Below are positions 1-64,000 of a DNA stretch of 64,000 nucleotides, one piece after another. The stretch is from positions 13,144,001 to 13,208,000 of the forward strand of contig NC_135264.1 in assembly GCF_964204865.1 (NCBI RefSeq), written 5' to 3'. Within the stretch, counting starts at the first letter, position 1. The number at the start of each line of letters is the position of its first letter. The notes below the pieces were generated by a model. The model was not told the origin of the DNA. It saw only the letters and a program-made list of their open reading frames with translations, and searched no databases. The position numbers and the translations under genes were made by a program. The DNA comes from Styela clava. Taxonomy: Eukaryota.

Positions 1-231
1 TTTCACTTCTACCATTGCTGACTGCAGTTTGCATGGAGTTCTATATTACATGAAACTGCACCCTGACAGATTATATAAGGACCATTTCGGCCATAGAATT
101 TAGTAGGGCGTCATTTACTTTTTAAACTTATCCTGTTTGCAGTATTAACTGTAAATGACTTTCATACAGTGTGACAAATCTTTTTATTTATGGAGTAGCT
201 TTTACTGAATGAAACAACTCATTTTATTCAG

Positions 232-3200
232 GAATCATTTTTTGGGCTGTCATGGACCGAATAACCTTCATCGATGCTGGCACAAAAAAGGTTTTGCTTG
301 GTACTTATGTGCGAAGAGACAAAGAGGTTTTACCTGTTGGCGAAGCACTTCTCGATGATCCCAACCTGGATATGACTCAACTTCTCGTTGATACAGGAGT
401 CGCAAGCTGTTCCGATCAAAGATCGAAAAGATCAGAGTCTCGAACTTGCGTTTCTGGGAATAAGAAGAAATTAAGGTACTGGGTTTTACGAACTTCAACT
501 AAGGCGCACTCGACACTTCAAATCCTTTTTTTCTTCTCAGTGATGCCTAATAAACTGATTGGTGATGCGCCTAATGTATCGATTACATAGTACTTATTTT
601 TATTGCCTACACTTAAAATCAGGACCGTTACTATTGTTTTATAAATCGCTGTTATTAATATTCTTGGATTTCAGGGATTTGATTGTTCAAATGGTGCACC
701 CCAATCCAGAGTTTCGACCCAGCTCTCAAGAACTTCTTGGAAAACTTGGTTCTATTTTGCAAACTGGAAGCAGGTATTTGTGAGTTTTTTTTGTTCTCTC
801 TCAATGGATAATAATTTCATTATAAGTTCAGTGATCCAGTGTGTCACGTATAAGATATTTTTTTTTTGAGTTTGTTACTCGCTTAATATAGCTAATTGTT
901 ACTATAAGGAATTGTTTTCATGCATAATTTTTATAAGCAGATTTATAAATAATACTATGTTTGCTGTAGCCATAATGTTTTTTACCTTCATATTACTATA
1001 TATATAACTCAATTGCAGATTTTCAATTACCTATCAGATACAACTGGAAATTAAATGCTATTAATTTTCTTTTCAGGCCAAGCAAAATGAATCTGAATGT
1101 TAAGAAGCCTGTTGAGGTTAAACCCGAGCTCAATCGTGAAGTTGGAATCTCTGTGGAAGATAATTTACCTGATCAGAAGCAAGAGGAAAAAGTAGCTTTG
1201 GAAAAAAATCCTCCTGTAGAAGACCAGCCCAAAGTTGAAACCAAAAATGATGAAATCATGAAAAAGCAGAAATCAAAGAAAACTGCCCGACAAAAATCAG
1301 TGGCAGAAGTTCAAGATGAAAATATTGAAAATGGATCACAATGCGGTAGAAGATTACGACAACGGAAAAATTCCTGTGCAAACAACAAAAGTAATACTTC
1401 TGCTTTAAAACAAGAGGAAACTGAAAATTCAACTTCAAAGAAAATCTCAGATACTGTTACAAAAGCGAAACGAAAAGTACTCTCCGCCGTGAAAAAGTCC
1501 GAAAATAATTGTAAAGGAAGAAAAAAGCCGCCAGTGAAACAGAAGAGTATTGTCCAAGATGTTATTGAAAATTCAAAAGATGAAAATTCTGATAAAAGTT
1601 CTTCCGAAAGTGAAGACCTAAAAAGTTCAAAGGCTGAAAATCATATAATCACACGATCAGAGCTCAAAAGTGTCATTACACACACTTCAGACGCCATGAA
1701 TAATAGTCTAGAGCAGGACGCAGTCCATAACGTGAGGAGGAAAAGCTCTGATAAAGAAGTCCAAATCAGCAACGGTACAAGTTCCGAGAATGAACTTGAA
1801 GCTAACGAAAATAAAACCAGGTTGAAATTACGTGATTATGTCAGTAGTCCGACAAAAATATCAAGCCATGATTTTCCTGATATCCATGGTGAACAAAATT
1901 CAGCTAGAAATGATTTGTCTTCGTCGACAGAAAACTTGGAATTTGACGAAGGATTAGGCATAGATGCAAATAGCAATGACAGTATAACTCCATCCGAAGT
2001 TCCAGAATTTGATTCTGGCTATAAATCGAAGAAAAAATCCCGTCGCGTCTCTCACCCTACTGAAGTAGAGACAACAAATTTTTCAGATTCCTCCAAAGTA
2101 GATTATGTAATTCATGCTTCTGAAGACAAAAAACAACAACTGTCCATCAATGACGATTCAACAGTCAAATCAGGAGAAATAATTGAAAATACGACTGACC
2201 AGCCAATTTCATCTGCTAATGACGAAGATTCATATGAAATCCTTGGAATGAGTCCTTTTCGCAGGCGACATATTGGTTTAAAGGCACAGATTTGCAAGTC
2301 TAAACACTCTGAGGACGATACAAAACAAAGTTATGATTATGCAGTACCTAGTGTTCCGGAATCACCAACAGAGAAAGCTATGGATCTAACAACAAACAGC
2401 GAACCTATTTTCGAAAATCCAAAACCGAAAATTGAAGTGCCAAGAACGCCCTGCGTTGTTGTACAAAGTCGAGTGGGATTCCGACATAATCCTTTTCACA
2501 CTGCAGTTAAAAAACGATGGAAATATGTAGTTTTAGATGATGCACCTAATGAACCAATGCAGCAGCCCAAGGCAGCAGCAACACAAAACAAAAATCCATC
2601 GTGTTATCCTGACATGTCAACTCAAAATAGTAATACAATAGCAAAATCGAATGAGATCACAAGCAATAATAGTGTAATTCATGCAGTGCCGATTACTAAT
2701 CAAGAATCAAAGATGATGCCTGGTCCATCGAATAAAGAAACAAACATAACTGTGAAAGATCTTATTAACCAGAAGATTTTACAACAAATGGAAATGCCTG
2801 TTCGTAATTCTCATCAGAATAGTATTGATTCAAATGATGCAGTGGATGAAAATAGACATCATAGAAGAAAAGGTCAAGGCTTTATTGATGAGTCCGCTAT
2901 TCGTTCGTGTAAAAATATTTTAAATTCATCGGGACAATCTTTTTTCGATCAATTGCCGCCTGGTATTAATGCGGTCATGAAGAAAAGAGATGCTAGACTT
3001 TTTTCTCCTTATCTATTGCAATCACAACCTAATGAAATTACAGATAAACCTGATATGTATCGTAACAAAGAAACACATTTTGAACCCAAACATGGTTCTC
3101 TCTCGCTTCCAATTTCTCAAAATCTGTTAAAATCTGATCCATCGCTTGAGTCAACTCATGCTCTGCAGTATAAGAAGCAAAGGATGCCACCCTCCCAAAG

Positions 3201-5025
3201 GGAAATATTGATTGCCAAAGAAATTGAGACGAAGAGGAAACTACTTCGAAAAATTAAAAAAGAACATGAAATATCAGGCAATAGTAGTCAAGCGAGGCAA
3301 AATATTTCTAGTCAAGAATATCTTACAAGATCATTATTCAAAAACGACATGACCCGATCGACAAATGGTCAACAATATAAAACTTCAGCAAACTCAGTTG
3401 ATTCACCCTTGAAATTAAGTGATGATAGCGTGAGGGCAAAATCTAATATTGCTTCGATACCGAAAAAACGTCATGTACATTCGATGCATGATAATGTTCA
3501 ACGATACCCAACAAATACTGACAATCAAGGTAACTCTAAAGTGCATTTGCAGTCCAGATCTGATGCTTCTCAGCAACGTTTGCATCACAGGGATATCGTA
3601 GAAGAGCGGGCCTCATATAATGCTAATGTAATAAAGCCCAAGTCCAGTACATCAACAACACCAAGCATGTCACAGCAGAATACTTTTTTGCAACCGACTT
3701 TATCTCCACAGCAAGTTGATCACCAATTTTCAGGATTACAGCACTTAGCTAATTTCTGGATGAACAAAAGATCCACAGCTATTGAGACAATGCTAAGACA
3801 AACTTCTAGGTCTACAGACCCATCTCAGCTAGTGCAAACATCGAAGCACAAGACATCAAAATTGCAACATCCACAACAACAATATCCTGATTTCTTGCTT
3901 TCCAGTCACAGAGCTGCACAATCTAGAAATTCAGAATTTTCTCCTTTCAAACCTAAGGGAGATAATAGTACGTCGTTGACAATTCCAACAATTGACTTAA
4001 CTAAGGATGATGATGAGTTATCAACTGAGCAGAAAAGTATTTCAAGAAGACGACCTGCTCCTTTCTTACCATCAGATTTACCTCCTGCAAGGAAGTCTAG
4101 GAAACTTGATCCTGGCTCAACTCAGTCCAGTGCCAGCAGAACTGTTTGGTCAGGTCATATGTCAAATGGAGATAATCTCCATAGAAAGCATGAAAGCTTG
4201 CAAAACCCTAATGTGAATGTGATTAACTCTTTAATGGCGAGGGGTCAATCTGGACAGTATGCTATTCCCAGTCAAATGCACCAGCAGTCGCATACTTACC
4301 ATGGTTTTAAAACTAGAGATCACCTTTCACAAATGAGTGAATTTAGGAATTCTCTGGGGCATGATATGTCTCCTATAAGCAGTCATCAACATCGGATATT
4401 GACCACACCCCCCAGTTCCCATCATAATGTGTCTCCTAAATTTAGAGATTCACTGAGTGCAGATCGTTTACTATTAAGCAGCACGGGTTCACCTAGTTTG
4501 CATAGCCCATATCAACACACTTCATCATATCAAAGTTATCTCGAACACCAATCGTCAGCAATACTATCTCATCATCTGAATATTAGCACGAGTTCAGAAA
4601 TGTATTGTAACTCATCTTCCCCTCTGCAAAGGAATCTTCCTACAATGCCTATTCTTACCTATTGCGGATCACCACCGGCCACCACCAGTAGAAGACTTTC
4701 AAATCAGCAGCAACATATGCCACATCTCATTCGCATGACACCACCTGAACACACATTGCGTCAATCTCATTCTGGAATGAGCAGTGAATTATACCGTCGC
4801 GAGCAAGCAATGCTTCAGTTCCAACAGCATCAAAATGCTGCTCTCATGTCACCACCAAAACTACAAAGAGCGATTACTTCACCGACGATAAGTCCCGAAC
4901 AGTATTCTATGAACATGCCACACAGTGGAATTGCCTCAAATGTTTCAAGTTCAGAACAATGTGGGGTGTTACCAGGTTACCCCTATCAAACAAGGCTTCA
5001 AAAACCGACCCTAAAAATGCCTTGA
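232..5025 (+). CDS. STK35: STK35/PDIK1L-like Ser/Thr kinase, 3' portion (5' exons lie upstream of the window); exons 232-475, 675-773, 1077-5025
   Basis: Exon 232-475 reads GIIFWAVMDRITFIDAGTKKVLLGTYVRRDKEVLPVGEALLDDPNLD, which matches the STK35/PDIK1L signature GIIIWAMIERITFID..KKELLGTY....VPVGEALLENP. Exon 675-773 gives kinase subdomain XI (LIVQMVHPNPEFRPSSQEL). Two phase-2 GT-AG introns join these in frame to the 1312-aa ORF. The gene is probably co-orthologous to STK35 and PDIK1L. Confidence 0.85.
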
Positions 5026-6096
5026 AGTAATTTTGCTCTATTTTTCAATGAAAGCACGAATGAAGTTCATTTTCTCGCCTAACTCTAAACATGAAATCTT
5101 AGAAATTGGAAATGTCCTATATATCCGCTTAAGTTGAAACGGACACTGTGATTTTCGAACTAGACAATATAGTCAAATACCGTTGTAGGAAATTATTGTT
5201 ATTTTGAATATGTTTCACTATTTGTTTTTGTAATATCGATCCTGGCATAGCCAATGTGATTTTGCAAGTGCTGATGCTGCTTGTTTTTTCATTGTTATTG
5301 GTGCTGCTGCTTTACTGCATATTCAGCCTTTTGTGACTTATAAAAAATCGTTTTACCGTGATTATTTATATTTTTCTTGTTTTCCTGTCGTCTTGACATT
5401 GTTCGTCATTTTGAAATGAAATATTCGGTGAATTTTTTCCTGATAAACAATTATATTATCTTGTCCCATAAATATGTCTTTTGGTTGGGCTGTACTAAGC
5501 ATTAATTAAGAAAATGACCTGTCATGCGCAGCTTCGTATACTGGGGTAGGTGAATATTAATAAGCTGAGAAACGTCATATTCGGTAAGAAATTTGGTCTG
5601 TCTGACTTTGGTGGGAAAAAATTTTTGAGGGGAAAGATTTTTATAGTCAAACGAAGCTGCCATGCGATGTTTGTGCATCACTGTCAAAAACTGATTCAAC
5701 GTGAACCCGGGATAAATATGTAAATACCACTGTGAAGTGACTCTCACGGTGACCTTTGTGTGCAACCAAGCGAAAAGTTCAAATATCATATCAGAATCGG
5801 AGGCGGGACTAAATTTCCATACGCAATTAGGAAGCGAATGAATATGAAAATACAAAAATAAAGTTATATACGTTATTTCTGTAAATTGGAACAATAAGTG
5901 CGTGCCAGAAAAATGTAAAGTGCGAATCATCAAACAACAGCTTATAAATATGAGTTTTAAACAAAAAAAATGCAGCACGAGTAATTACTTTAAAAGTAAA
6001 TATCGTAAAACATACACTTTTCAAACATTACTCACATGTCTTTCCGCCCAAGAGGGGCGAGATTTTATTGATTGATATAAAAAAGATTCATACACT

Positions 6097-6610
6097 CTAC
6101 TCTACACAATACAATTTAAGTCGATGGGTACAAAATTTTAAAATTATGAGCACAAATGAGAGATTTAACGCAACACTGCACAGGATTAGAAGAAGGCATG
6201 TGAGTCACTTCACAGTGGTTATGTAAATCCTATCCTCACTTCAAGACAGCGTTACGGTTGAGTTGACTCCGGTGTCCCCTCGAGGACGAATCATTGAGGG
6301 GACGAAAGCGCACTTCAGTGTATTCGAGGCATGGCCCAAGCGTGCATATTGATTTTAGGTATTCATTGGAATATAGCATCGGTGATGAATTAGTTTCAAT
6401 TATTCGCAACATGAAATTATTTTTTTCAAACAATTTACGATTAAATCTTTTCGCGCTTCTGTCCAAGGGGCCCTCGCGGCACCAGCCATGGTTGTCCCAA
6501 AACGTATATATGGGTTGTCCTACCTTACATACGCCACTGTGTGGGTTGGCATTTTTGCACCATGACTGAGTATAAATTGTGTCAGCGGTTCCCAACGAAT
6601 GCGCGATTTG
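6097..6610 (-). CDS. Putative small Cys-containing protein with a hydrophobic C-terminal tail (partial; exons ~6610-6240 and ~6175-6097)
   Basis: The 119-aa ORF ends at a GTGAGG donor. A 64-nt intron with a CTAAT branch point and TGCAG acceptor continues in frame to ...AVLNVALNLSFVLIILKFCTHRLKLYCVE*, followed by AATAAA. No start codon or homology was recognised. Confidence 0.3.
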
Positions 6611-6748
6611 CTATGTTTGCCCGAAAATTAACAGAATTGTGTTAAACGTAACGAATATAGGATTGACTATTTTACATATTGTATTTATAACAATGTGTAT
6701 ATGAATCAATAAATACATAACCTTTCCATGTCGTTTACTTTATGTTAC

Positions 6749-6793
6749 GTAGTGTCAGCCTCTATTGTACGTAACAATAGAGGTAGACACTAC
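6749..6793. repeat. Short near-perfect inverted repeat (hairpin)
   Basis: gtagtgtc-ag-cctctattgt [acgta] acaatagagg-ta-gacactac. Confidence 0.8.
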
Positions 6794-9761
6794 TTGCCGC
6801 AATTTAGTTATCTGCAGTTTTTTTTTTCTAAACCGAGCTTAGCGAACATGAGTGTTTTCTTTAGTAGTTCTCTAGTTTTAGTACGAAAATCGAAATAAAC
6901 TTAGCTTATACCATACCTATAAAACCAGGCAGCGATGAAAATAAGAGTTGACCCTTTTGCATTTATTCCTTATAACTTACATGTTTACAAACTTTAATAG
7001 GCCACAAAGTACATATTAACGATAACAAAATTGAGTTTTATTCAAATACAGCTTCAAAGATTTATTTTGTGTAAGTCCGCCGTGATTTTTTCCCGTGACG
7101 AGGCCTTATTTCTTATTAGATGAAAAGACCGCACGCTGATCGATCGTTCAGTAATCGATGTCTACCACCTAACCGACGCGCGCTTCGTTTATGTCTTCAT
7201 ATAGTGTTTCTAGTACATCGAGCAAGCGTTTTGTGCGGTACCTGTAGTGTCCTGCGTTGATTTTATTGCTACCAGTAGGCTACTGGTATCTTTTTGTTTT
7301 ATAATTCTCGAAGTCATCAGAAGCGGAGATGTGACAAGTACAGTACTGTGGCTGATGTGTCAGTGTGTTGATGACCAAGCGGAATCATATATAATTGTTG
7401 ACGTAATAAGTTACGACATTGTTTCAACAGATTGCCAAAATGGCATGGAGAGTGTGGGAATGGAACCATGCTCAGATCAGATGCCAGCAAACACTGAAAG
7501 GTACAAGTCTATTGTGATACCAATAAGAATTTGATTTAAGATTTAAATTAAGGCAGTCAAGGTTTCAGGTTTAGACTAAGCTATACTAGATTACTTTTAT
7601 TTGTGCATATTCTGATATTGCTGTATTGGCTGAAAAATGCACAAATCTACAGAACCTGATGAAACTATACAAAATTTGTCATAATTCAGTATTTGTCATA
7701 CAGTCATATCTGCTATTTGATGATTAGTAATCTATCAAAAGCTTGCCTTTTTATACATGTATAGACACAAACAGTTTGATTGGATTCATAATTTGACATG
7801 AATACTGGAATATGGTACTGAAAAATCAAAATAATGAGGGAAAGTCTCTTTACACTTCTTGTCTTTGTAACCACAGGACAGAACCACAAGATTCATCTGG
7901 ACATAGACATTTGTTTATGCTGGTTGGCAATCATAACTATAAACATGAACTATACACTTATATCATGGAATAACTTAGGCTCAGTGCAGTGGAAGATTGA
8001 CATAAAAAGCGTTGAAAGTATAGTGGAATGAAAGTAGTCTTGATTTAGTAGTTTATTTTAGTTTTTTCCGATCTCTGACTGTGTGATGAGTTGTTTTAAA
8101 TTTGAAAACCAACATGAATTTTCGATGTATAATATTCTGTCTCATTTGATACAAGCTACCAGATTTTACCATTTTGTGTGCTAAAGACAAAAGAACAAAG
8201 AATCTCCATTGTACATTTATGACTCTAATAATAACTTGAAAATTTGATAATATTAGCCAACCAGATAATACTGTAACATTTGTTTGAATGAATGGTTACT
8301 ACTGATGCTAAATTCGTGGAATATACGATGGTGATTGGAATTATATTGGATGGTGACAATTAATGTAATGTGATGAATATTGTTTCAACACAAAATAAAA
8401 AAAAGAATCTCATAATTTCTAGTAGTTTTGAACATTTTGCTTTGTATTTGAATATTTGACGTCACCTTCATCACACCACAGCTGTTTTCATAACTGTCAA
8501 TGGAAAATATAGAGTTACATCAACTTGTTGAATGTAAAATATGCTAAAATGAACTGTGCAATGCAAAAAAATCCCACTTTTCAGCAAAGGGCTAAACTGC
8601 TTTTTATACTGTTATAAGAATTCTTGCCAGACATGCATGATGTTACTGCCAAAATGATCAGTCATAGTCAGGTTTATTTTTCCAGCAAAATGTTCAGGAT
8701 ATAAAAAACTGGACACACAGTTATACTGGGGAAAAGAAGCTGGGGGAACTAAAGCTGGTTATGAAGCAACTAAGGTTCTTCTAATATCTAACAGAATGCT
8801 GATTAGAAACTGACTGAAGTGATCAGCGCTCTCCCTTGCTTCCTGATGATTTTAAAAAAGTAAATTTTTCGGAGCCTGGAGATCCTAATCTATTAACCGT
8901 ACTTCATGCCCAAGTTTAGAAATATTATCTCTTATAATTCTTTGCCGGAATTAACTTGTATATTGCAGAAGTTTTTCTCAAAGTATTTGAAAGCTAAGAT
9001 TATTAGACGCAGAATTATACTTACCGGTATTTCTTATTGGTTATGTTTAGTAATAACCTGTTTTTTGCAAACCTGTCAAAACGGATGTATTGATGGTATT
9101 TTTCTGTAAGAAAAAAATAACGTCTTTTGACATGAAATAATCCTCAATTGTCTTTTCCACTGTAACTTATGTTTGGAATCAAGAATTATATTGACTGGAT
9201 GGTTGAAAATAACTAGATATTTCATGTTGTGAGAAGAAGCTGTTGTACAGGTTATGGTAAAAAAGCTGTTGTTGTTTTGTCTCTGTTGATGGGAGTTGTA
9301 CTGGGCAAATAACCATCCACAGATCTAGTTGTCGACGATGTATTACAGTACTGTTTTGTATATTTTGGGCCACCACAATTGTATTGTTTTGCTGTAGATT
9401 ATGCCTTGGGCTGGTTCGTTACAAGAAAAAGTATGAAATTTGGTTCATTTTAAATAGGGATTTGATTCTGCGAGCAAGAAGTTCCACTTTGTGAAATTAG
9501 TTAACAATTTGTTATATGAGATGAAGCCTGAAATGTTCTCTTCGGTGAGTGAATGGGACTTTGGTAAAATCAAATAAGTCAAATTTGTACCATGATAGGT
9601 ATTTTGTTAATTATCTAAAAACTGACCGAATTGCTACATCGTTGTACTTTCAATATGTAGTACAAGTTGTTATCATAGATTTATTTTTATTCAAACAACT
9701 ACAGTTTGAAATAAGCTGACATAGATTCATACTAGTAGTAGTTACAGTGTATCCAAGGACC

Positions 9762-11360
9762 ATGAGTCGGATTGGCAATCTCACTTCGAGAATATTTGTT
9801 GGGGGTATGGATCCAAGCGTCAGTGAAGTAGACTTGGAGAAAGCCTTCAAACTCTTTGGAGAAATTACCAATGTAATGGTGATGAGAGACAGAGAAAATG
9901 GTCGTTCACGAGGGTTTGCATTCATTTCATTTAAAGATGCTCAAGCATCGGATCAGGCGATAAGCAGAATGCATGGTGTAGAAATTAGAGGCCGATGTGT
10001 TTCTGTACGACATGCTGAGAAGGAAAAATTTGTTCGTGATGATAGACCAAAGCGAGGTGGTTTCAGGGGAGGGAGAATTTCAACTGGGAGTAGATCTGAA
10101 AATTTTCGTGATCAGCCTGCATATAGGGGGAATGGTCATCAGAGTGGCGCAGGTTATGGTATGTCACGTCCACCATCAGATATTGTCTATGTTGTAAGGG
10201 ATGACAAAGAATCGGGATATTCACGTAGGTCGAGAAGTCCATTAGGAGGTCCTAGATACAGGCCGGAAAGCCCACCAAGGCGTATGGGTGAAAGACGTGG
10301 TTATTCTCCACCACTTTATCAATCAAGACCTTTGTCTCCACCCCAGAGACCTGGATCAAGCACACTTGGTGAATCTGAATATTTTAATAAACCCATAAGA
10401 CGGGTAACACCATCACCACCAGATTACGGCTTTTCTAGGTTTAAAGAGAACCAAGAATTGTCTCCAGCCAGAGAACTGGGCGCATACATCCGGGCAAGAG
10501 ATCACTCACCTTCATTTGCTCGCCAAAGCCACAAATTGAGCCCCGAACCTGTGCATAGAAGGCGATCACCAAGTCCCGCAGTAAATAGACCATACAGCGA
10601 TAGAAACGTATCACAAAGAAGTCGTCAGCAATCTGATATCCAGAAATATAATGATGAAAGTTCTCTACGGTTTGATTCTAGAAATAATCAGACAAATCCT
10701 CCTGGATACAGAGATTCAGGTCAACAGGTGTCATCATCAGCCGAGCGATATAGAGATTCTAGCCGACATACTCTGTCTGCTGCAAGATATAACGATGATA
10801 ATAAGCATCAGCAGCCATCGTCCGGACGATTCAGAGATCCGGATACTCGAGATGAATATAGATTTCAACCTAATAGGCGAGATAATACGGAGAGGTACTC
10901 CCCATCTCGCAGCAGAGATGCAGGTTCTTCATCTTTAGGGGATAGACAAATTGTATCAGCTGGTATGTCAAGAGGTGGTAGAGAAACAGGGCGCTCAACC
11001 ATGGGGTATAGGGAAAGTACATCGCCACGTCAACACCCTAGAGATATGGAGACTGGATCAAGAGAATCTGAATCTTACAGACCACGAGGCTCAACTTCAG
11101 TCAGGGGTGGTTATAGAGGAGGTGGTTCAACATCAAGGGGCAATAATTATCGAGATCGTTCTCCTAGAAGAGATTCACGTAACATTAGACAGGAAGACAG
11201 AGATCGACAACAGCCACCTCGATATCGAAGTAATTATGAGGAAAAAAGAACATCCCCAATGTCTCGCAGGCCAACATCTAGCGATCGAGGTCCTCCAGGC
11301 AGGTCACCAAGAGGACGAAGCCCTCCAAGGAGAGGGTCACCTCCGCCAAGACGATATTAG
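9762..11360 (+). CDS. Single-RRM RNA-binding protein with a long RS/RG/SP-rich tail (RBMX/CIRBP-like); CDS in one exon
   Basis: RNP2 IFVGGM and RNP1 RGFAFISF sit in the context DRENGRSRGFAF. The tail has RGG boxes and RSRS/RSP repeats. An acceptor lies at 9746-9747 just before the ATG at 9762. Likely 5'UTR exons end at the donors at 7501 and 9545. Confidence 0.88.
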   Translation: MSRIGNLTSRIFVGGMDPSVSEVDLEKAFKLFGEITNVMVMRDRENGRSRGFAFISFKDAQASDQAISRMHGVEIRGRCVSVRHAEKEKFVRDDRPKRGGFRGGRISTGSRSENFRDQPAYRGNGHQSGAGYGMSRPPSDIVYVVRDDKESGYSRRSRSPLGGPRYRPESPPRRMGERRGYSPPLYQSRPLSPPQRPGSSTLGESEYFNKPIRRVTPSPPDYGFSRFKENQELSPARELGAYIRARDHSPSFARQSHKLSPEPVHRRRSPSPAVNRPYSDRNVSQRSRQQSDIQKYNDESSLRFDSRNNQTNPPGYRDSGQQVSSSAERYRDSSRHTLSAARYNDDNKHQQPSSGRFRDPDTRDEYRFQPNRRDNTERYSPSRSRDAGSSSLGDRQIVSAGMSRGGRETGRSTMGYRESTSPRQHPRDMETGSRESESYRPRGSTSVRGGYRGGGSTSRGNNYRDRSPRRDSRNIRQEDRDRQQPPRYRSNYEEKRTSPMSRRPTSSDRGPPGRSPRGRSPPRRGSPPPRRY

Positions 11361-11949
11361 TAACTTGAAGCATTTTGGAATTGTGCTGATGTAGGTTACT
11401 GGTTATTCGAGCAGTTTTTCATGTCTGGTTATGGAATCTTGTTGTCTTAGGCTATGTACAAATATACTGTTTTGTAACATAGTTTTCATATTAGATATTT
11501 CTGCAGTAAGGCCCATGTAGTTATGGTTATTCTGAAAATGCCATGGTTGTCTATATCTTATGTTAACTGAGATAAGGTGGCAGCGACTGATTCATTTTTT
11601 ATCATTTGAAAGTAAGACTAATATCTCAGCGAAGTGATGTTTGCCGAAATCTGGGTGGAAGAGGATTTCAGTGACCAAAAATGATATCTTTTATTTTATG
11701 TAATTTTTTATGCTTGCTTTACTAACCGGTAATTCCAACTCAAGTCTAGACAAATTGGTTAAAAACTATGTCCTCAAACACCTGCTTAATTAACTCATGT
11801 TTTTTTGTACAGTACTTCAATATATACACTGATAAATGAATCTGGGATTATGTAACAAAATTTCTGTTCTATTATATTCTGGCTAAATTCACTTCATACT
11901 TGAAATGATGGAAAACGTAAGGTTGAACGCTTAACCTTTTTTGTAAACA

Positions 11950-12080
11950 AGTACATGCATCTTGAACTCATACATGGACTGGTAACCGAACGAGAGACCG
12001 TGGTTTGCAATATGATTAAGCCATCCTATCAACTTTTTCTCCCCCGGCATAAATATATATGTACATCCGATCCTATCCTC
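11950..12080 (+). mobile_element. SINE-like repeat, 3' fragment
   Basis: ggactggtaaccgaacgagagaccgtggtt...atatgattaagc recurs at 39480-39570 (+), 29030-29165 (-) and 32715-32830 (-). Ends in (a)tcct-type repeats. Confidence 0.65.
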
Positions 12081-12406
12081 CAGTTTCTATGGCTTGATTT
12101 ATCATATTCTTATCAATTGAAAAAACGTAACTGCACCAATTAGTGAACTGTTTTTCATTTAAGTTTCTCGTTATGTATCCGCTGTTTTATTAACTGAAAA
12201 CTATTTTATCACTCGATTCGTAAGCTTGTTTGTGTGATATTCTTTTCAGTTGATTTGAAAGCTCAGTAATAACACAAAGAGATATGTTAAATTGGGAAAC
12301 TTTTGGAGACTTCAGTTTCTCCAATGTCCAAGTCTCGTGAGAGTAATGGATTTACTCTAATATTTGCGAATATTGAGCTTCAGCCGTGCAATTGGATAGC
12401 GTAGAT

Positions 12407-12864
12407 CAGGGTTTCCCAAGCTGGGGTCTGGGGATATGTGATGACTTCACGGAGGGTTCGCAATAATGTGAATGATCGATTTCAATCAAAAAACCATTGC
12501 ATCTTTTTGGTTGTTCGTGGCGGACGAATATCCATTGCTGTCAGAAAAGGCAGTTAGAATTTTATTGCCTTTTGAAACGACCTGCATGTGTGTGAGGCAG
12601 CATTTTCAGCTCTTACCTACCATTACGATGACAAAATGTAGTTCGAGACGTGCGGACCTACAAGTTTGCTTGTCACGAATTGATTGATAAATTGTGCAGT
12701 GAAAAGCAACCTCACCCATCAGGTTAATGTTGTTTGTGTTGTAAATGAAACATTATCCTTCCTCGTTGGTGAGGCACAGGAATTGATACGGCATAGGATG
12801 GGGGTCCGTCAAAAATAAAATTCACAAACAGGGGTCCGCGACCCAAAAAGTTTGGGAAACCCTG
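12407..12864 (+). mobile_element. Non-autonomous hAT (Buster/Charlie-type) element with a transposase C-terminal remnant
   Basis: TIR cagggtttcccaa / ttgggaaaccctg; 8-bp TSD gcgtagat. The internal peptide FWLFVADEYPLLSEKAVRILLPFETTCMC resembles the hAT dimerisation domain. Confidence 0.9.
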
Positions 12865-13150
12865 GCGTAGATTATAATAACTTGGGTAGGAAATTACATT
12901 TGAAGAAGCAAGTTTTAAAAAATCATGTGAAGTAGGTATATAACACTAGTTGTCGTCAGCTGTAACAAAAAATTTGGAACCCCTATTTTCTTTAATAAGA
13001 AATGAAATTGTGTTATAAATGTAGAAAAAGTATTTGCTGCGTACTGAGACATTTGGTAGGGTTTGGTTCCTGTGATAAATTCCACGTAAAACGCTTGGTT
13101 TCTTCAGAATCTGGAGTGAGCAGTCTAATGCTACGTGATTGATTGTAGAT

Positions 13151-15625
13151 CAGGGGTCGGGAACCCATGGCTCTTTTGGTGACGGCATATGGCTCCCAGA
13201 AAAATCTAATATTCTAAGACTAGGCTTACTATTGTTACGAGATTTCAAACTCTTTTATAGCCAAATTTGGCAGGAAATTCCCAATACGTTTGAGAACGCG
13301 CGCCCAGCACATGTCTATGTTATGTAAGATATTTACTAGACAGGCATTGTGACAAACAAGGGGATTCTGGAACATATATTGTGACATAACAAAGCGATAT
13401 AGTTTTAAAAACACTACGGAGTAGCCTAAACCAGTGGTTCCCAAACTTTTTTGACCATCGCCCCCCTACAGTAGTTTATACAACTTCATCGCCCCCGGCA
13501 CTACAAAAAAAATGTAAAGTCAGAAACGAATATATAACATGTTTTTTACCATATGATATGTCGGAAATGAAAGAATCCAGGGCTCTACCTCCTCAAGAAT
13601 CGCCGTGTACTCTTGCCTTATAGCATTTATCTCCCTAAATTCACCCCATTTCACATTAAAATAATGAAAACAAAGTTGATTTTCCCAAACTTATAATAGT
13701 GATTTTCGTACATCTCATTCATTCCTACAGCCTGATGACCTGCATCAAGATACTTCGGTAAAATTCATCCCCGATTCCTCATCCTATCACGGTCTCCAGT
13801 CCATAAAATTAATCAGTCATTTGTTTTTGGATTCATGGACTCGGATGTTGAAGAAGCCGTGACCGACTATCGGCTACGGCCCATGGGTCGGCTGATTTCA
13901 TGTCGCTCGCGGGACAAAATTTAGGGTTGCTAGTCTTTTGCGGGTCGCGCATATTTTTTGAAAGTTAAAAACGGAACAACGCGCGAAAGCTGCGACAATT
14001 CGTGAACTCAACTCAGTCGTCTTATTGAAAAATTATTACAGTGACTTTTAATGTGACATTGTCTTGTTGCTGCATCGCGCGTGATAGCTTTACGACGCCA
14101 AGGAACTTTTCCTAAATGGGCATCACTAATCCCAGTTCTTTGCTTGTTCTTTGTAATGTTCATTTTCGAAAATATTTGTTCCCACAAATATGTACTTGCA
14201 AACATCGAAGTAAATATTTTTGCATGGTTTGTGAAATTTTGATAAAGGTTTTCTTTAAGAAGATACATTCTTACAAAAATTAAGCAGTGATGAATCTCTC
14301 GAATAGAATATGAATTTTATTTTCTTATCGCATTGCAACATATTCGAATATTTACTGCGCTATTGAACCCCTGCCCACAGCATCAACTTTTCTTCGTGTT
14401 CCAATTTGTCTAATTATAATTAAATTGTAGGCTCGTTAAACGATTTGCTGGTCAATAGAATTTTTAGGATATAATAAAATTTAGTCTAAACGTGTCTCAC
14501 GATAAATTCGGTAACGTAAAAAATGTAGTTTACTCCTCGAGCGTAGATTATAAATAAAAATAATTCATTGTAAAAACCGCCGTTCGAATGTTTCCCCGTG
14601 CATAGACTTCCTTGTTTACTTCGTGACATTGGCCAATCAACAAGATGCAAAAATAAACGTAACAATGCCCCCTTTTGCATCCGCTCAGACACACTCACTC
14701 AGACAGATATTCAGGCGTGGTCGTGAACATTACCTCATTTTCGCGTTTTTGAATTATATTTGTTAGTTTTTAATTGTTTTTCGAAAATTTAAATATAAAT
14801 CAAAGAAATGAATGATTACTTTGTCTTCCTGTGAGTTTCAGTTTAATTACAGTAATCAAAAATTAGTCTAGAATAATATGTGATAGACTAGGCTAATATT
14901 CTTTATCGGTACTTTTAAAAAACAGATTGTTGAATGGTATGAATTAGAATGATAGTTTACAAATACCCAATTTTACAAGCAACAACTCGCGAAACCACTC
15001 TTAAAATAAGTACCAAAAGCTTTAAAATGGTAAAGTATAGGAAGAATTTTCCACGGGCAAAGGTCGGGGATAGGTCCATTCAGTGAATCTTCCCGGGCCA
15101 GATTTTTTTTTCTCCGGCCGTATTTTGCCGACCGATACGCAAACTACTGTACCTTACTGCGAAGACGAGTCCAGCAATCCTTTCGCGTGTGATTATCGCC
15201 CACGTGATTCAAGCCTACGAATGCACACAGAGTACAGAACTAAGTGCACGATGCACCGAAGAAAAACAGGTTTCGCGAAATCGCCCCCCTATCGACCCCT
15301 TCGACGTTTTCGCCCCCCTCTGTATCGTTTTCGCCCACCGGGGGGCGATATCGCCCACTTTGGGAATCACTGGCCTAAACGAAAAAGGGTGATGAGTATC
15401 GTAGATTTCAACTTGGGCTGCAAGTGAGCAACCGTTCAAGGCCCGCAGCGACTACATGCAGCATCAGAAATCACATTAAATGTATATTGACATTGTATGT
15501 GTTGACTTTCGAGTAAACATTTCAGGTCTGATTAATTGAAGAAATGTTATATGGCTCGCACGGAAATGCAATTGAGAATATGTATATTTTATGGCTCTCT
15601 TGACCAAAAAGGTTCCCGACCCCTG
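13151..15625. mobile_element. hAT MITE, outer element of a nest, ending 18 bp downstream of the GPCR stop codon
   Basis: TIR caggggtcgggaacc / ggttcccgacccctg; TSD ttgtagat on both sides. Confidence 0.9.
13432..15372 (-). mobile_element. Nested non-autonomous hAT element containing a Buster/SPIN-like transposase remnant
   Basis: TIR cagtggttcccaaa / tttgggaatcactg; TSD gcctaaac. Minus-strand 14008-14268 reads HAKIFTSMFASTYLWEQIFSKMNITKNKQRTGISDAHL, matching the hAT dimerisation motif (F.STYLCEQ.FS.M). Confidence 0.88.
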
Positions 15626-15643
15626 TTGTAGATGAAACAAAGC

Positions 15644-18600
15644 CTAATTCTGAACGGCAATATTTTTATCTTTGGATTTGTCGCCTGGGGTTAATGGGGA
15701 TTCCGCTAATGAATCTAGGTCTCTAATAATTTCTGGAGTCACAGGCGCGATATATGTGTTCGCCGTTCTCATTGATGGGGATTCGCACCTGTACAAATCT
15801 TCCTCTGCTGCACATCGCTTTTCATTGGAAGAACTACTTGCTGATTCCGACTTAACAGTCAAAAACAATCCAATTTTGCTTAGTCGGACCACGAACTTTG
15901 ATCCATTGTCACTGGATCTGTGTTTCACTTGTTGTTTTTCCGTGTCGGGTTTGTCAGTATTAGATAGCTGAGGCGTGAGCTTGGCGTGTTCACCAGTTTG
16001 TGCGAAGTTTCCTGATTCACATCCACCTCGGGGAAGCTGCGACAAGTTAAACATAGTATCATTCTTCGTTTTACGTCCGAAGTGCATTGTCAAATGTCGC
16101 CAGAGTTTAAACATGCTGTTGTTTATGATTTCTGAATATATGATTGGATTGGTCGCACTGTTTATGGGTAACAAAATTACAGCCACGAAAGAGTACACCC
16201 ATGTGGGCAAACTAGCGCTAAACTGTGCGATATAACCAATTATAGAAATTGGTATCCAGCACATACAGTTTGTAAGGACAAGTCTAGCAATTTTCTTGTT
16301 CATTCTCGTGGTGTTATCTTTGGTATGGTTGGCGCGTGAGCCTATTTTTCTCTGAGCAAACGATCCGGCATTTTTATTCACAGTTCGGGAATTTAGGAAA
16401 GAGGTACCGTCGTTGTGTTCACTCTGGGTGCGGTTTGACGATTTCATCATTCGCTTTTGGCGCCTTCTAGTCCGCAGTGCAACAACCAGATAAGCGCATA
16501 TAATGTACATGCTTGCAACGAAGTTTAGAGTTAGAATAAAAATGGAATATATATCTCCAATTGTGCTCTTTATGTTGGAGTTTCTTGAGAATAATGCTGG
16601 TAGGCAAACACCATGCGCACTGTAGTATCCAAAGTCACGCATCGATTTCACACCTGGCAGAAAAGTTATCACAGCTTGGCTGAGCGATTCCCAATTGTCA
16701 ACTTTTGTGCTGCTGCAAAGCTTTAAACGAAATTACCCAATAAGTCATGCATAAAAATGAATATATATACCGTGTTTTACGGACCATAAGGCGCGCTTTA
16801 AATCCCCCCTTTTTTTCTCAAAAAATGACCTTGTGCCTTATAAGCCGGTGCGCTTAATGTATGTATCAGATAGTGTTTTAGGCTGTATTGCCTACAATCG
16901 AAACCAGTACCCGTTGCGCCTTATACATCGAATAAACCCAAATCTAAACAATTTATTGACGGTGCGCTCTATAACCCTTATGGTCCATAAAATACTGTGT
17001 AGAGAGGCTATATTTTTTTAAATCTTGAGATCATACATATACCTCTCGTGTTATGTTCTGTTGCCTGGAATCGGTGAGCACACATGCTTTGCTGAGAAAA
17101 TCAATAACGTTGGCTTTCGTCATCTCTTGGTATGACAAATGCAAAAAGTGCGAACTTTCAGCAGGGTGGGAAAACCATATAGAGGTGACAAAGTAAGATC
17201 TGAAAGTATCCATTCGAGGGATAACTGCTATTGCCACAGATAAAATCCACGAACATAAAACACAACATAACGCTTTAATTGGTTTTATACTCCCAGCCTT
17301 CATTGGTTTAATTACAGCATAAAGTCGGTACGACGTCAGTGTTGTCATAATAAAAACCTGAAAAAAAAGGGTTGCGTTTCAAGCTATCACGTTATGTGCA
17401 TTTCGGCATGAAATTAGGAGAGACTGAGACAATGCCCACATTGTTTTTATTTAATTGTATCTTGGGAACTTATATACTGTGTAATGTGTATATATATATA
17501 CATGTCAAATTGTTGCCCAATGTAAAAGTTATTTGTAGTTACTTGTGGCTTTGTGATAAAGAGTTACACACTGTTTGGTTATTTGAACATGAACTGCTCT
17601 TCATAGAGCGCTTATTTAGGAAACAGTTACACGTTTCAAATACCGAAGTTTGCACTGAAATTACGACCAAAGTTCCGATGTTTTCACATTGGTTGCTGCT
17701 CCTCCATATCAAATCCCAAGTACAGTAATCTCCGGCATATTTATTCATTTTCGTAATCAATGCAATCTGTTAAGAATTGTATTATGTTTTAGATTTCACC
17801 CTCAAATATTTACCCAAATTTCGCGCACTTTTATGCCTGAGATAGCGAAACCTAATTAACAATAAATTTCATATATATTATCATCAAAAGAAGAGAAAGT
17901 TAAAATAAGAGGTTCTTACAGTAGGAAGGTTGGCAACACCGCGAGGTGGCAGGGATGAATAACGCGATTGTCATGGATATACTCTTTATTCTTTCGAATC
18001 AAAACTAAAGAACAAAACTCACCAAATAAAACCCTGTTAAAATATCAGCAAATGCTAAATTCAGTACAAGAACATCGTTGCATTTTGCCAAAGCACTGGC
18101 ATTAGCCACAGTCTTCTTCCGGTCCTGCGCCGTTGATACTAAAAACATATTATTTTGAGGCATTTTACTTTGTAATTAGTTTACTCTAAGTATTAATATT
18201 TCATACTTAGTCTGCCAAAAATGATTGCAATTCTTCTCCCAAAGCCTTCAACGTCAGATAATTTCCGTGATAATCGCGATGTTTTTAAAATCTTTGCTGT
18301 TTTGGTGAGAATGATGACAAAATTTCCACAAACAGCCGGAATAGCAATGAAGTAGAGCCACAGACGAATAAAACCATTCGAAATTAGTTGTGTTTGGGAG
18401 CTTATCGGGTCATTTTTAAACGTCGTTGGATCAGGGCATTCGTCACTGCCGTCGGTACAATCTCGTACGCCATCTTGTACCTGAGCTCTGAAATTTCGAA
18501 AAATATTTCATAGATTTACTCATGAAAAAACTTAATAAGCATTTATTTGATTGATTTTCTGTCATGAGTTTTAATGTCAAAAATTTTCCACTGTAAATTC

Positions 18601-21600
18601 TCAAACAAATTCGTGCAACAAATTTTTATAGGATAGATATTTGCAATTGGAGTCAAGTGGAATTTTTTTTCCAGCCAGTGAAAAAATCAAATCGCACTCA
18701 AATTACGAAAAAAATATATTTAGTTTCACTGAGGAAGGGAAGTCGCGGGGAACCAAAACTGGTTATCGAGCAGCGACATTCAAGGTTATAATGATTTAAA
18801 ATAGTGGAGATTTTCGAAGTTTCTGTTATTGGCGGTTGGTAGCGCATAGATTTTGTGAGTTATCCAATAATCTATTAGCCATAGATTATTACTAGAAATT
18901 ACCATGTATTAATTAATTAACTCAAATATTCAATGTTACAAATCTAATAATCGTTGAGATCCATGGCGAGCTTTATTAATGTTATCACTCAAGTTTCATA
19001 ACATAAACCAAATTATTTGTTAAAAAAGCATTAGTTTTAGCAATTAGTTTTACACAGTTTAGGTTACTTTACCTGAAGGTAGATTAAAGAATAAAATAAC
19101 ATCTTACATTTCAACGTAGAATGGACTCTCAGCATTCCTACAATAAAAATGTCCCGGACAATTCAACTCATCGACTGCATCTACGCAATCTGCAAATCCA
19201 TCACACACTTTACTTTTTTCTATACTGATCCTAGTCGCAATGTCGGGTGTAGAAATCTTAAATTAAAAAGGCAATTAATTGTTTACTAAATCTGATTTTT
19301 AAGAATCTTAATTTCACGACAACTCTTACATTTAGTTTCAATGCAGACAATGTGGAAATAACATCGCATGAGAATCTGGTGTCTTCGCAATACTTTTCGT
19401 CGATTCCTTCATCACATTGGGGAATACCATCACACAGTTGGGCAGGCATTAAAGGGACAGCTCCCTTTATACACCTAGATAACAATAAATGTTTAATATT
19501 ATGATCTCAATATCATAATCTAATGGCTGTTTCCCCTTTCGCTCCAGAAACATTCTTCCTATACTTTACCATTGCACATTATTTTATTATGCTTGTTTTG
19601 AAAGTGGTTTCGCGAGTTGGCGCTTACAAATTGGTTTATATGTTCAAAAGTAACATTTATATTTAAAATATTTAACCATCTCTGTCATTTAAAAGTTTCG
19701 GTAGAAAAGTTTAGCCTAGTCAATTGCAGCTCTTTCTGTTCCATTATTGATTAATACAAACAAACTTAAACTTATAGAAAGACGACGTGATCATTGAGTT
19801 ATGTTATTCATTTTTAAACACAACCAAAACCGAGATAATGTTTAGAACCATGCCTGAAAATCTGTCTGTGACAAAATTGTCTGAGCGACTGCCTACTTTC
19901 TATCGTTACGTCACGTAATGCTTGTTGCTAATTAGCCAATTCTACGGAAGTAAACAAGGAGCTCTATACTCGAGAAAACATCCATGTGTACTGAGTTGTG
20001 TACTTATAAAGTGGTCAAGACAGTGTGCTTTTGATTTCAAACATATATTCATCAATAATTTAATTGGTACCAATATACAACCATTAACACCATTTGGGAA
20101 ATTATGCAATTCTGATTTATATATTTTATAGCAAATAATACTATGTTTAACCTACCATATTTCACCAGCTAATTTGCAATAGGAAGGTCTTCGATTACCA
20201 CAGCCATTGTCTTTGGCAAACCCATCAATTTCGTTATAATCTGTTGACAAGTCACATTCGTCAGCAAGGCCAAGGCATTCCGGTACTCCGTCACATATAT
20301 TCCCAATAGATTCCAGTTCCTTAGGATACCTTGGGAAATAAATACGTGTAAACCGAATAAATCGAAAGTATGTTTTACTCGTAAACAGTAAGGTCGAGAA
20401 ATATGTCATCTACTTTAATATGATTGACTGATGACTAATTTTCGATCGCGACATCTTAATTGGATGTTCGAACTAAGTTTATTATTGGCGGTCCCTTGGG
20501 ATAAAAGTTGATATGCTAGTTTCTGTACCATGGGAAATTTTAATGAATTGTGCATAAACACAAATGTTGTTAAAAAATAAACCGTTCTATATTTTTTCAT
20601 GTATCATGACTGAACTGAACACAATAAAATAATAACTTTGAATCCATGCTAAGGTACAAAAATTAGGTTCACTGTTATTAAATTAATTATTAATAACTTT
20701 TACACAGCTTTTAAATCAAATTCGTTATATCTGGGATCGTCCAGTTCAGATATTTTTATTCGGTTATCATATGCCCAATTAACCACTTCTAAATACAAGT
20801 AAACCCACTTTGCAGAAAATTATCATATCGTCACACTCATGACCAAATTGCGTAATTACTTTTGGGCGACTTTTTCATCCAATAGTTATTTAAGAATTGC
20901 TGCGCGTCAGGTTGTCAACTCGGACTTTATCCGATGGATGTCGAAACGCGTAATAATGAGAATAAACGTTGTAATTGTTAAACCTTATAATGAATTGTTA
21001 TAGTTTTACATATCAGAATTGTGATGTCACTGAGTCTAATGAAGATCGACGAAGCCTTACAGAGTTTAGTTGAGCGCTTAGAAATTATAATTTGCACTCT
21101 GCATAGAAGAGTATAGACCATGGCCTTTTTCAATGATGTCTTTTTATTCATTGTATTTAATATTTGGGAAAATCTGAGTTTTGGTAGGATGCATAGAATT
21201 GAATTAAATCATAATCCGGTTACTACTAAAAAATTTGAACACGGGCAATAACTTACTAATAATCCCAATTTTTACCGGAACTTCTTTTATATTTCGCTCA
21301 AAAACGATAAAAATGACTTACGCAATTCTGTTATTAGCGTGGCGATATTACAGGTGTTTGATAGATAAAAATTTTGCTTTCTAATTTTCATGATTAAGAT
21401 TCAATCCGACTTACACCAATCACCAATGAGTTATTATTTAAATATAAAAATTTTTGAATTCATTGTATTAATATTAACCAAACCTTTTCCAAAAGTATTC
21501 GTGTGGACATGTCATCGATTTGTTACCACTCTGATTTGCTACTCCATTTACGGCTATGTTTATAGAAGCACAATACCATTCGTCACGTCCATCCTCGCAA

Positions 21601-24600
21601 TCCTTTACTCCATCACATATTTGACTTGTGTTTATGCATTTATAATCCTTATTATTTACTGAATTTTCCGAATTTTTGTTCAGGCAAACCATAAAGCCTG
21701 GTTTGCAAAGTAGACATGGATCGGAAGTTGTAGCATTTTTTAAAATGGGCATGCGTTTTGTTCGAAATTTATCTTCGAAAACATCGAAACATATGTTCAT
21801 GCATATATCCAGTCCAACTTGATTATTAAACATTCTTTTTCCGCACAAACATTCGTCTGTCAGATCGGGACAGTCAAAAACCCCATCACAAACTTGGCGT
21901 TGAAAGATCGTTCCATCCGAATTCTTTTCCGGGTTCCCGCCAAAACCAAGACATGTGACCCTTTTATCGGCGACCGATATAATAGTGCTTTCATCCGATC
22001 CATCAGCACAGTCGACAACGCCGTCGTCAAGTAGACTTCGGGGAATAGAGCAAACTTCACCGAATGATCCTGTTATTATTATATATGATTTACTAAATTT
22101 CGTGATGGAATAGAACCCACAACAATCCAAAATGCACTTAATTTGATAACCTTTTTTTTAATGTCTATGACTTGTGCGCTGGATTGAATTTAGTTTGATA
22201 AACAGTGAAACATATATATATACGTTGTGTAATAAAATTGTAGTATAATATACTTATTTCAGGTTCATAAAAGCGACAAATATTTTTGTAAACATTATGT
22301 TTGGTATTTTCTGAATACTCGGTAACAAATTTGATTTAATATGAGGGTGCATCGACATACAGTATTGAATATTTTTATGTAAATCAGTATTAAAAACCAG
22401 ACAATTAATTTGATCAAGATTCATGAATATTTATGAAAGATCCAGACGAAACATAATTATAAAATATATCAATATTGGTTTACAAACCCTTCTTGTTACG
22501 GTGAACACGACATTTCATTCCTGAACCCGAATTTTCTTCGTCGCTTCCATCGGCACAGTCAATTTTTCCATCGCAAAAATACGATCGAAGAATGCAATGA
22601 GACGAAACGACACCATTCCTGCAATAACACTCAATATCCATTAAAGATAGAGGCAGGGCGAGCGTTAGATATTTAACAAGAATTGATTTTTGTGCTACAT
22701 TCCGTGAAAATTTCGTAAAATTGCATCCGGAAATATCTTGGCTTCAACGCAATATATTTTATTTCAATAATAATAGTAATTTGCGATACATTTTTGTTAT
22801 TTCTAATATAGTGAATAAAAAACAAATTTGTTTCATTTCTGCGGGTGGGAGGCATTTTATTTTGAAGTTAAACAATGAATCAGAATTCGTAAACGTAAAC
22901 TTAATTATACTTGACCAGAAGGTACATACCAGGGGAATAAACTGAATTAGCGGAGCCAAAAATGACGCTGGCACTATTGAAATGTTCGGTAAAATACCTA
23001 GGTGTTACTGTGTCACAATAAACAAATCACAAAAAAATAGTTAAGTTTTATAGAGTCAGCAAGAAAGAAGAAAAAAACATGGGGAATTTAAGTTTGCCAA
23101 TGAGACTGTGGTTGAATTAAACGAAAGAGAACGTTTTACTATTTGAAATGAATGAATTGTTCTTTGGCCTCACCTTAAAAATTTATCTCCTAGCTCCAAA
23201 CTGTCTGGGCAGACAAAATACTTCCCGGTGATTTCTCCAGGACAGAGAGACGTATTCGCTTCGTCTGAACAGTCTTGGCAATCGACCACGCCATCACAAA
23301 CCTATTGATATGTTTGATGTTCATGAGAAAATGTTAACTGTTCGTAATTTATTTTCTTCCGCAACACTTGCACTCATGGTTAGACTTTTTTAACACCATT
23401 CGATTATTTTACTCTTCGTAAATAACACGTCCCCAAGACTCTGGATCCCGTCTCGAAAATAAATATTGTTTCCCCCGAAAGTTATCCCAGGTAAACATTT
23501 CGGACAATTATGTTCCAAAATACTGGCGGAAACGTTTTATTAAAAATGTTTTCGAAATTCAACAAATAATTCAGTTCATAATCATGAATTTAAAATTAAG
23601 AACATCAAATATAGGTTAATAATAATGAAATGTTTGCAAACTTTTTTCTTCAAAAATATTGTGATGTTGATTTTTTTTAAATGTAACTTTATCTAAAGCC
23701 AACACTCTCATCACGTTGTGAGTAACGTTTAATTAGTTGAATATGTTTCCATGGGTGTTATATCCAACTACAAATTTTAAATACGGCTCTGTATCAAAGT
23801 CAATACATATCTAATCTGTTTCAAAATTTGTGGTTAATAAGAGCCAGACTGAACGAAATTGAGATTTCCACGAGCATATGTGTCAAATAATATTAATATC
23901 ATTTTCCAAATTCAATTAGTAATTCTTGTAAAACTGATATAGATACTTCCATTTGATCAAACGTCATACCTTTCTGATTTTGGGACGAATCCAAGAATTT
24001 AATTAGACGGAAAATTTAGTCTCACTCTCATAAATAAAATCATGACGTTGTAAATACTGAATTATTCAGTGAGGAGTAGATGGAAAATTAAATTTTAAAC
24101 ACAGGCGTACACGATTTTCATCGAGGTAATTGGCTAGTCGATCAAGTTTGAGTTGTAGATAATTCACATGCATTTGTCCACAAACTGAGGTTAACCGGGT
24201 GCAAACTTCATAATTACTGAACTTCGAATTCAAGATCATAATCGAACCTTTCTATTAGAAAGACATCTGCTTCCGTTATCACATGAATGTTCTTCCGGGT
24301 GGCATATCAATTTCTTCGCATTTTCGTCACTGCCATCCGGACATTGAATGACGCCATCATTAACCCATGACCTCGGAATGCATCGAATTGTAATTATTTT
24401 GTTTTTGGTGGATTGCCTTGCTAAACAAGCAAATTCGAATGTAGAACATGAACCAATTGCTCTGCATACAAAATGAATAAAAAATATTTAAAAATAGTTT
24501 TATGATATTTAGGTCTGAAATCTACGGTATTGCTTTTCAAATTACCCAATAATTTCATCGCTGGAGTTTCGAAAACGATTACAATCCGCTTTTCCGTCTC

Positions 24601-27395
24601 CAACTTTGTGTCGAGGTATACAGCGCCGAGCGTTTCCAGGACATCTATATTCTCCTGTATTTTTGCCACAGACTTTTAAAATCGATGATTCTTTCTCATC
24701 TTCTCCGTCGTAACAATCCTTCATGTGATCACGTACCTAGTTAAGTATATATATTTGTTGAATACAGACAATGGGAAGCGCTTTTTCAATCAATATTTTA
24801 TACCTTTTCACGTGGTATGCATCGACCATTTACTTGGCACATAAATTCTCTATCTGTACAATGCCACTCAAACTCTTCTCCTTCGTCTTGGTGGCTACGT
24901 GGACATTCTGAAGTCCTTGAACGAACGTAATGTCGAGATATGCATCGTCCTTGAGGGCACCTATTTTACATACAATATACTTGATTGTAAGTGGTATATA
25001 ATCGCTCTGTGACAAGTTGTGACATATTGCATACATAGAATGTAATTGCTATACAAATCAATAACACAAATAAAATATGGTTATGTCATTTCGTACCTGA
25101 ATTCGGCGTCCTTTCTACACGGTAAATTTTGAACTCCTCCCGAATCACTGCCATCGGTGCACAACCCTAGCTGAAATTTATTTTTATTTATTTTATCAAT
25201 AATATTTTAAATCTATTATGAAAGGACGAAAACTTTTTCATCATCATTCACAGTTGTTGCTTCGGTGTGATTTTTGTCAAAGAAAACCGCGAACCAAAGA
25301 TTATGCAATTAAACCGTTGCACATTCAGTCTTCATGAAAACTTAATCCTTTTTATAACACAGAAGGACTGTGTAACAGGATTTGGCGTTGACTACGTAGT
25401 CACCACAATGAAATTACCGCAAATTTTCGATACTAAGGAAATCCATAAGTCGCATAGTAATAGGATTTAAATTGCGGATGAAGCAAAGAGATGGGGACAT
25501 TTCGAAAATGCGTAAATATCTTATTTTACGTGGATTAGGTATCCCAGGAGAATAGTGTTATGCAATTAGACACGGTCCGCCCAAAGTGTATATTAGACTA
25601 ATAGTCTAATTAAAATTATAGTATACTTTAAGATATTTGATCTCCAACCGTTTTAAAATATAAATCAAAGTTTTTACATTTTAATAAACTTATGTTTGGC
25701 TCACGAACCATTTTTCTTATGACTGTTATCATTAAAATGTGTTTATGTCACGCTGCAACACACGTTATTTTTCGCATACACACACTGGCTAAAAATAGCA
25801 AAAATTTTTAAAATGGTGATATCTATATTACCAGTCTATTTATATGGGTTCTGTGAATACATTGCCCGTTCACTCTGCATCGAAATTCGTCGGCATGGCA
25901 TCTTTCCAGAGGATAATCTTCATCGCTCGTGTCGTTCACCCCACAGTTAAATATCCCATTCCGAACCTGACAAAAAAAAAATTGCAAATTCTTGGAGCCA
26001 AAAATTTTTATGTTGTAATTAGCATTTCACGCCGCCTTGAATTCTAAGATGTCATCTTTAGTTTGTTTCGCTTGTCTGGTATCAAAAAGGGCGCTTCAGA
26101 AGTGTGTGTACCAATATAACGATAACTAATTTTGTTCGCCTACTTGACATCAGGTTGTGTAAAGGGACTGAACCTATGGGCAGGAGTTATATTCACTTGG
26201 CTAACACAGACAGTCCCCGAACTCCAAATAGAATTAAAATAAGGAAATCGGAATAAAATTATGGCCTTACCCTAACCTGGTACATACACTATACGGGAGT
26301 ACCGAAAAAAGTTCGCTGAGCGTTAATATGGTGAAACACGGATAAATTAGAGCAGTTCAAAAGGAAAATATGATGATTGAATGGTTTAACTGAGTCTGGA
26401 GTGACTATAGCACTATTAAAAACTGCAAACTAAACCTTTATAATACTGGCCATTGGTGTCGACAGGGAATATCAACACAATATTAGGTATAGATTGTGTT
26501 ACTTACAGGCTCGTTTAAAATATCAATACATTTTTAATTGTGTGGTTTCTATTTCTTTGATAGAGCGATATTTGTTTTTATCACAGTCAATTGAGATCAA
26601 CCACAGTCCCTTTGTTGACGACTGATGGCAAGCGTATTTTTAAGTGATGTCGTTTTAAACTGATATTTTCAGATCAAAAATGTTCATGAACGATCGATGT
26701 GCAGCATATCTTAGACTGGATATCTTGCTGTAAACGCTAACGAATTATGTTTATTTCTCCTTCAAGTCTTCGACAAACTTCACCGCTTAAATTGGTTATC
26801 CTATTCTAATTCTCTTTAAGCCTAATAACTTGGTCATTTCTGCATTACCCTGATTGTGAGAAATGATCAAAATAGTTATCAACGTCTTATAATATATCAC
26901 AACTGTCATATTTATGGATGAAGGCAAACATATAGATATAATATACAGATGTTTTTGTTTACAAAAGATGGATAATTATATTTTTGATAGTGTGCAAATA
27001 TTGGGTGGTATGAAAAGAAAACAACCCGGCAAAGCATCGTACTTGGAAGTATAATCTAAACCAATACTAAACTAAGCCAATTTACACGAAAACTGCTATG
27101 TGAAGCATGTTTGCAGGCTGGTAGTCATACAGGTGGTCTAAATTTATGAGGCTAACTAAAACAATAAATTTACAATAATGTTACTTACCAACTCTCTCGC
27201 GATGCATTTTCCTGTAATTTTGCACTGAAATTCATCATCCATACATTCAAAAGGACTGGCCACATCTTTCACAATCACAGCTTTTGGCTGTATGATAATC
27301 TCAGTTGAATAAGAAAGATCAACTACATAACACTCCAGAATAAACACAACGAAGACGTAAAACAACAATTTTGAGATGCTAAAAGTAAGTCCCAT
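15644..27395 (-). CDS. Rhodopsin-class GPCR with ~15 LDL-receptor class A repeats and no LRRs (GRL101/RXFP-related LDLa-GPCR); approximately 16 exons
   Basis: Signal peptide MGLTFSISKLLFYVFVVFILEC at 27395. Repeated C-D-G-x-x-D-C-x-D-G-S-D-E modules occur in exons near 27189-27395, 25832-25966, 25097-25170, 24801-24960, 24546-24737, 24248-24420, 23175-23301, 22490-22618, 21480-22069, 20155-20331, 19330-19475, 19110-19254 and 18210-18488. TM motifs: GNFVII (TM1), LNLAFADILTGFYL (TM2), TSYRLYAV (TM3), TNCMCWIP (TM6), LPINSATNPIIY (TM7). Confidence 0.88.
16768..16999. mobile_element. MITE with taccgtg-type TIRs (Tc1/mariner-pogo-like) in a GPCR intron
   Basis: taccgtgttttacggaccataagg ... ccttatggtccataaaatactgtg, inserted in a TA run. 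A related fragment lies at ~35486-35600. Confidence 0.65.
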
Positions 27396-27516
27396 AATGT
27401 CGACTGACTGAAACATTTTCGATACAAGCGAGTTCCATAGATGTACAAGATTCTCTCGTTTATTTTTTCGCGAGTCGATTTTCATTAGTGAAAAGCGAAA
27501 TGCTGGCGATATAAAC

Positions 27517-28357
27517 CAGAGGTGTGCAACCCGCAGCCCGCGGGCCCGATGCAGCCTCAAGGGAAAATTGTACGGCCCGCTAAGAAGTGCCAATCCTGAA
27601 TGGCGCGCGGCCCTCGAAACGAGTTTTTAATTTAATTTAATAGTGCGAGTAATTCCAATCCCTATGCGTTGCGTTGGCTATATCTGCAATTTATTATCTA
27701 TGCCTATGACTTTACAATGCCTTAACAGCTAGTTGCGGAAACAACCCATGTCACAAGATCAATAGCCAAAATTGTTGCGCCTACAACTACTAGATCAGGG
27801 GTCGGCAACCTACGGCCGCGGGCCGGATCCGGCCCGCGGAGCAATATAATCCGGCCCGTGACGCTTCGCTAAAGTATAGTAAGAAAACAGCTGTTTTGAC
27901 AATTATATTCTTCACGTAACAGAATTTATCGTGAGACACGTGTAGACTAAATTATATTACAACCGAACAAGTATATAATTCACAATTACTTGTTTAATGA
28001 GCCTATAATTTAATTATAATTAGACAAATGGCAACAAAACGCAGAAAAGTTGATGCTAAGTGTAAATGGTTTAATTAATGGAGCAGAAAATATTCAAATG
28101 GTCAGTCTTCGCGCTCTGCTTAAAATTTATCTTTGATCTGTGTGAAAAAAATGTGATTCATCGGCCATCCGTTCGGTTTTTAACTTTCTAAAATATGTGC
28201 GGCCCGTCAATGACTTGCAACCTTTAGTTTTGGCCCGCGAGTGACAAAAGATTGCCGACCCCTGTACTAGATAGTCCATGTTAAATGAAGGTGCAGCCCG
28301 CGGTTTCACCTAGTTATTTTCTATCTGACCCTCTTGTATCGAAGGTTGCACACCCCT
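27517..28357. mobile_element. hAT MITE (outer element) ~120 bp upstream of the GPCR ATG
   Basis: cagaggtgtgcaacc ... ggttgcacacccct with subterminal gcggccc repeats. TSD not preserved. A relative lies at ~41270-41608. Confidence 0.7.
27796..28264. mobile_element. Nested hAT MITE
   Basis: TIR caggggtcggcaa / ttgccgacccctg; TSD tactagat. Confidence 0.9.
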
Positions 28358-29029
28358 AACACAGACGATAAAATAAAAAACATAAAGTGATACCCAGCTT
28401 GCAATTTTTTAATTTATGAGCTACATACTGAAGTTTGTATTTTTCATATTTTTTAGCGTGGTAGATTGGCACCTTTGGTAAATTTACTGATATTTTTTCA
28501 TCATCTAATTTTGAAGTATTTGCACTGTAGAGACATCTCGTGAACAAATCTTACTATTTAATTCATATTTCCCCAAAATGTTGAGTTTTATTCGGTAAAA
28601 TATATTTATTCGAACATTTTCTGACGATGAAGCACATGAGTATTTCCTGTTACTAGACCAAGTCTTGAGGAGTCGCGATTCCGGTTGTTACTGAATGTCT
28701 TATGAGGACTATCCAGTTTACTATAAAAAATCAACCGGTACGATTCGAAATTTCTCTCATGTTCAACCCAATGTAAATGTACATCATGAAAATTAATATG
28801 CTGTGCTGTATTACACCTTGACCTTAGCGATTGCTGAAGGATTCGAGGGTACTAATTTATATTTCATACTCTGAACATTTATTTTGAGGCTATACCATTT
28901 ATAAATTTTATTCATTTTGAACAAGTCGCGCCACACTAAGCGTCATCTCATCGCACTATTTTTAAATGCCTCTTTCTCAAAATGACATGTATAGAAACAA
29001 TATCCTGAAGCAAGATTCGAGTTCTTAAT

Positions 29030-29165
29030 CTAATTTATCCCGTTGGAGAGAGAAGCCGATAAGACGGCTTAATCATACGGCGAACCACCGCCTCTCGTCC
29101 GGTTACCATTCCATGTCGGGAATGGGATTTGTTAGCCAGTTATCTGTTTCAGATATATGTACTTG
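29030..29165 (-). mobile_element. SINE-like repeat fragment
   Basis: Reverse-complement match to the 3' part of 39325-39580. Confidence 0.6.
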
Positions 29166-29657
29166 CTTTGAAAATTTGTTTCTTGTCATTTTTTTGGAAA
29201 TGGCAGGATTATTAATGAAATATCTTCCCTGTCTATGCATATTTGAGAATCAAAATAATAATTACGATTGTTTTCACCGGTGCGGTTTGGTTTAAACCGG
29301 ATTTAGTGAAACAAATTTGTGGTTCAATTGAAATATTTACTATCTACAAATTGAACAAAAAAATTTTTGAATGTCCATTCCATTTAATAGTATTTTTTTC
29401 TCGTTGTGAATCGTGTTTTGATTGTGTTTTTTGACTGTTTTTGATGCGATATATTAACTTCAAACTTTTTGTGCCAATGTGGTTGAGGCTAGCACATAGA
29501 GGAGATAGATGTAATGCCCACTTTACACAGTTTATGCAAGTTTTTTTCTTTTCATATTGTTAATAGATATTTTTCATCTCTTTGAATCACTCACTTGTAT
29601 TTCTATCTCTGCTTAAGAATAGTTACCGACGGTAGTGTAGTAGAGTATTTTGTTATA

Positions 29658-32600
29658 ATGAAGGTGGAGGAAATGCGACTCCAGTCACTTCACAAGGGTC
29701 AGAGAAGGGACGGGTGCTCATCTGTTTTGATCTGCTTTGTGCTTGTTTACTTGTTTCTGCAGTGCGCTTGTAGTCACAGAATCAACTTGTTGTACCGGTA
29801 CTGCTGCAGTGTCTGCTGCTTAATCGATTTTATTGGACTAATCCTGGACGAACGTCCACGAAAGAGGCCCAGGTGAGCTGGTACCGTTACCGGTATTATC
29901 TGAATGTTTTAAACCCACCCCATTTTCTTCTTGTAAAATCATTATAAGGTTGAAATGTACCGATATCCATAATTCTAGGTTATTTTTGCAACGTTTTATA
30001 CAAAACTTATAAAGTGAAAATTGTGTATTTTTATATGCCTGTATGATACCCAAGACGCCTTTATAATGATGTACGGTAATACAGTAATAGTTTGATTTCA
30101 GAATTTAGCAGAACATGCCATGTTTGTGCAAAGTAAGAAATCTGCAAAGTTGGCCACATCTTTCGGGACGGCAATTCAATTCTGTATTCATTCAACTTTC
30201 GTTAATACAAATTATATAACAGTATAATTTACATAATTTTTTCCAGATTAGGGTCCGATAATTCAGTGATGGAATCACATTCTGAACATAAAAATGGAAT
30301 GAAAAAACCGCCACTCGGATCAGGACTTAAGGGTTCAGCCGGTCCAAAAAAACTAACCATTAAAAATTTCAAAGGTAAGATTTTTCAGTTAAAAGTATGA
30401 GATGGATATTGTACGTTTATTGTGAAAATTTTATATTGCTAATATCTATCTATTGTTTCTTTAATCTATGGTCTACCATCCTAAAAAAATTTCAACTGAG
30501 TAAATGAATTTCCACCCAAATAGCAAAAAAGGGAAAATTTTTCATGTTAGTCGCTAGTCATCATTAACTGTAAGACTGACCAAGGCCGGCTGTTTGCAAT
30601 AGTTGCCACATGCCACTAATATTAATAATGCAGGAGCCAATTTTATTCCAATTTTTCTTAATTTTGTTCTATTGCGAGTTCTGGGACTAGCCAAGTGACT
30701 GCCGTAGTATTTGTACCCGAAATTATGGCCTAACCCTAATCTGATACACATACTGCATCCTGGTGTCCGCCATCTTGGTTCACATACTTCGGGTTACCAA
30801 AATTTGTGTATCTGAAACATCTCATTTTGTTCTAGCCAAGCCACGGTTACCTCAAGACTATGAGAAAATAGCATGGCAGAAGTTAGAAGAAGCCGTATCT
30901 GCAATTCATAGGTCATCGTTTATCAGATATAGTTTAGAAGAATTATACAAGGCTGTGGAAAATTTATGTTCTCATAAAATATCACAAACTCTATATGATC
31001 AGGTATGATCGAGAGTAAAATTTATTCATTCCTGATGAGTGAACCGGATTAAAGTATAGGAATGCTGCTAGCCTTATTTCATAATCCAACCCCCCTTGAG
31101 GCGACAGGATGATCTGGCCGTGAAAGCGTTAAACTTAACTGTGTTGGTTTGATATCGCAAAATACTAGGACTGAGCATTTTGAATCTAATATTCAAATCA
31201 AATGAAAAAGTAAGTTATTCGAATCAGTTCAGACGGAAATTTTCAATTGCCGCCATCTTGCTTTTTTTCATCGGACAAATGTCGGAGGGGGGTATCATTC
31301 TATTTTTTTCAAAATACAATTCTGGCATATCACTATTTCCTTCCTAGTGAGTAATTGATGAAATATGTTTATTCTTGTGTGTGAACCCTTAGCAAACTTC
31401 CTGAGTGATACATTCTATTTTTCAGTAATTTATGTGTCTGAAGGAACCATTGCATTACCATGAAAATGTTGCATACAATTACTTATCTTCTAAGTATTTG
31501 AGATACAATTTGAAATATTCGATTAGATTCTGAAATCATCAGGTATTCGAAAATACGCAACCCTACAGATTATACATCTCAGTTTCAAATGTCGTGCATG
31601 CAGCGCCACACCAATGAGCATTCACATTTACCTATTACATTTAATACATTTTTTTATATTCATTCAGCTCAAAGTTGTTTGTGAAAAACATGTCCAACGA
31701 CAACTGGATTTATTTTCTGAAGATAGTGACAGTGAAGCATTTCTGGTAAAACTGGACAAACAATGGCGTGATCACTGTCAACAAATGGTAAGCCAGAGAT
31801 GATTCAATGATAAATTTATTTTAATACCTTGACTTTTTAATGATTTATGCTTGATCGGTTGAAAAAGTAATTTCCAACTTATGTCATTGTTTTACCAGGT
31901 TATGATTCGTTGCATATTTCTTGTGCTTGACCGAACATATGTTCTTCAGAATTCAATGATACCTTCATTGTGGTGAGTACAAGTTATTGCTAGTTATTTT
32001 TTGTTTCAACGAACATTGCTTATATCTTGCTTTATATCGCAGAGATCAAAATGAACTCCAAAACAAAAAAATGCTATTTTATAGGATGATGTGTTTTTTG
32101 AAGTAATCATTCCCAATTTGCAGAGTCTTAATAATAGGATAGTAATTACTTATTTATCCTGGGGGATGGAATGGTGGAGTGGACGTTACATTAAATGCAA
32201 CACCCTACGGCAGCGAGGAAGGCAGCGATCCTATTGCACATATTTATTCCCCACAAGATTCGAACCTGTGACATGCAGGTTAATCTGAGGTGTTTTTAAA
32301 AGTTATCACATACAATATATTCACTTTGACAGTTCCGGTTTCCGGTTTATTGTTCTTCTTGGTCATATCGGTCTGGTCTGACTTTGAGCATATTAGTCTT
32401 TGACTTAATATTCATGTAAATCAATACTTTTGGTTGTTGTTATAATATGAGGAACATTTTTTTCACTTTTCTGAATGTTTTGTAAACCTATTTTTTCTAA
32501 TACTTTCTTTGCAGGGATCTTGGACTTGAATTATTTCGAATGCATGTTATGAGTAACGGAAGCGTTAAAGATCGATGCGTTAACGGACTTTTGGATCTTA

Positions 32601-35600
32601 TTAAACGAGAACGCAATAGGGACGCTGTGGATAGAAGTTTATTACGCAGCTTAATTTCTATGCTCAGTGATCTTCAGGTATAATTGTCTTCTGTTTTTCA
32701 AATTTCCATGGGTAGAGACAGGATAGGATTTACATATTTATCCTGGGAGTGAGGAACAAGATTAAGACGACTTGCTCATATGGCAAACCACTGCCTTTTG
32801 TCTGGTTACGGCGAGGAGTCCGGCAATTCTCATGCACATAATTATCCTGGAGAAGATTCACAGGGTAATCAGAGGTGGGGTGGTGAGCGTATTCCTAACG
32901 CTTATCACGATGCACCACATCAACGAGCAACCGTATGTGATATTAATTTCTTATGGGTAGTATGACCTAGATCAGTAGTTTTCAACACTTCCATGATCTG
33001 AGGAACCCTTTCAAAGATTCTCAATGCTAAAGCCCTCTGCTATTTAATAAAATCTGCTAATTTTTTTTTCCTGTCTTTAATAAAAGGTATTTTGTGTACC
33101 ACATTTAATTATAAAAAAGCCAAAAATCTAAGTCGTGAATAATACGCTTTCGCACCGTAATTGTAAAACAGCGTTTCCCAAACTGTGTTCCGCGGAACAC
33201 TAGTGAGCGTCTTCCGAGTGTTCCATGGAAAAGGCATAAGAATTACGACTAAATTGGTCGCCATGGCAATCTCGGGAGCGTGAAGTTGTCAACCAACAGG
33301 TGACCGTTCAATATCGCGTCATCGGCGACCTAACGTGGACTAACTTTTTGAGGGTAGTGGCATTTTCACTAACCGTCAGCTTAGAAAGATAAAATGAATT
33401 TATTGACTCATATACACTCAGCATTTAAAATAAGAAACAATAAAACAATATATTAAATGCAATATGTTAAGTATTCAATCAGATTTTTGTTTTGTTAGTT
33501 TTCGCGGCGCATTTGGCAACTCGCCACCCCTTTTGGAATCGCTGCACTAGACTATCCTAAAAATTTTTCATATCTTCAGATGTACCACCGAACATTTGAA
33601 GACAAATTTCTCGACGAAACTAGGAAAATGTACGCAGCTGAAGGTCGGGACAGAGTCCAAGAATTTGATGTACCAGAATATCTTCATTATGTTGACAGGA
33701 GACTCAGAGAAGAAAAAGAAAGATGTATAACATACCTTGATCAAGGAACACAGTAGGTTTTTTTATTATGTCCCCTTAGAACGTTTCTCTCTGTACAAGG
33801 CCCTTAGGTTTTATTCAAAAGCAGCATTTTTTTGCGTAAGTGCGCTGTGAGATTTTATCCCTATTAAAATTGCCACCGCTTGGACAGAAAGTTTGAAGAA
33901 TCGCTGCCTTATATTTAGAGCTCGACCGATATATCGGCCATACTCGGCAAGCGCCGGGCTGCGTGCTGCAACGGCTCTCGCCCCTGCGTATATTGCTCTC
34001 GCTTTCATTTTGCGTTATAATGGCCACCAGTTGGCCGTTAATCGGTATCGGCGTCAAAAAGTGATATCGGTTGAGCTCTACTTATATTGTTTTTTTGTGT
34101 TCTGACGTCTAATGAAGATAATTTAGTTCGATTGCCAATTTCCAGAAGAAAAAAAAACAGAATTTTTTTTTAAATGAAATTTTTGTAAAAAATCACTTTT
34201 AAATATGTTTGCTATATTAAATAGCCCGTGTCTAACTGTTAATATTTAAATTGTTTTGGGAATCTGTAACTATATTTATTCTTATATATTTCAGAAAATC
34301 CTTAATTTCTTGCGTTGAAAGAGAACTTATATCCGAACATGTTGCAACAATTTTACAAAAAGGTCTTCACAGTCTACTCGAACAAAATAGATTAGATGAA
34401 TTAAAACTTATGTACTCACTCCTCATGAGGGTTAAATTAGGACCGGACTCGCTTTGCACTCAATTCAACAAATATGCGAAGGTACGTAAAAACACAAAGT
34501 GTATCGTCGTGTCCAGCTCAAATGTTGTTAGGGTTGTTCCATTGTTGGTATGCCTTGGTTTGTTGTTTTGTGACGGCAACGCTTTTTTCCGCAACAACTG
34601 GGCCAAATGGTTTCAGATTTTGAGTATTTGAAGATTGCAAAAGTCTCTATTACTTGTGAGATGTTGTTTGTCCTTTTTGTTTCGAATATTTGATTATTTC
34701 GCTCTCATTTTTATTATTATATTTTTGCCATCGAGCAACTGACATAAGCCATTATTTGATAGCATGCTATAATGGGTCAACATGCTATAAATCGAGTCAA
34801 AGATGCCATTAAGGGCCTAATCCGTGATGGCCTGGTTATCAGATTAGCAATGTTGGTTATTAAGGGTTAGTCCCCGAGTCTGAATCAAGCCCAAGTCATG
34901 CAAGAATCTAGTCAAATACGAGGTTTAGTCTGACTGGCGGATTAACTGATGATTAGTCCAAGTCATTACATTAGATGAGTTACGTTACTTAGCGTCCTTG
35001 AGAAACTGTTGAATAGTGACCAGAGTTTAAACGTGGACTGAGACTCTCCAATACTGCTCGCTTGTTTACTTTATTTCAAAACATGGCACCCTTCTAAGCA
35101 GAAAACCCTTTGCGAATCGAAATACTATTGCAGATATAATGAAACTGACCCAATGCTATTTTTTACAGACAATCGGCTCAAATATTGTATGCAATTCAGA
35201 GAAAGACTCAACGATGGTTCAGGATTTACTCGACTTCAAAGACAAAATGGACACGATCACTAAATCTTGTTTCGCACAAAATCAAAAATTCGTCGATTCT
35301 TTGCGAGAAGCTTTTGAGACATTTATAAATAAAAGACAAAACAAGCCTGCGGAACTAATTGGTATGTTTTCTCGTATTGACCTCTTTTACAGACCATATG
35401 GTGCGATGTCAATAAATTGCTCTTATTTGGTTTTTATTCACATGTCATGCGTATCGAGCTATAACATGCAACAGTTTTAAAGCAATACCGGTGCTGGTTT
35501 TTAGTGTAGACAATGAAGCATAAAGCGCTACCTGATCCATACATTAGGCGTATTATCGGCTTATGAGGCGCACAATCAATTTTTGAGAAAAAAATGATTG

Positions 35601-38600
35601 AAATTGCACCTTATGATTTGTAAAATCTCTTTTTTAGCCAAATATGTTGATTTACGAATGCGAGCCGGCAACAAAGAAGCGTCTGAAGTTGAACTTGATA
35701 AGATTCTCGATAAAATAATGGTTGTATTCAGATTTATTCATGGTATGTTTTATTTCTTTCATTTTTTACCCGAAAAAATAGCATGATTTGCCATGTTTGA
35801 TGAAATTTAAAATGGTGTTTTTAAAAATGGAAATTTATGAAAAAGAAACAAAAACCGATTTAATATTCGTCCAATTTACATTCACAGCTTTGATACTTGC
35901 CATAATGATAAAAAAAGCGGACGAATGACAATTAACAGATGGAATGATATTATAAATACCGTTTCTAAAACTTTTTTCTGTGAAATATAATTCCTGAGAG
36001 AAAGAGGAAGATATTCCAGAATGCTTGAAAAACATTTTCGGAGTGTTTTTTCCATTTTGGATTACTTGATCAAATTGATTTATTTATTTTAAATTTTTAT
36101 AATGTTATAATATTTTTTTAACAAAATTTTCAGTCTGTACAAGATTTCGGGCTAGCATATTTGGAAATATTTCAGATCTATTTTTTATTTGTGTTATTAC
36201 TGATTTCTGATCTTTTCAACCCTATAATATCTAGGAAAGGATGTTTTCGAAGCATTCTACAAAAAAGATTTGGCGAAACGTTTGCTTGTTGGTAAAAGTG
36301 CGAGTGTTGATGCGGAAAAATCAATGCTGTCAAAACTTAAGCAAGAATGTGGCGCACATTTCACCGGGAAACTCGAAGGCATGTTTAAAGACATGGAACA
36401 CTCGAGGGAGCTCATGGTTCAGTATAAACAGGTATATTTAGTGGAATTAGGAGTTTTCCACTTCTATCTAGTTTTATATCTTATTAGAATTTTTGTGTTG
36501 TCTTTTGCTGACTCAGCAGTGTGGCGCATCCTTCTAAGCGTTAGGAATACGCTTGCCACTGCACCTATGGAGGAATAATTATGTGCAAGAGGATTGCTGG
36601 GCTCGAAAATGAGATCTTGGGTGAATTTCAGTTTGATTCGAAAACATTTAAATACATTTCTACCTCTGTGTTGTTTATAGTTGAGATATTATACGTTTTG
36701 ATGAAACCATGAAACCCGTTATTACACCAAAATTTTTTTTATTTGGTATTGCTTGAACACCTTTATATTTTTTATCCGTCGGCCTTCTCTGCAAACTTGC
36801 CTCACTCAGGCCTTACTGTAACGTTTTCCACAGATAATATCTCTTCGTCAACAGAACTAGCATGATCGTTGTGCAATTTTTAAATCTGTATCTCAAATTA
36901 CTGAGAGATGAATGTGGTATAATATTTTACGTAATTTTTTTGTAGCATCTCATCACTCAGAATCAAACGAGTAACATAGAAATGGGCGTCAACATATTAA
37001 CAATGGGATACTGGCCAACATATAATCCAATGGATGTTCATTTACCAGCCGAAATGGTGAACATTACTAATTATTCGTTTTGTATGATTGTATTGTTCTT
37101 ATGTGTATTCTGTCTTTCTGGTTGCAAATTAGTAACTACGAAATCAAACTTAAAAACCTATTATTTTTAACTTTAAATTGCAAACTCTTTCAATCAATGG
37201 TTTCCAACATTTTGGGAGCGGAATCCGATGTGACATTCCAGAGGCTCGAGAAACCTCTATGCAATAGTTAAATTGTGTTTTATTGCCTGAGTTGTTCAAA
37301 CTATGAATATATACAAAAGTAAACCTAATACTGGCAAAACAAAATGATCTCTAAAGTGTAGAAAAGTTAATAATAAAAGTGATAAATTGGACCTCCAGAA
37401 GTATGCGCACCAAGATGGCGCACAACCTGAACATGGTATGTGTGTACCGCAGTGGTTCTTAAACTTTTTCGAGCGCGACCCAAATCTGAATTTTATGAAT
37501 ACTCGCGACCCAATCCTAAATAACGCAAAATGTATTTTTAATGTTCGTACAAATACAGACAACTATTTATTAGAAACCGTCCATTGACCCAGTGAGATTG
37601 ATGAAACTGAAATTTCCTTTTCATTATTTCTTCAATACACAGCTTTATTTTACTGAACGCAATACGCAAGTTGTCATGGGAATAGAGGCGATTGCGAGCT
37701 TAGTTTTAATATCATTCAGTGCCAAATATTCTCGCTCTCACAGGTGCCTTGTCGCGAATTGTAGCAGAAACCTCGTCCGCTGTCTGTCGCAAACACGACA
37801 TTCTAGCTGGACTTAATAAGTATCTCTCGCAATATACAACTTTTTACTCATCAAATGTGCACACACTGATTCGTTCGCGGTAAATGGTGCCTCGAGATGA
37901 AGTCACATTTTCTCTAGATATTGAATAATTTAATGTTGAGAAGCGAGATTTTTCATTGCATCGTCTATTACAATTTACATTACCAAAAAGACACCCATTT
38001 TTGGTTATTTTAATCCACTAAGACGACATTCCGCGAGGTAAACACAACCTCAAGCGACGTGCATGGTTACCGATGCCATAAAATAATACACGTGACTGGC
38101 ATATCAGAATTGTGATGTAACAATGAGCTCAAGACAGTTCTTTCCGTGAATGAAACTTTATATTTCATTATTTTTAAATACCAGAGTTTAGAAGCTAAAT
38201 TGAATCATTGGAAAAGCTGAAAATTCGTCCTTCTCCTCTTAGATTGCCCTTGCATTGACGACCTTGTCGCGGCCCACTTTTAAACCTTCCGCGACCCATG
38301 TTTGGGTCGCGACCCATACTTTAAGAACCACTGGTGTACCGGTTAGAATTCAGGTTGTGCGACATCTCAGTGCGCATACTTCTGGGGCACCGATAAATTA
38401 TTATAGACGGATTAGAATGGAAATGTGTGAAACACCTGGACTGTATTGGTGGAACCTGGTTGAAAACCACTGCTTTAAATGCTCAACCTATTATTTTCAA
38501 ATATATTTCATTTTTTTAATTATTTTGTGTTCTGATTTTTGACTACCTACTACTAAAATAATGGATCTGGAATGTTTGGTACCAATTGCTGGTAAATTGG

Positions 38601-40978
38601 ATGAATAAGATTCAGATCAATAATGGAAGTGTATGCTCTGTACTGTCATGAGTTCCCAGAACTACCCATTAAGCAATATCCATGCTTCATTCTTCAACCT
38701 TAGAATAACTGCACATGAAAAATCCAGAAAGAAATCCTAAATGGTTTCCCTGATTATATTTTGAGCTTTACAGATTTGTTCAAATGTTACTCACAAAAGG
38801 AGATGCCTTTTTCAGTATAACTGGTTTACCGCCAGATATGTCTCGAGTTGTGTCTCGTCAAATGATTCATCTCTGACTATTTTTCAAGTTCTTGATTATT
38901 TTATAAAACTATTTTTCAATTTTCAGGTCAAATTGCAAGAACAATTTCGGAAATTTTACCTTGGCAGACACTCAGGACGTAAACTCACTTTTCAGCCAAC
39001 TCTAGGATTTTGTGTATTGAAGAGTAAATTTAAACTCGTAGGTTTTTTCACTGCTGGTAAAACTTCAAAAACTTGATTCACAGCTACCTATTTTTCTGCG
39101 TCTGTAAGAAATTTAGTGTGCTCAGAATTCCATTTCATTTATTTGAGCTTTTTGGTACTACCGTAGTATGTGAACCAAGATGGTGGACACCGGAACGTAG
39201 TAGCCTATGTGTATCAGGTTACGGTTAGGTCATAAGTATATTCCAATTTTCCTTATTTTAGTTCTATTACGAGTTCGGGGACTAGCCAAGTGACCCCCGT
39301 AGTATTTGTACCTGAAATTATGGCCTGGTTCGAATCCCATGCGTGGTTAAATATGTGCGAGAGGATGGCTGGACTGCTCGTCGCCATATGGTGGTTCATG
39401 TAACTGCTGGTGGTTACAGCATCCTCCACCATCAAGTCCATGCATCTGAAAACAAATAACTTAACCCATACTCGACCTGGACTGGTAACCGGACGAGAGG
39501 CCGTGGTTCGTCATATGATTGGGCTGTCTTATCGACTTTCCTCTCCTCCGGGATTAATATGTAAATCTCCTTTTACATTACATATATGTGGTTAAGTTTC
39601 ATTACTTTCTGATTTCAGGGAAGTAAAGAATTGCAAGTCTCTTTATTACAATGTCTTGTTCTTCTATTATTTAATGAGGGGGATAGTTTTATTTATGAAC
39701 AAATACAGAAAGCGACAGGAATTACTAACGAAGAACTCCGTCGCACATTGCAATCGCTCGCATGTGGTAAAGCCAGAGTCCTTACAAAGGTATGCGGACT
39801 AATTTCTTGATTGTGTACATTTATTTTGACAATGCTTAAAAAAGAATTGAGCGGAAGTATCTTAGCGAGCAGATTGTGAAACAAATCACTCATTTTGTAA
39901 ATTTTCCGTCCTCAGATTCCTAAAGGCAAAGAAATCAACGATGGAGACACATTCACGTTCAACAATGATTTTAAACATAAACTCGTGCGAATCAAAATAA
40001 ATCAAATTCAAATGAAAGAAACCGTAAGTTTATTTAATTACACACAGAATTCACTGTTGATCATTTTTAGCAATTTCTGTGATGGTTTAGGACTCTACTT
40101 TTGATTCTTCAGAAAGTATCTCTCAAATACTCTCCTCGAATTTGTAAATTTGCAGTCCGCATTATTTCGTGAATCGCTGTATGCGGCTCTATTCCTCTCA
40201 ACCGCCTTCAATTTGTTCATGAATATAAAAATGTTTCTTCATATTTTAGGTTGAAGAAAACACAAGTACAACCGAAAGAGTTTTCCAAGACAGGCAATAT
40301 CAAATAGATGCAGCGATCGTACGAATCATGAAAATGAGAAAAAGTTTGTCTCACACACTTTTGGTGTCGGAACTATTTGAGCAACTTAAATTTCCAGTCA
40401 AAGTATGTTTATTCATTTGATACATGTTGTTACATTATGTTAAGAGTTGTGAATGTTTTTACTGCAAAATACCGTATGTGTGTTGGTAAAATCTTTCGAC
40501 TAGGGCTGGGCATTTTTAAATGCCTGATGATTTCAGAATCTAATTAATATTTTTTTTTCCAATCGAATCTTGAATGCTTGAAAGATATTCAATTATATTC
40601 GTTTTTTATTGTGATTGGTCCTCCAGGCACATAAATTACTCAGTGGTAGAATATATCACCGAAACAGTTTGCTGTGTGTTCACACACAACAAGAGAAATG
40701 TTTCATCAATAACTCACTAGCAAAAAAAGTCATTTGTAAGAATTGCATTGTAAAAATATGGCTCCAATAAAAAAATTGAGGAATTCGCCTCGATTTTTGC
40801 CGACCAAATAGAGAAAAGAGGCAATTGGAATTTTCGTCTGAATCAATTCGAATAATTCACTTTTGAATATCATTTTTTACAGCCTCCAGATATGAAGAAG
40901 CGGATAGAAAGTCTAATTGAACGTGAATACATGGAAAGAGATAAAGACAATACTAATTTGTATCATTACATGGCGTAG
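29658..40978 (+). CDS. CUL4: Cullin-4. Exons approx. (29658 or 29844)-29872, 30247-30374, 30836-31002, 31668-31787, 31899-31972, 32515-32677, 33580-33752, 34295-34481, 35170-35362, 35638-35743, 36235-36431, 36946-37056, 38926-39037, 39619-39789, 39916-40023, 40250-40402, 40883-40978
   Basis: CUL4 hallmark peptides: [90 protein letters not shown], the neddylation site IVRIMKMRK and the C-terminus [19 protein letters not shown]...Y.A*. The start codon is uncertain. Confidence 0.95.
32715..32960 (-). mobile_element. SINE-like repeat in a CUL4 intron
   Basis: ggataggatttacatatttatcctggga...gttacggcgaggagtccggcaattctc is the reverse complement of the 39325-39580 family. Confidence 0.6.
37389..38391. 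mobile_element. MITE with GG...CC termini and 8-bp TSD (Merlin-like), interrupted by a hAT MITE
   Basis: ggacctccagaagtatgcgcaccaagatggcgcacaacctgaa ... ttcaggttgtgcgacatctcagtgcgcatacttctggggcacc; TSD gataaatt. Confidence 0.8.
37450..38333. mobile_element. Nested hAT MITE
   Basis: TIR cagtggttcttaaa / tttaagaaccactg; TSD gtgtaccg; subterminal cgcgaccca repeats. Confidence 0.9.
39325..39580 (+). mobile_element. tRNA-derived SINE-like element adjoining a truncated Merlin-like MITE (39154-39325)
   Basis: B-box ggttcgaatccc at the 5' end; the body is shared with at least three other copies in the window. Confidence 0.7.
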
Positions 40979-42089
40979 AAAAGGGCAATTGACATTTTGT
41001 CGAGTGTAACTTTGTGCACTTCCATTTTGTATTGTACAATATTTGCCATTTCATACCTTTTGGATTCAAAAATTTCTTTTTTTTACGCAATATTGAAAAT
41101 ATTGTAAAGTTCACTTGATTTTGTGAAAGCGCATGAAAGATATAATCTTTCTGGGTAAGAACTGCTTGCTTCAAGAAACTGTTCCAGTATTGTTCGTGTT
41201 TCATTTCCCTCAAGTTTGTATTCGGTGTCTTGGTTAGTGAAGATTGAACCAGCAAATCTAAAAAAAAATAGCAACCTGCGGCCCACAAAGAAAAACCGAG
41301 CGGCCCGGGGTAGATTGCCGATTTTAAATGCCTGCGAAACTAGTTTGTAATTTGGTTTAATCTGGTATGTGGTAATTCCAATTCCTCTGTGTTGCAAAGC
41401 TTATACCTGGCTCAGATTTTTTTTCAACCTATGACGCTACAATGCCCTAGCAGATAGCTTGTGCGAAGCGAACGACACGTGTCATTAGATCGATAACTAA
41501 AACTTTTGTGCCTTCAACTTCTAGAAAGCCTATGTTTAATAAAGGCATGGCCCATGGTTTCAGTCAGTTATTTGTATCTGTCAGTTATTTAAAGGTTGCA
41601 CACCCCTGGTTTTAAACTATAAACTTTCAATGATTTGTATCTAATACCAGCAAACCTTTTCTTCACATTAAGGTTTACTTTGTTTTTTAGCTCTCTCAGC
41701 TAATACATAATGCATTTGTTACCTTTTATTGCCTCATAGTGCATGACTTTGGGTCAAAGGTCAGTTGTGTGAATGTCTGGTTGCTGAAGTTCTCTTCCAG
41801 TATACAACTGTTGTGAAATACTCAAAATTAATAACGAATGGAACTTTTGAATATCAATAAAAATGTGTAAATTTTGTCAATATGTCAACATGCTTCTTGA
41901 AATTTACTTCTGTGTTTCTCCAGATTTTGTTTTTGCTGTAAAAATATACGGCTTGTCATAAATGTGGCTGGTCATATACAGGAGGAATTTTGAGGTATCT
42001 AACTTAATTTTACAGTGCTGAAACTAAAAGTGTTAGAGAATATTATTAGGTTGAAAAAAGGCTGTGGTGATAATATTGATGATTTCATG

Positions 42090-42460
42090 ATCTATTCGAT
42101 AAACCCACATTCAAGGCGCGTGTCCAGTTGCCGCGAATCGGACGATAATAAAATCTTTATCGGTAAATCGTAATCAAAAGTTTTTGTGCCATGATTAAAT
42201 GCTATATTAGACGAGGCCACAACTTTGTGATTTATGTTTGATAATCAGTAATTTATTGGTATGATCAAACAATGTTATCATAGATAAGTTTTATCAAATT
42301 AGAACCGAGTCGCTTATCTACAAAGTAACTATTTCTATATATTTATTATCAGTAACTATACTATAAATTACTTATCTTAATTGTCTCTATGGCATTGATA
42401 ATTTGAAACAACCGTTTAAAAATAGTGCGCTTATCTGCACGCTAATGCCATATAAATAGA
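42090..42460 (+). promoter_or_regulatory. GATA-site-rich proximal enhancer and TATA box of Not-like copy 1 (paralogous at 45010-45280 and 46960-47280)
   Basis: About 12 GATAA/TTATC motifs in ~350 bp, largely retained in the duplicates; TATAAATA at 42451 and 45269. Confidence 0.6.
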
Positions 42461-42514
42461 CCGTTACCCTTCAAGATTTCATTTACGTTACTAAACGATA
42501 TCAAAATATACAAA

Positions 42515-43501
42515 ATGATTTCTTACCGACATCCTTACCAAGCTGTCTCGAATGCTCAATGGACGCCATTTCTTCGTTTCAATTACGCAGGAAGTTCAGA
42601 TTTAGAAGAAATTACAACAAAGAAGAGGAAATTTTCATCAAATGAAGGTTATACGAAGGTCGCAATTGTAAATCAGAAGACACAAGATAGAAAAATTCTC
42701 GACTCTTCGAAGTCTTCCGAACAGGTGGAAGAAAAATTGAATAACCGACAAAAGAAAACGAAAACTCCTTTTACCATAGACGCATTACTGGGACATTCGA
42801 CCGAAAGCCCAAGCAAAAAAAGAAAACTTGAACTTCCGCAGTCAATAAAAATCAAAGATGATTCATTCGACTCTGGTTTTGCATCGTCTGGAGAAAACGA
42901 CGAATCAATTCTTGCATGTCCTGTTGCAAATGACAGTGGAATTTGTGTCAATGATTCACGAGAAAAATTTGGTCAAATTCATTCTATGACAACAGACTTA
43001 CCTCAACCTAAAGTAAAAAATAATCGACAATTACCGCACCCAGAAAGCTATAGTGGTTTATATATTCCTGTCAACGATGTATATTATTTACATTCCGGAT
43101 TACACCACTTTGTGCAGCAAAATTGGTTGTATCACAACCAACATGCAATATCGTATGCACCGATTGAGACTGCAGCTTTCGTTGGTCAAGGCAATACCTA
43201 CTCAAATATGTGTTCACATTCACCGAAACACGGATCTCAAAAAACAGAAAAGACTAAACGAACGAGAACTACATTTACTCAAAAACAATTAGAATATTTG
43301 GAAAGCGAGTTTAACAATCAACAATACATGGTTGGAATTGAAAGACGAGCACTTGCCAAAAAGCTCAGACTCACAGATGCGCAAGTAAAAGTTTGGTTTC
43401 AAAATAGAAGAATCAGATATAGGAATGAAAAGAAGCGCGAACCCGAAGAAGAAACCAACAAACTGGACATTCTCAAACGAGAAGCGATCGGAAAATGCTA
43501 A
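42515..43501 (+). CDS. Not: Not/NOTO-like homeobox protein, copy 1 (intronless)
   Basis: Homeodomain KRTRTTFTQKQLEYLESEFNNQQYMVGIERRALAKKLRLTDAQVKVWFQNRRIRYR; QQYMVG.ER and QVKVWFQNRRI are Not-class features. Also has an eh1 motif (PFTIDALL), a TATA box and AATAAA. Confidence 0.88.
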   Translation: MISYRHPYQAVSNAQWTPFLRFNYAGSSDLEEITTKKRKFSSNEGYTKVAIVNQKTQDRKILDSSKSSEQVEEKLNNRQKKTKTPFTIDALLGHSTESPSKKRKLELPQSIKIKDDSFDSGFASSGENDESILACPVANDSGICVNDSREKFGQIHSMTTDLPQPKVKNNRQLPHPESYSGLYIPVNDVYYLHSGLHHFVQQNWLYHNQHAISYAPIETAAFVGQGNTYSNMCSHSPKHGSQKTEKTKRTRTTFTQKQLEYLESEFNNQQYMVGIERRALAKKLRLTDAQVKVWFQNRRIRYRNEKKREPEEETNKLDILKREAIGKC

Positions 43502-45333
43502 GATTTCTTATGTTTATAGATTGAGTTCCATAGTTTCCTATAGAGGTTGTCTTTATAATAATTGTTCATTAAAAGTTTCATGAAATAAAGTTTTCAATAA
43601 AATATATCAAAATATTTGTTCCATTTTGTTGTTAAGTATAGTGTATGTGTAAACAGCTTAATTCCGTTAGATACACGCTGAATGACTAATTTCAAAATTA
43701 TTAACAGAATGAAGAATATTTATTTCGATGATGCTCTCGTCTTGAGGTTAGGGCTGGGCATTTTCGAATACCTGATGATTTTCGAATCGAATTGAATACT
43801 TTTTCGGATTGAATCTCGATTACGTGGAAGATATGTAATTTTATGTGATTTTCTTATTGTAACGAGTTCTCCAGACACGTAAAATACTGAAAACAAAAAA
43901 ATCTATTACTCAGTTAGTCCGCCTCGACCTATGGCGGAAAAAAAGCAAAATGACAACGATTCAATATTCTCATTGGGACTGATTCGATTCGGAATGCCCA
44001 TTCATACCTGAGATACACAAACTTTTGATTGCTTCCAAAGGGATCGATTGTAGTTAAACAGCTCTTCTTAATTCCTGAGAACTCGGGCTCGACAAACTTT
44101 CTTTACTTTCGAGACCAACCCAAACATCGTTCTATCTCCTTCTTATCTACTTTTCAATCGTTTTATCTGATAGCTGATAAAAGTTAGTTTAAGTTCAGGC
44201 ACGCCAGATCATTTCCATTCACTAATTTGCGGATTTGTTTATTAAAAATACCTAGTTTTTAGCCATTAACTAGCAAATAAAATTTTCATTCCATTTTTTG
44301 AAACATATGGGTCTACGAGATGAAGATAGTGAAAAAATATAATACGGTGAAAACTCTTCAATTAGTCTGAAAGGAATTTTAAATTTGGACAAATTCATCC
44401 ATTCAATCCTATTTCATTTTTATTCTTTTAAAGTTTTCGAACGATAAGAATTTGCGACCAGAATTAATGACCTGACAAAACAATTAAACAAATACACATC
44501 AGTTTTTCAACATTTTAAATCTGGAACAACCCTTCGAAATTCCGAAAACGACTAAAAAATGAATAATGTTTCAAACTTGAATGACTGTACATTGTCAAAC
44601 GGTAATTAAATTTCATCCTATGGCTACATTATTCAGGGTTGATCAGACCCTTGCAATTTCATTCCGTTAGAGCAGAAAACTTGTTAGCCCAGAATCAATA
44701 TTGAAAATTGCGGCAACGCACACATTTTTATGATTTATTTATTTTATTTCTTAGAAATTGAATAGATAAAACAACAATATTGTTCCACAAATATGGGCAT
44801 GATGTGTCTGGTGAAATTTTGTACAAGTACCCGCGCCTACAAGAAGCAAAAGATATATATACTTACATTCGAGTAATATATATATATATATATAGCTTCA
44901 ATGCTATTAATGCATCGATGCTTAATTTTAACTCGAGTAAAAATATACGGCTCGTCATAAATATGGTTCTCAGCATATACATGGACGTCGTTTTTCTTGT
45001 TTTACATTGATGATTTGCTATATCGGACGAGGCTAAAACTTTTGTGATTTATGTTGGATATCAGTAATTTGTTGAGATGATTAAACGTAATTATGTTATC
45101 GTAGATAAGTTTTATTATATTAGAACCGATTCGCTTATCTATAAAGTAACTATTTTTATATATCATCCGTATAACCAAACGCGTGCGATTTATCTTAATT
45201 GACTCTATAACATTGATAAGATGAAATAACCATTTAAAAATATTGCGTTTATCAGCAAGCTAATTCCATATAAATACACCGGCTATTCTGAAACATTTCA
45301 TTAACAATATTAAACGATATCAAGATATACAAA

Positions 45334-46326
45334 ATGATTTCTTACCGCCATCCTCACCAAGCTGTCTCCAATGCTCAATGGACGCCATTTCTTCGTTTTA
45401 ATTATGCAGGAAGCTCGGATTTAGAAGAAATTACAATAAAGAAGAGGAAATTTTCATCAAATGAAGGTTCGGGATTTACGAAAGTTGCAGTTGTAAATAA
45501 GGAGACACAAGTTACAAAACTTCTCGACTTTTCGAAGTTTCCCGAACAGGTGGAAGAAAAAATAAATAACCGACAAAGGAAAACGAAAAGTACTCTTTTC
45601 GCCATAGACGAAATACTGCGACATTCGACCGAAAGCCCAAGTAAAAAGAGAAGACTTGAACTTCCGCAGTCATCTAAAACCAAAGATGATTCATTCGACT
45701 CTGGTTTTGCATCGTCTGGAGAAAACGACGAATCGATTATTTCATGTCCTGGTGCAAATGACAGTGGAATTTGTGTCAATGATTCACGAGAAAAATTTGG
45801 TCAAATTCATTCTATGATAACAGACTTCCCTCAACCTAAAGTAAGAAATATTCGACAATTACCGCATCCAGAAAGCTATAGTGGTTTATATATTCCTGTC
45901 AATGATGCATATTATTTACATTCCGGATTACACCACTTTGTGCAGCAAAATTGGATGTATCACAACCAACATGCGATATCGTATGCTCCTATTGAGACTG
46001 CATCTTTCGTTGGTCAAGGCAATACTCACTCAAATATGTGTTCACATTCACCGAAACACCGATCTCAAAAAACAGAAAAGACTAAACGAACAAGAACTAC
46101 ATTTACTCAAAAACAATTGGAACGTTTGGAAATTGAATTCAGCAATCATCAATACATGGTTGGAATTGAAAGACGAACACTTGCTAAAAAACTCAGACTG
46201 ACAGATGCGCAAGTGAAAGTTTGGTTTCAAAACAGAAGAATTAGGTATAGGAATGAGAAGAAGCGCGAACCCGAAGAAGAAACCAACAAACTGGACATTC
46301 TCAAACGCGAAGCAATCGGAAAATGA
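45334..46326 (+). CDS. Not: Not/NOTO-like homeobox protein, copy 2 (tandem duplicate, intronless)
   Basis: Highly similar to copy 1 over its full length; intact ORF; homeodomain QLERLEIEFSNHQYMVGIERRTL...WFQNRRI. Confidence 0.88.
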   Translation: MISYRHPHQAVSNAQWTPFLRFNYAGSSDLEEITIKKRKFSSNEGSGFTKVAVVNKETQVTKLLDFSKFPEQVEEKINNRQRKTKSTLFAIDEILRHSTESPSKKRRLELPQSSKTKDDSFDSGFASSGENDESIISCPGANDSGICVNDSREKFGQIHSMITDFPQPKVRNIRQLPHPESYSGLYIPVNDAYYLHSGLHHFVQQNWMYHNQHAISYAPIETASFVGQGNTHSNMCSHSPKHRSQKTEKTKRTRTTFTQKQLERLEIEFSNHQYMVGIERRTLAKKLRLTDAQVKVWFQNRRIRYRNEKKREPEEETNKLDILKREAIGK

Positions 46327-46774
46327 TAGGGATTTCTGATGTTTACAGATTTAAGTTTCATAGAGGTTGTCTTTGTAATAATTGTTTATAAAAAGTTTCG
46401 TGAAATAAAGTTCCTAATTAATAACGAATATATATATATATATTAACAAAATGATCTATGTGTTTGTGTGTGTGCAGCTCAGTTCCGTTAGAGAAATGCT
46501 GGGTGATTAATTTCAAAATTCTCAACAAAATGCAAAATATTCAATTCCAGGATGTGGGTTCTCGTCTTGACGTTAATTGAAACAAACGTTTATTGTTTCC
46601 AGAAGGATCAATTTCAGTTGAACAGCCCTTCCTAAGTCTTACGAACTCAGGCTGACAAACTTTCTTCACCTCAGCGATCGACCTGAATATCGTTCTATTT
46701 CCTTCTTACTGATGGATGATTTTATTGGTTTTAATTATTATAAATGTGTAGATTTTGTTAATAAGTCAATTCAT

Positions 46775-48067
46775 TTCTTGAAATTTACTTCTGTGTTTCT
46801 CCAGATTTTGTTTTTACTTTAAAAATATACGGCTTGTCATAAATGCGGTTGTGGTCAAACACAGCAGAGATTTTACTCCGTTGTTTTCCTTATTTTATTG
46901 AGGAAAATATTCGAGGTATTTTGATGGATATTGATCGTTCCAACGCGTATGATTAGAAATTTATATCTATTCGATAAACAATTGTAAATTTGGTTGAAAT
47001 TGATATTACAGTGGGGAAAATAAACTCCTAAAAAATAGATTAAGAACTTCAATTTAGGGCGCGTGTCCAGTTGCCACACGTCAGACGATAATCAAATCTT
47101 ATCGGTAAATTCTAATCAAATGTTTTTGTGCCTTGATGAGATGCTATATCAGATGAGGCTTAAACTTTTGTGATTGATGTCGGATAATCAGTAATTTTAT
47201 TGATATAATCAAACGTAATTATGATATCGTAGATAAGTTTTATCACAATAGAACCGATTCGCTTATCTACAAAGATTTATATATTATTATTATTTCTTAG
47301 TTTCTTTTTTATGTTATGAATTTAACCTTCTGGCGACCGGGAACATTCCAAGTTTCTGAGTTTATGCCAAGGTCATCAATTGATAGAAAGTACTTTACGT
47401 AAGATGTGAGCTGTTCCAAGAAGAACGGTGCAAAAAAATTGGATGTATCACAACCAACATGCGATAAAGTATGCACCGCTTAAGACCACAGCTTTCGTTG
47501 GTCAGAGTGAGGGCTGGGCATTTCGAATCGAATATTCGAATCGAATCGAATAGTAAATTATTCGAATCGGTTCAAAGCTAAATTTCGAATCACCGCCATC
47601 TTGTTTTTTTGTTTCCGCCAATGATCGAGGTGAATTCCTTAATTTTTTTTTCATTGAAGTCATATTTTTTCAACGCAATTCTAACATATGACTATTTTCT
47701 GTAGTGAGTTATTGTTTAAGTGTTTTTGTTATTGTGTGTGAACGCTCACAATCTATCTGAGTGATGTATTCTATGTCTTCAGTAATTTATTTGTTAGAAG
47801 ACCAATTACTATAAAAAAAAGTCGCTTACAATTATATATTTCCAAGTATTCAAGATTCGATTTGATTCGAAAAAAATTATTCGATTCGATTCTGAAATCA
47901 CAAGATATTCGAAAATGCCCAGCCCTAGTCAGAGTAATACTCACTCAAGTATATATGTGTGAACAAGAACTACATTTACTCAAAAACAATTACAATATTT
48001 GGGAAGCGAGTTCCACAATCAACAATACATGGTTGGAATTGAGAGACGAACACTTGCTATAAAACTC
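46775..48067 (+). pseudogene. Third Not-like copy: duplicated upstream region plus deleted, MITE-interrupted CDS fragments (47437-47508, 47936-48067)
   Basis: 46775-47275 matches 41894-42325. 47437ff encodes NWMYHNQHAIKYAPLKTTAFVGQ and 47962ff encodes TRTTFTQKQLQYLGSEFHNQQYMVGIERRTLAIKL. Lacks the ATG region and helix 3. Confidence 0.9.
47509..47927. mobile_element. hAT-like MITE inserted in the Not pseudogene
   Basis: TIR (g)agggctgggcattt / aaatgcccagcccta; TSD gtcagagt; ttcgaatcga subterminal repeats. Older relatives lie at ~31165-31565, 40501-40870 and 43750-44005. Confidence 0.9.
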
Positions 48068-48293
48068 GGTACTCCCGAAGTGTGTAAACCAAGATGGCAG
48101 ACACCGGGAAGTACCAGCTTAGGGTTATGCCATAATTTCAGCTACAAATACTAACGGAGTCAATTGGCTAGTCCTCCAACTCGTAATAGAACTGAAATAA
48201 GGAAAATTGGAATAAAAATATGGCCTAACCCTACCCTGGTACACATACTACGTTTCGGTGTCCGCCATCTTGGTTCATATATTTCGGGATTAC
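48068..48293. mobile_element. Merlin-like MITE truncating the Not pseudogene homeobox
   Basis: ggtactcccgaagtgtgtaaaccaagatggcagacaccgg ... cggtgtccgccatcttggttcatatatttcggga; same family as 59177-59411. Confidence 0.8.
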
Positions 48294-48599
48294 TAATATT
48301 TCGACTTGGCTTTAGATCTCAAAAAGGACCTTGGCTCTCGGTCCTTCACAGATTCGAAATTTCAAGAATTCAAAATTTTACAACATATTTTCTTTATTTT
48401 CTTTATTTTCTTCCCTCGAACCATGTCGAAATAAGATAAACAGAACGCGTTCGCTGATAACTTGATATCCCAGGAACGGGTTCGGACCAACTTACCAGTA
48501 CGAACCCCCTCAATGCATTTTAAACCAGTAACAGCATTTCAGATAGTTCACGAAAATTGTGAGGTTGCGCAGAATACGGTATTGTGACATATCAAATAT

Positions 48600-51500
48600 T
48601 GTGAAATAACATGTTTCATCATTATTCTCTTTGTCTCGTCTTTTTCTGGCGTCACCTGGTCATGTGATTCCTAATAACCAATAAAAGGCAACTTCTCTTC
48701 CTCCTCCGTCGTCTTTGTTTCTTTAATATGTTTAAACTTTTTTCTTGCCACGTCAAAACTTTGTATGCGCAGTTGCAGTCTTTCAAATAGGACGCCGTTG
48801 GGTAAGCACGTTTTTTTATTTTTTTCAGTTTGTACATTTAACTTCGATAATCTTGTGTTTTTGCGTTTATATTTACATACAGATTTATTTATACTTAACT
48901 CAAACTTGAAAATATTGCCTCGAATGTCTGCACAAAAAAGGATCCATCGCCAGTTCTGATTAGAAACGAAAACGGAAGATGATGCAATGATTACTAGCTA
49001 AAGTTGAACTTAATCATTCAGTTAGGCATAATACTAAAGTCTAGGTTGGTGTGTAATTATTGAATCAAAGACGAAGACAACGACAAATGCAGACGATTAA
49101 GAACAATAATATGTACAAGTTAGTACATAGGATTATAAGACGCGAATTAAAATTTACGATTTAGGTTTAATCCGGGTATATTAATCATCCTGTTTTTTTG
49201 CCTTCAGTATTGTATATATTATATTCCTAAAATCATATCTGATGTATTGTTGTTTCGCTCGTATTTTTGCAAACTGACTGGATGCAACCAATCTTCAAAT
49301 GTTGACATCGATAACTATTGGAGCGGAACAAGAAATCCGATTCGATTAAAATCAGACGTCACACTTCTCTTTGTTTCTTTATTATTTTCAGCCTTTTTTG
49401 ACACGTAAAAATTTTGTCTTGGACCGACCAGTCTTTTTAAATTGGCGCCGTAGGTGAGTGCTTTTTGAATTGTTTTGTGTGAATCGGCGTGTCGCTAATA
49501 TTCTCAAATTACAGCACTTTAGTTCACTTTTAATTCAAGTTTTTTTGCAGTTATGTTGATAAAGTTAACTATAAAGTTAAACTTGGCCTAAAATTATTAA
49601 TTAATTTAAATATCTACGAACTGGCAGTTGGATTACAAGACTTGTGAATGTGGAAATTGAAACGATGGTTGGTGAGAAGAACCTGCGAGGGCGCGGACAG
49701 AAACAAAGTGGCGCGATCATGGATTATTAAGGTAACTGTTCATTGTTAACGGGTAACACTAGAGGAAAAACCTAGATCTAAGCTTAAGTGTTAAAGTTCC
49801 CTCGTCCTTAAGTTTTTCTGTCGTTATATATCTCTAAATAGCAGGATTTTAAATACATATGAATGGAGAGTTAAAGGCTGCCCAGGTGCTATACAACCGC
49901 TATTTGTGTAAATTTATATTAAGTCTTAAATTGAACCAACCAACCAATCTGTTTTTAATATCTTGTTTTGTTTATGTAGTCAAGACGTGAACAAGCTTCG
50001 CATGTTGACATTGGAGACTGGTGTGAGGCAGGAACTGCGAATAGTTAAACCAAGCATTATATTAACATTTGTGACTGCATCTATGTTGAATCACAACTGC
50101 TAAGCAGGTATTAATTCTGAATAAAATATTTTGTTCATTTTTCTTGGCACGTTAGATGTTTACGTTTGGTAACGTTATTTTTATGTATGTGTGTTGCGTT
50201 CCTCTTTGTTCAAAAAAAAATTTTTCTTGCAGCTTATTTCTAATTCTTTAAGTTTTACTATTGCAGTTAGGCTAAACTTAGGCTTTAATTTATTGGTTCA
50301 AATATCTACGTAACGAAAATGAGACTTCAAATACCGGAGTTGTTGGAGTAAACGAAAACGGATGGTGTCTCCATTACCAGCCAAAGTTAAACATATTCAG
50401 GTATGCTATACCATTACCTTAATATAACGGTTGGTATCTAATTCTTGAATCGAGGACACACAGGGGACGCCACCACGGATTATTAAGGTGAACTGTTAAT
50501 TTGCTTCGAGCCATAAGTGCATGAGCGTAGGCTAATATAGTATAATATACATTTTGGCTATAGTATAATATACAAACTTGGCCAAGTGTTATGATTTCGT
50601 CAGTGTCGTATTGTCATCTCATATACATATTCCTTAAAACAGAACTCTAAATGCATACATACACGGAGTTTTCATTGTACTGGCTCACGCGTGGAACAGC
50701 GTACCCTTGCTGCAGGTGAATCCAAATTTACATTTTGAATAGATTTCCAATATGCCAAATACGACTGGATGAAAGACGTCGATGAACATCGAATTTGGCA
50801 CAAATTTTCGGGCTATTTCACAGGTTATATTTTTGTTTGAAAACTTTCTTCAATTCTATAACGATGAACTAATTTTTAATCAGGCTTCTCAAAACTGCTT
50901 TCTCGGTGCGCCGTTTTCTCGGTGCGTCACGGCGCAAGTATTTTCAAAGATGCCATCAACAGAAGTCTGTTATATTCCGCGTTCCATTCCGTTAATTATT
51001 TTAGGGTACCAGTGTGGTACACGATACTTCTGCATGATAGATGGTTGGCATCGAACAATGTGTTCCGATTCTGTCTGGCACCGTATTGTCTCTTCGTAAA
51101 TTTCTTCATACTAGAATCCTGATTAACTACATTTTTGTAGTCCTACATTACACTCCTCGCTGTGATAAACACTGCCAATACTAATCACTCTGTAATTTCT
51201 TTCAGCTCGTTGTACTTTAGTTTTAGTCTATATAATGTAACTTAGCTAAGTATTATGCTTTCGATCGTATTCATGCAAACTAGGACTCGGTATATAAACA
51301 AGCTGAGAATGTTGGCATCGTAAACTACTGGAGAAAATGCGGTTAGAGGAGCGTTGACTCGAGATCAGTAAGTAAGTAGATTCAGATTGGTATTTTTGAC
51401 TGTAGTTAAGTTAAAATTTTATTCTCCCATCACCTCCGCATTTCCTTTTCCTTATCAACCATTAAAATTATTTTTGTTGATAAACTTGAAAAGTCTTTAA

Positions 51501-51616
51501 TTGTAATTACACGCCTGTAGAAGGTGGGATGAAAGCACGACGTTGATATTGTGGCCATGGATGGCCGTGTGACGATTGAAGTTTATATGGACGGCAAGGT
51601 AAATTTTTATACGCTA
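48600..51616 (+). repeat. Degenerate tandem array (~0.7-kb period) of mini-exon-like units without a conserved ORF; candidate spliced non-coding locus or decayed gene
   Basis: Recurring motifs: ggattattaag|gt (49721, 50477); atgttg(a/g)cat..(a)act (49299, 50002, 51309); cag|tta..g.taaactt.g...aaatatctacg (49550, 50266); ttt(g/c)(a/c)cacgt.aaa...cagtcttt..aa...gcgccgt.g|gt (48745, 49398). Confidence 0.65.
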
Positions 51617-54600
51617 TATAGCCCTGGAGTATAGCATAAAAAGATTTAGGACTATTACTTCAAAGTTGCTATTATTTATAATAAAGATCGAGTTAAGTTC
51701 TAATTTATGCAGAGCGATTGTTCAAAACTTACGGAGAGGTAAAACCTATTTTAATGTTATAGGTTGCATCGACATGACTACTTGAAATATCGTTTCCAAT
51801 ATCAGATACTGGTGTTTACTGGTGTTTTATGCACCAGCCCATATCTTATTGTTTCATTGCCTCTTGTGGGCTCCAGTAACTAAGTTTAATTGGCAGATTT
51901 GACACGAAAGATAGTAACTAGCAGAGGTGTAACAGTCTTTACGAGAGTTGTTGGTTATAGCAGAAATATTTGTAAATTTAGAAGCGACAATTTCTTTCAT
52001 CACACCAAGGTATTGTTTCTATTTCTTCATAGAATCTGTAATGAATCGAATATTAGTTGGATAACAAGGTTGCCAATTACGTATAGATGTATATATACTT
52101 TAGGGCAGTGGTTCTGAAACGGTTGGGGGGAGGGGGGAAGTATTTGTAACATTTGACCTCGTCCGCCAAAATACGGATACACAAAATAATAAAAACGTCT
52201 GGTGGGGATAAAATATCGTACTTTGACATACATTCGGGTAATGATGAACCCTGAAACTAAATAAAACTCAAGATACAAAGTAGGGCCCTCATGAATTTCA
52301 AGTACCAAACTGGAGGTAACTATTTTTGTTTGCCTACTTTACATCAAGTTGTGTAAAGGGACGAAGCCTATAGGCAGGGGGCATATTCACTTGGCTAACA
52401 ATGACAGTCCCCAAATTTGTAATAAAATCAAAACAAGAAAATCGCAATGAAATTATGGTTCTAACCTGGTACGCATACTCGGGGAGTACCTAAAGCGGAC
52501 CCATAGATCACATGGCTGTAAAGAAAACAGATTCCCTGAAGCAAATTTTTTTGACATTTTTAGTGGCTAAAAACTTGTTGCTGTCGCTAGCAGGCTACTA
52601 CTAATATTCAAAAACATTTGTGGAATCTATGTAATTCATTATTCACTTCACTTGGTGTAATGTCATCAAGATAATAACTTGCTTGCGTGGTTCCCTGATC
52701 ACATCCCAAGTGATCTTGTAATCGTGAAAAACATACTAACGTTACTTCGTTTGCCTTCGCGTCCCAATATTTAGCTTAGCAGGACCACGGACTCATTAAA
52801 TTGAATAAAGTGTAAAACGCCGTAAAAGGAATAGGACCCACCAAATGGAAATATCTGTTGCAAGTGATTATTCAGTTGACAAGATTTCCTCGATCAACAT
52901 ATTGCAGTTTCAAGATACCTGAATATAAAAATAAAAACGAACTTGTATTTCATAGGCATTTACCTCTAACAATAGAATGGTTGTGAATTATATTATATAA
53001 CTGATCAAAAGTGAAGACAAAAGACGTACCTTTATATTCAATGCAGTGGTCTCAAAACCACGTTATTACGTTTTCATTCATTTCTCTTTTCTCTTTCCGG
53101 CCCTGTAATTAGATTAGAGATGTAAACCTAAATAAATGATTTTTGATTGTTCAGCGTTCAAAAGCATCCAGTTTACCGAATCGCCATTTATATACATGCA
53201 AACGCACGACAGGCTACAAATCTCGAGGAAGGTTTGGTTGTTTCAGCGTTTGGGAAACAGTATGTGAGAGAAGACCGAATATATATCATACGATGACAGT
53301 AGAAACTTAGCCGTAAATTAATGTCGAATAGAATATTAGCGTATAAAAATTTACCTTGCCGTCCATATAAACTTCAATCGTCACACGGCCATCCATGGCC
53401 ACAATATCAACGTCGTGCTTTCATCCCACCTTCTACAGGCGTGTAATTACAATTAAAGACTTTTCAAGTTTATCAACAAAAATAATTTTAATGGTTGATA
53501 AGGAAAAGGAAATGCGGAGGTGATGGGAGAATAAAATTTTAACTTAACTACAGTCAAAAATACCAATCTGAATCTACTTACTTACTGATCTCGAGTCAAC
53601 GCTCCTCTAACCGCATTTTCTCCAGTAGTTTACGATGCCAACATTCTCAGCTTGTTTATATACCGAGTCATAGTTTGCATGAATACGATCGAAAGCATAA
53701 TACTTAGCTAAGTTACATTATATAGACTAAAACTAAAGTACAACGAGCTGAAAGAAATTACAGAGTGATTAGTATTGGCAGTGTTTATCACAGCGAGGAG
53801 TGTAATGTAGGACTACAAAAATGTAGTTAATCAGGATTCTAGTATGAAGAAATTTACGAAGAGACAATACGGTGCCAGACAGAATCGGAACACATTGTTC
53901 GATGCCAACCATCTATCATGCAGAAGTATCGTGTACCACACTGGTACCCTAAAATAATTAACGGAATGGAACGCGGAATATAACAGACTTCTGTTGATGG
54001 CATCTTTGAAAATACTTGCGCCGTGACGCACCGAGAAAACGGCGCACCGAGAAAGCAGTTTTGAGAAGCCTGATTAAAAATTAGTTCATCGTTATAGAAT
54101 TGAAGAAAGTTTTCAAACAAAAATATAACCTGTGAAATAGCCCGAAAATTTGTGCCAAATTCGATGTTCATCGACGTCTTTCATCCAGTCGTATTTGGCA
54201 TATTGGAAATCTATTCAAAATGTAAATTTGGATTCACCTGCAGCAAGGGTACGCTGTTCCACGCGTGAGCCAGTACAATGAAAACTCCGTGTATGTATGC
54301 ATTTAGAGTTCTGTTTTAAGGAATATGTATATGAGATGACAATACGACACTGACGAAATCATAACACTTGGCCAAGTTTGTATATTATACTATAGCCAAA
54401 ATGTATATTATACTATATTAGCCTACGCTCATGCACTTATGGCTCGAAGCAAATTAACAGTTCACCTTAATAATCCGTGGTGGCGTCCCCTGTGTGTCCT
54501 CGATTCAAGAATTAGATACCAACCGTTATATTAAGGTAATGGTATAGCATACCTGAATATGTTTAACTTTGGCTGGTAATGGAGACACCATCCGTTTTCG

Positions 54601-54739
54601 TTTACTCCAACAACTCCGGTATTTGAAGTCTCATTTTCGTTACGTAGATATTTGAACCAATAAATTAAAGCCTAAGTTTAGCCTAACTGCAATAGTAAAA
54701 CTTAAAGAATTAGAAATAAGCTGCAAGAAAAATTTTTTT
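50214..54739. repeat. Inverted duplication A: 50214-51616 = reverse complement of 53337-54739
   Basis: Identical ORFs on opposite strands; coordinate sum is constant at 104953; one substitution seen (51283/53670). Confidence 0.97.
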
Positions 54740-56296
54740 ATAAAGAAAAAGCAATAACACAGACTAACAAAAAATAAACTGAAATACTTTTGAATGAAAA
54801 AACGCTTTTTTGTCTACGGTATACGAGTGGCCATACTTTGGACAAATGTTAGCAGTTCACAAATTATTGCATTCAATTTAAATGAGGCAGTTTGGGCAAA
54901 GTATTTCATAAAATTTATACAATTTGGATTGGGAGCAAATCACTTTATATATCAGTTGAACAAAGCAGGGCTGTGGAATCTGGGAAATTTACCTCATACT
55001 GTGCCGGTCCCTTTAAAAAAGACTCTTTGCTCACAAATGACTACTTCTTTAAGGACTCTTATCCGGCCCCCAACTGTCGGTTAAAAAATGTCGACTCTTA
55101 CTACACTTTATTCAATTTAATGAGTCCGTGGTCCTGCTAAGCTAAATATTGGGACGCGAAGGCAAACGAAGTAACGTTAGTATGTTTTTCACGATTACAA
55201 GATCACTTGGGATGTGATCAGGGAACCACGCAAGCAAGTTATTATCTTGATGACATTACACCAAGTGAAGTGAATAATGAATTACATAGATTCCACAAAT
55301 GTTTTTGAATATTAGTAGTAGCCTGCTAGCGACAGCAACAAGTTTTTAGCCACTAAAAATGTCAAAAAAATTTGCTTCAGGGAATCTGTTTTCTTTACAG
55401 CCATGTGATCTATGGGTCCGCTTTAGGTACTCCCCGAGTATGCGTACCAGGTTAGAACCATAATTTCATTGCGATTTTCTTGTTTTGATTTTATTACAAA
55501 TTTGGGGACTGTCATTGTTAGCCAAGTGAATATGCCCACTGCCTATAGGCTTCGTCCCTTTACACAACTTGATGTAAAGTAGGCAAACAAAAATAGTTAC
55601 CTCCAGTTTGGTACTTGAAATTCATGAGGGCCCTACTTTGTATCTTGAGTTTTATTTAGTTTCAGGGTTCATCATTACCCGAATGTATGTCAAAGTACGA
55701 TATTTTATCCCCACCAGACGTTTTTATTATTTTGTGTATCCGTATTTTGGCGGACGAGGTCAAATGTTACAAATACTTCCCCCCTCCCCCCAACCGTTTC
55801 AGAACCACTGCCCTAAAGTATATATACATCTATACGTAATTGGCAACCTTGTTATCCAACTAATATTCGATTCATTACAGATTCTATGAAGAAATAGAAA
55901 CAATACCTTGGTGTGATGAAAGAAATTGTCGCTTCTAAATTTACAAATATTTCTGCTATAACCAACAACTCTCGTAAAGACTGTTACACCTCTGCTAGTT
56001 ACTATCTTTCGTGTCAAATCTGCCAATTAAACTTAGTTACTGGAGCCCACAAGAGGCAATGAAACAATAAGATATGGGCTGGTGCATAAAACACCAGTAA
56101 ACACCAGTATCTGATATTGGAAACGATATTTCAAGTAGTCATGTCGATGCAACCTATAACATTAAAATAGGTTTTACCTCTCCGTAAGTTTTGAACAATC
56201 GCTCTGCATAAATTAGAACTTAACTCGATCTTTATTATAAATAATAGCAACTTTGAAGTAATAGTCCTAAATCTTTTTATGCTATACTCCAGGGCT
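51620..56296. repeat. Inverted duplication B: 51620-52814 = reverse complement of 55102-56296
   Basis: Identical ORFs on opposite strands; coordinate sum 107916; one substitution seen near 52377/55539. Confidence 0.97.
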
Positions 56297-57388
56297 CCTC
56301 AACTATTTTTACCGAAGATCCGCATATAAAATTCAAAAATATTTGGGTCCAGTCTTTCCAGAAATTATATTTCGTTATCCTTAAACACGCACTTTCTCGG
56401 TCAACTAATGATTATTAGCTAATCAAGATTGTTTGTTATAGCCTTATAGTTCTTTTCATATATATTTAAATCTATAAAATTGATGTTAGAAAAGGAAACT
56501 TCAAAAGTGGGGCTAATGATCCAAAATAAAGAATTAGGCGCGGTCCTAATCGAATACCCGGAAGGTCCGGATGCGGATCGCGGCCCGTTAGTTGAGTAGC
56601 TCTGCTATACTCTATGCCCAACATATGTAAACTACGGCCCGTGGGCCAAATCCGGCCTATTGAGGTGATTCAATCTGGACCGCCTGATGCTGCCCCAACC
56701 AAACTAAAACCGAAATTCGATTTTTTAGTTGAAAATAATTCATAGGAATTTGTTGGGAATGCGAATAAAAGACTTATTTTCCACTTTTGCTTTTGTAACA
56801 CTGTGAATATTGTTCCTAAAATGTAACTTTTTCACGTCACACTTACATGGCCAGCAGGTCTAGGTGGGCACAATTGACTATAACCTGTCCTAGTTTAAAA
56901 AAAAAAAAACTTTCTCACCTCTGCGCTATGCAGTCGTGATTGATAGTGGAATTGGTGCCGGAGTCTATCACAGAATCTCGAGACTTGAATGCTCAATTAA
57001 ATGATAGTAAGAGTTGATGGCTGTAGTAAGAGTCGACATTTTTTAACCGACAGTTGGGGGCCGGATAAGAGTCCTTAAAGAAGTAGTCATTTGTGAGCAA
57101 AGAATCTTTTTTAAAGGGACCGGCACAGTATGAGGTAAATTTCCCAGATTCCACAGCCCTGCTTTGTTCAACTGATATATAACGTGATTTGCTCCCAATC
57201 CAAATTGTATAAATTTTATGAAATACTTTGCCCAAACTGCCTCATTTAAATTGAATGCAATAATTTGTGAACTGCTAACATTTGTCCAAAGTATGGCCAC
57301 TCGTATACCGTAGACAAAAAAGCGTTTTTTCATTCAAAAGTATTTCAGTTTATTTTTTGTTAGTCTGTGTTATTGCTTTTTCTTTATA
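54739..57388. repeat. Inverted duplication C: 54739-55105 = reverse complement of 57022-57388
   Basis: Near-identical ORFs (two differences: F/V, T/I); coordinate sum 112127. Confidence 0.97.
56290..56604. mobile_element. hAT MITE
   Basis: TIR cagggctcctcaacta / tagttgagtagctctg; TSD ctatactc. Confidence 0.88.
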
Positions 57389-57994
57389 TATTTTATATTT
57401 TTATATCGTTAATTTTTGTGTAATTGCATTTATTATGATACTGAATTTTTCAATTTTAACTCTTGCTTAAGCAATAAAATATTTTTAAAATCATATCTTG
57501 AGTCTTGTTGTAGTTAGGTTAATTAGGAACAGACTGAATAAAGTACGGGGGCTGAAGGGCAGGGTGAGCTGAAGCGGGCACGGGCGGGCCGGGCTGCCCG
57601 GGCGCGCGGCCCGAAAAATTCTGGAAAATTATCTTCGGCCAACGATAAATTATTATGTTTGGCCTTGTATGGCCCGGTAATAATGATCGAAGTTTTGGTA
57701 AAATTTATCTTTGGCCACACTTGGCCATAGATAAATAAAATTCTGCTAAATTATTATCTTCGGTCACGCTTGATCGACGATAATTTTTCAGATTTTCAAT
57801 GTTTTGAGGGTTAGACCTTGGATTTTTGTCGATTTCTCCTTTTTCATCGGATATTTGATATTTTTAACGGTTAGATCTTCGAACTTAGTCCGATTTCTGC
57901 TGTTTTCATCGGATATTTGGTGTCTTACATCCTTTTCTGACGTCGTCTTTATTCTTTTATTCGGTTATTTACGGATTTCGATTTAGAATTATTT

Positions 57995-58073
57995 TAAAAG
58001 TATGTATTGGAATCGAACTTAGGACTTGAGCTTAACTTGATATGCGATTTGCGCTCAACCACTACACCACAGC
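57995..58073 (-). ncRNA. tRNA-like Pol III cassette (A box, B box, T-run) in the left palindrome arm
   Basis: Minus strand: gctgTGGTGTAGTGGttgagcgc...GTTCGATTCCaatacatacTTTT; no complete cloverleaf. Confidence 0.4.
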
Positions 58074-58205
58074 AATGTCGATTCCTAAATGTTTCAACTC
58101 TAATACTTATCTATCAAAAGGTGTGGGCACGAATACTCCGGAATGAGGTTGATTACCCCCTTTGATAGATAAGTATTAGGGTTAAAACGTTTAGAAATCA
58201 ACATT

Positions 58206-58277
58206 GCTGTGGTCTAGTGGTTAAGCGCATTTCAAGCTATACTTATGTCTTAAGTTCGAATCCGTTGAAGTCTTTTT
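58206..58277 (+). ncRNA. tRNA-like Pol III cassette (A box, B box, T-run) in the right palindrome arm
   Basis: gctgTGGTCTAGTGGttaagcgc...GTTCGAATCCgttgaagtcTTTTT; no complete cloverleaf. Confidence 0.4.
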
Positions 58278-59176
58278 AGATAAACAGAAATATCGAAATC
58301 CGTAAATAAAAGTATGACACCAATTATTCGATGAAAACAGCAGAAAAGGACAAAATTCTAATGTCTAATCCTTGAAAATAACAAATATCCGATGAAAATG
58401 GCGAAATCGATAAAAATCCAAGGTCTAACCCTTAAAAAATTGAAAATCTGAGTAATTATCATCGATCAAGCGTGGCCAAAGATATTTATTTCGCAAAATT
58501 TTATTTATCTATGGCCAAGTGTGGCCAAAGATAAATTTCCCCAAAATTTGCGATATTATCTCTGGGCCATACATGTCCGAACATAATAATTCATCTTCGG
58601 CCGAGGATGATATTTCAGAATTTTCTGGGCGGCGCGCCCGCGGGCCCCGGCAGCCCGCACCGCCGCGCTCGCTCCAGCCCGCACCCTGGCCTGCCTGCCC
58701 TTGGGTCTGATTAGTTTAGTTTCTGCCTGTCAAACCTATACTCGCTGTAAGATTCAGGAATCATTTAAAATATTTTTATTACTCCGAGAACAAGTTACAG
58801 AAAAGAAATAAAAAATAAAAACACAAATCAAGTTCAAGATCACCAGAAAAACATCTCAATTTTGGCAAAAATTGATACAAATAATAAGTTGGAAAGGTCA
58901 TACATAACATATAGAGCATAATGAATTTATGATTTACCTATTCACAAAACATTGTCGTTAAAATAAGGGTTGACAATACAGTATTGGAAAAACACAGCAA
59001 AAATTATATTTAAAAAAGAATTGGTATTATTTATTTACATAATTGCAATAATGATAAAATTTTATTTTTACGAGATACAACGGGACATAACCGGGTCCGA
59101 TTAAAGTCTCCGACTAATAAATCGACTCCGCACTCAACTTTGATAACTTACAAGCGTTTAATCAATTTCAATTAAA

Positions 59177-59411
59177 GGTGCTCCCGAAGTATGCGAACCA
59201 AGATGGCGGACATCGGAACGTAACATGGGTAATAGGTTAGGGTTAGGCGATAATTTTTTTCCAATTTTCCTTATTTTAGTTTTATTATCAGTTCGACGAC
59301 TAGCCAAGAGCCTCCCGTAGTATTTATACCTAAAATTATGGCCTAACCCTAACCTAGTACACATATTACATTCCGATGTCCGCCATCTTGGTTCGCATAC
59401 TTGGGAGCCCC
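59177..59411. mobile_element. Complete Merlin-like MITE with long TIRs containing telomere-like and YY1-like motifs
   Basis: ggtgctcccgaagtatgcgaaccaagatggcggacatcggaa...ggttagggttagg / cctaaccctaacc...ttccgatgtccgccatcttggttcgcatacttgggagcccc; TSD caattaaa. Confidence 0.88.
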
Positions 59412-61499
59412 CAATTAAATATATATTTAAGATTAGTCAACTTGGGTTCTTTTTAGTTTTAAAATTTTAACCCCGGTTCCGAATTCAAAATCTATAAGAA
59501 TGTGTGGGTACCACAGCGCGGATTTAACTCCATTAGCATCTGAAGAGCATTGCTTTACATTTATTAAAATTCACACGGAGCTATTCACGAGGGATCATCA
59601 ATATATATGGCTATCTTTGGGATCTGTTAGAAAACGTTATTTATATAAATCATATGCAAATGCTTCACGTTGATCAGTATTTACTGACGGTTATGGAACT
59701 TATTACTAATTTATACAGATAAAGTACCTCTCGTCATTTCTGAGACAGCTTCTACTCTGAGATGAATCTTGGTTTTGAGTGATAAATTTAAATATTGGCC
59801 CAGCGAATACTGTCTGCTACTATGGAAGATTCGATACTGTCTGCTAGGGTTATGAATAAGTATTTTAAACATTAATTCAAAATAATTCAATTTTCAACAG
59901 GGTAGCAGCGTTTTTGCCACCTTTTCCGGTAAATGTCAATGCAGTTCTTAGTTCTTGAAACTAAAGATTCTCCGCGTATCAGTATAAGAATATAGCTATG
60001 TTGCATGATACTGGAATGGTTCACGCAAAATCACTCAGTTCAGTTTGCAGTTTCGAAGTTCGAAGAAATTTTTCTTCCATGATCAAGGTTTTTCTTTGTT
60101 GATATCTAAAATGAATTGGGGATTAGTTCGACACGTGATGAAAACTTGCACATTGTGTATATGAGAGCCGTCAAAACTGGGGATCCCTTCTCCTGTGCTA
60201 TGGGCCTCGAGAGGGATCAAACGGGGGTAGCGGTGAAACATGTCTGGGTATCGATTACGTTGAAGAAAAATATAAATTGAATGATGTGGAAGGTTCGTGC
60301 GTGCGACGTGTTACATTTTATGAACAATATTTACAGTGTTACAAAATGAAAGCCTCGTGCCCAAACTAAATATAAACGCGATCTTAACAAATTCCTTGAG
60401 ATATACAGCGAATCTTATTGCGGCATTTTTCCATGATGATAAATTACAACTCCGAAAGCAAGCAAGTTATGGAAGGAATGAGAAAAGTACAAATTGTAAT
60501 AAAAAATGATCCAACATTTGGTTTTGCATTGATTGTGGCAGCACCAGGCGGGCCAGATTAAAGTACTCAAAGTGACGTAATTGGCCCGCGGGCGCCGTAG
60601 TTTGACCATGTCATGTTTACGTTCCACTACGACCACGAGATGCGGTTTTTCGCAAGCTTTAATTGTTATGATTAAACTTACTTTCAGTAATGCAGCTCCA
60701 TGTGTCACAAACGCAGCTCAGTTATGTTCAAAGTCAGTGATATTTCTTCTTTTAGTTTATTATTTCTGAAACGAAATAAATTAGTTTTAGTCGACATATT
60801 TGAAAGCGGTGTTACAAAATACTAAAAATAAAACAAAAATACCATAAATTTTTATAGGAGTACCGAGAGCGTTATTAAAAAGCTATTTTAGACATATATA
60901 GTAGCAAACTATCTAATTATGGTGTACCAACGGAACACATTACGCTCAACCAACTACACCACAGTCACTGAAGCGGTCAGTTGTCCATTATTAAAATACG
61001 GCCATCCTGCAATCATTTTTCTCTCGAATTCGTAACAAGTCAATCAATATACCATTATAAATTTTACTCATTGCCATTTCATCGGAAGCTTATGGATATT
61101 TTTAAAAGAGACACCTTGAAATGGAAACTCAAATTTGATGGATTTGCGAGATCGCAAAAAATCCGATTAGTAGAGATTTCTGAGCAGTAGGTCTTTCATT
61201 TTGCCGCAACTCCTGAAACATTTTGAATGCTCGTATCCAAAATGTATTCATCCCAGAGTGGAGTAATCGCGGCAATTACTTGTGTGATACGGCAATACTC
61301 TAACCCCTCTTAAATTCATGGTGGCGTCCATAGGATCACTTATTCAAATGTTGAAATCCGGAGATACATTTCTGATTTCGATGTAAATTAGTGAATTAGA
61401 TTTATTGTAGTAAAATGAAGCATACCCAGTGCAAATATGTTCGTGATAAGTGATCACGTGTTTCTTCAATCTCGCTTGTGGCATTCTTGATAGGCCTAA

Positions 61500-64000
61500 A
61501 ATATAACAGAAACGTAATGTAACAATTACTTTAGTGATGTAAAAAGGTGAAAAATCCGCAAGAAATTCAGTGCTATGAATATAAAGCAATATTCTAAGCA
61601 ATCAAGATAAAAACGTGATACTAGCTTTTAAATACAATCGTAAAAATTATTGAATAACATACAATCTAGTCTGTTGTAACACACTGGCAACTAAATCATA
61701 CGTTACATACGCATACATTAATGCATTCGCGAAAGTAAAACCTTTGCATTACAATGAAGTTCTGATACGTTTTTTATCTTTCAATAAAATGAAAAAACAA
61801 ACCTGTCCGTTTATTGAAGCGACCACATTACCATCGAGTTGTGGCAATATCGAACATCAAACGTTAAGTTTCGACCACCTCTTTATACCTGTAATTAAAT
61901 TGTAACATCACGGGTAATTAATACTATTCACCAATGTTCAAATGGTGCCGAAACACCCGATATTAAATCTTAGATTAGACAAATTTATAAGCTATTCCAG
62001 TAATAGTAACAAGATCGCTTACACTTAAGAGTTTAAGAATTTTTCCGGATATAAAACGATATAAATATAATTACCTTTAATTTGCTGTTAAATGTTTCAA
62101 CGTGGAATGTGATGAGTTTTTTCACATGTTGGAGAGACTCCGCCTGAAATATAAGGTGGCAAAATCGTAAAAGAGTACAGCGGTAAATTTTTATTTTTGG
62201 TCGATAAACTCTGGTAACAAAACTGCTCAATAATAATGAATACTGAATATATTGAATTTTGTTCGAATTAAACATAATATTCATCATCAAGCGTCATAAA
62301 AAAAAAAACGGTAAAAATCTTTTTGGCACGCTGTTATCTTGAACTTTATTACCGTATAAAATTTAAGTTACCTCATTAATCCTCCTTGGTATCCTGAATG
62401 AAAATCATACATTTCAATAGTATTGAATAATCTTTGGTTTGTGTTCGTCGCATCTTGTTTTCGTTTCACATCTTCGGACTCCATTTTCAGTTTGTAGTAG
62501 TAATAAAAATTCAAAGAGTAATCTAGGTATAATTTTAGTCTATAGTATAATAATATAGCTGTAATATAAAACGTGATATTTTGTTAAATGGAGCCAAGTG
62601 TGAGAATATAACAAGACACAGATTCACAATTATTAGAAAAAAAATTTAATAAACCGTTGCTACCTGACGGTCGCGGTAATCTAAAAAAGACCGACGAGCA
62701 AGAAGTGCCCGCATAAGAATCGAGATTTAATCGCTTTTGGATCGAAAAGAAATATACAAAGACATGATATCATAATTCTTGGTTGTATTACAAATTTCTG
62801 TCAACCAAATGTCGTAAACTAATTTCATGATCGTAAAAATTCAAATAATCACCTTATTACTTCATTATCGCCTCCGTTCGCATATTCTTTCGTAGTCTGA
62901 TTCAGAAAATGAAAAGTAAAAATCTAAGAATTTGCTATCAGAATTCGCTCAAATGTTTCAGTAAAGGCCTGCTTAGTTCAATTCAACTATATTAGCATAT
63001 CTATAAAAAGATAAAAATTAGCTGCAAAATACAACGTTTCAAGTATACAGAAGAGTAAGTGAAACAGGGTAGAGTCGTAGACAATTAACAATAAGTAGAC
63101 GAAATAAGACGGCAAGAAAAAGTAAAGAAACACACAATTAAGATTTTGCAAAGAGCGTGACACCAATTAATGATTGCCGTTGAAATGAAAAAAAAATATT
63201 ACAATAAAATATGTTACCTTTGAAATAGCCAAACAAATTCTTTCTTCAAAGTTTATATTCAGCACATATAAAGTCATCGATTCCACAGTCTCAACTAAGT
63301 TCCCATTTTCTGTTGCTATCCAGCAGTTTCCGATATCAACATTAAGTTTGTTCACTCCAGTAAGTGCAAGGTACGAAAGCTGAGGCAGGGTGATTCGAAT
63401 ATGCAGAAACGTAAAAAAAAACGATAAATTTACAATTGAATCCCTATTCTATACTAAATTTACTTTCAACTACATTGGTTATATTAACTGTAAAAACTGA
63501 AGATATAAATGAAACGTAGTGTAACAATTTACTGGTGTAAAAAGGGGAAAAATCCGTAAGAATTATACGGTTACCTTATTAATCCTTGATCGACACCTTG
63601 GTTTGTGTTTATCACATCTGCTATTTTCGTTCCAATTTAAAAAAAAATCAGAACTCATCACGGCATTTCCAATTTGTAGTAATTTAAATTAGCAGTTATT
63701 TAGATCTAATTTTAATTTAGTGTAGCTGTAATAGATGTAAAGAACTTAAAATGTTAGGAAAATCAACGTGATGGGATATGAAAGGATGAGCGACACTCAG
63801 ATGCAGTCAACTCATTTAAAAAGCAAAATCAGAATAAATAATGAATTAACCGTTCTTACCTGACGATGGTGGCTTGTATCTAGTGGATTTTTTTTTGGCA
63901 CAGATCAAAAAAAGATGAGCCTGTAAAATACGTCAACATTTAACAAGTTTGGAATTTAAAATTATACTCAATACATGATATCACGATTCTTGGTTAGTAT
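61500..64000 (-). repeat. Second degenerate mini-exon array (~1.2-kb period), opposite orientation, running off the window end
   Basis: Minus-strand exon ends ggattaatgag|gt (62372), gaagtaataag|gt (62852) and ggattaataag|gt (63574); gtgaacaaacttaatgttgatatcggaaact (63355); tacctgacg..acatgatatca..attcttggtt repeated at 62661-62784 and 63857-63995. Confidence 0.6.

Follow-up and report, generated by a model that had tools for sequence, protein, structure and literature searches.

An exon array in the Styela clava genome is apparently one end of an ordered, two-armed non-coding element

Host genes of the 5′TOP type for snoRNAs, such as GAS5 and UHG, begin in a pyrimidine-rich sequence and contain many short, unconserved non-coding exons. 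tRNA genes and TFIIIC sites are known as insulators, SINEs can be tRNA-derived, and the A and B boxes are spaced by 33 nt in class I and by 43 nt in class II. Primate core duplicons such as LCR16a/NPIP are transcribed multi-exon cores that seed interspersed segmental duplications with variable flanks; NPIP is protein-coding under positive selection, and neither tail-to-tail pairing nor a Pol III palindrome is described in the part of the source available here (PMC7419210). In maize MuDR/Mutator, two units subject to alternative splicing are transcribed towards each other from promoters at either end and are separated by a terminator region; the element also has terminal inverted repeats of ~215 bp and coding genes (PMC3440606). 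Mammalian pachytene piRNA genes give rise to spliced, polyadenylated non-coding Pol II RNAs from ~100 loci, the sites of which outlast their sequence (PMC7782496; PMC13061629), and are marked by first exons of at least 10 kb (PMC7782496). Convergent promoters are found at Drosophila Su(Ste) (PMC8412255), and piRNA-like silencing has been documented in an ascidian (PMC5897368).

The window analysed here is a stretch of 64,000 nt of S. clava DNA (RefSeq assembly GCF_964204865.1, contig NC_135264.1, positions 13,144,001 to 13,208,000 of the forward strand). It contains an exon array at 48600-51616 that is apparently one end of an ordered and seemingly undescribed non-coding element. The full element consists of a promoter core, an exon array, a palindrome of ~1.1 kb, and a second exon array and core in reverse orientation, and we regard this two-arm layout as highly probable. 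The family is closest to a transcribed core duplicon: a transcribed core, interspersed duplications and variable flanks were all found, in one genome. The layout itself was matched to no described system. With MuDR the element shares the convergent spliced units, whereas terminal inverted repeats and coding genes were not found in it. Unlike pachytene piRNA genes and Su(Ste), it has a short first exon, and its paralogous arms appear to stop before they overlap; neither a first exon of at least 10 kb nor an unspliced RNA, either of which marks a mammalian pachytene piRNA gene, was observed. The boxes in the palindrome are spaced as in tRNA genes, by 33 nt (class I) or 43 nt (class II), but, unlike tRNA genes and SINEs, they form no cloverleaf, stand back to back as a pair in a palindrome and are of low copy number. 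Start and exons are similar to those of GAS5 and UHG, and no conserved intronic RNA was detected. A description of the family was not found in a literature search that left most subscription journals and supplements outside its reach. In the part of the main text of the S. clava genome paper available here, lncRNA and segmental duplication are not mentioned; its tables S6 and S12 and the RefSeq lncRNA models may list the loci as unknown repeats or uncharacterised RNAs (PMC7540406). The features of the element in the window are as follows.

48650-48815, plus strand: L core with E-box (48659-48667), CCAAT (48678-48682), TTTGTTTCTTTA motif, pyrimidine tract from 48737, exon A and first donor 48801/48802 (family alignment; X5 joint at 48801)
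48711-49348, plus strand: unit 1 with modules A, B and C (family profiles)
49367-50107, plus strand: unit 2 with A′ 49392-49453, B′ 49628(49551)-49731 and C′ 49980-50107 (joints, profiles)
50138-51367, plus strand: unit 3 with an A remnant, B″ 50267-50400, exon 50643-50823 (second acceptor 50743) and C″ 51206-51367 (joints, profiles)
51521-51598, plus strand: class F exon, of a class also present in the opposite arms of the family (joints, exon-class comparison)
51620-57388, no strand given: rest of arm 1, rearranged in the assembly by inverted duplications (self-alignment)
57473-57478, plus strand: predicted poly(A) signal AATAAA of arm 1, ~85 nt ahead of the palindrome (place and context matched by 12/12 W-type flanks)
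57556-58692, no strand given: central imperfect palindrome, arm identity 75%, outer ends GC-rich (self-alignment, family copies)
57993-58079, minus strand: tRNA-type Pol III unit, outward-facing, with A box, 40-nt gap, B box and T4 at +9 (box pattern)
58200-58279, plus strand: tRNA-type Pol III unit, outward-facing, with A box 58210-58220, 33-nt gap, B box 58254-58263 and T5 at 58273 (box pattern)
58775-58780, minus strand: predicted poly(A) signal AATAAA of arm 2 (flank scan)
58781-64000, minus strand: arm 2 with modules B 63733-63647, C 63350-63307 and F 61904-61793 (profiles; RNA-type contigs cover 61.4-64 kb)

The surroundings of the element were also inspected. Tandem intronless homeobox genes are located at 42446-43501, 45292-46326 and 47050-48067 (PF00046; a cluster member is named Hmx-like), the third copy being decayed and interrupted by a MITE at 47510-47927. 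Two more homeobox copies lie in L099, and the homeobox cluster borders the non-coding pair on both sides. MITEs of very high copy number occupy 48069-48293, 52317-52494 and 59177-59411 (X6 DNA depth up to ~260,000). Between 976 and 40000 ordinary genes were recognised by eye from their ORFs, among them a long low-complexity ORF, an RRM/SR protein (9762-11357) and what we take to be an LDLa-containing GPCR (minus strand) and cullin-4-like exons.

The sequence-only reading had described the array as a unit of ~650-750 bp repeated in tandem, and the unit is real. Three tandem A-B-C units with a spacing of 653-746 nt were recovered by searching with profiles from other family loci, the window being excluded from the profiles. 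Module A was matched at 48711-48809 and 49367-49459, module B at 48887-49127, 49577-49682 and 50256-50458, and module C at 49249-49348, 49983-50063 and 51255-51350 (module-profile E 2e-5 to 8e-23); Tandem Repeats Finder did not detect the array unit. Unit 3 is split by the segment 50643-50823.

The evidence for splicing comes from contigs only, in contig sets presumed to be RNA (a status inferred and not on record). Nine distinct GT..AG joints, as expected of a spliced lncRNA, were found in the array in four such RNA-type sets: 49731>49980 in 4/4 runs, 50823>51206 in 3/4, 50107>50267 in 2/4 with an allele variant in a third, 51367>51521 in 2/4, and 49453>49628, 49453>49980, 50400>50643, 50400>50743 and 50400>51206 in 1/4 each. 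In a fifth RNA-type run, X5, 48801 is spliced to ~48883-48885. The DNA-size run X6 is contiguous across 49731, 50267 and 50400. That the segments are spliced had been proposed before, and several of the borders then proposed (e.g. 49731, 49980, 50107 and 50267) agree with the joints. Others had to be corrected: acceptor 49628 is used and not 49551, and the segment drawn as 50267-50488 has the right acceptor but ends at donor 50400, the GT past 50487 not being seen in use. The supposedly separate segments 50643-50715 and 50743-50823 are a single exon with a second acceptor, because the 27-nt gap between them (50716-50742) is covered without a break in X1 and X2; exon 51206-51367, joined by 50823>51206, had been overlooked.

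The first exon is ~65 nt long, and the first donor lies at most ~230 nt from the most upstream contig end. Conservation of splice sites, which had been assumed throughout, holds for this donor, intact in 38/39 family copies where 29 other GTs average 0.70, but hardly for the next three sites, which are kept in 29/37, 32/37 and 26/36 copies and barely exceed the background of 0.66-0.70.

No sign of coding was obtained. The longest ATG ORF of the main spliced path (1425 nt) has 50 codons, compared to a mean of 51 in shuffles. Omega, for which the allele counting can saturate, was 0.97-1.02 in the 70-nt F exons (30 of the 77 F hits) and 0.70-1.17 over 18 frame tests of modules A, B and C, and fell below 0.5 in 1/733 windows along two full-length elements; the neighbouring homeobox paralogues served as control and gave 0.36-0.59 by a related pairwise count, a statistic not identical to the family omega. 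Only 32/127 family indels in modules A, B and C are divisible by three. Neither codon-structured substitution nor a prevalence of such indels, the marks of a protein-coding family, was therefore seen, and the earlier statement that no reading frame is conserved stands. No match at cut-off was obtained in Pfam for three local ORFs, tblastx among 10 long copies returned merely scattered short matches in all frames, and the family majority sequences contain no open stretch of more than 110 codons. A decayed repetitive protein gene family, also considered in the sequence-only reading, would be in keeping with frame 0 being open in most copies of the 70-nt F exon and with the 130-codon run that can be traced over 50643-51122. 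This run is present as reported, but requires introns of 27 and 60 nt for which there is no joint. Given omega near 1 throughout, the mostly non-3n indels, the short open stretches in majority sequences and the lack of a Pfam match at cut-off for the three local ORFs, the explanation is largely refuted already and highly improbable. Nor did the aligned units behave as a codon-structured known protein, as no codon signal appeared in the frame tests of A, B and C. The array at 48600-51616 is the front of a spliced gene without codon signal that arose from a triplicated three-exon module, in agreement with the many-exon non-coding RNA gene formed by serial duplication that had been suggested.

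Downstream of the array, arm 1 contains inverted duplication pairs of 99-99.9% identity (50175-51616/53337-54777, 51620-52814/55102-56296 and 54739-55105/57022-57388). RNA-type contigs pass from 51598/51616 into 53336 going downward and follow an alternative segment order, so the duplication-inversion of 50175-57388 reflects either a recent, rare rearrangement or a misassembly. Both arms of the window element have L cores, at 48650 (plus strand) and at the equivalent position 67455-67296 (minus strand; C19:13211455), the latter 3.5 kb outside the window.

The two-armed, multi-locus organisation with its central palindrome had gone unseen by the earlier reader, who had suggested a genome-wide search for further arrays. 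This search, in one S. clava genome of 377 Mb, uncovered a family of at least 66 loci. With 48600-50170 as query, 40 of 53 candidates were scored, each beginning at a common 5′ core, while two palindrome types used as queries gave 11 and 37 candidates and core R gave 36. In total at least 43 L cores, at least 36 R cores and at least 48 palindromes were collected, forming at least 66 clusters that are spread over 12 contigs, with 20 clusters on C19. Long copies are collinear over 10-13 kb and contain the ~1-kb palindrome and an opposite arm with its own core R. A core lies within 15 kb of 40/48 palindromes (38 directly, two more by profile) and on both sides in 17, with a chance expectation below 1%; in this pairing L cores were verified as inward-facing, R cores by distance. 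Of the eight palindromes without a nearby core, one has arm exons and seven showed no core within the 30-40 kb scanned. Control flanks gave no matches to core profiles, and a search of metagenome contigs with a core 26-mer gave no match. At the paralogue L003/L022 (C19:13.81 Mb), X3 and X4 contigs match exactly, and this locus appears to be transcribed as well. At L130-L133, L115 and L119 there is a third, diverged type of palindrome, in some cases with A/B boxes, in the vicinity of which no core was found; these copies may be the oldest in the family.

The motifs of the promoter cores carry presumed names (E-box, CCAAT and the like). The pyrimidine tract from 48737 is the likely start region predicted for arm 1; the start may be further upstream, since an X5 contig begins at 48574. 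Identity to the family majority is 0.89-0.93 in the core, 0.70 in upstream DNA and 0.78-0.86 in the remainder, core conservation being inflated by the choice of the first 40 loci through the core itself. One very distant core retains the E-box, CCAAT, the TTTGTTTCTTTAT motif and the T-tract. Cores of old right-arm pairs align in 34/36 (65-82%) and their interiors over 0-58%; in old left arms the cores are 67-89% identical and the interiors aligned over 3-71%. Core hairpins were no better than shuffles and compensatory changes occurred in 0/8 and 1/13 pairs, so the cores are read as DNA elements.

Pyrimidine-rich start and numerous short non-coding exons would also suit a 5′TOP-type family of host genes for intronic snoRNAs or miRNAs. 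Yet in 17.6 kb of the window and at six other loci no Rfam family came near threshold, that is, no conserved intronic small RNA was found within the families known to Rfam, and introns are kept no better than exons; we consider such a function very unlikely.

At the predicted 3′ ends, AATAAA on the incoming strand was found outside the palindrome edge in 27/30 flanks, compared to 34% of random windows, and in W-type flanks it lies at 68-109 nt in 12/12 with a common context. On the opposite strand it occurs in 21/30 flanks, with scattered positions in W type, and the L-type copies are not mutually independent. Each palindrome half has its A and B box close to the centre of the palindrome, facing outward. 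The A and B boxes were recovered in 24/27 and 39/51 profile rows of overlapping row sets, their conservation being partly inherent in the search pattern. A box, B box, spacing and T4 of a type 2 Pol III promoter are all present in the W type at sequence level: the exact 33-nt spacing in 13/14 units and T4 at +9 in 13/14, with a column conservation of 0.98 for T4 against 0.76 between the boxes. L-type units mostly have the 43-nt spacing, no near terminator and, in most B boxes, a non-canonical T.

Several simpler identities of the palindrome were rejected. As a tRNA gene it lacks a cloverleaf, and ARAGORN called none at default and two weakly, solely at the 85% score threshold; no conserved fold was found in the Pol III units (3 pairs). 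As a hairpin-RNA locus it lacks a G-U bias (354 G-U vs 364 A-C in 15 palindromes) and thus gives no indication that an RNA hairpin of its halves is under selection. It is not a free MITE or SINE, as it is of low copy number and tied to the family: 40 of 48 copies lie beside a core, by a search that skips very common words, and its DNA depth is 38-46 compared to more than 200,000 for the local MITEs. The idea of a junction of circle or tandem ends was dropped because single loci carry family sequence on both sides of the palindrome. Contigs of X3, X5 and X10 do not cover 57732-58779 and those of X6 do; X3 and X5 are from the same study and X10 hardly covers the locus, so we give this difference no weight. 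In an arm tree the W-type arms are mixed by locus, with support mostly open, and the L-type left arms form one clade; conversion between palindrome arms is suggested.

The palindrome is probably a stop and insulator shared by both transcripts. Alternatively, the product could be chromatin structure or short Pol III RNAs, the palindrome being a TFIIIC boundary or a pair of ~80-nt RNA genes and the Pol II arms mere transcribed and spliced runways. The maintenance of exact tRNA spacing and terminator while the intervening sequence varies, the palindromes without detected cores and the missing covariation in cores speak for this. It is nevertheless decidedly unlikely in our view, since a conserved fold is lacking in the Pol III units, ARAGORN finds none at default, and most L-type units combine a non-canonical T in the B box with the lack of a near terminator.

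The ends of the element are staggered on both sides, common flanks include old insertions, one locus is a 14-kb tandem, and no terminal inverted repeats or sharp ends were found at family copies, which together point to spread by segmental duplication. For lack of terminal inverted repeats and because of the staggered ends a Mutator-like or TIR DNA transposon was rejected. Transposon ORFs within the arms have no clear strand bias (~5 antisense, 4 sense, by eye). An insertion breaks up one family copy (L027:1400-5600); it carries a 554-codon ORF whose weak similarity to herpesvirus glycoprotein B stays below cut-off (PF00606, E 6.6e-6). Upstream of L034, in L091, lie convergent ORFs which we take to be transposase-like and YqaJ-like, resembling an ISL2EU element.

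A large non-autonomous mobile element or selfish duplicon, in which inward terminal promoters and palindrome would serve copying and the spliced RNAs would be by-products, has to be weighed here. Copies are 85-92% identical and dispersed over many contigs, tandem and inverted arrangements occur, and loci are gathered in contig middles (outside C19, 0/46 clusters in the outer 18% of contigs, a cut picked post hoc, and 3/46 in the outer quarters). Core depletion, moreover, is absent in young pairs. Private changes in the core were depleted in 8/14 comparisons, which include overlapping fetches of few loci, and in the 17 closest pairs the core (0.110) was not significantly better kept than the rest (0.122, p=0.10), with no depletion in the youngest; this fits birth-and-death evolution as well as a mobile element with selected master copies. 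Against mobility stand the missing terminal inverted repeats and sharp ends, the weak likeness of L and R cores (score 115.5 vs 81±9 for shuffles), the lack of a visible coding partner, and the old, mutually distant C19 loci, all of which retain cores, AATAAA and boxes. In old copies generally cores, first donor, AATAAA and boxes are kept and interiors are mostly unalignable, a preference that young copies do not have. Overall, a mobile origin appears unlikely.

As a whole we tentatively prefer, at somewhat less than an even chance, a spliced gene paired with its partner across a two-way stop and insulator palindrome, its RNAs acting as piRNA-type precursors. Pol II would begin in the core and end at the AATAAA that precedes the palindrome by ~85 nt, and TFIIIC or Pol III at the outward-facing boxes would prevent read-through into the partner gene. 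Selection would hold the start, the first donor, the 3′ end and the boxes and leave the RNA sequence free, and it is proposed that the interior for this reason collects exon duplications and transposon pieces. Segmental duplication would create new loci, most young copies of which would drift. That the arm RNAs are sequence-flexible precursors of piRNA-type small RNAs is a guess and rather doubtful; it is proposed because the scaffold seems to matter and the sequence seems not to. A poly(A) stop ahead of the palindrome counts against double-stranded RNA.

A bolder and unlikely possibility is a new kind of animal element with more than 60 loci, in which convergent non-coding Pol II genes share a palindromic 3′ module and form an insulated trap that would turn inserts into small-RNA precursors. 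The module would consist of poly(A) signal, GC-rich pause and back-to-back Pol III promoters, and only the scaffold would be selected.

Large paralogous lncRNA families allow selection to be read inside a single genome, and in the S. clava family what appears to be selected is the start, the first donor, the poly(A) signal and the Pol III boxes rather than the RNA sequence. Should the loci produce piRNAs, an ascidian would have source loci defined by promoters; should they be mobile, the element would lie outside all transposon kinds tested. The palindrome offers a compact candidate for a terminator and insulator of natural origin that acts in both directions.

Follow-up and report, generated by a model that had tools for sequence, protein, structure and literature searches.

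Does a pair of homologous arrays that converge on a palindrome represent an old mirror-symmetric locus whose transcripts form long hairpins, as an earlier note on this DNA had proposed, or is it part of something more widespread? The window studied here comprises 64,000 nucleotides of Styela clava contig NC_135264.1 (positions 13,144,001 to 13,208,000; contig C19 below), and the stretch from 48.6 kb to about 67.5 kb in window coordinates turned out to be one copy of a dispersed non-coding repeat family. We give roughly even chances to the reading that this family is a mobile non-coding cassette whose palindrome probably serves as a two-way terminator and boundary and not as a source of double-stranded RNA.

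Two convergent non-coding units in the window

The main parts of the window copy are as follows.

48604..48801, + strand: left (L-type) 5' block with E-box-like and CCAAT motifs, T-rich tract and module A
48802, + strand: GT donor at the end of module A; the GT is kept in 15/15 older copies
48802..51598, + strand: left array, decayed tandem A-B-C unit repeats plus module D, from profile matches
51521..51598, + strand: module D, which ends the left array
57419..58836, no strand: central imperfect palindrome, axis near 58140, 72% arm identity
61790..64000, - strand: right array of L-type modules, continuing past the window border to about 67.5 kb
G000:C19:13211285-13211455 (window-equivalent about 67285-67455), - strand: putative promoter of the right array, outside the window

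The left 5' block is the best conserved portion of the family, and its motifs suggest that it is a promoter. Further donors of the left array lie at 49454, 49732 and 50488, and the GT donors of the modules on both sides point inward, so that the splice polarity toward the palindrome described earlier holds. Judged from their sequence the modules are likely spliced exons; however, predicted splice sites beyond the first donor are not unusually conserved, with no acceptor AG reaching 93%, and many copies may therefore be dead.

The kinship of the two arrays, which had been argued from shared motifs, was confirmed. Four of the quoted motifs were found exactly, at 49711 and 49987 on the + strand and at 63596 and 63355 on the - strand, and the best inter-array score of 45 exceeded the maxima of 22 obtained in 100 shuffles and of 21 obtained with 34 control stretches of the window. 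The pair 51521-51598 / 61805-61890 scored 74 as compared to 41.7 ± 5.1, a value reached by 0/1000 shuffles. The second array had been recognized correctly, but it does not stop at the window border and runs to about 67.5 kb, where it has its own promoter; it contains a 1.9-kb tandem duplication with 89-90% identity. The two arrays are 60-72% alike, their longest perfect run amounts to 19 nt, and pairing runs between them reach just 27 bp even if G-U pairs are allowed. As both arrays face inward, their own RNAs would be alike and not complementary.

The assertion that about 15 kb hold no recognisable protein gene also stood, since there was neither a Pfam match nor a coding signal. No Pfam match was obtained for 41/47 ORFs of at least 60 amino acids between 48.6 and 64 kb (six mirror copies being left out) or for 13/15 ORFs of the cassette part beyond the window. 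Codon-phase bias was seen in 0/15 windows of the left array, 2/29 of the right array and 4/173 overlapping windows of one full copy, versus 11/20 in a neighbouring hydrolase gene used as positive control, and 1161/6596 indels were multiples of three. Neither codon-phase bias nor frame-keeping indels thus spoke for a protein-coding gene family; the shared segments of the copies examined showed no coding trace and no shared long ORF, the long ORFs present in copies being nested insertions. With regard to a miRNA or snoRNA host gene, 0 Rfam matches within the window reached the gathering score. Three candidate elements were rejected: a hairpin in module A without covariation (1/13 pairs with two-sided change, covariation term -0.16), a hammerhead-like fold of module B that was seen by eye in one copy, was lost in the alignment and had no Rfam match, and a short ORF over modules B and C whose frame is not kept among copies.

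A dispersed family with a fixed anatomy

A pattern built on the first exon end and its donor matched the genome 41 times and its reversed control 0 times; the window copy is too diverged to be found in this way. Contig C19 carries 14 of the 41 matches, 13 of them within 9.25-13.81 Mb. Searches with the two 5' blocks yielded 63 left-block candidates (40 scored) and 31 right-block candidates. The family amounts to about 40 scattered copies of a non-coding cassette of 10-19 kb. In 16 copies the usual order is left promoter, exon-like modules, palindrome and an unlike right promoter (three of these 16 have a weak or one-armed module), two copies, namely the window copy and one other, show a left-palindrome-left layout, and three show left and right parts without a palindrome match. 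In 18 copies the left unit, the palindrome and a promoter on the far side could all be identified; 16 of these carry a different type of unit on that side, which makes homology between arms the exception; in the window copy, the mirror homology of the arrays results from its second left-type unit, for which the usual right unit was presumably swapped.

The right 5' block of the window copy is 69-73% identical to other copies versus 64% to its own left arm. A sister relation of its two promoters gave p-AU 0.30, and in the other left-left copy such a relation was rejected (p-AU 0.0005), so that a single whole-arm fold-back cannot explain both left-left copies. Nor can the copies in general be head-to-head dimers of linear elements with hairpin ends, a model rejected on account of the unlike arms of most copies and the non-sister promoters of the other left-left copy. 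That the window holds one old mirror-symmetric locus, its symmetry kept by selection for pairing between the arrays, would agree with the homology and convergence of the arrays and with an inverted repeat pair at 56629-56827 / 60310-60603 (73-74%) that extends the symmetry. However, the existence of some 40 paralogues largely refutes it, and together with a right 5' block closer to other copies than to its own left arm and a longest perfect run between the arrays of only 19 nt makes it very improbable. From the earlier interpretation, two homologous non-coding units converging on a palindrome are retained, but not a unique locus built for double-stranded RNA, as the units largely proved to belong to a dispersed repeat family, most of whose copies have unlike arms.

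Along the copies, conservation is highest at promoter, first exon and donor, and the remainder drifts. Cassettes contain many inserted repeats, transposon fragments among them, and many internal deletions. The ends of older copies are ragged, and a search for outer ends shared among them found none. Viral and metagenome contigs gave 0 matches to the family. Literature searches on ascidians with foldback, transposable element and inverted repeat, as well as on piRNA-cluster expansion, found nothing, and no published title on the cassette family was seen.

The palindrome carries predicted poly(A) signals and tRNA-like boxes

The palindrome reported at 57.5-58.8 kb is real and contains these features.

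57473..57478, + strand: AATAAA at the outer edge of the arm, likely poly(A) signal (predicted) for the left unit
58775..58780, - strand: AATAAA at the outer edge of the arm, likely poly(A) signal (predicted) for the right unit
57620..57790 (mirror copy at about 58450-58620), no strand: iterated TTATC...GATAA motifs, the densest block of invariant columns in 10 old-type arms
57996..58069, - strand: tRNA-like unit, outward; A box 58059-58069, B box 58010-58018, T run 57996-57999
58210..58277, + strand: tRNA-like unit, outward; A box 58210-58220, B box 58254-58262, T run 58273-58277

Homologues of the palindrome occur at at least eight other places, mostly on the same contig, and younger copies carry a distantly related form. 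AATAAA lies within the outer 28-146 nt of 10/10 old-type arms and in 2/10 young-type arms, the latter being shorter extracts and the signal being well checked in old-type arms only. The GATAA motifs are, from their sequence, likely protein-binding sites. An outward pair of A and B boxes was found in 19/22 arms, an inward pair in 0/22 and a background pair in 8/126, with box patterns that are loose and were chosen after the alignment had been seen. The A-B spacing is 44 nt in 10/11 positive old-type arms, and 14/17 genome matches to the box pattern fall in family palindromes (one of the 14 assigned by inference). ARAGORN detected 0 tRNA genes in 15 loci, and Rfam gave no tRNA match. A tRNA-derived SINE starts with a tRNA-like part, which holds the A and B boxes, and goes on with unrelated sequence, and many solo copies are dispersed; the palindrome arms share the boxes but these are almost never solo, being nearly always paired inside a cassette. 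Fission yeast IR-L/IR-R boundary elements are B-box inverted repeats bound up with TFIIIC that flank a domain 20 kb apart (PMC7474672). The cassette resembles them in having inverted repeats with B boxes, whereas its boxes stand back to back in one palindrome and are accompanied by A boxes and T runs, forming a putative boundary.

If transcribed through, the palindrome would fold at -718 kcal/mol, with 567/728 aligned columns paired and runs of 42, 35, 23 and 22 bp. The high stability of the hairpin that read-through would produce counts against the terminator reading. Mismatches compatible with G-U pairing numbered 262 versus 260 for the two strands over nine copies, without bias, and thus gave no sign that these copies were selected for pairing within the RNA of one strand. 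Private bases common to the arms of one copy amounted to 34 over five pairs versus 44 and 43 over 20 pairs each, and within-copy arm clades were starred in 3/5 copies, both of which speak for arms homogenised within a copy. Younger copies show 11 fixed left-right differences and no homogenisation of arms. Weak Rfam miRNA matches at the centre of the palindrome do not come near the gathering score and stem from its hairpin shape.

In the mechanism that we propose, two units that face inward and are likely transcribed by Pol II and spliced would meet at the palindrome, each being transcribed inward and ending at the AATAAA on the outer edge of its arm, and TFIIIC or Pol III on the back-to-back tRNA-like boxes would hold them apart. 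Local duplications within a single contig would account for most of the spread of the older copies, their palindrome arms being homogenised within each copy; later a cassette may have come to lie between two short non-autonomous transposons and been carried along by them in a composite element.

A younger clade has transposon-like ends

Copies of a younger clade are flanked by terminal inverted repeats rich in subrepeats. Such ends are absent from the window copy, and no match to them was found around it or in the C19 stretches examined. All seven copies labelled with terminal repeats (7/7) fall within one 14-row clade with support 99/98. Target duplications of 8-9 bp occur in 2/7 end pairs, one of the two being T-rich, and the two ends are not alike in their final bases. 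The genome also contains short elements in which both ends are present without a cassette, and a 550-bp piece flanks the cassette on both sides in direct repeat, findings that point to capture. A transposase to go with these ends was not found: none of 82 genome matches to the MULE domain lies inside a mapped element (flanks of six examined), nor does any of 38 matches to PF02902 (Ulp1), and PF18758 (KDZ) gave 0 matches in a search whose controls were silent too and that is hence of little information.

Pack-MULEs and MULE/Rehavkus elements have long terminal inverted repeats, subrepeats, target duplications of 8-11 bp and cargo (PMC6446971). The younger clade, and only this, resembles them in being non-autonomous and in its long subrepeat-rich terminal inverted repeats and cargo, and target duplications of that range were seen in 2/7 end pairs. 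In contrast, its cargo is a whole non-coding two-unit cassette and not host gene fragments, none of which were found in the shared interior, the ends are unlike in their last bases, no partner transposase was found in the searches above and the window copy lacks the ends. Zisupton elements have terminal inverted repeats and 8-bp duplications (PMC12730594), and a KDZ transposase, frequently joined by a Ulp1 domain, is typical of this group; the cassette shares an 8-bp duplication and large size, but a KDZ-type or Ulp1-like ORF was found in no copy, the KDZ search being of little information.

Alternative explanations and significance

Another view, to which we accord a lesser chance, is that the copies are small-RNA source loci of a piRNA-cluster-like or hpRNA-like kind, in which convergent promoters and read-through yield double-stranded RNA from the palindrome or precursors arise from transposon fragments in the cassettes. 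The stability of the fold with its perfect runs of Dicer length, the confinement of peak conservation to promoter, first exon and donor, with drift elsewhere, and the richness in inserted repeats would fit, and ascidian ovaries contain 26-30 nt 1U small RNAs (PMC5897368). In Drosophila there is a precedent for spliced multi-copy hpRNA loci, in which one transcript spans both arms and Dicer-dependent siRNAs were shown (PMC10317233). The cassette shares predicted spliced non-coding units, an inverted repeat and multiple copies with these loci, but from either side a predicted poly(A) signal comes before the duplex, in all ten old-type arms; mismatches without strand bias, young arms that diverge and arms that are unlike outside the palindrome in most copies also disagree with a small-RNA source.

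The cassette could also be what is left of the inside of a DNA transposon with two convergent genes, one that kept promoters, untranslated exons and a shared terminator, lost its coding exons and, in older copies, its ends, a possibility that we rate no higher than the small-RNA one. Two-gene transposons such as MuDR have a convergent gene layout, which the cassette resembles, and frequent internal deletions and the terminal repeats and target duplications of young copies would be in agreement. MuDR has two ORFs (PMC6446971). However, the shared segments of the cassette bear no coding trace and no shared long ORF, the empty terminal-repeat elements and direct repeats indicate capture, and a terminal-repeat match is absent from the C19 stretches examined. 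Somewhat more doubtful still is a self-contained mobile small-RNA or regulatory-RNA module of ascidians that combines two convergent germline promoters with a palindrome bearing twin Pol III units; if this were true, the palindrome would be rebuilt from one arm at the birth of each copy, the module would have expanded to some 40 loci before transposon capture spread it, and it would amount to a piRNA or siRNA cluster that is mobile and brings its own boundary.

Returning to the mobile cassette with a probable terminator and boundary, a seemingly unique hairpin locus becomes a mappable family whose roughly 40 copies of differing age form a natural series on how convergent non-coding genes stay apart, and one can ask whether back-to-back tRNA-like boxes serve as boundaries in a chordate and how palindrome arms pass from homogenised (older copies) to diverging (younger copies). 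The family also offers an animal example of transposon-like ends that enclose a large non-coding cargo. Should the copies be silent, they constitute a large, apparently undescribed repeat family mainly of annotation value.

A recent inverted insert and other repeats

53337..56296, - strand: insert in inverted orientation, templated in three pieces by 50214-51616, 57022-57388 and 51620-52814; junctions at 53336, 54740, 55102 and 56296

The near-perfect inverted duplication of about 3 kb described before is real, but it is not centred on the palindrome and consists of reversed pieces of the left half. With four differences from its templates in 2,965 bp it is very recent, hence not an old hairpin design, and it is the sole long near-perfect duplex at the locus. 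A 4-bp microhomology is present at one junction and one breakpoint lies within a 10-bp palindrome. We regard the insert as a probable template-switch accident of the window copy. That it is an assembly error, which seems unlikely, would suit the 99.9% identity of insert and template copies and position 51283, the one difference in the largest piece, where 4/4 read runs carry the base of the insert; against this, three more differences separate the copies, and the succession of three ordered pieces, the microhomology and the breakpoint placed inside a short palindrome resemble template switching. Three of these four runs, at first presumed to be RNA, covered introns and repeats just as the fourth did and gave no listed splice joint in the arrays, and were therefore treated as DNA, with no bearing on expression. 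Contig read depth, which is no measure of copy number, is not doubled over the duplicated pieces. Further repeats are present as well, with many matches in unrelated loci.

59157..59430, no strand: inserted palindromic MITE-like repeat of high copy number, with a relative at 48058-48308
52260-52490, 56300-56870 and 60310-60617: other repeats

The window locus and its neighbors

At G000:C19:13144001-13208000 (G000 being the S. clava genome and C19 the contig of the window), the array motifs quoted in an earlier note were recovered at the positions it had reported, and the homology that it had proposed between two exon-like arrays converging on a palindrome was above chance, with a best score of 45, whereas 100 shuffles did not exceed 22 and 34 control stretches did not exceed 21. 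The array pair at 51521 and 61805 scored 74 against 41.7 ± 5.1, a value that none of 1000 shuffles attained, and the central palindrome was likewise confirmed. The right array extends to a promoter-like block beyond the window's end and the locus therefore comprises about 19 kb, with tandem homeobox genes on one side and a hydrolase gene on the other.

Window 42446-43501 and 45292-46326 (+): two tandem homeobox ORFs, 344-351 codons, stop-free
Window 47428-48067 (+): third homeobox fragment, broken, with interrupting repeats
Window 57419-58836: central palindrome, 72% arm identity
Window-equivalent ~67.3-67.5 kb: promoter-like block of the right array
L007:5651-7373 (L007, a fetched stretch) = G000:C19:13212651-13214373 (+): alpha/beta hydrolase gene, oriented away from the right promoter

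The right promoter of the locus may be bidirectional. Two more left-type promoters on C19, at about 13.81 and 18.62 Mb, have pieces homologous to the hydrolase gene on their upstream side, indicating that parts of the gene were duplicated along with the promoter.

A dispersed family of cassettes

The idea of a single mirror-symmetric locus was not borne out, as the window locus is one member of a dispersed family. The left 5' block gave 63 candidates in the genome, of which 40 were scored, the right-type block gave 31, and a 30-letter exon-end pattern matched 41 times (14 on C19). Surroundings of the scored left-block matches and of further pattern matches were annotated with profiles, and the layout counts cover copies that were neither partial nor incompletely fetched. 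Usually, a left block is followed by modules, the palindrome and a second, inward-facing block of a different type. This left-palindrome-right arrangement was present in 16 copies (in three of them a module was weak or one-armed), another three were left-right with no palindrome match, and two copies, including the window locus, were left-palindrome-left, so that only a minority shows the mirror homology seen in the window.

The window's right 5' block shares 69-73% identity with the left blocks of other copies as compared to 64% with its own left block, and a sister relationship of the two promoters was neither favored nor rejected for the window locus and was rejected for the other left-left copy. 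A 14-base T-rich motif as well as CCAAT and E-box-like motifs are common to left and right 5' blocks, and profiles of the two promoter types did not cross-match. At G000:C17:5666580-5691650, two complete cassettes stand in tandem and their right flanks are 98% alike. No description of the family was found in a search of the literature, chiefly by title, as distinct from Repbase and the genome annotation; its parts belong to known kinds and their combination is unusual.

Coding potential and modules

No coding signal was detected in the cassette. Codon-phase bias was detected in 4 of 173 overlapping windows of one full copy, as compared to 11 of 20 in the neighboring hydrolase control, and in 0 of 15 and 2 of 29 windows of the two arms of the locus. 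Indels in multiples of three amounted to 18%, and none of the 54 ORFs submitted to Pfam, out of 62 in the locus with eight left out, gave a match. Where other copies contain long ORFs, these belong to nested insertions, one example being a piggyBac-type transposase.

L079:5155-7197 (-), in a fetched stretch: 681-codon open frame with piggyBac-type transposase domains, inserted within one cassette copy

The arms consist of decayed tandem repeats of a unit of three modules (A-B-C). The first GT donor was retained in all 15 older copies, and the other predicted splice sites were not unusually conserved.

Anatomy and possible role of the palindrome

From outside to inside, each arm contains AATAAA, a GC-rich block, iterated TTATC...GATAA motifs, 60-bp repeats and tRNA-like A and B boxes, which face outward and have a T run at the end; no cloverleaf was found in these tRNA-like units. 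With loose box patterns that were chosen post hoc from the alignment, the pair was detected facing outward in 19 of 22 arms and facing inward in none of the 22, the background rate being 8 of 126 windows. All 10 old-type arms contained AATAAA; the extracts of young-type arms were too short for a fair comparison. In five old-type copies, private bases common to both arms of a copy were about three times as frequent per pair as between arms belonging to different copies, and a left-right signature was lacking, whereas five young-type copies had no base private to a copy and 11 fixed left-right differences. Homogenization of the arms was thus confined to the older lineage. A separate, near-identical pair of tRNA-like boxes facing each other, at G000:C1:8467504-8467922 (stretch L169), falls outside the family by profile.

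Our preferred reading, to which we give about an even chance, is a mobile non-coding cassette in which the palindrome would terminate both transcripts and separate them. Its units would be transcribed and spliced, the transcripts would end at the palindrome, and TFIIIC or Pol III may occupy it. An analogy is offered by fission yeast, where B boxes within inverted repeats function as boundaries (PMC7474672).

The earlier reading of the locus as a hairpin source has lost its main supports, and it seems unlikely that the cassettes yield small RNAs from read-through dsRNA or piRNA-like precursors. Evidence that speaks against our preferred reading is that read-through of the palindrome would produce a very stable hairpin with perfect runs of 42, 35, 23 and 22 bp, and that piRNA-like RNAs are known from ascidian ovaries (PMC5897368) and spliced multi-copy hpRNAs from flies (PMC10317233). 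Mismatches in the palindrome display no G-U strand bias (262 vs. 260), which weighs against selection for an RNA hairpin. That the cassette is a gutted two-gene transposon is, in our opinion, similarly improbable.

A probably recent inverted duplication in the left half

The near-perfect inverted duplication, formerly considered part of an old design, is an insert at 53337-56296 that consists of three pieces of the left half, copied in reverse, and its 4 differences from the source in 2,965 bp contradict such an age. One junction has a 4-bp microhomology and one breakpoint lies within a 10-bp palindrome. Since contigs of other runs labeled as this species diverge from the window in up to ~3% of letters, the insert is likely to be more recent than common allelic variation, unless it is an assembly error. 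A left-arm precursor containing it would include perfect dsRNA. At window position 51283, four of four compared runs carry the base of the inverted copy, and the base in the window may have arisen by a new mutation or through an error in the consensus.

Mobility and terminal repeats

Copies outside C19 include a clade with ~85-92% identity across >10 kb, in which internal deletions are numerous. Seven of these have terminal inverted repeats composed of ~30-nt subrepeats, left and right ends being slightly different; in the C19 stretches examined no terminal repeats were found. Target duplications of 8-9 bp accompany two of seven end pairs, one of which encloses a span of 47.8 kb. Terminal repeats and duplication length are MULE-like (PMC6446971), and the 8-bp duplication is Zisupton-like (PMC12730594); no transposase was found within any element. 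Short elements exist that possess both terminal ends and lack the cassette. A 550-bp stretch of their sequence flanks the cassette on either side as a direct repeat, which would fit a capture by two flanking elements.

Two terminal-repeat ends ~430 kb apart (G000:C14:3381984 and C14:3813625) agree in end and flank and are inverted relative to one another, which suggests an inverted segmental duplication. At G000:C2:20206651-20241300, a tandem duplication ~33.5 kb apart (94-99%) includes the right end of a young copy that is truncated there. In the complete element at G000:C6:14920486-14933980 (stretches L109 and L110), the cassette is inverted relative to the terminal repeats when compared to the copy on contig C16.
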